64,000 bases of DNA from Guillardia theta CCMP2712 (lineage: Eukaryota; Protista; Cryptophyta), in NCBI RefSeq assembly GCF_000315625.1, contig NW_005434671.1, positions 310,001 to 374,000 on the forward strand. Direction: 5' to 3'. The translations under genes and the position numbers were made by a program. Below are positions 1-64,000 of the stretch, one piece after another (position 1 is the first letter of the stretch; each line of letters starts with the position of its first letter). Under the pieces are notes generated by a model that saw nothing but the letters and a program-made list of their open reading frames with translations, was not told the origin of the DNA and made no database searches.

Positions 1-2311
1 CTCCTTGCAGCAGGTTGCTGTCCCTCCGGGCGTCGCTTTCCGATGGCACGTGGGCCAGGTGCGAGCGCGTCAAGGTGGACGGCAACGTCGCTGCCTACAC
101 GGAGGAACTCGAGGGAGCTGAAGTGGGGGTTATCCAACTGGACAAAGCCCTCACCCCTGCACAGCCCTACTACGAGGTTGAGATCGTGGAGCCAGGAACA
201 CAATCTTGGATCGGCGTCGGCCTGGCCGACAGTTCCTACTCTCTGGACAAGCAGCCGGGATGGGATGTGAACTCTGTGGGGTACCATGCCGACGATGGGT
301 CTTACTACCGCTGCCCCGTCCCCGATGAGATGAGCAAGAGGTGAGTTTTGGTTAGCTCCGATGTCTCTCCTCCTCTTACTGGGAGGCCTCAGTGGACGAC
401 CAAGCCCGATGCCTCTCGTCGGGGCTCCTTTCCCTTGCTCCAAGGGAGATAAGATGGGCATCGGCCTTGAGTTCGACGACCGTGGAACCGCTCCCAGTGG
501 CTTCCCCAGACGCGTCTTCTTCACCAAGAACGGGCTGGTGAAACAAAGCAGAACATGATTCATTCTTCCTTCTTTGCTTGATTGTTTTCCCCTCTTTCTT
601 GTCATCGGGAAATCTCTACTCCGTCTCCTTCTTTCTCCTCTTCGTCCTCTTTCGTTTTTTCCTCGGATGCTGCTCGTAGCATTTCCTTCTTCCGCTCGCT
701 AACATAGACGGCAGTACCTCGGGAGTGTGATCTTGGAGAAGCAGTTCCACTACTCCCTGTACCCGACTGTTGGCTTCAACTCTCCCGGCGCAAAGGTCTC
801 CGTCAACCTCAAGGCTGACTACCCCAGGTGAGGAGGAGAAGAAGAAACCTGTTCTCCCAGCGCTCTTGTCCTGATTGTGTCCTGCAGCGTCCAGCTCATG
901 CACGCTGCTCAGTTCTTCGGAACAAACGAGTACGCCATCGACATCACTTCCGACGCCATCGCCAAGGGCGCCGATGTCAACGTCAAGGACGCAGCTGGCA
1001 GGACGCCTCTGGTCTGCCTGCCTCTGCAAGTTGCTCGGAAAGGTGCTCACACTTTACTCGCAGCACATGGCCTCGGCCTACGGAGCCACCCCCATCGCTT
1101 CCCTCCTGCTGGAGAAGGGAGCTGATCCAGATGTGCAAGACAACATGGGCTTGACTGCCCTCCACATGTCTGCTGGCTACGTCAGGCCTACCACAACTAA
1201 GCTTCTGATCGAGAACGGAGCTGTAAGAGCCTTGCTCCTCTCCTTCTCTGCCCTCTCGTTGCTCTTGTCCCTCCTCCTCCTCCTCCTCCTCCTCCTGGTC
1301 TGATACCCGTAACAAGGACCCTGAGCTCCGCACTCAACGCAACGAGAGGGCGCTTGACTTGATCCGAAACTTGAGGAACATCACTCAGGTGAATAGAAAC
1401 TCTTTCATTATTCATTCGTCCCCTCTTCTTGCTCCTTCCTCCTGTCCTCCTACCTCAGCTGCTACGGCGCATCATCCTTCGTTTCCTCCTCGTTCCTGTC
1501 TGCTCTTTGACAAGCGGTGATCAAGGCAACCTCCATGGGAGGACTCGTCAAGGATAAGCGTTATCCCCTCATGACTGGTACGTGCGCCTTGCTTGGATTG
1601 CCCCCCGGCCCCCCGCTCCCCCCCATCCTTCCTCGAGCCTCCCCAACTCAACCTTGATTTATCCACCTCATGATTCTCCGTCCTCCGACACTCTCCCCCG
1701 CCCTTCCTCGCCATCTCTATCTCCCTCCCTCCTGCCGATGTTTCGTCAACGGGTCCACAGATTCTGTCGTGATCTTTCCCTTCTCTTTTACCCTCAACCC
1801 TCACTCCTCCTCACTCCTCACTCCTCACTCCTCCTCCTCCTCACTCCTCCTCACTCCTGCATATACATCTGAATCTTCTTGACGTGCAGAGGTCATGGAG
1901 CTTCTCCTCGGAGTCACTGAGGACCCCAACGAGTGGGTTGTCCCTGCTCCTCCCAAGCTCTCCCAGGAGCAGGAGAAGGCGATCGCTGACGCCACTGAGA
2001 AGGTTCCATCGCACATGTCATGGCTCGCCGAAGTTGACGATGAGCAGGCCAAGACCATCATGGAGGAGATGAAGAAGGATCCTGAAAAGATGAAGGAGCT
2101 CGAGAAGGTGAGGAGGAGCAAGGGTTGGGCTCGGTGATGACCATGGAGCAAGGCCATGGAGCTCATGAAGGATAAGGACTTCCAGGAGAAAGTGCAGAAG
2201 GTGAAGGATGGAGGAGAGGAGCATGGCAGTGAGTTAATGCGCCTGCTGCAGTACGCCAAGGACCCGGAGGGCATGAAGAAACTCATCGAGGAGTTCAAGG
2301 ACAAGGTTTGA
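1..2311 (+). CDS. SPRY-domain + ankyrin-repeat protein with helical Lys/Glu/Met-rich C-terminus (multi-exon, 5' end outside window)
   Basis: SPRY motif YYEVEIV...WIGVGLA...QPGWDVNSVGYHADDG (15-340), followed by CSKGDKMGIG and VFFTKNG. Ankyrin repeats GADVNVKDAAGRTPL and GADPDVQDNMGLTALHMSAG. Last exon ...KDPEGMKKLIEEFKDKV* with TGA at 2309-2311. GT-AG introns link the pieces. Confidence 0.75.
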
Positions 2312-2608
2312 AAGGATCAGACGCCCATGTCTCGTAATGTACAAGTGTGAAGTGATGGAGCAACAACGAAAGATTTTTAAATTTCTCGCAGCTTGAGATG
2401 TACCCTACGAGTCTGCACAATCCCTCTGTTGCGTTACACCTGTAACGGCAACTTCCTCCTCCTCGCTCCCCTCCCACCCCCTGCCCAGTGACTAGCATCT
2501 GTCGCTGCCTCCCCTGCGGCTTCTCCTTCAACCCGACTCACCCACAAGTTCTCCTATCGCCCTAACTTCACGCTTGCACTATCTTGCTATTCTGTGCAAT
2601 AATTTACA

Positions 2609-4098
2609 TCATGCCCCTGCACGACCCCGTTGCCTATCCAGGCATTCCATCCACCCCTGGAGGTCCTCGAGGACCTGTACAAGAAAGTGACTTAGCAGGG
2701 GGATAGCGACAGAATGGGACGGAAGCAGGGGCAGGACAGGGGCAGGGTGGGGAGCAGGGCAGGAAAGAGGCAGGGAAAGGAGCAGGACAGGGGCAGGACA
2801 GGGGCAGGGGCAGGGTCTCGAAGGGGGTGATGAAGGTACCCGGAGGTCCAGGAATGCCCGGCGGGCCAGGAGGACCGTCCTCCCCATCTCTGCCTGGCGT
2901 TCCGCTCTTCCCTGGTTGACCCTTCGGACCCACAGGGCCCTCCGTGTCTTCCTTCGTCTCGAGCTTGTTGAGGAGATCTTCTTGGGAGGTTCGGCGAATT
3001 GTGTCCATCTTCTCCTTGGAGTCTTCAACCATGCGCTTCAGCTCGCTCAGCTCCTCCTTCTGCTCCTTGATCTTCTCCTTGTTGTCATGCAAGATCTTCA
3101 ACAGAAGTTTCATGTGCTTCGAGTTCCACTTCATCATCTTCATCACTGCCTTCTGAAACCCTACGTCCTGCCCCCTATGAGCTACTTCGCTGTGGATGCT
3201 GAAAAGGGCCTTGGGGAGAGACGGCGAGGAACTGCCCCCTGCTCCAGCTTGAGCAGCAGTGCCCGTACCACTCATGCTCAATCTCTGCAGCTTTGCTTGT
3301 GCCGGAGCCGAGTTGGAGGCGTAACTCGTGTCAAGTCTGTGCCTGATGTTGCTGAGAGCGTTCAACACCTGTTTCAACCTCTCAGCAACAAGATAAGGAA
3401 TGCTGCTCTAGCAGACATGTTGAGTCGCAAGGACGTGAAGACTCAATGAGCTTGTGGAGGATACAATCTACAAGGGGCAGGACTCACCTCCTTTTCTCGC
3501 TTCGACCTACTGCTCTGCTGCTGCCAGAGGCCCTGAACCGTTGAGCTCTGCCACTTGGTCGACTCCGAGATCGGGTTCAAGGTAGATACTCTTGGGCGAG
3601 CGTGAATGTCCAGCATCTGATTCCTCGACGCCCTTCTTGTCCTGCAACCAGATAAGAGGGGGCTCAGCGTCGAGTTCACGCTTACTTCTCGATATTCCAG
3701 AGCTCGTTCTGCTCTCCCATCAGCTCTGGGGATCAGAGTCAACAGACCAGAAGGGAATGAGAATGCGGAGCTCCAAGATTTCAGCCTACCTGATGGCTCC
3801 CTGCTCGCGTGAAAGAAAACAGCCCCGATGATGATGCTGCAGAACCGCAAGTCAGAACAGCTCGGTTATCCCTCACAACCGACGATCACCTCAAAACAAA
3901 CACGAGGAAGACCCCGGTATGAAGGGCGACTGCTCCAGCTTGGTGGGCCTGGTATTCATCATGAATCAGAACCCCCCACTTGAATGTCGACAAGCATTGA
4001 TGGTGTGTAACATTCAAATTGCCCAAACTTTTGCCTCCTGTTGTAACCCTTTGGACTTCACTACAGTTCACTCTCCTGTACCATCTTCTCCATACCAA
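2609..4098 (-). CDS. Putative type II membrane protein with coiled coil and short collagen (GXY) domain; termini approximate
   Basis: Spliced hydrophobic segment GVFLVFVL/SIIIGAVFF (intron ~3840-3888). Coiled coil in ORF 2634..3377. GPVGPKGQPGKSGTPGRDGEDGPPGPPGIPGPPG, then after a CCTGCC-rich intron GPRGPPGVDGMPG. Confidence 0.6.
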
Positions 4099-5196
4099 CA
4101 GTAGACTATCAAAAATTCATGATGTCCACTTTCACTTCCTTTTCCTTTCATTGCCTCTGCTCCCGGGAGCACCCACTCCTCTTCACTCAAAACCTTAATA
4201 CCCTCTCCATTCCGCGGCCAAGTTTCGAAGTGCTGAATTGGCAACAGAGAAATCTTCACATCACCCCTGCTCATGATAGTTTTCCCTCCTACATCACTTC
4301 GTTTGCTGACCCTCCGCCCTCCCTCCTCTTATCTCCTCCCCCCCCTTCCGCTTCTCAACACTCACCATCGTCGTCGCACCCCTTCGTTGGACCTGCACCC
4401 CCACCCCTTTTAGTACAGCATTTGTTTGGACAAACCCACCCGTCCACTTACCTCGTACAGATAAGCTTCACTCAACTTCACGCGGCGGGCCGGGCCCGCC
4501 GGGCCCCCGGCGCCGTGGTAGTGACCTACACTGTGACACTTTCTTCCCATCATCACCAGCACTGATGGACTCTTGCAGGATGATGCGTTGCGCTTCCTGT
4601 GGTGGCTGGCGGATCGCTCCGAGCCGGCGAACAAGCCTGAACTCGGAAGGGAACGGCAGCCGCTGGACTCGGGCCCGGTACTCCGGGGCCGATGGCCGGC
4701 CCGGAGTCTGAGTCGGCCGCCCGGTTCACTGACTTGAATTGATCGGATGCCGCAGTGCTGTACTCCCGCCCGGCCCCCGGACCGTGACACGGCGGGCTGT
4801 GGACTCAGCGACACTACTGGTAGCCGGGGAAGGGCTACCAATGATGCTCTTCCAGAAAAGGCAAGTGCGGGTCAACGCGACTTTTCTAAAATATGTTTTC
4901 TGCTCATGGGATAAAAAGTTTCGAAATTTTATCACATATTGAAATATTACAGTTTAATTTGCACACATGCAGCCCTGTTGACTGCTTATATTCAGGTTGC
5001 GCCTACAACAGTCATTTGAGCGACCCTCGTCGAAAAAAATGTTTTTTTGAGCAATGGGTGGGGTTCTATGTGTACATGGGATCTGGTACTCTTTGTAGTA
5101 CCTTAAATTATATATCTATAATTTTCAAATTACATATTTGGTACTGAGAAAACTGTGCCATAGCAGTGAACCAATTACCCTACCCCTCGATAACAT

Positions 5197-5424
5197 TTTC
5201 CCGCCTTCCGCTGTGGACCACCCTCCCCCATCGGTCCAATATACCACCATACGCATTGAGTACCCCTACCCTCAGTTTCCCTATCAATATGCACAAAATG
5301 TCACCAGATGTTACCAACCCTACCCTTGATTTGTAGCACAATTCTTCGACCACCACCCCGGCTCTGACCATGTTCTACCCCCACCCTATCTTCATGCGGA
5401 TCGCCATGAAGCCTCTTTTCCCGC
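5197..5424 (+). promoter_or_regulatory. Two consensus E2F/DP sites (TTTCCCGC at 5197-5204 and 5417-5424) upstream of the DP gene
   Basis: Exact matches to the TTTSSCGC consensus about 300 and 520 bp upstream of the inferred DP start. Confidence 0.45.
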
Positions 5425-5724
5425 TTCCTCTTTGTGTTGGCCCCTCAGCAGCCTGCCTCTCCCCTCTGACGCTCCTTCCTGACCTCTCCACATACCTCCA
5501 TTCTTGTTCTCCTTCTTGTTGACCTGATCCGCATGCTCTGTTGTTAGCTAGATCGTCTTCCCCTTGCCTGCTGTGGGTAGGTGCGATTGTGCTCTTCCAC
5601 TGTACCGAAACCCAGCATGGTCCACCATAGTGCTAACGAACTGCTTCGATATCGAGGCTAAATCGTCTTGTTCTGAAGCTGACTTGCTCCATGCTTTGCT
5701 CGCAGAAGTCCCTGGGCACGACGA

Positions 5725-7490
5725 ATGTCCGGGAGCAGGTCGCACTTCGACGAGCTCCATGACGACGCCTTGGGCCCATCCTCGGCTGCGGAAGAGTTTC
5801 AAGATGTGTTTCAGGTAAGCCATGCCTTGAATTCTTGGCTGGACTCAGTCGTCTTTGTCTTTAGGAACTTGGACTCGACCCATACGTGACCACGTTGGGG
5901 CTGACTCAGGAGAACCCTACAATGAGGCAGCTTGCAAATGCCACTCAAGGTTCTTCCTCCCCTGCATGAGACATGTTCGAATGTAATGTGTCGATCTTAG
6001 CGAATGCAGTGTCGGGCCTAATTGAACTGGCAAAACTGCCCAGAGACGATCAGGACAATGATTTGGGATCGCCGAGCAAACGATACCGCATGGACCCGTC
6101 CGATGATAACAAGGCGACACCCGTTCGTCAGCGAGTGAATATCGATGGTTCGACCTGGGGGGATAAGAGTCCGAGCACGTTGGATTCTCCATGTGCTAGG
6201 CGGGATATTTCTCATCGGTGCTCCGGACTTTTCTCAACGTGCGCGAATGGCGTGTCATTGTGGTTTCTCACTCACTGACACGATGTTCAGGCCAACAACA
6301 AGCCCCGTAAAAAACGAGGAACCCAGTGTGACAAACTCAAGATCGAAAAGAACAGTAACCGCAAGGTGTAGTGTCTCAGTGTCTCTGAACTTGCTGTGAC
6401 TGCGTTTTATCAGCTGTGCAAAGCACAACGGCAGTCAGAATCATGTTGCAGAGGTTCCTAGGACGCCGGATCAGAGCAGAAATTATCCGGCAGAAGAATC
6501 GTCTTCCAATTTCTTGAATCGCCTGAATATTCCTGAAAACTCTGTATCGGATAGAGAAAGGAAGAACCAGGGCCTGCGTCACTTTAGTGCAAGGGTTTGC
6601 CGTTCCGTCGAGGTAGAGTTATTTTTTTATTTTCGTGTTTTTGGGGATGACACAAGTTTTCCTTTTCAGGCTAAAGTCTCGACCACATACAATGATGTTG
6701 CTGAAGAGCTCGTGAACGAGTTCAAAGAGAGCAACTGCGCAGATTATGGCGATGATAAGAACATCCGAAGGCGTGCATATGATGCGTTGAACGTCCTGAC
6801 GGCCATGGGGATCATATCGAAAGATAAGAGAGACATCAAGTGGAAAGGTTTCCCTCCGATGAAGTCAGAGAATGGTTCCAACTCGAATCCGGCCCTGTCC
6901 AAAGAGAGGAGTCGACTGCTGCAGGAGATCGAAAACAAGAAGAAGGAAGTTGAGGACAAGAATACGCTTGTTCGTGACCTTGCTACTCAATTTGTTAGCT
7001 TGAAACGTCTGCTGTCGAGAAATGAGCTTACTGAACATGAGCCGTGCCACCAGAAGAAGATCTACTTGCCATTTGTGATAGGTGCGCTTGTATTCTGTTC
7101 GAATGTGCCGTAATCCTGTTCGCAGTTAATACGGATATGGATAACTCGGTCGTGTGTGAAATTTCTCAGGATGAGAAGTTCGCTGAGATTAATTGTACGA
7201 AACCATTCAAGCTTTACGATGACAGGGGCACGCTATCGAAGATGCAACTCCACTTATGCTCGGAGAGTGAACTGAACCAGATTTTGCCAAATCCTGGTCT
7301 TGTTCCATTTGTACAGACGATGCAGAACAAAACAAACTGTGGGGTCGAAAATCTAGCACAAAACAAGACATGTATTGCTCGGGAAGATGACTTCAAGACC
7401 AGCGGGTGTGAGAAGATGAGTGACGACGATGTTGATGGGGTTCACGATGATCTTGACGACGATGTGGATGCTGAAGAAGATGATTCATGA
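5725..7490 (+). CDS. DP: Transcription factor DP (E2F dimerization partner)
   Basis: KNQGLRHFSARVC..VE..KVSTTYNDVAEELV and the DEF box DKNIRRRAYDALNVLTAMGIISKDKRDIKWKGFP. DP coiled coil/marked box KIYLPFVI..NT...F.LYDD and acidic tail. The start MSGSRSHF at 5725 is inferred by in-frame splicing of the upstream exons. Confidence 0.93.
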
Positions 7491-7699
7491 TTTTGTCATG
7501 GGAGTTGCGTGTAGATTGGAAGGATGTGCCCTTGCCATCTCTCGTGCGTGGTTAACTATTGTTTGTCGTTGTGGGTTGTGTCTCTTGATTCCTTGTACTT
7601 GGGTTGATGGGGATGTCGATATTGTATACTACTTATGCTTGATGAAGTCTATTAAAAATCCTTTGATCTAACTTTTGTCCGCACCCTTCCTGTTGGACC

Positions 7700-9292
7700 T
7701 CACAAGCCCTTGTTCTTGAATATCTTGGTGAACCTGTTGACCCGGTAGGGGGCAAGGAGGTCGAGGTCCAGACCCTCGGCGATCTCCAACGCAGCAGCGG
7801 CTCCTGCCAGCGGGGCGAGGGTGATGCCGCTGAAAGCTGATGAGGAAGCGACAAAGGAAGAGAACACATGTACCTGTGCATGACCGCGATGTAGAGCCCC
7901 GGCGATCGCGTCGAGCAACTTTGACACCATGTGAGCTACAGACAAAGATCGCCCGAGCTGAACCACCTGCTGGAGCAGAACCCGATCACGGGGAGGCCAT
8001 CTTCAGGAAATGGCCTGTAACCTGGACACGCCGTCATCGAGGCAGGGGAGGCGCCAGTGTAGAGGGGAAAGCACCGCAAGTCACTCGGCTCAGCTTCGCT
8101 TCCTCGATGACCGGCAAGATGCTCTTGGCTGCCCCTAGAGCCCGATGACCAAACGTTGAGAGCTCGGCAAGCTCTTCATCCTCCTGCTCTTCAGAGTGGG
8201 AGGCTGGCGGCATGTTGGATCTGAAGCCCTCATGCGCATATCGATCTACTGCATACGCTACGCTGGAAGCCCCGCCCGCCTCCTTGCTCTCACCTCCAAA
8301 GGCTCGTCAGCTGCAAGAGCACACACGTCATCCATTACCGATCACCAAAGAACCGTTTTCACGCTGGAGGATGTGGCAGTTTGGGGAGACAATCACTCTC
8401 TTCACCACGTCCTTGACGGGTTCGGTGTGAGCGAGGAAACCTGGCTTGTGCAGCAGGGGCACTTTGAATCCTGCCGACTTCGCCAGCTGCTCTACTCCCG
8501 TACCATTGCTCAGCACAACCACGTCGGCCGTGATCGTCTGCGGACCATCCCAACCCTGCGACCCGTGCAGGACGTACGTCACTCCCCGCACGTCTCCCTC
8601 GATGTCCCAGGGGAAGCCCGTCACGGTAGCTCCGTACACGAGCCGCACTTGCCTCGCCTCTGCTCTCCTCAGCATCTCATTGATCACCTTGTGCGGCTCC
8701 GTGATCCCCTCCGACGGGAAATAGGAGCATCCCGACTTTGTCCCCGACGTCCCTCCGAGCGTTTCGCATGCGATCCCAGGCTGGAGGTCAGGGACTTGCG
8801 ACCATTCGACCTTGTGGCAGGGATACTCGTCGACCTCCTGCTTCGGGTTCTCGTTGAGGAGGAGGCTGCCGCACCAGTTCACATAGCCAGGGAACATGAG
8901 GTTCCAGAGGTCCATGGCAAGCATGTTGAACCTCTGGTAATGCTTCGGCTTCTTGGAGTTGGCGTTGATCCATGCCCATGAGAGCGCCGTTGCCTGCGTC
9001 CCTGCCGCCATCTCCTTCTCCAGCACCGTGACCTCGCAGCCTCGTCTCGCAAGCTCGTTCGCGATCGCCAGCCCCACGATGCCTGCGCCGACGATGACGA
9101 CATGCCCTAGCGCAATGACATCAGCTGCTGCTGCGAGCAAGACAGGCAGCCACTCACTTGGCTTCGATCTCCTGGGGGACGGAACTGTGCAGCTCGCCTG
9201 CAACCCTGGATACAGCTCTGCTTGCCCTGACACTGCCAGAAAACGCAACGTAAGTGGGTCGTAATGGCAGATGGGAAGGCATGAGGGAAGGG

Positions 9293-9326
<34 letters not shown>

Positions 9327-9427
9327 TTCTGACCTTGTTCACGCCATCGTCTGAGTAGCACCGCTATCAAGGCTCCTCCTCCTGCCGCGGCGGCGGCGGC
9401 AACAGCCCATTGCGGCAACGAGCGCAT
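7700..9427 (-). CDS. FAD-dependent oxidoreductase, D-amino-acid/glycine oxidase (DAO) family
   Basis: Rossmann motif HVVIVGAGIVGLAIANELARRGCEVTVLEKE, QATALSWAWIN, ADVVVLSNG. C-terminal YAVRPMPP region and SGITLAPLAG..A..I...LAPYRVNRF. First exon MRSLPQWAVAAAAAAGGGALIAVLLRRW is a probable signal anchor. Confidence 0.85.
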
Positions 9428-9483
9428 CCCGTACTCGACTCGAAGCGCCTTGTGGGCCGGCGGGGGGAGGCGGATTTGTAGCA

Positions 9484-11724
9484 ATGGCAGTCCTCATCAA
9501 TGGCGGCGGGATCGCAGGCCTGACGCTGCGGTAGGAGGAGGAGGGGGGAGGAGGGAGGTGGACGGGGGGGACCAGGTGGTGGAGCAGGAGCAGAAAGAGG
9601 AGCAGGAAGAGGAGCAGGAAGAGGAGGAGGGATGAGGGAGGCTGAAGCTGAGAGATGATGGGGCGGATAGTGAGGACGAAGATGGAACTGGTCGAGGAAG
9701 TCAGACGGATGAGAAGGGTTGCGAGGAGGGAGGTTGAGGGGGGGGGATGATAAACTGGAGGGTCGGGAGGAGGTGGAGGGAACGGGGGGGGGGGGGGGGC
9801 ATTTCTGACCGATGAACAGGCTAGCGCTCAAGCAAAAGTCGGTCGCTTCCGAACTGATGGACCTCGCACCAGCCCTTGCGAAGCCCGAGGACGATGTTCC
9901 CATAGTACTCACGTCTAACGCAGTTTACGTTCTGTCTCAGCTCGGTCTCTCGGACATGGTCAAGAAAGCGCCTCAGGTTCGTTGTTTTCTTTGTTGCACT
10001 GCCTTGGGCTGAATCTCGCCTTTCTGCTCCTCCTTTCTCCTCCTCCCCACTTCCCCGCCCTTCTCGTCCTCGTCCTCGTCCCCCACCCTCCCACCTCCAC
10101 CCGCTCCCGTCATCCTCCACCCGCTACTCTCAGTTGGACAAGTGGGAGATCCGCAACATGGGAGACCAGGTGATGGGAGGTCTAGACTTCAAGAGCATAG
10201 CAGAGGAAACTTCGCTCAGGGGCTTCCCGACGATCTGCATGCAGAGGAACGAGCTGGTGCGGCAGCTGGTGAAGGCTGGGTCGGCCCTCGACGACAAGTC
10301 TGGCATGAGAATGGCGTGCGGGATTAAGTCGCTGGAGATGAAGCAAGGAAGTGCTCACGTCAGCTTCAGCGCGAGCACAGTGAAGCCGAAGAGCTACCGG
10401 ATGGTGGTGGGAGCAGACGGACTAGCGAGTAAGGTCAGAGAGCTCCTCGTCGGGCCGATAGGAGGCAAGCACGTGCAGATCAAGTTCCCAGGATGGGGGA
10501 GGTGGATGTGTACGATACCGGCAGCACTGTTCCCTCTTGCGTCGGGGGATAGGACGATGACGGAGTTCTGGAAGGAGGGGAGACGGATAGGATCATGGCC
10601 GTGTGCTGGGGGCAATGTGGTGTTCTATGGCACAGTGCTTCATCCTCGTCCTGCGCCCATCCCCGACAACCCTCAAGCAAGGATCGATGCTTTCTGCAAG
10701 GACTTCGAGTTTGTCAAGGAGGATTTTGGAGGTGAGGAGGGGAGGGGAGGGAAGAGGAGGAGAGAGGAGGAGGGGGGGGGGGAGCTAAGAAGGATGAGCA
10801 GGAGCGATTGAAAGGATTTTTGAGCATCTTCACGCCAACAAGAAGAGGATAGATCTCAAGCTCGAGTACCCCGCGCAGGTCAACCCCCATTGCGAGGACT
10901 TTATCCTTTTCTTACAGCAGTCTGCAGCTGAAGGTGGAGGGAGACATCTTGCAGGGCTCGGCTGCGCTGATAGGACAAGCAGCATGGAGTATCAATCCTG
11001 CTCTGTTCCAAGATTACTCCATGGCAAGAGATTCGACCCCCCCCTGTCTGCTCCCTCCTCCTCTGCTGCTTCCTCCGCTTTTCTGCATCCCCTTCCTGAC
11101 TCTTTTCTTGCCTTCTCTCCATGTGTTGTTTGACTCCCCTGCTCCTCCTTACTTAGTCGGCAGGCGATCGAAGATGCTTTCTCGCTTGCCAACGCCATCG
11201 TCAGCGCTGAAGGCGGAAAGCTACTGCCAGAAGGTCAGTGCAGGGTATGGGCCTCTCCTCTCCTCGTGCTGAAGTGGCAAGCAGAGGACATGGACATAGC
11301 GCTGCGAGCATGGAGGACCGCAAGGAGGTCAAAGGCAGCCATCGTTGAGCAGGTGGGAGAGAAGACGGGAGATCGTCTCTTTATGTAGCTGCTGCAGGCG
11401 TCCGAAGAATTCCACAAGGCTGCCAAGTCCTTCTCAAACAAGGTATAGGATCCTGCTTGGTGCTGCTGCTGCTGAACCTCCTCCGACGCCTCCTCCCCTT
11501 CTCCTTCGTCTCCATCTCGTCCTGGTCCTCGTCCTCCTTCTCCCCCACCCCCCCCTCCTCTTTTAACCTCGCGCCCGTGTGTGCACGCTGCCCTGCTTGT
11601 TTGCATGCTTGAGCGAGTGATGCGCGAGCAGGGGCTGATGGGATTCATCACGAGCCGTCTGGCTCCGGTGGCAGTCAACGAGCGTTCGATGAATGCTCGG
11701 TTCAGAAAGGTTTACAGGCTATAG
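9484..11724 (+). CDS. Group A FAD-dependent monooxygenase (UbiH/salicylate hydroxylase-like)
   Basis: MAVLINGGGIAGLTLR (GxGxxG), MVVGADGLASKVRE (DG motif), and LIGQAAWSINPALFQDYSM/AIEDAFSLANAI (GD-motif region, degenerate). Last exon ...NARFRKVYRL* ends at 11724. Confidence 0.8.
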
Positions 11725-11878
11725 GAGGGAGCGAGGACAGGAGGAGGAGAGGAGGGGGGAGCGAGGAAGAAATAGAGACGGGGAGAGGAGGCGGGGCGAA
11801 GAGCAGAGAAGGGAAGAGGAGGGGCAGGGCAGACCACGTGATGGCGGGAGCTGAAAAAAGGGAGCAGGAGGGGAGTTG

Positions 11879-12833
11879 TCAAAGAGCGTAGACTGCTATC
11901 TCTGTCAGTACAGCGTTGTTGTTTGCCGCGTCCGAGGCCATGACATCCAGCTATGAAGATCGTGAGTGAAAAAGCCGAAGGAGGGGGAGAAGGAAGGTCA
12001 CAGCAAGAGATCGAGGAGGGAGGAGCGTGGGAGGAAGAGGATGGGTGTAGGGGGAGGAAGATGCAAAGGGCAAGGGAGGGCAGGTCTTAGAATGGGGGGA
12101 AGGGGCAAGGAGAAAGGCAGGGAGGTGGGGCAGGGGGCAGGGGAAGGAGAAGGAGCACAAGAAGGAGCAGAAGCAGATGCAGGAGAAGGGGCAGGAGGAG
12201 GGTAAAAGCAAGGGAGCTGGCAGGAGCTCTTACCTTGACTGCGGTGGCCTCTATGAAATCGGAGTAGAGAAGCAGCTCAGAGACGCCAGGGAGGATAGAG
12301 AGACGGCCAGGAGCGACAAGCTGGACCTGCCGGCAGCGTGAGGGATAGGAGGAGAAGCAGGAGGAGCAGGAGGGGAAGGAGAGGAGGTGCCAACATCTTC
12401 CGCAAGTCTTGACGAGTTGACCGGAAGAGGCTCCCAGGAGGTTGAGGACAGCTGAACATAAGAGTCAGCAGGAGGGAGCGAGGAAGGAGAAGGGAGGAGG
12501 GAGGGAGGAGCAAGGAGATGGTGGGGCCAGAGGAAAGGAAGGACGAGGAGGAGGGGGGGATGAGCAGAGCGGAAGAAGATGCTGTCTTTGCCCACCTGGG
12601 GCTCATTTTCCTTGGAATAAGACAAGAAGACTTGGGTGAGATGATGGTCTGACCGGCCCACCCCACTGAGGATGAGGATCCTGCGGGGAGGTAAGGGTCA
12701 TGAGGAGGAAGAGAGGAAGAGAGGAGGGAGCGATTCTGACGCAGGAAGAGGAGGAACGAATATGCCATACAGCACTAAACGAGCGAAGGAGAGTAGCAGA
12801 GGGAAAGGAGGAGGAGGAGGAGGAGGAGGAGGA

Positions 12834-12906
<73 letters not shown>

Positions 12907-13715
12907 CGGAAAGGACCTATTGATCTTGGAGGGAGCAGAAAAGACGATCATGAGCTGTGCTTGCTCGATCCTGCCGTAATACGCCCAGCCGTTGTCCTCC
13001 CCCTCCGTCACCCCGTCGATGGTCATACTGGCATCGAACATGCTCTGACTGCTGCTGCCTCAGAGGAAGGAACCGAGACGAGACGAGACGAGACGAGACG
13101 AGAGGTAAGGAGAGGGGGGGAGAGGAGAGGGGAAGGGAGGAGAGGAGAGGAGAGGAGAGGAGAGAAGGAGAGGAGAGGAGAGGAGGAGAGGAGGAGAGGA
13201 AAGAACCAAGGAGAGGAGGGAGGGGTTAAGAGCGAACGGAAAGAGGACAAGAGACATAGATCAGACTTGCAACCACACCTGAAAGCAGCAACCACTCTCC
13301 CTCCGTGTGCAGCAAGAGCGACGTTGGACGTCATCTCATCCGACCATGGCACTGCGTCTCCTCTCAGCCCCGCACTCTCCTCCTCCCTGCTCACTCACCG
13401 TCTACTGAGTGCGAGGAGGACGAGACCAGCATCTCGTGAGCGTCGAAGTAGGCGAGGGTGATGGAATGCTTTCCCGGTAGAAGCTTCGGTAGAGGGAGGA
13501 CGCAGAAAGAGTCGAAGCACGCTCCCTGCGGTCACTCTTACTACTGACATCAACTCCTCTCCCTCTCCCATTCGCTCCTCTACAATCTCATCCCCTCCTC
13601 GCCCATTTTATCTCCATTCGTCTCTCATCCTCTCTTTCCTCCTCTTCTCCTTCCTGTTGTCCCTACAACAACCTCTGCTCGCCTCCAAACTTGTCCACTC
13701 CGTCGTCTCCTCCTG

Positions 13716-13760
<45 letters not shown>

Positions 13761-16700
13761 GTTCTGTTCCTGCTCCTGCTGCTCCCTCCTGTTCCAGCTC
13801 CTCCCCTCTCCCCTCCCCTCCCTCCCCTCCATCCAACCTGCGACACGTCATCCAGCAGCACTACCACATGATGGACGTTCTCCGCGCAGTACAGGCACCA
13901 TGAAAATCGAATCTCCCCCACTGCTCCCTGCGGCCAATCTCTCCTCATGACTAGCTGCGCTCCCTTGCCGCCCGCCTCCTCCTTGCCGGAATGGAGCAGG
14001 AAAAGCATGATCTCTCTTGAGAGCGAGACTGAGGACGAGGAGGAGGAGGAGGAGGACGAAGGAAGTAACTCAGGCATCAATATCTGTGCGCTCTTCACCG
14101 TATGCTCTTCCTTGATCGGGCAGATTGCGTTGAGCATGCTGTTGAGGATCGTTCGCGCGATCAGCCTGCCGTTGAGCTTGCACACTCCTGCTCTCCCGGC
14201 GTCTCCGAAGTTCTCTCTCCTTTCTCCCCACGCGCATGCGATCCCCACGTGGTTCCCGTCGAACGCCTCCGGGAGGGCAGCGGCAGCATGGAAGGAGTCA
14301 ACCACAAACACTCCGTTCCTCTTCATCTTCTCGGCCACCTTCCTTGCCCACCTCCTCGTCCTCCAGTCCGACAGCTGAACGTCCCGCTCTCCTTGCAGCA
14401 TCCCCTTCTTCCTCAGCGTGCGGGGGATCGGAGACAGCCACATCACTGCCACTCCCTTGGACTGCAGCAGGTGAGCGACGCGGATCAGAGGGTCAATGTC
14501 GAGCAGCAGCTGCGCTAGAGGCGTCAGGTGAACCACCATGTCCCATATGGAGAACCCGAGCACAACAAGATGCTGCTGGCTTGCTCCTGCTCCTGCTCCT
14601 CCTTCTGCGCGCGACTTCTCCACCTTCTCCAGCATGGCGAGCATCGCGAAGTAGATCTCGTAGATCTTGGTGCACCACACGAAGTCAAGGGATCCTCCTC
14701 CCTCCAGCCTCACGGAAGAGTTGGAGTGCTTCGTCTGCTCCCTTGCCACCGGCAGCTCCGGATCCCAGTCCCCCAGCACGCAACTTGCTGCCTCCACGAA
14801 GATGTCACGGCAGTTTGAGTCTCCTGCAAAGAGGATAGATCCTCCTCCTCCTCGCAAGCACCTGGAGCACTCTCTCTCGCTGAGCATCCTGCTCCCGCAT
14901 GCCCCTTCCTCCCATGCCCATCCTCCCTGCACCAGCGGACACTCGTCAACCATCGGATGTTCTGCTTCCTGCCATGCGAAGTCGTCTGCTCCTTTCTTCA
15001 CCCACGAGCCTTCCAGCAGCCCGTGTTCCACGTCGTTTTGAGTTTGCCACACGTTTTGCTCGTAACATGGCTTACGCTGAGAGAGATAGGGGGAGGAGGA
15101 GGAGGAGGAGAAAGAGGAGGAAGAGGAGGAGGAGGAGGAAGAAGAAGAGGATGGCACGAAGATTTGACCAAGAAACGATTCAGCACGCTGGAGCTCAGTG
15201 ACGATATCTCTCTAGGAAAGGAATGGAGTCAATAGAGGGCAAGCAAGAAGAAGAGGAGAAGAGGAAAGGGGAACGAGGACAGGGGAGAGGGGAGACAGGA
15301 GTGAGGAAAACATCACGAATGAATTCAAGGAGGGGTCTGAGCAGTGTGTAGGAGCAGAGACAATCAGAATCAGCAAGCAGGTAGCTATAGCCCGCGAGAG
15401 GTAGGAGAGAAGCAGCAACGGAGGAGCAACAGAGATATTACCTGCGATCCCATGTACCCCAGCACTTCTTCAGTGATATCCTTCTCCTCCTCCCCTGCAT
15501 CCGCCTGGGAGGTCGGGAGGTCATCCCATGCTGAAACAAGTTGAATGCCGTAGAGCTCGCCAGCAGGCAGGTCTAGCCGCACCAGCAGCTCGCACGTGCT
15601 CCTTCTCCTCACTCGCGCAGGGACGAGATGGGACTGGCCAGTAGCTCGAGCATAGATCCAGTCCGTCCTTCCTCCTGCCCTCGAGCAATTCTTGCGCGAA
15701 ACGAGGAAACTCAACCTCCCCTTCCCTGCTCCCTCCCCTCCCCCTCCCCTCGCAGGCTCCAGCTGCAGCTGCGAGATGCGATACTTGCTTGAGGAAGAGA
15801 GCTGGAGGACGGAGGAGAAGGGGGCAGAACTTGGCCCTGTCCTCTCCTCGACTTGTAGAGACACCAGGGTCCGCAACCAGGAGGGGATCAGGTAGAAGAT
15901 CGATTTCTCTGCTTGCCTGCAGAACATCCTGGCGACTCGATTGATCCACTGTCGCTTCCTCTGTTCCTCATCCTTGTATGCAACTCGGTCAAGAGATGAT
16001 GAGTCTGACTGGGCCGTTTCTGCCTGCCTGTCATGACAGGATGAAAAGTTCTCCTGGAACCACCACCGTCGCCCTCCAGCATGAGCAAGCACAACTTCCA
16101 CAGAGACGTTCGTCTCCTCCACAGAACACCCCGGGAACCAGAGGGTCACGTTGGCGTCCATCTCGGGGGAGGGGAAGAAGTCGTAACGGACTGAAAACGC
16201 TCCTTGAGCCAGCGAGATCTGAAACTGCTCCATGTCCTTGAGCCCCGAGACATCCAAAGACAAGAGGTTATGGGAAACTTTCATTCCAGCCCTCGTCTGC
16301 TCCATCAGCTGCGTGCTTGAAGAGCAGGAGGTGCGATTTACATCTGAGTTGTTAAGGGACAATTTCCGTATGTACAGATGATGGGCGGATAGTTCACAAG
16401 TTGCGAGGTTGTCGTGGAACATGACGGTGACCAGTTCGACCCTGTTGAGGCCAAACTTCAAACCATCCGATGACAGTGAGAGATTCCCTTCACAGGATCG
16501 CAGGAGCTCCTGGCCGTTGACCAGGACTATCCCACAAACGTCGAGCCCAGCATCTCCTGCTCTGTCGTCAGGCCTCGACCTGTCAAGTTTCCAATTCATC
16601 GTTATCGTCTCGTCGGGGAATGTCAATGTTCCATTGGCAGGGCTGATGATTGCGATTGCAACGTCTTCAGTCGGTTCTGGGCATCTTTCAAGGGGCAAGG

Positions 16701-18705
16701 GACGTGACAGCGAGCAGTCCAAGACAAGTCTTGCAACGTCCGACTTGCATCGTCCGACGTCAACGTGAGAATGTTTCAGGAACTTGTGAGAGTTGGCAAC
16801 GGCCCTCCTGGTCACCGAGTTGATCCAACGGGTAGCCGCCACGTCCACTGCCACTCCCTCCACCCACATCGCTCTAGCAAGCTCCCGGTCCTCCATCTCC
16901 TGCGGTACACTGACGATCATCCTCCCCGCGCACATTCTCCTCAAGCTGTGGGCCGTCGGCTGCATCTTCTCCCTCATCGCAGGAGCGAGGAAGGCAACGA
17001 ACACGTTGCCGCGAGGCAGCACGTCAAGGAGCTCCTCCAGACGCGATGCGCTGCCGCGAACGAACAAGGAGGAAGAGAGAAGCTCTGAAAGGTCCTCCTC
17101 GTCTACCCCCGTCACCTGCAGCCCTCTGCTGTGCATGTAGCAGGTGTAGTACCCTGTCCCCGGATTGACGTCCACTGTCGGGAGCCCGTTGTCGAACAGT
17201 CGCATCATCGCTTCTGCCAGGTGCGGGCACTCATCAAAGTATGGCTTTGACTGCGCGAGGATAGTTGAGGCGATCGGAAAAGAATTCTTGAAAGGCGCAG
17301 ACGACTCCAAGAACGCACAGTCTGTCATATTCGCCTCACCATCTTCCGAGGTGGAGGATGTAGAGGAGGAAGAGGAGGAAGAGGAGGAAGAGGAGGAAGA
17401 GGAGGAAGAGGAGGAAGAGGAGGTCAGGTTCATCCTCTTCCTCAGTCGCCAGAGGAATCTGTCGCGCAACCGAGTGTCCATCACCTCTGCAGCCTCCAGA
17501 ATGCGCATGTGCCCTCGGAGAGGGTCGAGCTTGTGGTCAGCGAGCGACTTGGTCCTGTAGTGGTTGTAGTACATGTCCTCCTCGTGCACGTCCAGGTGCC
17601 GAGCCATGTCGTCCTTGACATCAACAGCGTGGATGCTCGGGAGGTAGACGTAGTTCCCTCCGGGCTTGAACCAAACCTTGTGCTGCGGGTTGGTGGGCCA
17701 GGAGGTCGACAAGTTCCGCAGGATGTAGTTCTCGACCACAAGGCCCTGCGGCATCTCCTCGTGCCCAGAGGTCCCAAACATCATGGCAGAGAAGCGGAGG
17801 ACGACAAGGTCATGCTCGAAGTAGCTGAGCAGCCAGTCGATGGAGTCGCTGCGTACCGGAACAAGGAATTCATCCACGTCCATCAGCCCGAGCCAGCTCG
17901 TCAGGTGGCCGTAGCGATGCGTGCAGTGCGTGTGGGCCTCTCGTTGGGGGTAGCCCGGGAAGCTCCAGTTGTGCACTGTCACGATGCCTTCCTCAACGTA
18001 TCGGGCCAGTATCTCCCTCGTGTCATCCTTGCTCCCGTGATCGTACAGGAAGAAGTGGTTCACCCCGATCATGCGTGAGTACTCTATCCACTCCTCCAGG
18101 TACCTTGCCTCGTCCCGGATAATGCAGCAGAGTGAGGCAAACACCCGAGGAAGGGAAGGGACCCGGCACAGCGGCAGAGTCAGAGGATACACTTCCCTCC
18201 CGTCCTTGCCGCTGAACGAAACAGAAAACTCCAGGTCCTCCCCCACCAGACGAGAGAGAACGTCGTCAGGTAGAGCACAGTATGCCAGGTTGACGTTCTT
18301 CAGAGGGTCCATGACGAAATCCATTAACATCCAACTCTCCTTCTGACCACCTTTCCCCGCCATGGAGAAATTGCAGTAGCTGCCCTTGGGCTGCCCATCT
18401 TGCACCTGCCCTCTGTTGAAGTAGTAGGGGAAGAAGACAGAGTTTGCATACAGAAGAGGAGTGGTAGGAACCACCCACAGCTTCTCGTGCGGCCCAATGA
18501 GGAACACTCTCTTGAACGACACTGACACAACCACGTCGAACAGTATGATCTTCCCGTCAGCTGCATGGAGGACTTCTTTCAAGCAGGTGCTGCCTCGAGC
18601 ATGGCCGAGCATGCACATGAGTAGGAGCACAATCACCGTGCATTGGTGAGCTACCATCCTGAATGCGGCCTCTACCCAAGTGCCAAGAGTCGCATTCCCG
18701 CCCAT
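11879..18705 (-). CDS. Large secretory-pathway multidomain protein: GT92/DUF23-like glycosyltransferase + SAM-methyltransferase-like + Ig-like + SGNH/PC-esterase + discoidin (F5/8C)-like domain
   Basis: N-terminal hydrophobic leader. GT-A motifs SLCCIIRDEARYLEEWIEYSRMIGVNHFFLYDHGSKDDT and WLGLMDVDEFL. MTase-like VDVNPGTGYY...GLQVTGVD. Phase-0 GT-AG intron 15441-15212 joins ORF 15385..18705 in frame to ORF 13625..15157, which carries ILFAGDS...IWD...DGNH. Further exons give NVALAAHGG..FDASMTIDG..NGWAY..IVFSAPSKINR..FIEATAVK/LDVMAS..VLTEIAVYAL* (TGA 11879-11881). Confidence 0.75.
12805..12905. repeat. Compound (GAG)n(CAG)n microsatellite, intronic
   Basis: Directly visible run of GGA/GAG followed by about 22 CAG units. 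Confidence 0.95.
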
Positions 18706-19265
18706 CCCGATTTCGCAGACCTATGGCATCCCTGATTCATACTTGGTTCAATCTGGGATGAGGAAAACTTTGCGATGCAATCATGTCAGAATCAGATGAG
18801 GTCGGTGGGATGGGAGGGCCTCGCAACCTCAGACTCCCCTTGCCGATGGAGTTGTGTACACAAAACGAACCAACAACAGTCATGGGGGCGATCGATCAAA
18901 GCAGCACCTTCAAGCTGCTCGACCTCGACCCTTGCCATGCCAATCCTGTGCATGTCAATATGCAGCTACGGATCCCGCTCATGGCCATTCCCTGCTCTCA
19001 CCTCGCTCCTCTCCCCCTCCTGTCGTCCTACAACGGATCCCTCACCATGGATCAATCAATACTATCCCACCCCACCCTCTCTTTTATAACACTACCCCAT
19101 AAATTACGCAGAAAATACACCCTCTTTTTTCCAGAAAAATATGACCCCCTACCCCCCATTCTGTGACCATCAGTGCGACACATGGTTATGAGAGGGGATG
19201 AGGACACCCTGAAAGTCACAACGGCTTGTAACCACTTGTAACTGTGTAACGAAGGCGCGGATGCC

Positions 19266-22200
19266 ATGAAGGGGAGGAAACGGAGGGAGGAGGCGGTAGG
19301 AGGAGGGGTGGACGGGTGGGACGAGGACGAGGCTCTGGACGATGCAGATGCCGGGATGTCGATCCTTGGTACCCTTGTCTACGAGGAGGAGGGCGAGGCG
19401 AAGACGACCAAGGCGTACAAGAACCTGTTGAAGAACCCTGGGGAACAGGTATGTAGAGCCTGGTTGCTAGCACGCAGTACCACATCATGCGCTCCTTACA
19501 CTCTGTTGGTCGACGCCTCCATTATCGTGCAATGATTCCGAATCCCCTTGTGTCGTACTCTGCTGACTCCCTTCCAGCAGCAGGAAGTCGCGGACACCGA
19601 CCCGAAACGAAGATTCCATGGGGCGTTTACGGGAGGTTTTTCGGCCGGCTATTTCAACACGGTGGGGTCGAAAGAAGGATGGACTCCTTCCACGTTCGTG
19701 TCGTCGAGGTCCAACAGGGCCAAGTACAACCAGCAGAAGAAGGAAGACTTCATGGACGCCTCGGACCTGGCGGAGCAGGGCGATGGAAAGGATATACAGA
19801 CGACCGAAGAGTTTGCTGGGCTGGGAGGGAGATCAGCAAAGCTGCCAACCAACATCCTTGTGCCGGATGAGCTTCTAGAGCCGACAAACGACTCCATCGG
19901 GCTGAAGCTCCTCCGAATCATGGGGTGGAAGGATGGGCAGGGGGTGGGTCCGAGGAAGCGGAAGAACAGGACGGAGGACGAGGAGGAGAAAGGAGGGGAG
20001 AATGAAGATGTACAGATCAGTCAGACCTACAAGGACTTCAAGTTCGCCCCCAAGGACGTGCAGATCTTTGAAGCAGATGTGAAGGGAAATTTCTATGGTC
20101 TGGGTTTCGACCCTCTAGCCGCCACCCCAGAGTTTGCTGGGCTGCTGAATGCGGCGAGCGCCAACTCGAGCAAGGAAGAGCCTCCGAGCAATCGCGTTAT
20201 GCTGGGCTCGTTCCAGACGAAGAAGAAGCAGACTATGGACGAAGGGGCAGAAGGGATGGAGGAAGACGGTTGCTGCTATTCTGTTCGTTCTTGCGGAATG
20301 TTTGACGGGTTTGCAGATGGTGGTTGGAAGAGGGAGTACGACACGACGTTGGGAGAGGATGAGGGGGAGGATGAGGAGGAGGCCATGATGCATGCTATGC
20401 GACAGCCCAAGAAGAAAAGCAAGCAGGCGATGGAGAAGCCGAAGATCGCAATCCCTGCGTTCCAGTCGAAGGTGAGTCGAACTTGTCAGCGAGTATCCTG
20501 TTGCTGGAGTGTGTTTGCGAGGAGCTGACTTCGACCCTCCTCCTCCTCAGCTCGTCTGCTCAGATGGACGAAAGCCGATCCCTGGCTTCGAGCTCGCGAC
20601 GGATCCGCCGAAGGAGAAGAAGCGCTACGACCCCCCTAAGGTCACTTCAACCTGCTCGCTCGCCTCGCTCATGCGCTTGCCTAGATCCCTGAGGGCTTCA
20701 CGCCGCATCATGTCTGGCCGGAGCCGCTGAAGGGGATGGAGGACGCGCCCAAGACGGTGCCCAAGAGCTTTGAGGAGTGCAACAGCGAGCAGCTGTTCGC
20801 CCTCGCCAAGGGCAAGAGCTCGACCAAGGAGGAGGCGGTGCGGCACACTGCCAAATCGCGAGGAGAGATCCTTGGCGAGGCTCCACTTCCCTCCCGGAAG
20901 GAGGAGGATCTCCAGCAGACCTACGCACAGCGCGCAGCCTTCGCTATTGCGAGCAGCGCGATGAGCGAAGAGCACACGAGGAAAGTTCAGGCAATGCTCG
21001 GATCCAAGTTTGCGAGGTCAAGCGAGGCAGGAGAAGGAGGGGACAGCTCCTTCAAGCCCTTCAGCCATGACCCCGCCAAGCAAGCGAGATACGAGGCCTA
21101 CCTCAAGGTCTCCTCACCCGCTCCCTGTCGTTGTCTTGACGAGTTGAGGATGACGAGAACGACTGCGATCAGGATACTTGTCTTTTGACTTGACGTGGGA
21201 TGGGGTCGTTTGTTGCTTGATGTTTTGCTTGTTCGTGCTCGATACTCAATTCTCTGATGCTCATCTGTCGACTCATGTTTCATGCTTGTTCATGCATTCT
21301 TACCTGCTCTGCACAAACAGACTAGAGACCCTGCAGCTGCTGTTCTTGCAAGTCGAGCCGCAGGCTTGAAGCCTTGGGAAGTCGAGAGGGAGAGAGAAGA
21401 GTTCGAGAAATCTGCAGGTCTTCTTCTCATTATTGTCAAGAGCATTTTCCTTCTTGCTCTCCTTCTCTTCATCGTCCTCGTCATTTTCATCACAACTAAA
21501 CCTCCTTGTTCGCTCCTTGTAGTCGCTTCCATTTTTTTTCTCTGACACTCCGTCTGACTCTAATTCTGCTCTAGCCATGTTTGCTCGCCCTGCATACGGA
21601 GACGAGAAGAAGGAAGGAGCAGGAGACAAGCAGGCTCCTTCCTCAGCTCTCGCCTCCCGTTTTGCTGGTCAGAGGACGGCGGAGGACGGAGACTCTGCCT
21701 TCTCTGCAGCGCGAGCAGGCATGTACGGCAGGCTGACACGGACAAGAGTAGAATGGCGACCAGATAAGGTCGCGCTCCTGCCCCTTCCACTGCCCCGTGC
21801 TGCTCCCTCCTCCTCCTCCTCCTTCTCCCCCTCCTCCTCCCCCTCCTCCCCCTCCTCCTCCCCCTCCTCCCATGCTTCCGTCTCTCGGCTTTCCTTTACG
21901 TTTTTTTTTCCTTTCTTCTTTCGTTTCTACTCCATGCCCTCCACTCATTTTCTCACTCCTCTCCTCCTCGCTTCCTCCTCTCCTCTTTCCACCCTCCTCC
22001 CTTTTCTCTTGACATTCCGCTTGTTCCTTCACAGATGGTCTGCCGGCGATTTAACGTCCCTGATCCCTTCTTCGGTCGCCCTCAACCTCTTGGGGGAACC
22101 AAGGAATCTACATCAAGGTCCTCCTCCTGCTGTTGCTTGCCTTCCCCTCAGTCCTCCCTCTCCGTCGGCACTCCCACGAACTATTTTGTGGTCCTGCTTT

Positions 22201-24234
22201 CCCCTCCCTCGTCCTCCTGCTGTTCTCACAGGCCTCTTGCTTCTTCCTCCGTGACCTCTTTCCCGCTCGTTCAGGTTAGGAAATGCCATGGAAAAACTTG
22301 ACTTCTTGATCCCGGACGACGACGATGAGGACGATGAGGAGGAGGAGGGGAAAGAAGTTTCCAAGGACAGCAAGAAGGATGCGGAAGGAAAGAAGGAGGA
22401 GAAGAAGGAGGAAGAGAACAAGGTCGAACCGGCAACCGAGGCTCCGCTCACCTCTCGCCCTCCGGCCTCCGTCTTCAAGTCGATCTTCGATGACGACAGC
22501 GAGGACGAGGAGGACGAGGTGCCGGAGTCGGTGCAGCAAGGAACGGAAGAAGTCAAGGAGCAGGATGCTGCTGCCCCTTTGGCGGAGGAGGAGAAGATCA
22601 ACACGCTGGACGGCATGTTGGAATTCTTCGCGAGTCAGGCGGCGAAGGAGAAAGAAAAAGTAAGACCGCTGTTCTTTGCCCTCCTATCCCCTCCTCGTCC
22701 CCCACCTCCTTCTCCCCGCCCCGTTCCCTCTCCTTCCCCCAACTCCTTCTCCCCGCCCCGTTCCCTCTCCTTCCCCCGATTCCTTCTCCTCGCCCCGTTC
22801 CCTCTCCTTCCCCCGATGCCTTCTCCCCCCGCTCCTTCCCCCTCCTTTCCTCCACATCCCCTTCCTATCCTGTTTCTCTACATTGCCTGGACGACCTCGC
22901 TTCCTGCTAAAGAATCGGATGTGAACAGGACAAGCCGAAGGACGAGGCATCAAAGGGAGGAGGGAAGAATTACAGGAGGAGGAGATGGGACGTCACCCCG
23001 GCGCAGGCAGAGGAGCAAGCAAAAAGCACGGATAGAGGTGAGGGAGATGAGAGTTGGGAGAGAAGTGATGGAAGTTTGCAGAGGAGGAGAAGAAAATCGA
23101 GAAAGTTCAGAATCAAGAGCCTTCGAAACCTCGAGCAGCAGCAGATGCTAGGCAGCTCGCACACAAGGCAACCAGCGACAAGATAAGGCCATATGAAGAG
23201 GAGGTAGACCGGGAGGAGGAGGAGGAGGAGGAGGAGGAAGACATCCGAACGAACAATTCGGCGAATGCGATGGCCATGCTTGAGGACGAGACCTCGAAGA
23301 AGGAGAGCGTGAAGGTGAAGGAACAAGAGGGGAGTGCAGGAAGCAAGAAGGAGGCATCGGACAAGGAGGAGGAGGAAGCAGCTGCGGTTCCGATCAACCC
23401 CGCGTTTCAGATCGATCCCTCCTCCTCTGTCCCCTACAAGGTCCTTGACTTGAAGGCGATGAGGTGAATGTGGGAGAGGGTCTAGTGGGAGGCTGATGCG
23501 ACTTCAGGCAAGAGGAGGAGGACAAGGCGAAGGCGAAGGCGAAAGAGATGGAAGAGCAGGAGCAGGAGAAGGAGAAGGAGGAGGGGGCAAACGAGATTAG
23601 AGGTCGGAAGGACACTGCCGATGCGTTCGGAGAGATGATGGGAACGGACGACTACAAGGAAGGGATCGAACAAGCGAGGAAAAGAGCTATTGGGCAGAAT
23701 GCCAAGTTTCAGGTAGTGCTCATGACAAGGTTGATGCTGCTCACTGAAAGTCCTTGCTCCTTCCTTTCTCTGCCCTGCCCTTCCATCCTCCTCCTCCTCC
23801 TCCTCCTCCTCCTCCTCCTCCTCCTCCTCCTCATCTCTCTTCTTTCAACTTCTCCCTCCTCTGTTTCCAGAACCTCATGGATCTTCCGGACATTTCGGAT
23901 CTGCGAGGGAAGCTCAAGTCTCGTGCTCCTCAGCCCGTCACTCCTCCGGTCTCCGACAGCGACAGCGACTCCAGCAGCAGCTCCAACAAGAAGAGCAAGA
24001 AGAGCAAGAAGAGCAAGAAGAAGGTCAGGAGGAGGAAAGGAGGAGGATGGGCGGAGGGTGGGAGGAGTATGGGGGTTGGGAGCTGAGGAGTGAAGGAAGC
24101 AGAGGTCTGGGTAGAGACTGTTGAGGGGACGAGAGGTGGGGAGTTTGTGACATGAGCACGAGCAGGGGAAGAAAGACAAGAAAGACAAGAAGAAAGACGA
24201 CAAGAAGAGCAAGAGCAAGCACAAGAAACGCTGA
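19266..24234 (+). CDS. GPATCH1: G-patch domain-containing protein 1 (GPATCH1/TOUGH-like)
   Basis: DUF1604 signature RRFHGAFTGGFSAGYFNTVGSKEGWTPSTFVSSR. G-patch SIGLKLLRIMGWKDGQGVGPR. KPFSHDPAKQARYEAYL, LTRTRVEWRPDK/MVCRRFNVPDPF and RPPASVFKSIFDD. Lys/Ser-rich tail. Confidence 0.93.
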
Positions 24235-24350
24235 TCTCTGATCTATCAACAACTGACCTCAACATCGATACCTTCGCGTCCCTCATCCATTCCTACTCCT
24301 CCTTAACCTCCTCTTCCACTACCACACGAATCGCCCGATCCTCCTCGCTT

Positions 24351-27300
24351 CTACATTTCTTGATCCTGCTGCAGTCCTGCTGTCCCGGTGGTGATGGGGA
24401 TGCCCAGCCAAACGTCGTCCTCCCCCCAGATCATTGCCGGCCCCCTCCCACTCACGTCCTCCACGTGCACTTCTTCTCCCGCCTCTACCCGAGCCTTCGC
24501 CTCCTGCGTCGACCAGTCAGCCAGCGTGCTCTAAACAAGGGGTAGAAGACCTGCTCAGTTCGTAATGCCTTAGCCAGCAGCTCCTTCATCTCCTTTGAGT
24601 TCACTTTCCATTCCCTCTCCACCCATTCCCTCTGCAGCAATGTCAGCTCCTCTCCTCCCCGCCTCCCTCCATCCCGGCCTCGTCCTCTTCTCCTCCTGCC
24701 TTCCTCAATCTCCAGCTCACCTGATCCTCCGTCAGCGCCGCATGGCCGAAGGGGCATGCAGCCCCCTTGCTGCAGTTGCCACCGACGTGGAAGAACTTGC
24801 AAGGGATGCGAGAAAGGTCGTGCGAGAAGGAGCAGGCATCTCCTCTTGAGCAGTCTCCCCGCAGGAGAAACTTGCAGACGATCATTGGAGGTTCAGCCTG
24901 GTGCGAGAAAGGGCAGGCGTCCCCCTTGTTGCAACATCCTTTCAGCCAGAACGTGCAGTCAGCATCGATCTTCTTCCTCTTTCCCGCCCGTGAAGAGGTA
25001 TGCCTGTCCTTGGTCCCCTGCCTCTTGTCTTTCCCGCTCCTCTTCATATTCGAACCATTCGGAGAGTTCAATCTCTGACTATGTCTCTCCTCCTTTCCAT
25101 CCGATTTCCCATTCCCGTCGTTTGTTGGCGCTTTCTCCTTCTCCACTTCGTCCTCGTCCTCATCCTCGTCCTCGTCGATGCTCAGGGTTGGTTCATCTTC
25201 ACTGTCCGTGTCGTCCTGATTCTGCCTTTGTTCCGAAGTCGGGCCGTCTTCCAACCTCCTGCTCTCCTCCCCGTGAGCGCTGATGGCTGCTGGGGCCTGC
25301 GGTCGGGGAGGAGCGTTGCCTTCAGTCGCAATGTCTTTAGCGAGGGTCTTATGCTTCTTCTCTTGACTGGCATGTACCTCTTTGATCTTAGCGATTTCGT
25401 TCCTCCCTGTCCTGTCGTTGATCACTCTCGACTCTATCAGGTCGTCGTCGTTCCCCCTCGAAGATCGCTTCCTCTTGTTCTGCACAAACGCCGCGCGCAC
25501 GTTCACCGGCTGACAGGAACACAGTTATCCATCCCGTTGTAAGCACTACCCATTCTCACCTTCAAGCTCGACTGCATGACTTGAGGAGAACTGTTTCTGT
25601 TGTCTGCCGATGGCCTGTTTGCAGGCGACTGGCCTGCATGCAGCAGTCAGAAGGAGAGCAACTCCCCTCCGCTCGCTACCTTCCTCCGTACACAAGTTCA
25701 AGAAAGTCGCTGCTCGCCACCTGTTGGACCCGCGTACCATGTGGTGGGCCATAACTTCCATCACGGATCCCTTGCGGACTCTCTTCCAATCCTCAAGATC
25801 ATGGCCGATGAAGATGCTCTTAGGAACATAGACGTCAGCTACCCCTGGGCTAGACTCCATCTTGATGAACGCCAGCTCCCTCCCCTCTCCTTGCTGGCTC
25901 TTTTCAACCTTGGAAACAACCTTCAAGGAGCGGCGAAGTCAGCAAAGGAGGCCTTGCACAGGACAGCACAGGCAAGGGAGGAAGGAGCTGCCACTGGGTA
26001 AGGGATCGTGAGACGTACCTTGCCCTTCAGTCGCTTCAAGTGCTCAGGGTTTTGACTCTGCAGGAGGACTGGACAATTCTGATGCCAGTGAGAGTCCTTC
26101 TTTCCACCTTCCTTCCCACAATGCTGCAAGACTAGCAATCAGTGGAGGAAAGGGAGAGGAAGACAAGGACACGACCTGACAGACGTAACCCTGCCCAGGA
26201 AACTCTCTGGATCTCCTCTTCTTCTTCGCCTGAGGGGATTTGCTGTATGAGCCTGTCTGTTGGTGCTCTGTGACCTCGAAGACCTTGAAGAAGTCAGCGC
26301 GAGAGATTTGATCTGATGCCTTGAAGGCGTCGTTCGTCATGTCGTTGAACAAGGCCTCTATCATCTCCTCGTCGTCGTCGTCAATCCCCAAGATCTCCCT
26401 TCCCTTGTCCTTGAGGAAAGCAAGAAACTGATCTCTGCTGATAGTTTCTTTGGAGTCAGAAATTAGGTTGAAGAGACGCTCCCAATCTAAAGGGCTTTCT
26501 GTGCAGGTTTCTTCATGGACTGCCGTAGGGCTCTCAGCCGGCTGCTCGCCCTGTTGCTCAGCAATTGGTTGATCTCCCTGTACATCTCCCGTAACTTCTT
26601 TACACGCCTCGTCAGCAGCCTTGGGGGTTGAAGGCTTCTGCCTACTATTTTGCATTTCAGGTGAGTTCAGGAATGAGGATAGTGCTGATATCTTAGCAGG
26701 CTGCCCTGTTCTCGATGGCAAGGAAGAGATGTCGCTGCCATTCCTCCCTTCTTGCTTTGCCTCTACCGTCGCTGTCACCCTTGTAGGACCTGTCGACAGT
26801 TTCACCGTAGGAAGTGCTGAGACGCCAACAGATGACACGCCTGAAGGTGACATGTTGGCATGTGACACGTTGGCAGGTGAGACGTTCGCAGGTGAGACGT
26901 TGGCAGGCGAGACGATCGCAGGTGGGAGGTTGGCAGGCGAGACGTTCGCAGGCGAGACGATAGCAGGTGGGAGGTTGGCAGGTGAGACGTTGGCAGGTAA
27001 GTTCTTGTGAGCAGAGCTGGCTCTGTTGTTGGATGTGGGAGTCTTGTATGGAGTGCTGGCCTTCCCTTCCTTCTGCCCAAGCGTGAGAGACTCGCGTCCC
27101 AAGGGCATGCTCGGTTGCTTTGAGGCAGGCGGCGTGTTTGAAACACTGCTCTCCGAGCTCTGCTCAATAGTCGGGCGGGGAGAGGAGCGGTTCTGAACAA
27201 CGCTTTCACATGTCAACCCAGTCCACGACATCTTGCTTGGATCGTTCTTTCGTCGGAGGAACTTCTCACGCCAAGGAGAGGATGTTAAAGAAGAGGGCTC

Positions 27301-27588
27301 GCGCAGGGCAGATACCATGGCTCCTTGTACACCCCCAGCACACTCTAGGAGAGCTTGATACACGCGTAACACGCCCTTTCCCTTGCTCTCTTTCATTCTC
27401 AATCCCAACGCATCCAGATCCTCCTCGCTCCCGCCTCTCTGCAGCATCATCAAGAGCTCTTCCACCATGCTCGGGGGATATGCTGCACAGAGCTCCAGCA
27501 TCTCCTGCATGTCCGCCCCCGCCGCTCCTGCTCGCCGCGCTTCCAACATTGTCATCCCCCGCTCATGTGCCGCTCCCTGGCAATTCAC
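24351..27588 (-). CDS. Triple CCCH zinc-finger protein with degenerate EF-hand pair and OB/cold-shock-like segment; termini approximate
   Basis: CTFWLKGCCNKGDACPFSH, CKFLLRGDCSRGDACSFSH and CKFFHVGGNCSKGAACPFGH. EF-like ERLFNLISDSKETISRDQFLAFL and DQISRADFFKVF. LAFIKMESSPGVADVYVPKSIF. Joining the three ORFs into one gene is inferred. Confidence 0.65.
26845..27000. repeat. Coding 15-bp tandem repeat (PANVS/PANLP/PAIVS pentapeptides)
   Basis: About 10 units like gcaggtgagacgttg inside ORF 26044..27588. Confidence 0.85.
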
Positions 27589-27714
27589 GACATACCACCC
27601 CCCTCGCGACTACCCTGGAATTTCCCCAAGATCTCGTGGAAAAGAGAGGGGTATGTCGTGGCAGGGGTGGTTTCGTTATGTGGTTTTATGGCGGGAAAGA
27701 TGCTTGAAATGGAA

Positions 27715-27973
27715 ATGATGCTAGGAACTGTTCGATGAAAATGATGCTAGGGATTGTTTTGATGGAATGATGCTAGGGATTGTTTTGATGGAATGATGCT
27801 AGGGATTGTTTTGATGGAATGATGCTAGGGATTGTCTTGATGGAATGATGCTAGGGATTGTTTTGATGGAATGATGCTAGGGATTGTTTTGATGGAATGA
27901 TGCTAGGGATTGTCTTGATGGAATGATGCTAGGGATTGTCTTGATGGAATGATGCTAGGGATTGTTTTGATGC
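27715..27973. repeat. 26-bp minisatellite, about 10 copies (ATGATGCTAGGGATTGT[T/C]TTGATGGA)
   Basis: Head-to-tail copies with 26-bp period from 27741; first copy degenerate; one T/C variant. Confidence 0.95.
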
Positions 27974-29537
27974 TAAGAGAGTTAGAAACAACATCAGTCA
28001 GGGACGTAGACAGAGAGAGTCAGTGATGGAGTCGTTGAAGAGATGGGGGGGATCGAATGATAATCGAAGAAAGCAACAGTAAGCCGAGGGTCGAGGAGGA
28101 AGAGGAAGAGGAAGAGCGAAAGACACAGACACTTAAACAGGAAGAAGAAGAAATCGTGAATTGGCGCCAAAGTGAGACTGAGAAACACTGAGAGAAAGAG
28201 ACAGGGATTAGAGAGACAAGAGAGACAGAGGGCAGAGACTGAGGATGAGTAGTGGGGAAGGCGTGATGTACTGACTCAGACTAGGGCTCAGACTAAGACA
28301 GCGATGAAAAGAAATAAAGGCAGAAGGCATGAGACATTTTACAAGATGGTAGATTGTGATATTGCAGACGATAAGTGCTCAAGGAGCTTGTCCGACGAGT
28401 TTCAGCGAACTGTCGCAGCAACTCATAGAAAGGTAGAGCTGTAATAAAGCACTAGAAGGAAAACGCACGCTGTCGTCCATTTGTCAACTCCCATGTTCTC
28501 GTCTGGCTCTGCTGTGGTTTTAACCGAAGGGAAATTCGAAGAACGCCCTGGATATACAACAAGACTTTTGGAAGGACGAGGACGGTCACCTGTCCCTCCG
28601 GGTTTTACTGACAACTATCCCATCGAATCATACGTTAGCTTTATCGTCTTCCTTGCTTCTCGGACTCACCTTCTACTTGAACTCGACGCACTGTGACTTG
28701 ATAAAGTCGGCTGGGATCCTTGATGAGCGATCCAACGCACTGAATCAAATCCAAGGTCCTTTCATTTCGCCGCCACTGCTTTGCACAATGACCATGAGTA
28801 TGTGCGTTCAGTTCATGACGGCGTTGCTGTGTTTCATTGGCAATGGGTGGTGAAAGTCAGTACCCCATTTATCACAGTCAGAACAAGGGGTGATCAACTG
28901 CCACGAAAGTCAAAAGTCTACACTCAGTCTGCAAGAGGGGGTGGTGGTGTAAAAATCAACTTTTGAACTTCGATTGAGTAAAGTTCCAGGTATTGCCTTA
29001 CCTGCGCTCGCAGAGAGGGCTGGTCATTTTTTGACACAATGTGTACTGACAACCGTGTGACCTAGTACTGCCGGTACTGTCAATCAGTACCAGGGTGGGG
29101 TTTAAAAAGGACCACCCAGTAAGTTGCCAAGTAAAAAAGAACAGTGCCGGTCAAACACCAGGGAGGGTCCATGACGTGGGACAGGGGGGGTGGGGGGTAT
29201 ATAGGTTACGTATCGTACTCCTCAATTGAATACTCGTAATAGGGTTAACTGCCAAACAGGGGAATGATAGGGGGTGGGGGGACCGAGAATCCAAGTAAAA
29301 TGGTTATGAGGGGTAGGGGTAGTGTGACGTGTACGGGGGTAGTCTCGGGTGACCTGCGCTGCGCTGCGCAGTACATCCGTTGCCCCACCATTTCTCCTCT
29401 TTTTCTCCTCCCCTTCCTCTTGCTCCTCGCTCTCTCCCCCTTCCTCCCACCCATCCTCGAACAATATACACAAGACATATAGTTGCTCTTAGCTGAAGCA
29501 GCGCTTCAAGCGCTTCAGGCCTGCTGCTTTGTGAAGG

Positions 29538-32500
29538 ATGCAGACGGTGGATTTTCTGTTTGCCCTCCTCGTGGTAGTACTTCCATCAATAAGCTTTCAG
29601 CAAACCATGGATATCTCTGAGACATGTGAAGGTCTGACTGTGCTCACTGAAGTTCAAGGTTCCTTCGGAGTCGGAGATCCTTACGACGACAACTTGAATT
29701 GCGGGTGGATCATTCAGCCTCCTAACGCAGTGTCGATCCAACTTGAGATAGAGTACAAGGTCGAGTATGGCTACGACTATCTCGACATCACTTACTACAA
29801 TGCAACTAAGGGTGGCTTGGTGTATGCATTTCCTTCTCTCATGACTGGCCCTTCGTACAGCTCAGCTTTGCACGTCGTGACTCTCAAGACTGATCGAGTG
29901 TATGTCTACTTCTACAGTGACGATATTGTGACGGATCAAGGATTTAATATCTACTACTCTGCTACGACCTCCGATTCTGGATGTAACATGTGGGCTGCTC
30001 AGTCATCAGGCAACATCGTGATCAGCAAGTCCGCGTCTGTCATGACTCCATCGCTCTGCAGCTGGTTTGCGTACTCGGACGTTCAGTCTGAAAGCGGTCC
30101 AAAAACTAAATTCCAAGTGGATCGATTTTTGACTCCATCATTGGATGCTGGATACTTTTACTTGAGCCTGTGGACGTGCAACTCGCTCATTCCCCTTGCG
30201 GATCAGATCATGTTGAGCCCTTGGTCCGACTGCGTCTCGCAGGTCGAGACAGATTCGTTGCAGGTCGGACAGAGCGTGGTGGCGGAGCGAATGCACAGCA
30301 TAGCGTTCGCATACCACTATTCTACGTCGTATGACTTCTCAGCAACATCCTACACGAGCGCAGACAAGAATCAAGGATGTTGCTGGCTCTCTTCTCTCGC
30401 GGCAGGCAGCGCCTTCCAGGAGCAGTGCAGCAGTCAGACTAGTTACACTTCACTCACCACGTGCCTCGAGAACGCCATTTTCAGTTCAAGGTACTACGGG
30501 TTGAGCAACGCCTACTTCACACAGTCCAATGGCTTCTACAGCAGTTCGTCGAGCAGTTACAATTCAAGAGCGTACAAGAACCCACTTCCAATGCAGCAGT
30601 TTCATGCTATGCGGGTCAATGCGTCAAAGAATGATGCTCGCCGCCAACTACAGCAGACCACCGGCATGTATGACGTCATCATCTCCTACACCCTTGCTTG
30701 CGGCACCGGGTCGATCACGCTGAGTAACGGACAGTGCTTGGAGTGTCCGATGAACACGTTTGTCAACGGCTCCCGGTGCAGTGCTTGCCCCCCAAACTCT
30801 TTCACATTGCAGAACGGGTCGTCATATTGTCTGTGCACATCCGGGCACATGTATGACTCGAGCTCGAGTGCATGCGTCGCATGCCCCTCAGGCAAGTACA
30901 GCATGAAGGAGACGGTTGTCGTCGTTCGTGACTACTCCGTTGACATGGAAGTGATTGGCCGAGCGCTCAGTGATGTTCAGTTTGAAGCGATCTACGCCAG
31001 CGAGCTAGAGGCCCATCTACAAAGCAACCCGAGGCTGGTCATTGTACCTTCTTATGCCGTTGAATACGATAGCACGTATTTGTCACTGCTCTACTATTAC
31101 ATCATGCGAGGAGGTACGGTTGTGCTGCTAGACGCCACGAGCGGAATGTACACTGCCAGCTACATGGGAGTCTATCTTAACTATCAGTACATGTGGGACA
31201 TGTCTTCACCTGCGGGCAACGATACTTGCGTTGCATCCTACACCCTACAGTATGCTCCCTGCATCAGCTCGTTGTATTCCTATTACGACATCACAGTCTC
31301 TACTGTGTATCAAGGCCAGTACCAAAGTGACTGCACAACAGTGTGGGAGGCCGACTACGGTTCCGGGCGGCTGGTAGGCATCACCTTCTCATACCAGTAT
31401 CAGGATAATTCATGGGGAGCACTGCTACGAGACGTTTCAACCTCTCGGCCAGACAACGCAGCGTGCGAAGAGAGCGCCTGTCGCAGTTGTCCTCTGGGGA
31501 AGAGCGTTGCTGGAGTAGGAAGCTCCTTGAGTGACTGTCAGTGTGACAAGGGATATACCCACAGCTACTCCACGGGCGACTGCGTGCCATGCGTAGCAGG
31601 GACATACAAGAATACGGTTGGCAGCGGGGACTGTCTGTCTTGTCCGATCAACTCCTTCTCTATTGCCGCAGGCAGCAAAGATGTCAGCGCGTGCCTGTGC
31701 CAAGCTCAGTACTTTCTGAATGGTAGCAATTGCTCAGCATGTCCTCCAAGCACTCGCAAGCCGACCATCGGGAATGAAGCTTGCCAGCCCTGTTCGACGA
31801 ATGCAGACTCTTCGTGTCAGTGCTATGCTGGGTATGAGAACTACAGCTGCACACCATGCCTGCCAGGGAAGTACAAGGATGTGCCGGGGAGCGGATCATG
31901 CCAGACTTGCCCTGGAAGCTTCAAGTCATCATTGCAAGGAGCCAAGAGCGTCGCAGACTGCGTGTGTGCAGCAGGGTACACGCAGGGGGCCGATGGCTTT
32001 TGTGTGCCGTGCGAGGCAGGGAAGTACAAGAACTTCGTTGGCAACTCGGGATGTCTTGCCTGCCCCGCGACCATGAGCTCGTTCCCAGGAAGCGCCAACT
32101 GCTCTTGCATGCAAGGCTTCGAGCCCTCAGGAGGAGGATGCGTGATGTGCGCGAGCCAGTACTACAAGAGTACGGTTGGGAACGTCTCCTGCCGCCTGTG
32201 CGACAGTCTCTACACGTCAGGAGCGGACCGTCGGTCATGCATTTGCTCTGCTGGGAACGGATTCAACAGCGCCAGCCAAGTTTGTCAGACATGCGCAGTC
32301 GGAACGTTCAAATCGCAGGCAGGAAATTTGACATGCACCACATGCCCCCTGTCGTCTTCGACTGCCTCTACTGGAGCTACAGTCATAAATCAATGTATCT
32401 GTCAGAAGGGCTACACCAACTCTAGCGTCCTTGAAAAATGCTCGCAATGCGCACCCGGTCAGTACAAGCCTACGCTAGGAAACACAACCTGCAGCGTGTG

Positions 32501-35500
32501 CAATGAAAACTCCAACAGTGTGGCAGGCAGCAGCGAAATATCTGATTGCAAGTGCAACGGGGGATACGGGAAGCAGCTGCAGAACCCTCAGCTTAGCAGC
32601 AACTTCGTTGGCAGCTTCAAAGACAACAAGTGCGGCATTTGTCCCAAGGGAGCATACAGTGGAGCAGCAGACGACATCTGTCGCTCTTGTCCAGAATCCT
32701 CGACATCATCGGTAGGGTCGGCAGACATCACAAGCTGTCTTTGCGATGCAGGAAAATATGCCTCCTTCACCTTCACCACGACTAGTGTGTCCATGTCCTG
32801 CTTGGCTTGTGCGGCAGGCACGTTCAGCAAAGCAGGAGCGCTGAAATGCACTCCTTGCAACGTGTGTGAGTTTGGCCTGGTGAAAGACAGCGTCTCAGTG
32901 TGCCCAGACATCAAGTGCGTCGCTTGTGCGAGTGGCAAGTACTATGACGCTTCCTCCTCCTCATGTCTGGCCTGCAACAACTGCACTGGAGGGACTGTGA
33001 GGGAATGCGGCACACTTGAGAACAGCATCTGCCGCGACTCTTCCTACGGCACTTGCACAGCATGCGCTGCCGGGACGTACCTCTCCTCCAAGACTACCTG
33101 CTCTTGCCAGAGCTGTCAAACTTGCCCGGCTGGAACCGTCCGGATCAACTGCGGGACGTTGAAAGCAGACGGGACGTACAGCCTGGGAGAATGTGTTGCT
33201 TGTGAGAAAGGCTTCTACAGCCCGACGGCCAACAGCGCACGATGCTTGTCATGCCCGCCCGGACATTACTCGGCTGTGTCCGGTAGTTCTGAGTGTGTAC
33301 AATGCCCAGCCAACACGTACAGCGATCGGGCAGGCAACGGCTCGACCGCCTGCTCTGACTGCACGGCCAACACGATCTCCTCTCCTGGAAGCACTGCGTG
33401 CGCGTGCAAGCAAGGCTACAAAGGCTTCGGCGATCAATGCTCCGTGTGTCCGGTAGGAGAGTACAACAACAAGACCGGCAGCTCGTCATGTCTTTCGTGT
33501 CCGCAGTACCAGACAACCGTCGCTGAGGGCTCCACGAGCCTGACAGACTGCAGGTGCGTCATGGGATACAGCTTGCTGAGTGGCCAGTGTGTGGGATGTC
33601 CCGCAGGCAAGTACAAGGACCAGGTGGGCTCGGGGGCATGCGCCGACTGCCCTGCAGACAAGTACTCTGCCGCCGCAGCAACCTTTTGCGAGCAATGCAC
33701 CGCACACTCGACGAGCAGGGCAGGCAGCTCCAAGCAGATGTGCCTTTGCGTCGCGGGCTACACCAGCTCGGGGGAGGGGACTTGCCTGCCCTGTGCCAGA
33801 GGAAGCTACTCGGGGGCCCTCAACGTCTCGTGCGTCAAGTGTGCGGAGGGGACGTACAACGGAGATGCGGGAAGCTCTTACTGCATGCTCTGCCCGGCTC
33901 GTACAGGGTCGCCTGAAGGAAGCATCTCCATCGCCAACTGCTCGTGCAAAGCTGGGTACGCCGGGTCCGGGCTCTCCTGCTACTCGTGTCCGGGAGGATC
34001 GTACAAGCCGTACCGGGGGGATGGCTTGTGCCAGATGTGCGGACCGACTTCCAACTGCTCCATCGGATACTTCAAGCCCGACTGCCCCGAGGGATCCAGC
34101 GCAGACACGCCTTGCCTGCCTTGCACTCGGAAGCCCCAGGACAGCAAGTTCACGAGTAACGGAGGAAACAGCGACAGCTGCAGCTACAAGTGCAACGCAG
34201 GATTCCAGTACAACTGTCAAACCGACAGCTGCCAGGTGTGTCAACCAGGCGTGGAGTACTACTCCACTACCGCTGAAGTCTGCAAGTCATGTCCGACAGG
34301 AGCGACTTGCGACGGTCAGAACTTGATCCCCAAGGTTGCTGGGGCTGTTTGGCAGCTTCATGATGGAGTCTACCGCATCGACTCCTGCCCAGCTGGCTAC
34401 ATCCTTGTCCGCAAGCGCGACGAGCCTCTGCTGGACGAGTGTATCATGTGCCCGACCAACTACTACAGCCCGGTCGCCTCCGACTTCGACGCCGGCATCC
34501 AGTCGGTCGAGAAGGCTTCGACCGCACTCAGCCTGTGCATCCCCTGCAACCTGCAGATGGTAGACTGTCCCGGAGGAAGTCAGCAGATAGCCAAGGAAGG
34601 GTACTGGACATTGAACTCAGTCACTGCGAGGAGGGCCAAGGGCAACAGCACCCTCTCCGTCCCTGTCTACCGCTGCCCTCCGTCAGCCTGTCAGTCGGCA
34701 AACAACTGCACCAAGGGACGCAAGGGAGTGCTCTGCGCTCTGTGCGATGACGGGTACTTCATGGCGGGGTCAGCGTATGGTAAGTTGCGGCGGGAAGTTT
34801 CAGGGGCCGATTGATGACGTGGCACCGCAGGAGCGGAGTGCAAGCCGTGCGCGGGCAACTTCCAGTCGTTCCAGAAGATTGGACAGGCGCTGTTTGCGCT
34901 AGGGATGGTGGGAGTATGGTTCGTGCTAGTGGTGATGCCGCTGCTGGGGCTGTCCAAGGAGGAGAAGGCGGCGACAACGACGTTCTCGATGATCAAGGGG
35001 CAGCTGATGCAGATCTGGGAATACATTAGGGTTGCCATCAGCTTCATGCAGGTAAGAAAAGGTGGAGAGACGGCGGCAGGTGCGCTGACAGACGTCAGGT
35101 GACCTCGTCCTTCGCTACCTCCTTCAACGTGCCATGGCCTGTCGAGATCAGCGACATCTTGTCGTTAGCGACTGCGTTCAAGTATGAGCAGCTGGGAAGC
35201 AAGTGGGGACGAGGAGAGTGACTTGTGTGCAGGTTTGATCTGTTCGCGTTCTCGGGGATGCACTGCCTGCTGGCGGGGATGTCGTACTCGGACAAGGTGA
35301 ACCTGTACGGCATCGGGCCGGTGGTGACGGGATTCTTCCTCTACCTCCCTGTGATCTTCGTGAGGAAAGTCGGGCCCAAGGCGATCAGCGAGGACAGCTA
35401 CCTGCCGCTGTGCGCGATGGACCGATTCATCAAGTGGTTTCGGAGTTGTTGGGGAAGGATGTCATCGAGAACGTCGGCAGAGGGTGAAGGAGCGGTCAAG

Positions 35501-38500
35501 CCAAACCTCGCTTCCAATCATGAGGGGATGACGGAAGAGGAAATCGAAGAGCAGGTCAGGCTGATCAACAAGTACAACGCGCACGTGCGGGAGCGAGTTT
35601 GGTTCTGGCTCCTGTTCTGGTGAGGACGAGGGAGAAGAAGAAGGGAGGAGAGGAGAGGGAGGGGATGCCTGACGGCTGCCCAGGTGCTTCCTGATCTACC
35701 CGCTGCTGTCCATCTTCGCCACTTCGGGGTTGGTCTGCACGACTGTGGGGGACAAGAGATACCTGCTCATCGACTTCGAGGTCGACTGTCCTCTCGACAA
35801 CATGCAGCACCCGCTGTTCTGGAAGATCCTCTTTCTTCTCATCGGGTATCCCTTCGGCCTGCCTGTCTTCTTCGTCTGGACGTTATGGAGGCACGAGGTG
35901 CCGCGGCTGGCAAACATCAAGTACAACAACCTGCTCTTCATAGAGGTGCTCAAGGAGTACAAGACCAAGAGCGAGAGCAAGGGCAAGAGCAACTCCGGGC
36001 TCATCGCCAAGATATCTTCACTGCTCAACAGCGACTCGTTCTGGCAGAACCGCCTCCTCATCACGCAGAACCTCTCGACAACGCAGCTGGAGGAAGTCCT
36101 CAACTTCAAGTGCGTCTCGTCGGCTGCTGTGATGCTGTGCTGACGTGGCCATGCAGCTGGTGGACAGGAGGGGCGAAGCAAGAGCTGGACGTCAGCTCAA
36201 AGGTAGCTAGAGGGGCAACGGGTTCGCAGCTGACTTGATGACGTGCGTAGGGATGGGTTTTCGGGACGAGCGGGACGAAGGGAGAGGAAGGGAAAGCGAA
36301 GGAGAAAGAGATCGGGGAGGCGCAGAGGAAGGAGAGGGAGGACAACAAGGTCAGAATCTTGAGCAGCATCCGGCAATGGTACGATGACATGAGCAAAGCC
36401 ATGGATGGCTCGAGCGAGGAGGGCAGGATGATCTACCGGAGACGGCAGGAATGGTGCAAGACCGTGTTCAGGTGGATCGACGAGCTGGAGGGGAGCTGGT
36501 TCGACGAGCGATACCCGATGGGAAAGGACGGGCAGGACCTGGCCAAGAGCATCTTCTTCATCAACAACCAGCTGTACGACGAGGCAAGGTCCCTCGTCCT
36601 CCTCGGTCAGGAGGTGCTCGACCGAAAGAGAGCCGAGCTGGAAGCCGAAGCCAAGAGGAACAAGGGCGAGGAAGATGAGACAGCGGCAGGCGACGCGATC
36701 GAGCTGGAGCAAGCGAGGGAGAACGTGAGGACGACTAAGTACATGATGAGGATCTGCGAGTCGCTCTGGACCTACGAGACGTGCAAGAGGCTGGACGTTG
36801 ACAGTGAGGGGCAGGCAGAGAGCGACACGGAAGGAGCGAGGGGAGGAGGAGACGTGGAGGAGATGCTACGAGGAGAGCAGACCCTCAGCTTAGAGACTGT
36901 CATGGACAGCGAGGAGTTCTGGAGCTGCATGGAGACCTCGCGGACTGGAGGAAGGAGAGGAGCGTCGAAGAGGGCGGGGGAGGTAGACATAGAGGAGCTT
37001 CAGAGCGGCTTCGTCAAGATGAGCTGGTACAACTTCTTCGGGGAGCCCAGCAAGGCAAACGCCAAGACCCTCTACGACTCCATGTCGCTCCCTGGATGGA
37101 ATCGTGCTTATCCCGCAGGGCCTGCCCGCATGCACAACTGGCTGGGGTACTTCGATGGTAAGGAGGAGGAAGGTGAGGGTGCGAGTGCGGAGGAGACGCA
37201 GGAGCTCGAGCACGAGGCTCGCAATGAGCGGCAGAGGCGGAGAGCGGCTCTGAAGAGAGCGGCTCTGAAGTTCTTCGAGGAGGAGAACATCAAGTCTTCG
37301 TTCCCGATGCCGCTGGAAGTGATCGTTCATCGCATGCAGGAGGTCAAGCTCAAGGAAGCGATTATCCTCCTGGGGAAGCGCCTCGAGTTCCAGGGGGTGC
37401 TGGCAGTTCCTATCTGCCGATGGCTCACCCCCGACGAGATCCAGTCGATGGAGGATCAGCTGACAGAGGCCGAGGACTCGACGAGCAAGGAGGAGGAGGG
37501 AGAGACTGTGGGGGTGAACCCGAGCGAGGGAGGACAGAACAACATGCAGCAGGGGCCGGGGAGGAAGGTGGTTGTGGTCAACGACGACTACTTCCAAGTC
37601 GAGAAGGTCGCTGTCAACCAAGCAGGCTTTATTTTCAAGGCCTATAAGGTACCAGCGTACTGGGGGAGGCGGAGGAGGCTGACGGGCTGCAGGCAAACTA
37701 CTGGTACTTCGAGCTGGTAGAGATGCTGAGGAAGTACGCGGAGGGAGGGGGGGTACTGCTGGGAGAGCTGACAGACGTGCTCGGTGCAGGTTCCTCATGA
37801 TGGGCACTGTCAACTTCATCTACCCGGAGTCGCCGCAGCAGCTAGCAGCTGGCTTCGTCATCAGTTTGTTCTCGCTGCTGCTGGCCATTTACTTGTCCCC
37901 GTACATCAACCGCAAGCTCAACTTTGCCTACCAAGCAGCGCTCTTCACGCAGACACTGACGCTCTTCTGTAAGTGAACCTTGTATCAATCCCCGTCTGTA
38001 CGATCATCTTCCTCTCCCTCTCCCTCTCCCTCTCCCTCTCCCTCTCCCTCTCCCTCTCCCTCTCCCTCTCCCTCTCCCTCTCCCTCTCCCTCTCCCTCTC
38101 CCTCTCCCTCTCCCTCTCCCTCTCCCTCTCCCTCCCGTCCGACCGCAGCCTCCTGACACCGTTGCCGATGCAGACGCAATCATGCTTCACATCCAGACGT
38201 GAGAGGCTGGGAGGGTCCGACGGCTGTCTGACTGTCTGACTGTTGCAGGATGCAAGGGAGCCTCGACGAGACCGTGACTGATCCGTCGGCCACCAAGGTG
38301 ATGACAGCCATTGTGCTCCTCCTCAACTTCAGCATCGTCGCTCTCCCGTGGGTCATCTGGAGCATGGACAACGATGCGGTCAGCCAGGCCAAGTCCCATC
38401 TCTTCCGCTTCTCCTTCACGCGCAAGTGGATCTCTCGGCTGGTGAGAGGAGGGAGGGCTCTGGTCCTGCTCTGACGTTCGTCCTTGGCGCAGGGAAAGAA

Positions 38501-38837
38501 GCTGGCGGCGAGGAAGCTGCTCAACCAGATCAAGAACTTCGTGCTCTACCCCGTCCATGCCGCTGACCCCCAGACCTTGAGAGGACGGGCACTGACTGGT
38601 CGGGGCAGAGCAGCGCAGCAGGAACGAGTAGCGGGAGGGGAGGGAGAGGCCCCGAGAGATCACGTGCTCGAGATCAGCTCGCAGATTTTTCTTCCCCCGC
38701 AGGCCGAGGAGGTGGAGGGTCTGGCGGGTGCGCCAGGGACGGAGGTCAGCTCAGACGTACAGCCGGAGGAAGTGAAGCAGGGGGAGGAGGAAGCAACTAT
38801 CCTGCCGGGGGGCGTGAAGGACAGTGCCGCACCTTGA
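29538..38837 (+). CDS. Giant cell-surface protein: signal peptide, CUB domain, many Cys-rich GCC2/GCC3 (ephrin-receptor-like) repeats, multipass TRP/Flc-like membrane domain
   Basis: CUB: CEGLTVLTEVQGSF..YDDNLNCGWII..KVEYGYDYL..FYSDDIVTDQGFNIYY. Repeats CxxCPxGxYK...CxC. Spliced TM exons IRVAISFMQ/VTSSF..VPWP, FLIYPLLS, RYLLIDFEVDC, GYPFGLP, GFIFKAYK/ANYWYFELVEMLRK, LSPY..KLN. Confidence 0.85.
38010..38135. repeat. (CTCTCC)n microsatellite, intronic
   Basis: About 20 perfect hexamer units. Confidence 0.95.
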
Positions 38838-39771
38838 GAATTATGAAACTTCGGTAACTGTTAAATTGAGTGATCAAGAAAGTTTTGAATAAACTCAAAA
38901 ATATCAAAAACCGTGACAAGGGGAATGTAGTTGACTCTCCATCTCGATCTCCGCGTCTACTCACGAGTCAGACTAGGCTTGACTATCATTATCAGGCTGG
39001 GACAGAAACCGTTCAGTGAACGCCCATCCGACCGGCAGACTCCGGTTGGCCTGCCCCCCTGCTGCTCCTCGGGGCCCGGGCACAGTGACACGACTGAAAG
39101 ACCAGCCAGGCTGACTCAGTGACACACGAGGCTTGGAGCAGCCTGCAGCGGCATGCGACACGACCGTCGGACACTGACGGTGCCGGTCCGATCGCGTGCC
39201 ATCGGACTCTCAGTCACAGTCAAAATGACTCGGAAGGGGAATATTACATCTGTAACTGCTCTGTAACGGATTCGGAAGTCGAAGGGCCCAATGGCAGTGA
39301 GCGAGAAGTCGGAAGCGATGAGGAGCAAGGCGAGCGATCAGGTGGATATGGCGAGAGTCATCGCGATGAGGAGGATAAGTGAATGAACATATGCTCAAAC
39401 AATCTTCAGTTGCATTAGGCGTCATGCCGTCGCAGCTTTTCAAGTTCACATGTAGCGTATCTTTTTGAATTGTACACAAGGATTGGGTTCGCTGGGCGTA
39501 GAGTCTGATCAGGCTTGTACATATTACCATCAGCACAGGAGATCGCGGGTCTGTTTGCTTCTAGAATCAAATTGTGCCCCTCGCTGTGAAGAAAGCATAA
39601 TGAAAAAGACAGTCAGATCGAAAAGCACCAGGGCCTCCAGGCGTCCAAGCATCTGGCATGGCGGCCTGAGACCTCAGAGATGGTTCACGTTAAGTGACGA
39701 GGATGCATCTATCAGGCACAAGTCTCTCTTAGAGACAGCGAATGTATGAACCTTGCTGGGATATCTAAAAG

Positions 39772-42700
39772 TTGGTAACTGACCATCATCTGGGTTTTCA
39801 GGTCGTGAAGCGAGTGTATGAGCAAGGATTGAGTTCAGCTCTGCAGGCAGCAAGCATGCTGAACTTCAACGGGTGCTCGATGGACTCGATGTTTGAGTGT
39901 GTCTTCAAGCTCGTCATCACCACCTCGGGGCTTCGCTTTGATCGAGAAGTGCAAGACGCGTTGATCGCGTCGATAGCCAAAGACCTGAGCTCATCAACCC
40001 ATGGCGCGACGCATGAGGGGCCGCAACCCCCCGTCGATGTCCTGCCTGCTGATGTACAGGTCTTCTCGGTAGAAGAGAAACTTCACCACGACGATCGTCA
40101 CTCGTCTAGGATATGCGCGTCTGTGAGCATTGTGGCGTTCTGCAAGGAAGATGCCCTGGGGATTCAAACTCGATTACAGGCGATGCTGATAAAGCATCAA
40201 GATCGTTGGGTTTGGTTGTCTTTGAAATCTACATTCGAGGAGCTTTTCTTTGCTGTCGAAGACATGGGTCAAGGAACATCTTTGACGGAAGTGGAGGTGT
40301 CAGGCCTGCCTGTGTTGGAGGAGATGGCAACGCCAGTGGTGAAGAGAGCATGCGCGCATGCCGACCTCAACCTTGTGGATCCTTGTGAAGATGCGCAGCA
40401 GGAGAGGACCGTACTACTCGTTGGGGGAAGAAACCCTTGCAAGAATGACTTGTTCAAGTGGCTTGCTGGGATGAACCCGTCGGACTCGTTCCTCCATGAC
40501 CAACTCAACAGCGACCACAAGTTCACCATTGCCTGCGAGTCAACGGACCCGCTCCTGTTTCGAGCTCCCAAGATCGCGCATGCGATCACAAAATTTCATG
40601 CTGAGTGCAAGGCGCTCGAGGTGGCGCACCTGGACAACCTCATTGCAATGATAGCAGACAAGGTCAAGGTCGGGGGGTATCAATCGACCATGCGAGCAGC
40701 TGAGTTCATCAAACTCGTCACGACCGTGGGATTCGGAGAAGATGCCCTTGTTGACGGGGTCTTGACGTCTGAAGAAGAGCAGTTTCTTGTCAAGACTCTT
40801 GCGCTGAACGACGACGAGCAGCTCTTGCTCTGTGAGATCGAAGATTGCCTCCTGACCTTGCGGACACAACTCGCTGATACGTCGAGCGAGATGTCAGGGA
40901 AAGGAGGAGGAGGAGGAGGGGCGAGAGGAGGACACGCGCAGTCCTCAGTCTTTGGTGAGCATGAGGAGCTGGATATCGACAGGCTGAACATGCAGGCAAA
41001 GAAGATCGAAGAGGACATGAAGAGAGATCAGAAGAAGGTCAAGGACAAGGAGGCAGAGGTGAAGGCGCGACAGGCGGCGGAGAAACTGAAGAAGAAGTAC
41101 TTGGCGATGGCGAGCGCCGCTGCAGAGAAGCTCAATGCTGCTCAGGCGACCATGAAGGCGAATCAGGAGATTCTAGAGGCAAAGAATGCAAACGACAAGG
41201 CTGTGAAGAAAGCTCAAAGCAACCTGATCACCGTCGAGAAGACCATCGCGATGGCTAAGAAGCAACTTGCCGAGGCCAACAAGCAGCATGATGCTGTTGT
41301 ATCTGCTATGAACGCCATGAGTGAATTCCGGGCGTTGGGAGGAGGAGAAGGTAAGAGGTATGAGAGCGAAAAGCAGGTGGTAGACGAAATCCATTGGATG
41401 CTGCGCTCGGGCATCCTCGATAGCCTCTCCTCTTGCTTCAAGGATGCCCAATCGGAGGAAGGGACGAGACTCTCCATCCGGCACTGCGTGGAGGCGATGA
41501 GAAAGGCGTTCGAGGATCGCGGAGTTTCGATCCCCTCCTACTGGCTAGGGAGGATGCTGGCGAGCTTTGACTGGGAAGGCGACGGATTTCTGGACAAGGC
41601 CGAGCTCCTGGAACACTTCGATACCAGCGACTTTGCGTCGAGGAGGAGGAGGGTTGCGTCTCTGTGCGGGCTGCCCTGCATGGCGATGTACAACGGAGGA
41701 GGAAGAGTGTTCATGCTCAGCCCCGAGGAGAGCAAGATCTGGAGGGCAAACCCGCAGCAGGATGCAACGGCGGCAAATCAGTTGTACGAGGCGACCATAG
41801 TGAAGGAGTTTGCAAACAACAAGATCGGCGTCAAATTCTCCCACCGCAGGGAGTCACCTGCGCCAGCGCAGGCAGTGCAGGAGCGAATCCTTTACAAGCA
41901 GTTCAGCGACTTTCCCGGCGAAGATTTCTTCCTACTGCAGACCTGCCGCCCGGAGGAAGTGATGCTGCGCACGGTGAAGAGAGGAGCCAACGCCCTCATG
42001 CTCCTGACGCACTCGGAGCTGCACAGCAAGCAGACGGAGCTGGTGAGCATGCTGCAGCGGGAGCTTGTGAAGAAGACTCTGCTGTCGGGGAGGAAGGAGA
42101 ACGACGTGCTCAGCATGCAGATCCTCGAGGCCCTGGCGACAGCAGACAGGGAGAAGATTGTGTCGAGCATGCTGACGTTCTGGAACGTCAACTGCAGGGG
42201 GAGCAGCGTTGGTGGGGCAGCCGGCGACGAGAGGAGGGTGAAGGAGGTGGAGGAGAGGAAGAAGATGATCGCTTCTCTCACCGAGGGCAGCGACGAAGCG
42301 CTCAAGTCCATCCTCCAGACGAGCTCGCAAGTCCCTCTGACCCGCTTCATGGCTGGCAGCGTCTGCCTGTCCTTCAACAGCCTCCCTCAGCACTGTCGCC
42401 CGACCCTCGTGCAGGCCCCAGAGCTGATTGCTGGCAGCCAGGTGCGGGAGGACTCGAGCATGGACATCCTGCAGACTATCCGGAACTTCTTCCCGGACCC
42501 GAGCTCGTCCGAGAGCCTGGAGCAGCAGATCAGGAAGAAATTCCAGGAGGCAGACGCTGACCGCTCAGGGACGCTGGAGAAGGAGGAGGTGAAGACTCTG
42601 ATAGAGAGGACGGTGAACAGGAGTAAAGAGAGAATCCGCCCGTCGCAGCTCGACATGTTCATCGAGCTCATCGACCAGGACGAGAGCGGGACCATCGAGA

Positions 42701-44791
42701 TGGAGGAGCTGGTGAACGCTGTCAAACCAAGGGGGGGCGACTGCCCTTACGATCAAGGGGGAATGATGGAGGCCATGGCGGAGAAAGTGACGACGATTCT
42801 CCTGCTGGTGGACCCGATCCACACGCGGTTCAACTCGTGGGAGAAGGAGGTGTTCAAAAGGATGTGGAGCAAGCACAGGAGCAAGTGCGTCCTTGCCACG
42901 TTCGTCACTGCAGAGCACCAGGAGGCAGTGAAGACGGTCGGAGGGCTGAAGGAGAAGATAGCGGCAACGGCACAGGACCTCGCCAAGTTCGTCGGAGACG
43001 AGGAGGTGGAGGAGGAGGTGAACAGGAACGTGTTCGGGGTGGGAAGCGTCCTGGACCACCATGGCGACGTCTCTTCGTCCCACCTCGATCGCTCCAAGTG
43101 GAAGTTCTTGAGCAGCGGACTGAACAAGCTGGTCATCCGAACGATGCTGAGGGAGGAGGAGGACGCGCGAGCGATGGTTGAACTCCTTGCCGGCTCTCTC
43201 CGAGTAGTCTCGCTGTGGATCAGGAAAGTCTGCGAGTCGGGAGAGGTGGCGAGTCAGCGGCCGCAGACAGCGAGCAATCAGCTTGCAAGGGCTGCGCGGC
43301 ATGTAGAGGAGTGCAGCGAGCACGTTCTCAACAACTGCAAGGTGATGTTGTCTTATGCAAGACTGTCTGCTGTGAAGAGCGTGAGGGTTTGACTGTGTGC
43401 CTGTCGCTGGTGGAACATGTTGAGATGAGAATGTTTAGATGAGACATGCTGTGATGAGAAGTTTGAGATGATATATGTTGAGATGAAACATGTTGAGAAG
43501 AGATGTTTGTTCTGTTTGCAGTGAGGAAGTCTCCAAACATCTCCGTGAGATCTTCGCCTGACTTGCACTGGGCAGGAGCTGTTCTCCCGCATCAAGTACT
43601 TCGATTTCTCCGAGGAAGTCCAGCGGCTGCTGCAAGTCAGCAAGAAGGCAAAGAAAGTCTCGTCCCTGCTCCTCAAGAGCCTCCACATCGACCGCTCCTC
43701 CCTGCTGCTGGAGGACGGCGGGCAGGACTGGGTGTCAGTGAGGAAGGCAGTGGAGGACATGGAGATCTTTACGTGGAGGAGCAGAGACTTTATCGAGGAG
43801 TGGGAGCGATCGATCGCAAGCGACCCGCTCGTCCCCCTTGAGACCACCAGGAGGATCGCCCGTCCTGCTCTCCTCGGCGTTCGAAGCTTTGCCGACCTGG
43901 TTGACATGGATCGCTTCAAGCTGCAGGAGCTGCTGCAGGAGCAGGAAGAGCAGGAAGTCACCCTCAGGTTTCCCTTCCTCTTCCATGTCAATGCTGTCCG
44001 GTCCAAGTTCTGGGAGGTGGAGACGTCGCTCTATGCTCGCAACCTCTTCCTCCTCACCCGCGAGCGTTTCCTCTGCCTCGATGACGTCAAGCTCATGCAT
44101 GCTGTCTTAGAGGGTAAGTCTCTTCACCCACCTTCCCCTCCCTCCGTCCCCTCCGTCCCCTCCGTCCTCTGTCCCTCCCTCCTAGCCGCCCCTCTACTGT
44201 CCCTCCCTCTTAGCCGCCCCTCTACTGTCCCTCCCTCCTTCCACTCGCCCTCGCGCTTCTTTACGTTCTCGCAGGCTACGTCAAGGTCAAGTCTCACAGC
44301 AAGTCGCTCCTCCTCGATGGTCTCTTCCTCCTCACTGACGGTCTGCGACCCAACCGCAGCCTTCAAATCGTTCCCGTCCGCGAGCAGACAATCATTCAGT
44401 GAGCCTTTCCTGCAGCAACCTCCTCCTCCTCCTCCTCCTCCTCCTCCTCCTCCTCCTCCTCGTGCCTCCCCCAACCTCCCACCCCTCTCTCACTCCTGTG
44501 CAGGACAAGTGTCGAGAGGAAGCATAAGGAGGTGACGCACTTCTACTTTTCTGACTTGGAGCCAAGCGAGGACGCGAGAGCTTCTGTCCGCTGCGGCAAG
44601 ATTGCAGCCAACACGGTATATGATCCCTACCACCCCTCATCTCCCTCCTCATACCTCCCTGTCCTCCACTTCTTACTCCCTTCTATCCTCCTCCTCCTCC
44701 CCCTCCTCACGTTTCATTTCACATCTCCTCCTGCTCTCCTCTACCCTCCTGCTCCTCCTGCTCCCCCTCGTCATCCTCCTGCTCCTCCTCT

Positions 44792-44846
<55 letters not shown>

Positions 44847-44960
44847 CCTCCTCCTCCTCCTCACTGCTCGCAGGTTGCTGCCATGGTTGTCTTCCTGCGG
44901 CAGGAAATCCTCGAGACTCTCGGATGGATCCCTGACTCTTCAGACTCGGACGAGGCCTGA
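39772..44960 (+). CDS. EF-hand and coiled-coil protein with split, degenerate EHD/dynamin-like P-loop domain and possible C-terminal PH-like region; 5' exons probably extend to ~39150
   Basis: Canonical EF-hand loops DWEGDGFLDKAE, DADRSGTLEKEE and DQDESGTIEMEE. EHD-like blocks TVLLVGGRNPCKNDLF, TRFM..TLVQAPELIAG and PYDQGGMMEAMAEKVTTILLLVDP. Downstream exons 43575-44112 and onward to stop 44960. Confidence 0.7.
43415..43510. repeat. Degenerate ~15-bp intronic tandem repeat (ATGTTGAGATGAGAC-like)
   Basis: About six imperfect copies visible. Confidence 0.7.
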
Positions 44961-45296
44961 GATCTCGTCCTCCTGCCTCTCCTCTCTCCTCTCTCCTTGA
45001 CTTAGCTGGCTCCTCTACCCTCTCCCTCCCTCCTTGAGCCTCTCCTTTGCCTCCTCCCACCTCCTTCATCCTACATGTCAAGCGCGTTCTTCTCTCCCCT
45101 CCCTCTCAACTCACCCACCTTCCCTGTTCTCCCTTTGTTTTCCCGTCTGCTCTCGCTGCACATAAAATTTCCAGCCAATTTAATTCGATGCAAATGTCTT
45201 GAAATGAAAAATGCACAGAAAAGAAGAGAAACCTTCCACTTCCCATCTTTTCGTTTCTGTTGTTGTGTCCCCTCCCTCCTCTGCTTTCCTCTCCTC

Positions 45297-48200
45297 TCAG
45301 TTCGTCAGCGAGGCCTTCTCTGTAATGCTCTGCACCACAGCCATGAGCTTCTCTCCCACGTCGGCGAAATTCTTTCCAGCCGCTTTGCTCACTCGCTGCC
45401 AGACTTCTCCGTGCCGAGGGTTCGCATCCTTGCATCTGCATCCTCCCAATCAACTTCCACAGCCCCAACCCCCCTCATACCCTCGTCCTCCCCGCCCTCG
45501 CTTCCCTTCCCTTCCCGTCTCCTTCCCCTGCCTCTCTCCCTCTCCTCACCTTCTGATGACTTCTGCTCTCGTTTCGTCTGTTCCATGTTGCTGCTCCAGC
45601 CGAAACCTGCAACAGGAGATGAGAGGGAGGGAGGGAATGGAAGATGGGGAGGAGGAGGAGAAGCCGAGGACACAGGAAGGAAGGCTGGTCACCAGTGGGC
45701 CCAAGCATCGCCGAAGTCTGGGTTTAGAGTGCAGGCACGATTGAACCAAGTGCGAGCCTGAAGGAAGGAAGGAGGAGGAGGAGGAAGGAGGAGGAGGAGG
45801 AGGAGGAGGAGGGACTGTTTAGTACTCAGTAACCTTGAATGAGGAGCTTCACCTTTTCGAGCTTTCTATCGGCATGGAAGAGACGAGCGATGGTACAGAT
45901 GACGAACGTGTCGTTCTCGCAGTGTTTGATGGCATCCACACTGAAGGCTCCACATCAGCCTCTTCCTCCTCCTCTTTCCTCCCCTTCCTCCCTCCCCTCC
46001 CCCTTCCTCCTCCTCCTCCTCCTCCCCATTCCTCCTCCTCCTCCCACTTCCTCCTCCCTACTCCTCCTCCTCTTCACCTCTTCGCCTTCCTCTGCTGTCG
46101 AGGTTCCATGAGGATAGCTTCTGACCACAAGATTCCACTGTTGGGACATTCCTACCCACCCGTCACAGATCATCACTACCCCCTTCCCCTCCATTTCCTT
46201 CTCTTCTCTCGCTTCTACCAGCATCCCCCCGCAACCCCCGACCCCCCTCAATTTTCCTTTTCCCCTTCTGTCCGCTCCTCTCCCAAGCACCTCCTTCCCA
46301 TCTTGTTCCTACCTGAAGAGCTTGCGCAAGACGGGTCGCTGCCAACTTTCTGTTGTCTGGCAGCGCTGCTTCCATGCGAATAGTTTCGAGCCAGAGGTGC
46401 TGATCCTGCTCCCAGATAAGGAGGAGGAGGAGGAGGAGGAGGAGGAGGAGGAGGAGGAGGAGGATATCAGACCTTGGGGTTCTTGAGCCTTGCCTTTTCC
46501 AACAACGATCTTGCTTTCGTGAGCTGTTCATCCGAATGGTTAGCATCTGGTCTTACCTAACCCCCCCTTGTCGCAGCGACTCTCTCCCCTTCTCACCTGG
46601 TTGGAATCTCGCTCGAAGTGAACGGCGACGATCCACAGCGCGACGCTGCTGGGGCACTTGCTGGTTCCTTGCAGATAAGCATCGCGAGCCTCGTCCGGCA
46701 GGCCCATCGATTGCTTGATCTGAGAAGAGACGTCAATGCTCGAACTCAGAGGAGAGGTGGAGGAGGGAGGGAGAGAGGAGGAGATCAGTGAAGAGGAGGA
46801 GGTCCAACTTGTATCAGGATCATCCACAGCTTGGCAAACGTCGGGTACTTCTCGAGGGCCTGCGTGAGAAGTTCGCATGCGGCCTCCATGTTGCCCTGGT
46901 CTCTCTCCAGCATAACGCTCTTCATCCACACTCGCTCCGTTCCGGCTTGCATCCTCGCTTTCTCCAGCAGGGTCCGGGCACGCTGGTGGCATCACGTCAG
47001 GTCCCGACATCCACGGCCTCCTCCTCCTCCTCCTCCTTGTCTTCCTCTACCGCCGCCGCCGCTATCACCACCACCTCATCCTCCTCATCCTCTTCCACCA
47101 CCACCGCCATCACCTCCTCCTCCTCCTCCTCCCACCTGGATCTCGTTGTTGTCGTTCTCAAGCTTCACCGCAGCGAGCCAGATCTCTTCGTTGTCGGGGT
47201 TGATCTTGAAAGCCTCGCCGAGGATGACGCGCGCGCCTGCACATCCCGTTAGTCCTGGCAGAGCCATCAAGCTCTCCCTTGCCGTCCAAGTCGCCGTTGA
47301 CCCATTTCTCCTTGGCACCCATCAACCAAAGCGGCCAGGCCTTGGGGCAGAAGGTTGTCGCCTGCTCCAGCATTCAGCCAGCACCGCAGCACCGCAAACT
47401 GGGAGTGCCTTCTTGAGCAGCTGGTCCAGCGCTTCGGGGGTTCCATGCTTCTTCTCCAAGTTGGCTGCTGCCATCCATATCTGAGCAAAAAGAGCGTGAG
47501 CGAGCACCTGCTGATGGAGGAGAGAGGGATAGGTCCAAAAGGGAGAAGAAACTATGTTGAGAAGAGAAGCGGAAGGAGGGATGGGGAAGGAGGAGGAAGA
47601 GGAGGAGACCTTCTTCTTGGTGTTGAAATACTGCAGGAGGCTAGAGTATAGGGTTCTAGCGCAGTGAACCGCTCCTCGCTCCAGGAGGGCTTCAGCCTCC
47701 GCCTCCCACACTCGCCTCCTCTCATGAGGCAACACGTTCACGTCCGCGCTGACTTTGATGAGACCCTCGGCAACCACCTGAAGGCATCGCGACGTCAGGG
47801 AAAGGGAGGCCGCCATGGTCGCTTACCGGGTATCCCCCTTTCTCCGCCTTCTCCGCCTCTTGCTGCCAGAAGTCTCTGTCATCTGACACCTGAAGCGCAT
47901 GTCAGCCTCGAGCTCTCGCGCTCCCTCGTCCTCTGCACCTTCAGCTTCATGTCTGCAAACTGCCTCATCGCGCGCTCAAGAATCTTGGGAACGTTCTGAA
48001 GAGGAAGGTCGCATGAGGAGAGTCAATATTCTGCTCAGGAAATCAATGGAACGAGCAAGACCTGCCCATTTCCGTTGGCCTCCTCAAGCTTTGCTGCAGT
48101 GAACCAGATCTGCGGTTCCGAGGGGACCTTCTTGCGCGCATTGTTCAACACCTTCCTTGCCTGTGATCTGCTGTCAGAAAAGGACACTTTTCATGCATCA

Positions 48201-50868
48201 GCATCATCGTTCTTGTCATCACCTCCTGATACTCTTCCAGCCTTGCCAGGGCCAACCACAAGTCCACACTTAGCGGGCAGCAACCGTCCTCGACTGCCCT
48301 TGTCAACAGGACTCGTGCTGCATCCTGCGCATGGACCATCGTCAGACAGCAGCTGGAGCTGATGTTCAACTTTCCTTGTCCTCCAACTCTACAGCAGCTT
48401 TCCACAACCTCTCCGAATCTGGAATCAATTCCAACGCTCTTCGCAGAACTCTCCTCTGACGATTCCGTCATTCTGGAAGCACTATCAAATGAAGCTCCTT
48501 GCCTTTCCCTTCGCCTCTTGCTCGAGTTCGGCTGCTCGCATCCACAATGAGACCTGAAGAGTAAGCAATCAGTGTAAGGAGGTTAGTAGAGCGAGATACC
48601 TTAGTCGGCAGATGATGAACTGCTTGAGCAATGATTTTCTTTGCCTGAAGTGCGAAAGGTCAAACAAGATACATGAGCAACTTTGATGAGCAGACTTGTT
48701 CTGGAGGATGAATGCTTGCCGCTTCCAACCAGATATCTTCATTCAAGGGAACCGCCTCGCATCCCTGTGGGACTTGTCAACAACTCAATCCAGACGGCCA
48801 TAGGAGGCATTACCTGCATAATCAAGTTTCTTGCTTGAGAAACCTTTCCTGCGATGACCTGGTGGTTGCAAAGTGAGGCTAAGATCACTCGTAGGCAATT
48901 CTCTTACTTCCAATCGAGAAGCTGCGATCCAAGCTGGAGCATGCTTTGGATTGGATGTGATGGCAGACTTGAGCAGAAGCCTTGCTTGCTTGATGTCAGC
49001 TACGTCCGCAGCCTATACGAAATCAGTAAACATCGAGATTTCAAAACATGGTGAACCTGATTGCGGATCTGAGAATTGAGATCCGTCAAGTATCCCTTGG
49101 GATCAACAACAGTCTGTCCCGACACAGAGTCCGAAACTCTTCGCATGGATATCAGGAGAATATTGCTTTCAGTCAGACGTCACCTGTCCAACTTCAATTG
49201 CAGGTATGTATTACGACCCTCTCCGACTTTGTTCAAATCCGTGAACTGCGATTGTGTGCCTGCCCCATCAAACCGCCGTTATTGACTACTCCCGATAAAG
49301 TAGAAAGGTGATGAGTCAGCGTCACCTGATACTGTAGTGATCCCTCCAAGTACTTGCTGTCTTGTATCGAGTTCATTGTGGCTTCCTGCTTGCTCTGCCT
49401 GTGCTTGCGCTAGCAATGAATCAGGCGCTGGCATGAATCTGCCTCATAGTCAAGGTTTGCTGACAATGAGACCAATATCAACCTGTCCTTCATGGTATCG
49501 ACTCTCCTCTTCTTGTGTGAAATATCGTTGGCATCAGGAATGGAAACCCAGTCTTCTCTAGAAAGAGATTGCAGATCTGAAGATATATCCAGTATCAGGA
49601 CCCTTCTTCAACTTTACACCAAGGCAATATTGCAGGTTGCATCCATTCAGACATGTCTGTTGCGGTCAATTTCTCCACATCTTGTATCGCGCATGTCACC
49701 AACATCTCAAAGCTCAATTCAATCCAATCCGATCATGGATAGCATCGAAGAGCTTCAAAAGACATGGTCCCTTGCCGATACAAAATACGAATACTCAATC
49801 CCTTATCTGCTCTTGTGACATCATTCGGACAAGGGGCACAGATTCTCTTGAGAAACAGGAGAACTATCCATCGATGCTCACCTCGCTTGATGTCTGCAAA
49901 CTGGGAATGGAGGGTTGGAAGCTTTGCACGATATTTCCTGAGCTCTTCTTTTTCACGAGCTTCTCTCCTCTCCTTTCTACGTCTGAGTACGTGATGACTT
50001 AATACCAGCTCTTGTGCAGTCACAGCAAACAAACCCATCCATCCTTTGGTCCACTGCGTCCCAGACTGCATCGGCTTCTTGATCGTCCTGGCAGGCAGAT
50101 CCGTCATCCATAAGAGCATGGCACCCAGGAATTGAGATGCAAAGCACGACAACTCCCGGAAAGATGAAGTAGAGCATCGGCAAGCGAAGAGGAGGGAGCA
50201 ACGAAGGCAAGCAAGGAAAGACGAGGAGCAAGAGAAGCAATGCATGCCACAGGTGAGAGCAAACGCAGTAAACAACAACAAGAAAAATGCGCGCGAAGAG
50301 CAATCACCTGTTCGTACGGGGTGTCGCTGAAAAGAGCGCCCCCGTATCCATAGAATTCGTTGTAGTTTGAATCTCCAAGATCCTCCTCCTTCTCGCCTGC
50401 TACGTCATCCTTGCCACCGAATCCTGCAGTTCCACGACCAGCTCCAGGAACGTAGCCCTACACGATCATAAGTCTCCAGGGCCGACCAGGAGAACCCATC
50501 TCTTCACCTCAGGTGCCTGCCCGAAACTAACGACGTTTCTTTGCTGCTGGGCTGTGGCTGCCTGATCTTGCTCAGGCGCAGAGTATCGAGCAGGACCGAT
50601 ATCGGATCGGGTAGTGAAGCCGGTGGCACCACGACCAAGACCTGCACACACATCAGACAACTAGCTACCGAGAGCCCCGCTGCTGAGCAGGTGCAAACAA
50701 GCACGGGAGCTACATCGTGTGTCCTCGGGTCCTCCCTTGCTGCAATCGAAGCAGGAGGAGGGCACCGAGGCACCTCACAAGCGTCTGCTGCCTCTGCATA
50801 CCTGGCACGTAGTTCGTGGGCACTCCCGCCCTCGTCAGCGCCATGCGCTTCGCCTGCAGGGACGACAT
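45297..50868 (-). CDS. PRPF6: Pre-mRNA splicing factor Prp6 (U5-102K)
   Basis: [23 protein letters not shown]; [17 protein letters not shown]; QFADIK; [12 protein letters not shown]; HAT repeats; [18 protein letters not shown]; [20 protein letters not shown]; [13 protein letters not shown]; TGA at 45297-45299. Confidence 0.96.
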
Positions 50869-51126
50869 TCTAGCTCGCGCGCTGCTTGCAGAAGCACATC
50901 CACATCCCCGCTCATACCGATCATGAGACCGACCCCCCACGGGGGTGGAACTGCTATATTCGATCTGACAGACGGGCCAACCCCTAGTGTGGGAATTAAC
51001 TGGTACAAATATTTAGTTAAATACCCCCCCCTCCTTTCCTCATCGCGCCTCCATGCAGAGCGTTCGGGGCACTATGGCGGGGGATTTAGGGGGTGCTGCA
51101 TGCCATGGCAGGGTGTCACGAGAAAA

Positions 51127-51147
51127 TTCAAATCAAATTTTTGGCGG
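51127..51147. promoter_or_regulatory. CHR-like (TTCAAA) plus E2F-like (TTTGGCGG) motif pair in the PRPF6/transposase divergent intergenic region
   Basis: TTCAAA at 51127-51132 and TTTGGCGG at 51140-51147, about 25 bp before ATG 51171. Confidence 0.35.
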
Positions 51148-51170
51148 GCAAAGCTATGTTGTCCCACACC

Positions 51171-54100
51171 ATGGGCAGGCCGAGGCTTCCAGCGAAGAAA
51201 ATATGCTCATCATGCCACAGACGACGAGAAATGACCAGCATTCGAAAGTGGCATGGTGTGTCTATGTGCACAACTTGTGTTGCAAGGTTGAAAAAACACA
51301 AGGATTGCAATGATCTTGAGCAGATCTTGCTCTCTCAATGGGATGATGCCTTGGTTTTCAAGCTGTTGGATTTCTTGCAATGCCATGGCCATGCAACTTT
51401 ATCTGTGGAGTGTGAAGACGAGAATCTTTTAGTTTCAGCGACCCATTACCTCAAGTGGAGTCTTCGTTCTGTATCCTTGTATGAAGTCCAGAACAAACTA
51501 AAGGTCCTCGGAGATGTCTATGGGCCTACATCAGAAGGATTTTCGAGATGTTTTCTCCAGCACTACATGCAGGTTTTCGAACAACAAGCATCTGGCAAAT
51601 CACATGGAGGCACAAAGGCCATTTATGAGCACTTGAATCGACTTCGTACACGTATTGGCAACATTCACAGGAAGAATCGAAACCTTCTTTCTCGCATGGA
51701 AGAATGGTCTACTGCTCACTTCGAGAATTTGAATTCATTGCAAACTACTATACACGATTACTTTGTGAAGTAAGTCTGAGATGTTGCTTTCTTTCCATGC
51801 CAGTGACCTGACGATCATTGTACAGGTATGCAAGAATGTCGGATGAACATGTTGACACAAGTGAGAGTCTTCCAAACAAACATGCCAAGGCGCAATCCGA
51901 ACTGTTCATTCAGACAGTCCTTGAAACTTTTAGAACCCTTGACAGCCACACCCGATGTGACATGATTAGAAGGATTATGAGTGAACACGACTCTCTGTGT
52001 CAAACACATGACAAGAATACAGAGCATGAGCTATCTGCGATATGTAAATTCGAAAATGCTGTTTCAAATCTGCATGCTGCTGGATTGCCGGATATACTTT
52101 CGGAGTTAGTAATCTTTGCCAGAAACGACATCCAAGCTTTCAAAAGCACACATAGAATCATGCCTTACCTCGTCATGGATTGGTGTCATCAGAGCTTCAG
52201 AGCGAAAGATTCGAGGGGCATGAGATTCTCTCCGGAGGTTTTGAGTTTCGCATCAACAATTCTCAATGTTTGCGACGGGAGTACGTTCCGTTTACTGTCA
52301 GGGCCAGGGAACAAGTATACGAGAAACTTCCATTCTGATCAGGCTTTGCATAACTTGCCTCTACCGTCCATATCTACTCTTCATAAGCTGCAGAGTGCAG
52401 ACATGAAGACACGTGATCTAAACAAGTCAAGAATCTGCAGCGAGGTTTTGCATGATTACGGTGAAATGAATTTTAACCTTGTAGAAGGTATTCATGTGTT
52501 GGCGATGGACAAGACGATGATCAATGCTGGGTTTTGTAAACAGTTCGAAGACTGCGAAGCAGATTTAGGTGGAGTCACGGGGAAAACAATGGATTTGTGT
52601 GAACGGCTTGAGATGCGACAGAGACGGTTGGCACGGCTTTGTTTGGAGGGAACAACCGCTGAATCGATTCAGGAGCATGTGATAGGCTTATTGAAAACTG
52701 ACTTGGATCACATCAATGAAAGGAAATCAACGACTGAACGGGACTACAAGAAAATTCGTGATAAGTATGTTGCAAAAATGATTAGCAACAACGCAGATAC
52801 GAGAAGGAATGTCTCTAATGAAGTCAGGTTTACGCCACATCAATTGTACATGGCCGGGGTCATTGAGGGATGTAGTCAGATCCAAACTCAAGTGCCGCAA
52901 CTGATTGATCGTCTGAACAACTACATCAGTACCGCCACACCAAGCGAGGACGAGCGGCGTTCAATTCAAGATGAATTAAATGTATACAATGACTTGTACT
53001 ACAAGACGGCGATCGCCGAACTAGCAGAAGATGCAATATGTGTGGTTGCACAGGATGGACAAAAGCATATGCCTCCTGCGCCTGTTTACATCGGCTTTGC
53101 CCATAAAAGTTTGTGTTCCAAAGATGGAAAGGATATTTTTTTAGCTGTCACCAATGAAGCTTGGAAGAGAGGCGTGAACTTCAATGTGTGGTCTTTCGAT
53201 GGGGAGTTCGCCTGTATATATCGTTATTTCTACCAAGACAAGCCAAGTACATTCATTCAGGAAGTGAAAGCCATTAACAAGACTGCAACCAGTATGGAAT
53301 ATAGACATTTATGTACATCTATTTCAGCATACATTTCGGGGATATTCAAGTTCGAACCTCCAATTTCAGAGCACGACATTGAGAGTGAGTGCACATTGGA
53401 CCATCCAGATGAGTACGATGGTGATGATTTGTCGTCATTGCCCATCACACCTCAGCAAGGAATTGTACACATGGATGTTGCTGAGATGAGAGAAATTAAA
53501 CAGTTTGTTTTGCAGTTACGACAGAACCAGGCCATATGGCAAGTTCAGAAGGAGAAGACGCTACGATGCCACACGAGGAAGAGGCCCAGAGCGACCCTGA
53601 AAGAGATGTTTTGCAGGTTTCAAATATTTTGCAGACGGTACGGATATGAAGAAGTTCTTTCATTGGCCAAGCACAATGAAGAGGGGGGGGAAACATTCAC
53701 TCCTTGGGAGATGGAGCGAAGAATAGCTGATGGACTAAATGACTTTGATGAACACAAGATCCGCTTTAAATTCGACGAATGGTTATCCAATCCCGTCCTC
53801 TCTCCAATTACGAACAAGTTGTTGTTTTTCTCGCCGTGCATCAATCACTTGTTGAAGAATGTCAGGCATTCCATTGGATCAGGGAAGTCTCAATCGTCTT
53901 CTACGGAAGCCCAGATATGGCATAAAGCTTACAGTGATATCGCCAAGAAGAATCCTGCTTGGATGACTCAGATGGAAGTCGACGGGACCGCCGATCCACA
54001 ATCGGTGGATATCATGCTGAAGATGTTCAGTGACAAGGCCATCAGTCTACTAAAGGCAGAAGGACATGAAGCGACAGCAAGAATGGCAGAGGCTATGTCT

Positions 54101-54697
54101 GGCCTGCACAAAGCATTCGATGAAAGAGGGCTGAAAGTTTCAGAGAGGATACGTCTCGTTCAAGAGGGTCGAAGATGGCTATTGGAAGGCATCGACTGGA
54201 CCAGTGTCAGCCAAAAACATGTCAAGGGACTATCATCTGTAACATTTGAAGGCTTCATAGTTGCAATTGATACTCATCTGCAAGTACAACAGTATGTGAG
54301 GGATAAGAATCATGCGCTGGGTGATAGAGACTATGACTTCAATTCACGAACTCTCTGCACGGATAGTGTAGAGAATCTGTGGTCGTTGATCGGCCATCTG
54401 AACAAGAAGGATTTTCTGAGAAAATTCAATCAGGCATGCATAGAATTATCTAAAAAGGTGGATCCAAACCTGCCTTTTGTATACGAGCATTCGAAGAAGC
54501 GAATTGTCCTGAGCAAACCGCACGACCGTGAAGCTTTCAATGCACGGGATGGATCTGATAATGATGTGGAGCCACACAATAGTACGCAGAAGAACAATCG
54601 AAAGCGAGTATATGCTAAATCAGGGCAATGGGATGAAGGATTAACAGGTAATATGCAACGGTTCCGGGGATTGCGTAGCATTGCTGGCTGCAAGTAG
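51171..54697 (+). CDS. P-element-superfamily-like DDE transposase or transposase-derived protein, two exons (51171-51769, 51826-54697), 1156 aa from ATG 51171
   Basis: Intron 51770-51825 (GTAAGT, CTGAC branch point, TACAG) joins ORFs 51093..51773 and 51818..54697 in frame. Motifs in P/THAP9 order: RGMRFSPEVLSFASTI, LPLPSISTL, VLAMD (D1), WSFDG (D2), CINHLLKNVR (C/DxxH), DPQSVDIMLKMFS, RTLCTDSVENLWSLI (E). N-terminal CSSC-x14-CTTC. Confidence 0.8.
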
Positions 54698-54974
54698 AAA
54701 AAAGTACGTATTGTGGAAAATATTAAACACTGCTACGATGCAATTCAAATGATTGATACCATGATATAGATTTTACAATTTCCTGATAGGCTATGGTGGT
54801 TTCACGATTGTCATCATTGCACAGGCTGAATTAATCATCCTTAAACCTGGTCGCCGCCTTGCTGCCATTGCGATTTCCTGCAAACTCACCCACCCCCTCC
54901 TGAAAAGGTACCCCCAAAATATCATACAAAAATACCGGTACTAGACCATTTTATTGGGAGTTCCTCCCCCGTGC

Positions 54975-55020
54975 CGACCCCCCAGCCGACCCCCAGCCGA
55001 CCCCCCTCAGCGACCCCCGG
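54975..55020. repeat. Short tandem repeat (CAGCCGACCCCC) about 4 copies
   Basis: gccgaccccccagccgacccccagccgacccccctcagcgaccccc. Confidence 0.8.
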
Positions 55021-55210
55021 CCCGCCGGGCCGCGGCAGGACTCCCGGGACCCCGGGCCCTCAGCCCTGGACCGTACAACCTTGAACGGTCACCTCGGACC
55101 GGCGGACCGCTGGACCGATCGGCCGCGTAGTCAGACTCGCCAGGCCGGCCAACCCGCCGTGGGTGCCTATCATACTAGGATAGTATCAGTGCCACCGTGT
55201 GCCGGCAGAG

Positions 55211-55487
55211 CTGGCTAATTGACAGTGATGATCATCGGATGTTTGTGTGCCAATTGTGCCGGTAAATTACTGGCTAATTGATAGCCGATTTCAGGTTTGA
55301 TGATGTTTGTGTTAATTGCTGGCTAATTGATAGCCGATTTCAGGTTTGATGATGTTTGTGTGCCAATTGTGCCGGTAAATTACTGGCTAATTGATAGCCG
55401 ATTTCAGGCCTGATGATGTTTGTGTGCCAATTGTGCCGCCGCCGGGTAAATTACTGGCTAATTGATAGCCGATTTCAGGTTTGTGCC
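55211..55487. repeat. Five-unit variable-length tandem array with conserved core CTGGCTAATTGATAGCCGATTTCAGG
   Basis: Cores start at 55211 (degenerate), 55270, 55319, 55383 and 55454, giving periods of 59, 49, 64 and 71 bp. Confidence 0.9.
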
Positions 55488-57424
55488 GCTTCCGTCGGAC
55501 TCCCGGGAGCCGCGCGCCCGGCCCGCCGCGGCCGGAGGCCCGGCGCCGGGCCACTGATCATTGCTCAGTGCGGCTGCCCGGTACTAGGCTAGCTGGCAGT
55601 TAGTACTGCTCGTACTGATTTTTAACTTAACTTTGAGTAAACTTGGGAAGCAGTTAGTACTACAATGATGATGCCGTGCCCGAACCGTGCCGTGCATCGA
55701 ACGGTGTGCCGCGCCGTGCGGCCCGGCGGCCGGGCCGCACTCAGGCTGCACAGTGGCGTGCCCCCGGCGGCCCGCATCTCAGTCCTGAATTTGAAAGTAC
55801 CGTGACCGCCGCTGAGACTCTCAGTACTAGTATTTGAAATTGGAACTGGGAAATTGGTTAGGTTCTGTTTCAACAGTCGGAAGGCAAAACGTTATAGAAG
55901 CCAGGAAATACGAAGGCACAACAATGCGAAACGCTTACAGTTTGCTTGGAGCACATGTATGTGGGCCCGTACAACACACCCGTAACCAAGTACAGTAGTG
56001 TTAGTACCATTTTTGATAAATAGTATTATAGTTTTCGTACTTCCCCGAACAGTAGTAGCGCTTAAACCCTTTCCCTATTGTTCTATTTCTGGTACCAGTA
56101 GTCTATCTAGCTGTACCGTGCTAGGGCGGGTCAACTCGAGGGTCCCACAACAATGCGAAACGATGCTTGTTCCTTTGTGTTAAGAGGGATGAGGGGTAGT
56201 AGGTTCCAGGGTAAGGTGGGAGGTAGGGTGGTGTGAAGGAAAGGAGGGGATGAGGGACACGCGAGCACATGAACTGGCCAGGAACAGAAATGAACGGCAA
56301 CAATCTGAAACGACGTGGATTGCCTTGCAAAAGTGTTTTGCCCCGCAACAATACCAATCGACGCAATTCCTGAAGATTTGAGGAGATGCGGGCACACAGA
56401 AGATGTAGAAGGCGGGCCCGGGAAGGATCCATGGAAGAAAGTACGGTTGACTGTCACTTTGTATTGAATTTGTTGAATTAACTTAATTATCTATACTAAA
56501 TTTGTAAGTTGTATTGTATCTTGATACTAGTAAAATTATTATTAAAGAAACAGTAGGAAAAAACTAACTGTGAAATAAAGTCAACATGATTGCTCCTGGT
56601 ACCGGACGGTTACATCGGCAAAGGTGCATGATGAGGTAGGGGTGGTCACCTCATAGTCAATGGTGGGTACCTTTGTGGGATATGATGGGGTAGATGATCG
56701 AAAATCTGGTCTAAAAAGTAACTATCGAGGGTGGGGTGCATCGGTTACGATCGGTACGGACGGATGTGGGTGGGGTGGGGGAATACGTTCAGAGGAAGGT
56801 GGTGGTACAAATATTGTGGGGTGGGTCCCTAAGAAGTAGATTCCCCCAAGGGGTGCGGATTGAGGACTTATTAATCGTGGGGTACCTTTATAGGAAAAGT
56901 AGGGGTCTGTGCGGGTACATTCGATGAACACAGGGGTGTATCCGGAACGGGGTATACACATGGTGGGTAAAGGCCCATGGGGGTCGGTCAAATGGAGGCG
57001 CAATGGATTTTCTACCAGTACCGGTTATATCCCTCCCGAAAATGACCATCCGAAGGGGGTATGTGGTATGAGCAAGGGAACCTCGGGCACCGGGGTAGTT
57101 GGTACCTGTAAGTTAGTTTCGGGAAGGTGGGGTGGGGTACTGTGGTAGGGTGGGGTCGGTGGTGTCGGTAGTACATTCCAAGAAGAGGGAAACTCACATG
57201 GCGGCGAGTATGAGAGCGAAGAGGAAGCAGTGAGAGAGGTTGGGGCCTCTCACCTTCACAACAGACCCTCGTCCTTCTCTGGTCTCGCCTTAGCTACAGT
57301 GCAGCTGCTCGACAGCAGCTCTTTGGCTGGTGGGGTTGTTCGACGGATCCTGGGAACCTGGGGCAATCCACTCCCAGCAAACTGCTCTGACCTTTCCCTT
57401 TCTTGGACGCAGGAAGGTGGTAGC

Positions 57425-59701
57425 ATGAACGAATCTATATCATCTCGTGCACCATTCGAATGCGTCTGTGGCTTCACGGCTGGGACAAGCTTTGCATGGG
57501 AGAAGCACCTGGCTCTCAGAAATACCCCGTATTCAGCTGTCAAACACACCCGTGTTATCCGAGGCGGCCAGGAAAGTGCGAAGAAGCTGTCAAACTCCAC
57601 GGAGTCACCTCATAAATCTCTGAATGGTTCCCACGACGATGGCCATATTCTAGGTGGTTACCCCACGCCGAAAGGTTGTGATTGTATGCTGTGTTTGAAG
57701 CCGACATCAGTTATACCAGTGATCACGACCGTTCATTTCCTGTATGCTAGAGACGAATAAGCTTATGTTGATCTATGTTGATCGGTATAGTCCCATGAGT
57801 GAACGAAGCTGCTTGTGTTCGCAAAGGGATAATGAATGCGGATGTTGCGGGCCGCTGAACACCAGCTGACAATCTGATGATGTTGATGTGTTAGATGAGG
57901 TCTTTGCATCTACTGACATGTTCCTCACCCTTAGCGCTCTTTCGGGATCGCAGCAACCATTCTTTGGAGACGCCGACAAGGACTCAAGTCTCATCTCCCA
58001 AGAGTCCGATACTAAACGGGCTCCACCTGGACGAAGCGGCTTCGAGCGGTGACATGGACAGAGTTGCGAGGTTGGCGGTAGAAATTCTCCGCCTTGCGCA
58101 ACAAGGGGACAGTCACGGGGTCCTGGATCTTATCACTGATAAGAGGAAGAGTGACGTTGAGAAGAACCATCATTCGTCTCATCACGCGAAATCGAAGGAC
58201 ATCCGTTTCTCTGCCAACATCACAGCCGTGCACCACGATGTGCATGGTGTGACCCTCGAGCAGGTGATGCCGTCGGTGCTTGAAGTTGGCTCAACTGACA
58301 TGGAGGCAGGTTGCCACGGGGTTGAAGAACTCGAGGAATACAGAGAGCATGGGATCCAAGGATGCCCTGCGTCTTCTTGCAATCACGGAGCCTTTGTTGG
58401 AAGCGTCCTCTACGTCGAGCACTCCCGCGCAGTTTGGCGTTGACGTTGGTGTGCTGAAGCGGACCATCATAGCCGTCGCTCAGTGTGCCTCGAGGTTTGC
58501 TGCATGTTTGCCTTGATAGGGAGCCTGCGCTGAGACTGAAGTTCACAGGATCACTGCTGGGGAACCGCGGATCTTGGAAACCCGCTCTCCGGTCTATGTC
58601 CTCGGAGACGTGCATGGTAACTTGAACGATCTGGAGTTCTTCAGGAAGTCCTTCTGGCCACTGGGACCGGAAGTGACGGCAGGAGACTTCTTGTTCCTCG
58701 GAGACTTCGTGGACCGCGGCAGAGACTCGATTGCAGTTGTGTCCTACATAATGAGCATGAAGGTCCTGCATCCCAACAAGTGGTGGATGATCCGGGGGAA
58801 CCACGAGACGCGCGAGGTCAATGGCAACATGGAGCACTACATGGAGGGGAGCTTCCTTTCGCAATGCATCGCCCTCTTTGGAGACACGGACGGGTACGCA
58901 GTCTGGGAAGCAGTGAACAACTTCTTCGACACCCTCCCGCTGGCTGCGACCATCGATGGTAAGTCCCTCACCTCGGAGCGTACCCGGGGCCCCTTGTGGT
59001 GACTTTTGCTCTTGCTAGATACCATCTTCTGTGTCCATGGAGGGATCCCACGAGAGCTCTGCCGGAGAGGCTCCAGCCTCGACCTCATCCGCAACGTCGA
59101 GTGTCCTCTCCGATCCGTGCAGACCAACGAGGTTGTCTACGAGATGCTGTGGTCTGATCCGTCCTTGCCCGAGCAGGAGCAGAACGACGAGCTGGACGAC
59201 TCGGGCTTTGGAGTCAGCGCCAGGGGCTGCACCTGCTTCGGGGAAAAGTCGATCGACCTCTTCCTCGACATCCACCGGTTCAAGCACGTCTTCCGGGGCC
59301 ACGAGGCGCAGCAGTCTGGGGTAGGAGTGAGCAAGAGCGCCCGGCTTACCACCATCTTTTCCACCTCCAAGGATCACTTCTCCGCTGACGTGACGGCGAC
59401 CTGCGGCTGTGTGCTGGTGGATCACGACACCATCCACCCTATCGTCCGAGCCCTTCCCACCGCCGGCCTCAAGCCCACGTATGCGGGGCAGTCGGTGGAG
59501 GCACAGGAGGCTCAGTTCGCGCACGTGGAGCCGTCGCATCGGGGACATGGCTCGCACAGCATCGCCTCCCTGTCGCTGAGGGATGCGGACTCGTCGAGGG
59601 GATGGAGCTACCAAGGGGAGCAGAAGTACAAGAGAGCTTGGGAGACGACCAGCATCTCCTCGAGCCCGAATCGTTACGCGCTGAGAGCGGGGAGCCCTTG
59701 A
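57425..59701 (+). CDS. Ser/Thr phosphoprotein phosphatase (PPP family) with long N-terminal extension
   Basis: GDVHG, GDFVDRG, RGNHE, CVHGGI, LWSDP, RGHE and TIFS motifs across exons 58550-58960 and 59019-59701. The start is inferred. Confidence 0.9.
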
Positions 59702-60096
59702 AGTTTTAACGTGCTGATTCCGACACGCTCGAAAGAGATCGGAGTGAGGGAGGAGTGAGGGTGGGGGGGCGGAGCAGACTATCTTCCTCCTACATCCTCT
59801 TCATTTTTGTTTGTTAAAGATTCTGATTAAACCATCTGATGAAACATCGCACTTTCCTACTTCTCTCTCTCTCCTCTCCTGTCTTCTTTCCTTCTCTCTC
59901 CTCTCCTGTCTTCTGTCCGAGGCTTCTCCTCTCCTGTCTTCTTTCCTTCTCTCTCCTCTCCTGTCTTCTTTCCTTCTCTTTTCTCCTCCCTTTCTCCCCC
60001 CGCCTTCCGCCCTGGCAGTTTGCCATACCCTGTCCGCGAAGAGTTTTGTCTGTTTTTTGGATTTTTACTCCCCTCCCCCCCCCGCAACCCTCACTC

Positions 60097-60192
60097 CTCC
60101 CTCGCTCCCTCGCTCCCTCGCTCCCTCGCTCCCTCGCTCCCTCGCTCCCTCGCTCCCTCGCTCCCTCCCTCGCTCCCTCCCTCGCTCCCTCC
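60097..60192. repeat. (CTCCCTCG)n microsatellite
   Basis: About 11 octamer units. Confidence 0.9.
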
Positions 60193-60266
60193 CTCTCTGC
60201 TTGCACGCCACTGACTATCCCTCGATGAAGGGGACTGGCTGATCTCTCTCTCTTCTCTTCTCTCTC

Positions 60267-60297
<31 letters not shown>

Positions 60298-60343
60298 CCC
60301 CCTCTCCCTCTCTTTCTCCCCTCCCTCCCTCCCTCCCTCTAAA

Positions 60344-60443
60344 NNNNNNNNNNNNNNNNNNNNNNNNNNNNNNNNNNNNNNNNNNNNNNNNNNNNNNNNN
60401 NNNNNNNNNNNNNNNNNNNNNNNNNNNNNNNNNNNNNNNNNNN
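60344..60443. other. Assembly gap (100 N)
   Basis: Run of N flanked by CT repeats. Confidence 1.
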
Positions 60444-60478
<35 letters not shown>

Positions 60479-60564
60479 CTCTCTCTCTCCTCTCCCCCTC
60501 CTCTCCCTCTCCTTTCTCCCTCCCTCCCTCCCTCCCTCTCATCTCCCTCCCTCCCCGTGCTGTC

Positions 60565-62740
60565 TTGAAAGGGGAGCATGAGCTTGCAGCAGATCCTTCG
60601 CGAGCGAGACCTGGCAGGGAGAGTCTGGCCGGCAGATCGAGTCGTGATGGGCTCACGGGTAACCCTCGTGCTCCTGCTCCTCCTCGTGCTCCTGCTCCTC
60701 CTGCTCCTCCTCTGCTCCTGCTCCTCCTCCTCCTGCTCCTGCTGCTCGTTGACATTTCTCCTCCTCAACAGACTTGCAAGGCCCTCAGCAAGTTCTTCGC
60801 AGACGAGTGCTGGAGCAACATGCTGGTCTCCCTGCGAGCCAAGAAGAACGCGACGAGAGGAGCGCTCATGACAATGACCTTCCTTCCCTTCCGTTCCCTC
60901 GGCATCGCCGTCTCCTTCACGCGTCTCGCGAATTCCAAGTGGTTGCACCCATTCCAGGCTGCGGTGAAAGCGGCATCGAGCAAGGGGTGGAAGGGGGTGG
61001 TGGAGGTGCATGCTGACTTCACGGGCCTGGAGGACAGGCCGATGTCGGTCCTCACCGCCGTCCTCTCCTCCTTCCCCTGCTCTCTCACTGTGCTCAACCT
61101 CAGCTGGAACCAAATCTCCGACGGCGGGCTGCAGGAGCTCGACCACGTGCTGGCGTGCAACTCCAGCCTGCAGCAGCTGCAGCTGGGAGGATGCGGGCTG
61201 GGAGCTGAGGGAGTCAAGGGCCTTGCAGGCATCCTGAGGAGCGCGAGCTCCCTTGCGCATGTAGACCTGCACCACAACCTCATCGGGCCGAGCAGCATCA
61301 GGGTCATCGGGGAGGCGCTGGCGAGCAGAAGCATGCTGCTGTCGCTGGATGTGAGCGAGAACATGATTGGGTCCTGGGGGGTCGGCGACCTTTTCTCTTT
61401 TCTCCCTTGCTCCGTGACAAGGCTCAACCTGTGGAACAACCGGATCCATGCCGAGGGTTGCCGGAGGCTGGCCGGGGCCCTCCCGCGCCTGGAGAGCCTG
61501 CAGTCCCTGACACTGAGGAGTAACGACATCAAGGACGCGGGTTGCAGCCTGGTGGTGAGCAGCCTGTCGAGGGGGATCAGGCACCTTGACCTGCGGGAGA
61601 ACATGATCACGGAGGAGGGAGCCAAGGCCATCGCAGAGAACCTGCCGAGCATGCGGAAGCTTTCCTGCCTGATGCTCGACACCAACCTCATCGGCGATGA
61701 CGGGGCCAAGCACCTGGTCCTGTCCCTGCCCTCCTGTTACAGTAAGTCCCTCATCCTCAGGATCACACAGCAGCATCTTTCATGTGCTGTGCTGTGCTGT
61801 GCTGTGCTGTGCTGTGCTGTGCTGTGCTGTGCTGTGCTGTGCTGTGCTGTGCTGTGCTGTGCTGTGCTGTGCTGTGCTGTGCTGTGCTGTGCTGTGCTGT
61901 GCTGTGCTGTGCTGTGCCGCACTTCCCTGCCTGCGTCTTCCTCTTCTCTGTCTCAGCGGCTGTCTACGTTCACCTCGATGGTTCCCACGTCCCATCGCAC
62001 TCATCAACTTCTCTGGTTAATAGTCTTGACACATCACCACAGACCTCACAGACTTTCACTTCAGCAACAACGGGATCAGCAACCACCTCCACCGGATGCT
62101 CAAGGTCTCCATACAGGACAAGTGCAAGCTGCACGTCTGGGAGTTTGAGGAGCTCTTTGGTTTCAAGCACTCCTCCAACAACAACTTGCAGGACATCGTC
62201 ATCTGATGTTCCTGATGTTGAAGCTGTACGATAATCTCCGTCCCCCTTGCCCCCTCCCTATCCTCCCCCCCGGCCCCCTTGCCCCCCAGCCCCCTTGCCT
62301 CTCCCCCCCCCTTCCCGGCCCCTCCCTCCCTCCTCCTCCTCCTCCTCCTCCTCCTCCTCCTCCTCCTCCTCCTCCTTGCTGCTCCCTCTCCATTTCTCCT
62401 CTCTCATCTCCTGTCCTCCCCTACCTCCTCCTCCCCTTTCATTCCTACCTTCCTCCACTTCAACTTCCTCCTCGTGTTCATCCTCCCTCTACAAGCTCAC
62501 ATGCAGCGGCAGGCAGCGAAGCTGGAGCAGGAGACAACAATCAACGAAGAATTCCGTCTGGTCCTCACGAAGAGTAGCAGACTTGCGCGCGTCTCCTTCC
62601 TGTCCCGCCCTTCTCCCCACGAGGAGCTCGAGATCGGGCACGTCCTCCTCGACCTCTCAGACCTTGTGGTCCAAACCTCCGGCTCCCGTCAGGGCTGGTT
62701 CCATGTTAACAGAGGGCAGGCAAGACAGGGCGAGCCGGGG
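60565..62740 (+). CDS. Ribonuclease-inhibitor-type leucine-rich repeat protein; termini uncertain because of gaps
   Basis: About 28-aa LRRs: LTVLNLSWNQISDGGL, LQQLQLGGCGLGAEGV, LAHVDLHHNLIG, LQSLTLRSNDIKDAG, IRHLDLRENMITEEGA, LSCLMLDTNLIGDDGA. Confidence 0.8.
61785..61917. repeat. (GCTGT)n pentanucleotide microsatellite, probably intronic
   Basis: About 26 perfect units after a GTAAGT donor at ~61742. Confidence 0.95.
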
Positions 62741-62801
62741 TAAGCATCTCTCCTAAGCATCTCTCCTCTCCTCTCCTCTCCTCTCCTCTCCTCTCCTCTC
62801 C

Positions 62802-62901
62802 NNNNNNNNNNNNNNNNNNNNNNNNNNNNNNNNNNNNNNNNNNNNNNNNNNNNNNNNNNNNNNNNNNNNNNNNNNNNNNNNNNNNNNNNNNNNNNNNNNN
62901 N
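62802..62901. other. Assembly gap (100 N)
   Basis: Run of N. Confidence 1.
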
Positions 62902-64000
62902 GCCCCTCCCTACTCCTCCCCCGGCCCCTTGCCCCCAGCCCCTTGCCTCTCCCCCCCCCTTCCGGCCCCACTTTCTCCATATCCCATCGTCCCTCCTTCC
63001 CTTCCTTCCTCCCTCGCTCCCTTCCTCCTTGAGTACTGAGCAGCAATGGATGTAGATTATATACATTCACGAAACGTCATCGAATGCCAGGAGGGCGAAG
63101 CTATGGAGCCAGTGTGACCTGCCAAGCTCGCCAGTCAACACAAGTAGGAGAGCAAGTGCTACTGTCTGCTTTCCTCCCATCCCTCCCCTCCCCCTCCTCC
63201 TCCCCATCCTTCCCTCCATTTCGTCCAACCCGCCTGCTCTGTCCTCACCCCACGTAGCTCGGCGACAACCACTCCGCCAGCTGCACGTGCTCATCTGCTG
63301 ACTCGCGCATCCGCGCGATGACTGGAGGAGCATATCAGATCTCCGAGTCAAGACGTCAAGCTCGACCTTGCGCCTCCACCGTCTTTGCTCCCTCGCACGA
63401 CTTGGCGATGCCTCGAAGGTTCCAGGCCTGCCATGCTCGGGTTTCAGACGGTAGGAGAAGCTTCGTCTCGATTGCCTTGCTCAGCAACAGGCCGTCGAGG
63501 TGGCACAATCTTGCATCCTCTCTGTGATTCGCGTTAGAGGCGAATGGAAGGGAAGTGGAAGAAGAGGGAGATAGCGAGGCAGGGGCGGGAGGTCAGAAAA
63601 ATTCAAGACGGAGGAGCAGAGGAGCGATGAAGAATAAGAGGTTCGAGGCTGATGAGCCAGAGGGAGGTGAAGGAGGGGGAAACGATCGCGAGTGCAGATG
63701 GAAGGAGAACCAGGGAGCTCAGAGGGAGAGGTCAAAGGGTGAGTCCAGAGTGGGTGAAGCTTTTCAGAAGCGTCGCACCGATCAGCAACAACTGGGGGTC
63801 GAAGGATGCTGCAATCGCTGCTCGAGTCCATGAGAGAAGGGAGAAATTTTCTGCATGGGCCTTTGAGATCATGTTTTCAATGCACACGATCTCCATCACC
63901 AAATTGGTTATCGTAATCATCAGCATATTTGACATCATCATCATCATCATCATCACCACCACCACCTCCTCCTCCTCCTCCTCCAATATATACACCATCT

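Follow-up and report, generated by a model that had tools for sequence, protein, structure and literature searches.

A two-exon gene between short terminal repeats

The window analysed here, the whole 64,000-nucleotide stretch of contig NW_005434671.1 from Guillardia theta CCMP2712, contains a two-exon gene enclosed by terminal inverted repeats (TIRs) and by a target-site duplication (TSD). In all likelihood this unit is a class II (cut-and-paste) DNA transposon of the nuclear genome, intact and autonomous, whose one gene encodes a transposase of the P-element structural type. Its ends and gene are laid out as follows.

50929–50937, + strand: left 9-bp TSD, CCGACCCCC
50938–54973, + strand: whole element, autonomous copy of subfamily A, 4036 bp, delimited by similarity to other genomic copies
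50938–50952, + strand: 5' TIR, CACGGGGGTGGAACT, 15 nt, from an inverted-repeat search
51171–51769, + strand: exon 1, 199 codons plus 2 nt, with a C4 finger, a helical region and long C-terminal helices
51204–51278, + strand: zinc-finger-like motif CxxC-x17-CxxC, with all four cysteines unchanged across subfamilies A, B and C
51770–51825, + strand: intron of 56 nt, GTAAGT...TTGTACAG, GT..AG, phase 2, frame kept
51826–54697, + strand: exon 2 with stop codon; from the reading frame and the model, a helical N-terminal domain, a split RNase H-like core, an insertion domain and a disordered basic tail
54959–54973, + strand: 3' TIR, AGTTCCTCCCCCGTG, the complement of the 5' TIR in the inverted-repeat search
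54974–54982, + strand: right 9-bp TSD, identical to the left 9-mer (CCGACCCCC)

With window positions 48500–57500 as the query, similarity to the other copies sets in at query positions 2437–2439 and ends at 6474–6476, and these sharp limits coincide exactly with the TIR pair. The two repeats are complementary at 14 of 15 nt, the left one 233 bp before the ATG and the right one 262 bp past the stop codon, and give the element the termini CAC...GTG; the identical 9-mers stand immediately outside them. An earlier sequence-only reading of this DNA had seen no TIRs and proposed unusual ends. The pair is nevertheless present, within the stretch described there as inspected, and the ends are ordinary short TIRs with a TSD. 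A 9-bp duplication was also found at eight other copies (L026, L029, L030, L031 and L035–L038), so that among the copies inspected the TSD measures 9 bp in nine (the window included), 8 bp in one and 8 or 9 bp in another, one more being ambiguous. The 9-bp duplications differ in sequence between copies and are not TTAA. The G+C content is 0.44 within the element and about 0.57 across much of the remaining window, with 0.48–0.51 in the bins immediately flanking the element. An Rfam scan of the 48–58 kb region of the window gave no match.

The element belongs to a family with three full-length subfamilies, A, B and C, whose proteins are 81% (B) and 53% (C) identical to A, and each of which has the same two exons and its own TIRs and TSDs. 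The terminal 15-mer is identical in A and C and differs by 1 nt in B. Genome-wide searches gave no fewer than 57 matches at the protein level and 80 at the DNA level. Searching for the 15-mer with at most one mismatch gave 51 termini as compared with 8 for the reversed control. The element has about 50 relatives in the genome. Several copies are 99–100% identical, and those on contigs C67, C19 and C11 are 100% identical across 1.4–1.9 kb. In many copies the 5' and 3' parts are directly joined by internal deletion; shortened, non-autonomous copies of this kind are also left by P and Ac/Ds. Judged from these sequences, the family appears to have been active very recently, and the element in the window appears to be both young and intact. 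For exon 2, a comparison of A with B gives a dN/dS ratio of 0.16, which shows purifying selection on the transposase gene, seen here between mobile subfamilies.

The two open reading frames of the locus (51093–51773 and 51818–54697) join, by computed splicing from the ATG at 51171 to the stop at 54697, into one frame of 1156 amino acids. The methionine at 51171 is the first one invariant in A, B and C. The fusion of the two frames by one intron, as the sequence-only reading had it, holds in all three subfamilies, where the homologous intron has the same position and phase and measures 53 nt in B and 48 nt in C. It could be argued that the locus holds two separate genes, or one that has decayed, and that the intron is a chance GT..AG pair. 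The intron at 51770–51825 is predicted from sequence, and a transcript-derived MMETSP protein with 98% identity (P0002) starts just inside exon 2. However, the junction, its phase and its short length (48–56 nt) have been kept among subfamilies saturated at synonymous sites, and in the 33% identical paralog P0142, as in the transcript-derived MMETSP protein P0143 from a paralog, the parts resembling exons 1 and 2 run on directly within a single protein, which makes a chance intron very improbable. Still harder to credit is domestication, which the sequence-only reading had offered as an alternative. On this view a P-like element would have given rise to a host gene comparable to THAP9, present in single copy and kept for a cellular function beside a PRP6-like gene. 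The intact long reading frame, the conserved intron, a dN/dS below 1 and the existence of transcripts would all fit such a gene. Yet the gene is part of a unit of 4036 bp bounded by TIRs and a TSD, dozens of contigs bear this unit at up to 100% identity, many of the copies are internally deleted, and the purifying selection was measured between mobile subfamilies having their own TIRs and TSDs. The gene is not domesticated, because there are many near-identical copies with clear TIRs and TSDs, the very observation that the earlier reading had named as deciding against domestication when it proposed counting copies and defining their ends.

A predicted P-type fold with conserved candidate catalytic motifs

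Searches and folding were run exon by exon, with exons 1 and 2 as separate sequences. The exon-2 model is mediocre, with an overall pLDDT of 64.7 and values below 50 in the D1 region (residues 148–261). Compared with 48,161 chains by VIA-align, it matched the Drosophila P transposase (6p5a) best, with a Z-score of 20.5 and an r.m.s.d. of 4.5 Å for 281 residues (model 222–875, P 220–564), a result that gives no ranking of Kolobok, MuDR or Dada against P, as we know of no solved structure for these three. The next rows were unrelated generic helical bundles with Z-scores of about 10, and Foldseek also placed 6p5a on top. The structural comparison with P transposase and THAP9 that the sequence-only reading had suggested yielded one unique strong match, 6p5a. 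The ESM-Atlas neighbours, by shape as well as by features, carry PF21787, PF21788, PF21789, THAP and PF12017, the TNP-like/THAP9 families.

At the sequence level, no Pfam family reached an E-value of 0.01 when both exons of subfamilies A, B and C were scanned, a Guillardia-only profile had no match among PDB sequences, and a word-based protein search returned Guillardia proteins only. PF21787 had no match in the whole Guillardia genome, with the controls equally silent. The Guillardia profile reached 133 representative proteins in a library of 1.8 billion, collinear over three blocks, and 5 of the 44 long relatives match PF21787. A profile of these 44 relatives matched 6p5a with an E-value of 1.2e-4, spanning DxxH ... 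QxV..A..FS ... W(F/Y). The sequence link to P is transitive, because there is no direct Pfam match and no PDB match for the Guillardia-only profile. Taken together, the predicted fold, the profile match and the Atlas neighbours support placing the protein among P-element-type transposases, in a divergent lineage without THAP. The P-like assignment of the sequence-only reading, in its variant of a divergent lineage, is borne out to this extent, the unusual ends aside.

The predicted catalytic and structural features of exon 2 (exon-2 residue numbering) are these.

52508–52510, + strand: candidate catalytic D1, D231 in LAMDKTM, invariant in the subfamilies, local pLDDT low
52595–53050, + strand: three-helix bundle between D1 and D2, residues about 260–411, predicted with pLDDT of about 80
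53198–53200, + strand: candidate catalytic D2, D461 in WSFDGEF, at least 90% conserved in 44 relatives
53837–53848, + strand: C/DxxH signature CINH, C674–H677, at the start of the insertion domain, H677 invariant in 44 relatives
54371–54373, + strand: candidate catalytic E852 in TDSVENLWS, at least 90% conserved in 44 relatives, on model helix 849–860

All the candidate residues picked out by the sequence-only reading (AMD, FDG, CxxH and SVE) are present, and AMD, FDG, CINH and SVE are invariant in the three subfamilies at 53–81% identity. D1 is retained in all eight distant relatives whose match covers the site, and the structural alignment starts close by, with model residue 222 on P residue 220. 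FDG(Q/E) recurs in essentially all matches covering D2, which in the relatives falls within the PF21787 match. CINH aligns with DTPH (D339–H342) of the P transposase in the profile alignment, and the relatives show an NxR..D..E..FS pattern around the glutamate. The long spacings noticed earlier (about 240 and 210 residues) measure 230 residues from D1 to D2, with a predicted helical insert, and 213 from D2 to CxxH. In the model, the insert of roughly 150 residues has helices at 260–273, 281–324, 340–371 and 377–411, and its structural matches are generic helical bundles only (Z-scores of 8–10).

At the N-terminus, the finger has a spacing of x17–19 among the subfamilies, x17 in this copy rather than the x14 first read, and a comparable CxxC...CxxC motif opens paralog P0142. 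In the exon-1 model (pLDDT 73), the finger comprises short strands together with a helix, and residues 148–198 form long helices. As the sequence-only reading held, THAP is absent: PF05485 gave no Pfam match at E-values up to 1 in the three subfamilies. Against the PDB, the exon-1 model matched nothing below an E-value of 0.7 and no THAP domain, the only overlaps being 28–31 residues with LIM-type fingers. The candidate DNA-binding domain would hence be a C4 finger, not THAP.

We mapped the GTP-contact residues of P transposase, as listed in PMC7776569, onto the protein by alignment. V401 (V730), S409 (S738) and probably D528 (D849) are kept, and K400, F443 and D444 are replaced by S729, H764 and K765. 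K385 belongs to an insert specific to P and has no counterpart in the Guillardia protein. By this mapping, the GTP contacts appear poorly conserved.

Placement among transposase superfamilies

With the P superfamily (Drosophila P, zebrafish Pdre and human THAP9), the Guillardia element shares an RNase H-like core into which, after the last strand and before the helix bearing E, a large alpha-helical insertion domain is set, the D, D, E residues with the DxxH signature, a D-x-x-E motif, the insertion-domain motifs Q-x-V...A...FS and W-(F/Y), short TIRs, splicing of the transposase gene, and non-autonomous copies with internal deletions. The TIRs of the superfamily are 13 nt in zebrafish and 31 nt in Drosophila, and the P TSD is 8 bp (PMC7776569). 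The differences from P are the 9-bp TSD instead of 8 bp (7–8), a C4 finger (spacing x17) in place of the C2CH THAP domain, a D1–D2 distance of 230 instead of 73 residues with the three-helix bundle inserted, the lack of conservation at most GTP-contact residues, the failure of the Pfam TNP-like models to detect the Guillardia proteins, and the host, a cryptophyte alga.

The 9-bp duplication invites comparison with MuDR/Mutator, for which 9–10 bp is typical, and which also shares the C/DxxH signature and the DDE core. One might assign the element to another C/DxxH superfamily (MuDR/Mutator, Kolobok, Dada or hAT) and regard the P match as a reflection of missing solved structures. A lambda-exonuclease-like nuclease occurs in one Kolobok lineage (PMC9587614), and a YqaJ nuclease occurs in 16 of 44 distant relatives of our element. 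We consider such an assignment improbable. None of the 44 relatives matches MULE, hAT or other transposase Pfam families, whereas 5 match the P-derived PF21787; MULE, SWIM and WRKY-type domains were not detected by Pfam in the element or the 44 relatives. The solved hAT structure (Hermes) is absent among the top 50 rows, RAG1 reaches a Z-score of only 7.7 as opposed to 20.5 for P, and all named Atlas neighbours are TNP-like/THAP9. The TIRs of 15 nt are not of the long Mu type, and the fold and profile evidence points to P. Kolobok is marked by TTAA duplications, RR...YY termini and, in nearly all members, a zinc finger between C/DxxH and E (PMC9587614). The Guillardia element has none of these: its duplications are not TTAA, its termini are CAC/GTG, and a single cysteine lies between CxxH and E (residues 678–851). 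In addition, the relatives carry YqaJ ahead of their RNase H part, whereas the nuclease of KolobokE lies downstream.

The nearest sequence relatives outside Guillardia (E-values of 1e-28 to 1e-9 in the library of 1.8 billion) are unannotated proteins combining a YqaJ nuclease with a weak TNP-like RNase H, such as KAK7507914 of Batillaria and CAH1782775 of Owenia, and marine-metagenome proteins with a helix-hairpin-helix (HhH) motif (P0011, P0015, P0018 and P0020). They share with the Guillardia proteins a collinear N-terminal helical block, a D2 block and a DxxH-to-E block, whereas the Guillardia proteins lack YqaJ and a detectable HhH and have the three-helix insert instead. Around the genes of one metagenomic relative (L046) lies an inverted repeat of 20 nt, CAC...GTG, together with a second, outer repeat; no duplication was seen there. 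Our literature search found neither a P-like or 9-bp-TSD element in Guillardia nor a combination of YqaJ with P. Tentatively, and with more doubt than confidence, we suggest that the Guillardia elements might represent a deeply branching, undescribed lineage that is sister to the P superfamily and ranks as a superfamily or major clade. This lineage would include the mollusc and annelid YqaJ-nuclease proteins and the marine-protist HhH proteins. Its hallmarks would be a TSD of 9 bp, a DNA-binding domain other than THAP, accessory domains placed within or before the RNase H core, and an insertion domain no longer using GTP.

Possible mechanism and implications

The single two-exon gene would produce a 1156-residue DDE transposase of the P-element structural type. 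Its C4 finger and the helical, coiled N-terminal region might serve end recognition and dimerisation, followed in the predicted layout by a helical domain and the RNase H-like core bearing D231, D461 and E852, which would be split by the large alpha-helical insertion domain with the C/DxxH signature at its start. The enzyme may bind the 15-nt CAC...GTG TIRs, cut the element out and link its 3' ends to the two target strands at positions staggered by 9 bp; repair of this stagger would give the 9-bp duplication.

The element extends the P-element transposase type to a cryptophyte alga, in a form missed by standard domain models. Most of the 44 long proteins scanned among the 133 representative clusters are without a transposase Pfam family. 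Standard models miss such forms, and therefore the annotations of protist and some animal genomes probably overlook a whole branch. Because its insertion domain is divergent, the element offers a natural way to ask if P-fold transposases depend on GTP in general. Being young, intact and simple, with 4 kb, one gene and 15-nt ends, the element is a realistic candidate for transposition assays and for insertional mutagenesis in an alga with few genetic tools.

Gene structure and ends of the element

The window comes from the nuclear genome of the cryptophyte alga Guillardia theta CCMP2712, where it spans positions 310001-374000 of contig C3 in an 87-Mb assembly. Its 959-aa ORF showed 99% identity to GUITHDRAFT_113559 in the protein search. 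The reading of two ORFs fused by one intron holds: both are present, and a 56-nt intron joins them in frame.

Features of the element and its surroundings (window positions)
49733-50278, minus strand: ORF with a PRP1/PRP6 splicing-factor N-terminal domain (PF06424, E 2.5e-5)
50938-50952: 5' terminal inverted repeat (TIR), CACGGGGGTGGAACT, exactly at the similarity edge
51093-51773 and 51818-54697, plus strand: the two ORFs of the ORF listing
51171 to 54697, plus strand: spliced reading frame, ATG to stop, product of 1156 aa
51770-51825, plus strand: intron, 56 nt, phase 2, GTAAGT...TTGTACAG, joining both ORFs
54959-54973: 3' TIR, AGTTCCTCCCCCGTG, exactly at the similarity edge

The ATG at 51171 is the first Met invariant among the subfamilies of the element, and a transcript-derived MMETSP protein (P0002) is a 98% match to subfamily A, to which the window copy belongs. 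The N-terminal finger has the spacing CxxC-x17-CxxC, not the x14 initially claimed.

Searching the 87-Mb genome assembly with window positions 48500-57500 gave at least 80 DNA matches, whose similarity edges are sharp, starting at 50936-50938 and stopping at 54973-54975. The sequence-only reading had seen no TIR, but a 15-nt pair lies at these edges, 233 bp upstream of the ATG and 262 bp downstream of the stop codon. Each arm is bordered on its outer side by the same 9 bases, CCGACCCCC, which form the target site duplication (TSD) of the window copy. Duplications of 9 bp, differing in sequence, also flank the copies L026, L029, L030, L031 and L035-L038; one older copy has 8 bp and another 8/9. 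The full-length subfamily B copy (L021, G000:C86:144056-148091) has a mutated 5' TIR (CATGG...), and its flanks match over 7 bp, not 9. Genome-wide, with up to one mismatch allowed, there are 51 occurrences of the 15-mer, compared with 8 of the reversed control. The window holds a mobile element whose ends are ordinary.

The nine clear TSDs are rich in G+C (57/81 bases), which hints at a target preference for G+C-rich sites. The element has landed on the border of a short array of tandem CCGACCCCC(AG)-like units (54974-55020). As noted earlier, the element stands head to head with a PRP6-like gene, about 650 bp from the PRP1/PRP6-domain ORF, and therefore sits in or near the upstream region of that gene. 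Other neighbouring plus-strand ORFs encode a calcineurin-like phosphoesterase fragment (59006-59698, PF00149) and leucine-rich repeats (60565-62145, LRR_6, E 3e-22).

Copies and subfamilies

The sequence-only reading had left open a domesticated host gene and proposed a check of copy number and flanks, which defined the ends and the TSD and, with the exon-2 protein, gave at least 57 genomic matches. Identity reaches 100% over 1.4-1.9 kb for the copies on contigs C67, C19 and C11, and 99% for those on C18, C68 and C7. In many copies, for instance on C11, C19, C7, C64 and C106, the 5' part is fused directly to the 3' part; these are internally deleted non-autonomous derivatives, which are typical of cut-and-paste elements. 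Domestication is refuted by the copy number, the TIRs with TSDs and the deletion derivatives: this is a young mobile element present in many copies.

Subfamily A has one complete copy among the matches listed, that of the window. Subfamily B has a full-length copy on C86, also of 4036 bp, with 81% protein identity, and subfamily C has four identical full-length copies of 3972 bp with 53% identity. The latter (L035-L038 on C24, C36, C42 and C80) have identical protein scores and each its own 9-bp TSD, which suggests that subfamily C, too, expanded in a very recent burst. The 15-nt TIR is the same in A and C and differs by one base in B; the 9-bp duplication is common to all three, the single B copy with its mutated TIR being ambiguous. 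All three also share two exons, separated by an intron of 48-56 nt whose codon position and phase are the same throughout. Between A and B, exon 2 has a dN/dS of 0.16 and exon 1 one of 0.42; between A and C, synonymous sites are saturated. A fourth, 33% identical paralog family (P0142/P0143, GUITHDRAFT_113240, on a 477-kb contig) is transcribed (MMETSP), has its own CxxC...CxxC N-terminus and carries the exon-1-like and exon-2-like parts contiguously in one protein. More distant subfamilies, mostly deleted, also occur in the genome. We found no description of the element in the papers searched.

Fold and relatives of the transposase

Protein searches and structure models were run separately for each exon. 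The AlphaFold2 model of exon 2, built from 136 aligned sequences, has a mean pLDDT of 64.7; values for residues 660-890 mostly exceed 85, with dips to about 60-72 around 840 and 860-890, residues 270-400 are mostly near 80, and 148-261 lie below 50. Foldseek placed P transposase first (E 8e-3, probability 1.00), followed by RAG1. The Drosophila P structure (6p5a) ranked top in the Foldseek list as well as in a comparison with the full set of 48,161 representative chains, aligning by VIA-align with Z 20.5 and an r.m.s.d. of 4.5 Å over 281 residues (model 222-875, P 220-564); the aligned range of P contains D230, D303, the insertion domain and E531. The following rows, with Z near 10, were generic helical bundles aligned to residues 260-410; RAG1 reached Z 7.7, and Hermes was absent from the top 50 structural rows. 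The predicted fold, in which the D1 strand is poorly modelled, thus supports the transposase call under the check that the sequence-only reading had set for it. PF21787, PF21788, PF21789, THAP and PF12017 are carried by the ESM-Atlas clusters nearest to the protein in shape and in language-model features. The exon-1 model comprises the C4 finger, then helices and a long coiled region, and its only matches in the PDB were overlaps of 28-31 residues with LIM-type fingers.

Pfam gave no match on any Guillardia member with both exons scanned, nor did the Guillardia-only profile match PDB sequences. An exhaustive profile search retrieved 133 representative proteins at E ≤1e-3, 27 of them at ≤1e-10, the nearest coming from marine metagenomes and the named ones from a snail (Batillaria) and an annelid (Owenia). 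Long matches are collinear over three blocks: the N-terminal helical one, which extends as far as D1, the one around D2, and the one from CxxH to E. In 44 long relatives, conservation is 90% or higher at D461, G462, H677, R683 and E852 (exon-2 numbering), and D1 is kept in 8/8 relatives whose match spans it. The D2 motif of the relatives is FDG(Q/E), their signature C/DxxH..N.R, and their E is embedded in N.R....D..E..FS. Pfam found in the 44 a YqaJ nuclease (16/44), PF21787 (5/44), the P-derived TNP-like RNase H N-terminal domain, and helix-hairpin-helix (HhH; 4/44); other transposase families occurred in 0/44. The profile of the 44 matched 6p5a at E 1.2e-4, in an alignment spanning DTPH (D339-H342), KQKVKLATQLFS (398-409) and NDWFD (440-444).

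Upstream of their RNase H part, several animal relatives (P0017, P0028, P0038, P0044 and P0046, from Batillaria, Owenia and others) carry a YqaJ/lambda-exonuclease-like domain; in P0017 it lies between that part and the N-terminal helical block. The nearest non-Guillardia relative is encoded on a marine-metagenome contig (L046:445-5725) by two ORFs of 560 and 728 aa, with an HhH motif. A CAC...GTG inverted repeat of 20 nt encloses these ORFs, and no target duplication was seen at it; about 18 nt farther outward comes a second inverted repeat, TTTGGCGGG.

Placement relative to P and other superfamilies

The Guillardia element duplicates 9 bp, whereas P elements of Drosophila and zebrafish duplicate 8 bp (PMC7776569). 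Its protein has no THAP domain, as had been recognized, and carries the C4 finger N-terminally instead. D1 and D2 are 230 aa apart, compared with 73 aa in P, because a predicted three-helix bundle (about residues 260-411) is inserted; the long spacing and helical insert described before stand, at a length somewhat below the 240 aa then given. When the GTP-contact residues of P (PMC7776569) were mapped via the profile alignment, V401 (V730) and S409 (S738) proved to be kept, as probably is D528 (D849), judging from the D-x-x-E motif. K400, F443 and D444 are changed to S729, H764 and K765, and N447, by extrapolation, probably to D768; K385 lies inside a P-specific insert.

The 9-bp duplication would suit a MuDR element, but no other feature tested agrees with one. 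hAT has a solved structure, which did not match the exon-2 model; to our knowledge MuDR, Kolobok and Dada have none, so the structural ranking of P does not cover them. Kolobok fails on TTAA, the termini and a zinc finger between C/DxxH and E (PMC9587614). The KolobokE nuclease, moreover, lies downstream of the transposase, whereas YqaJ in the animal relatives is upstream of the RNase H part. That the Guillardia elements and their YqaJ/HhH-bearing relatives deserve a separate rank seems rather unlikely to us, and we class the Guillardia element as a divergent P-fold lineage.
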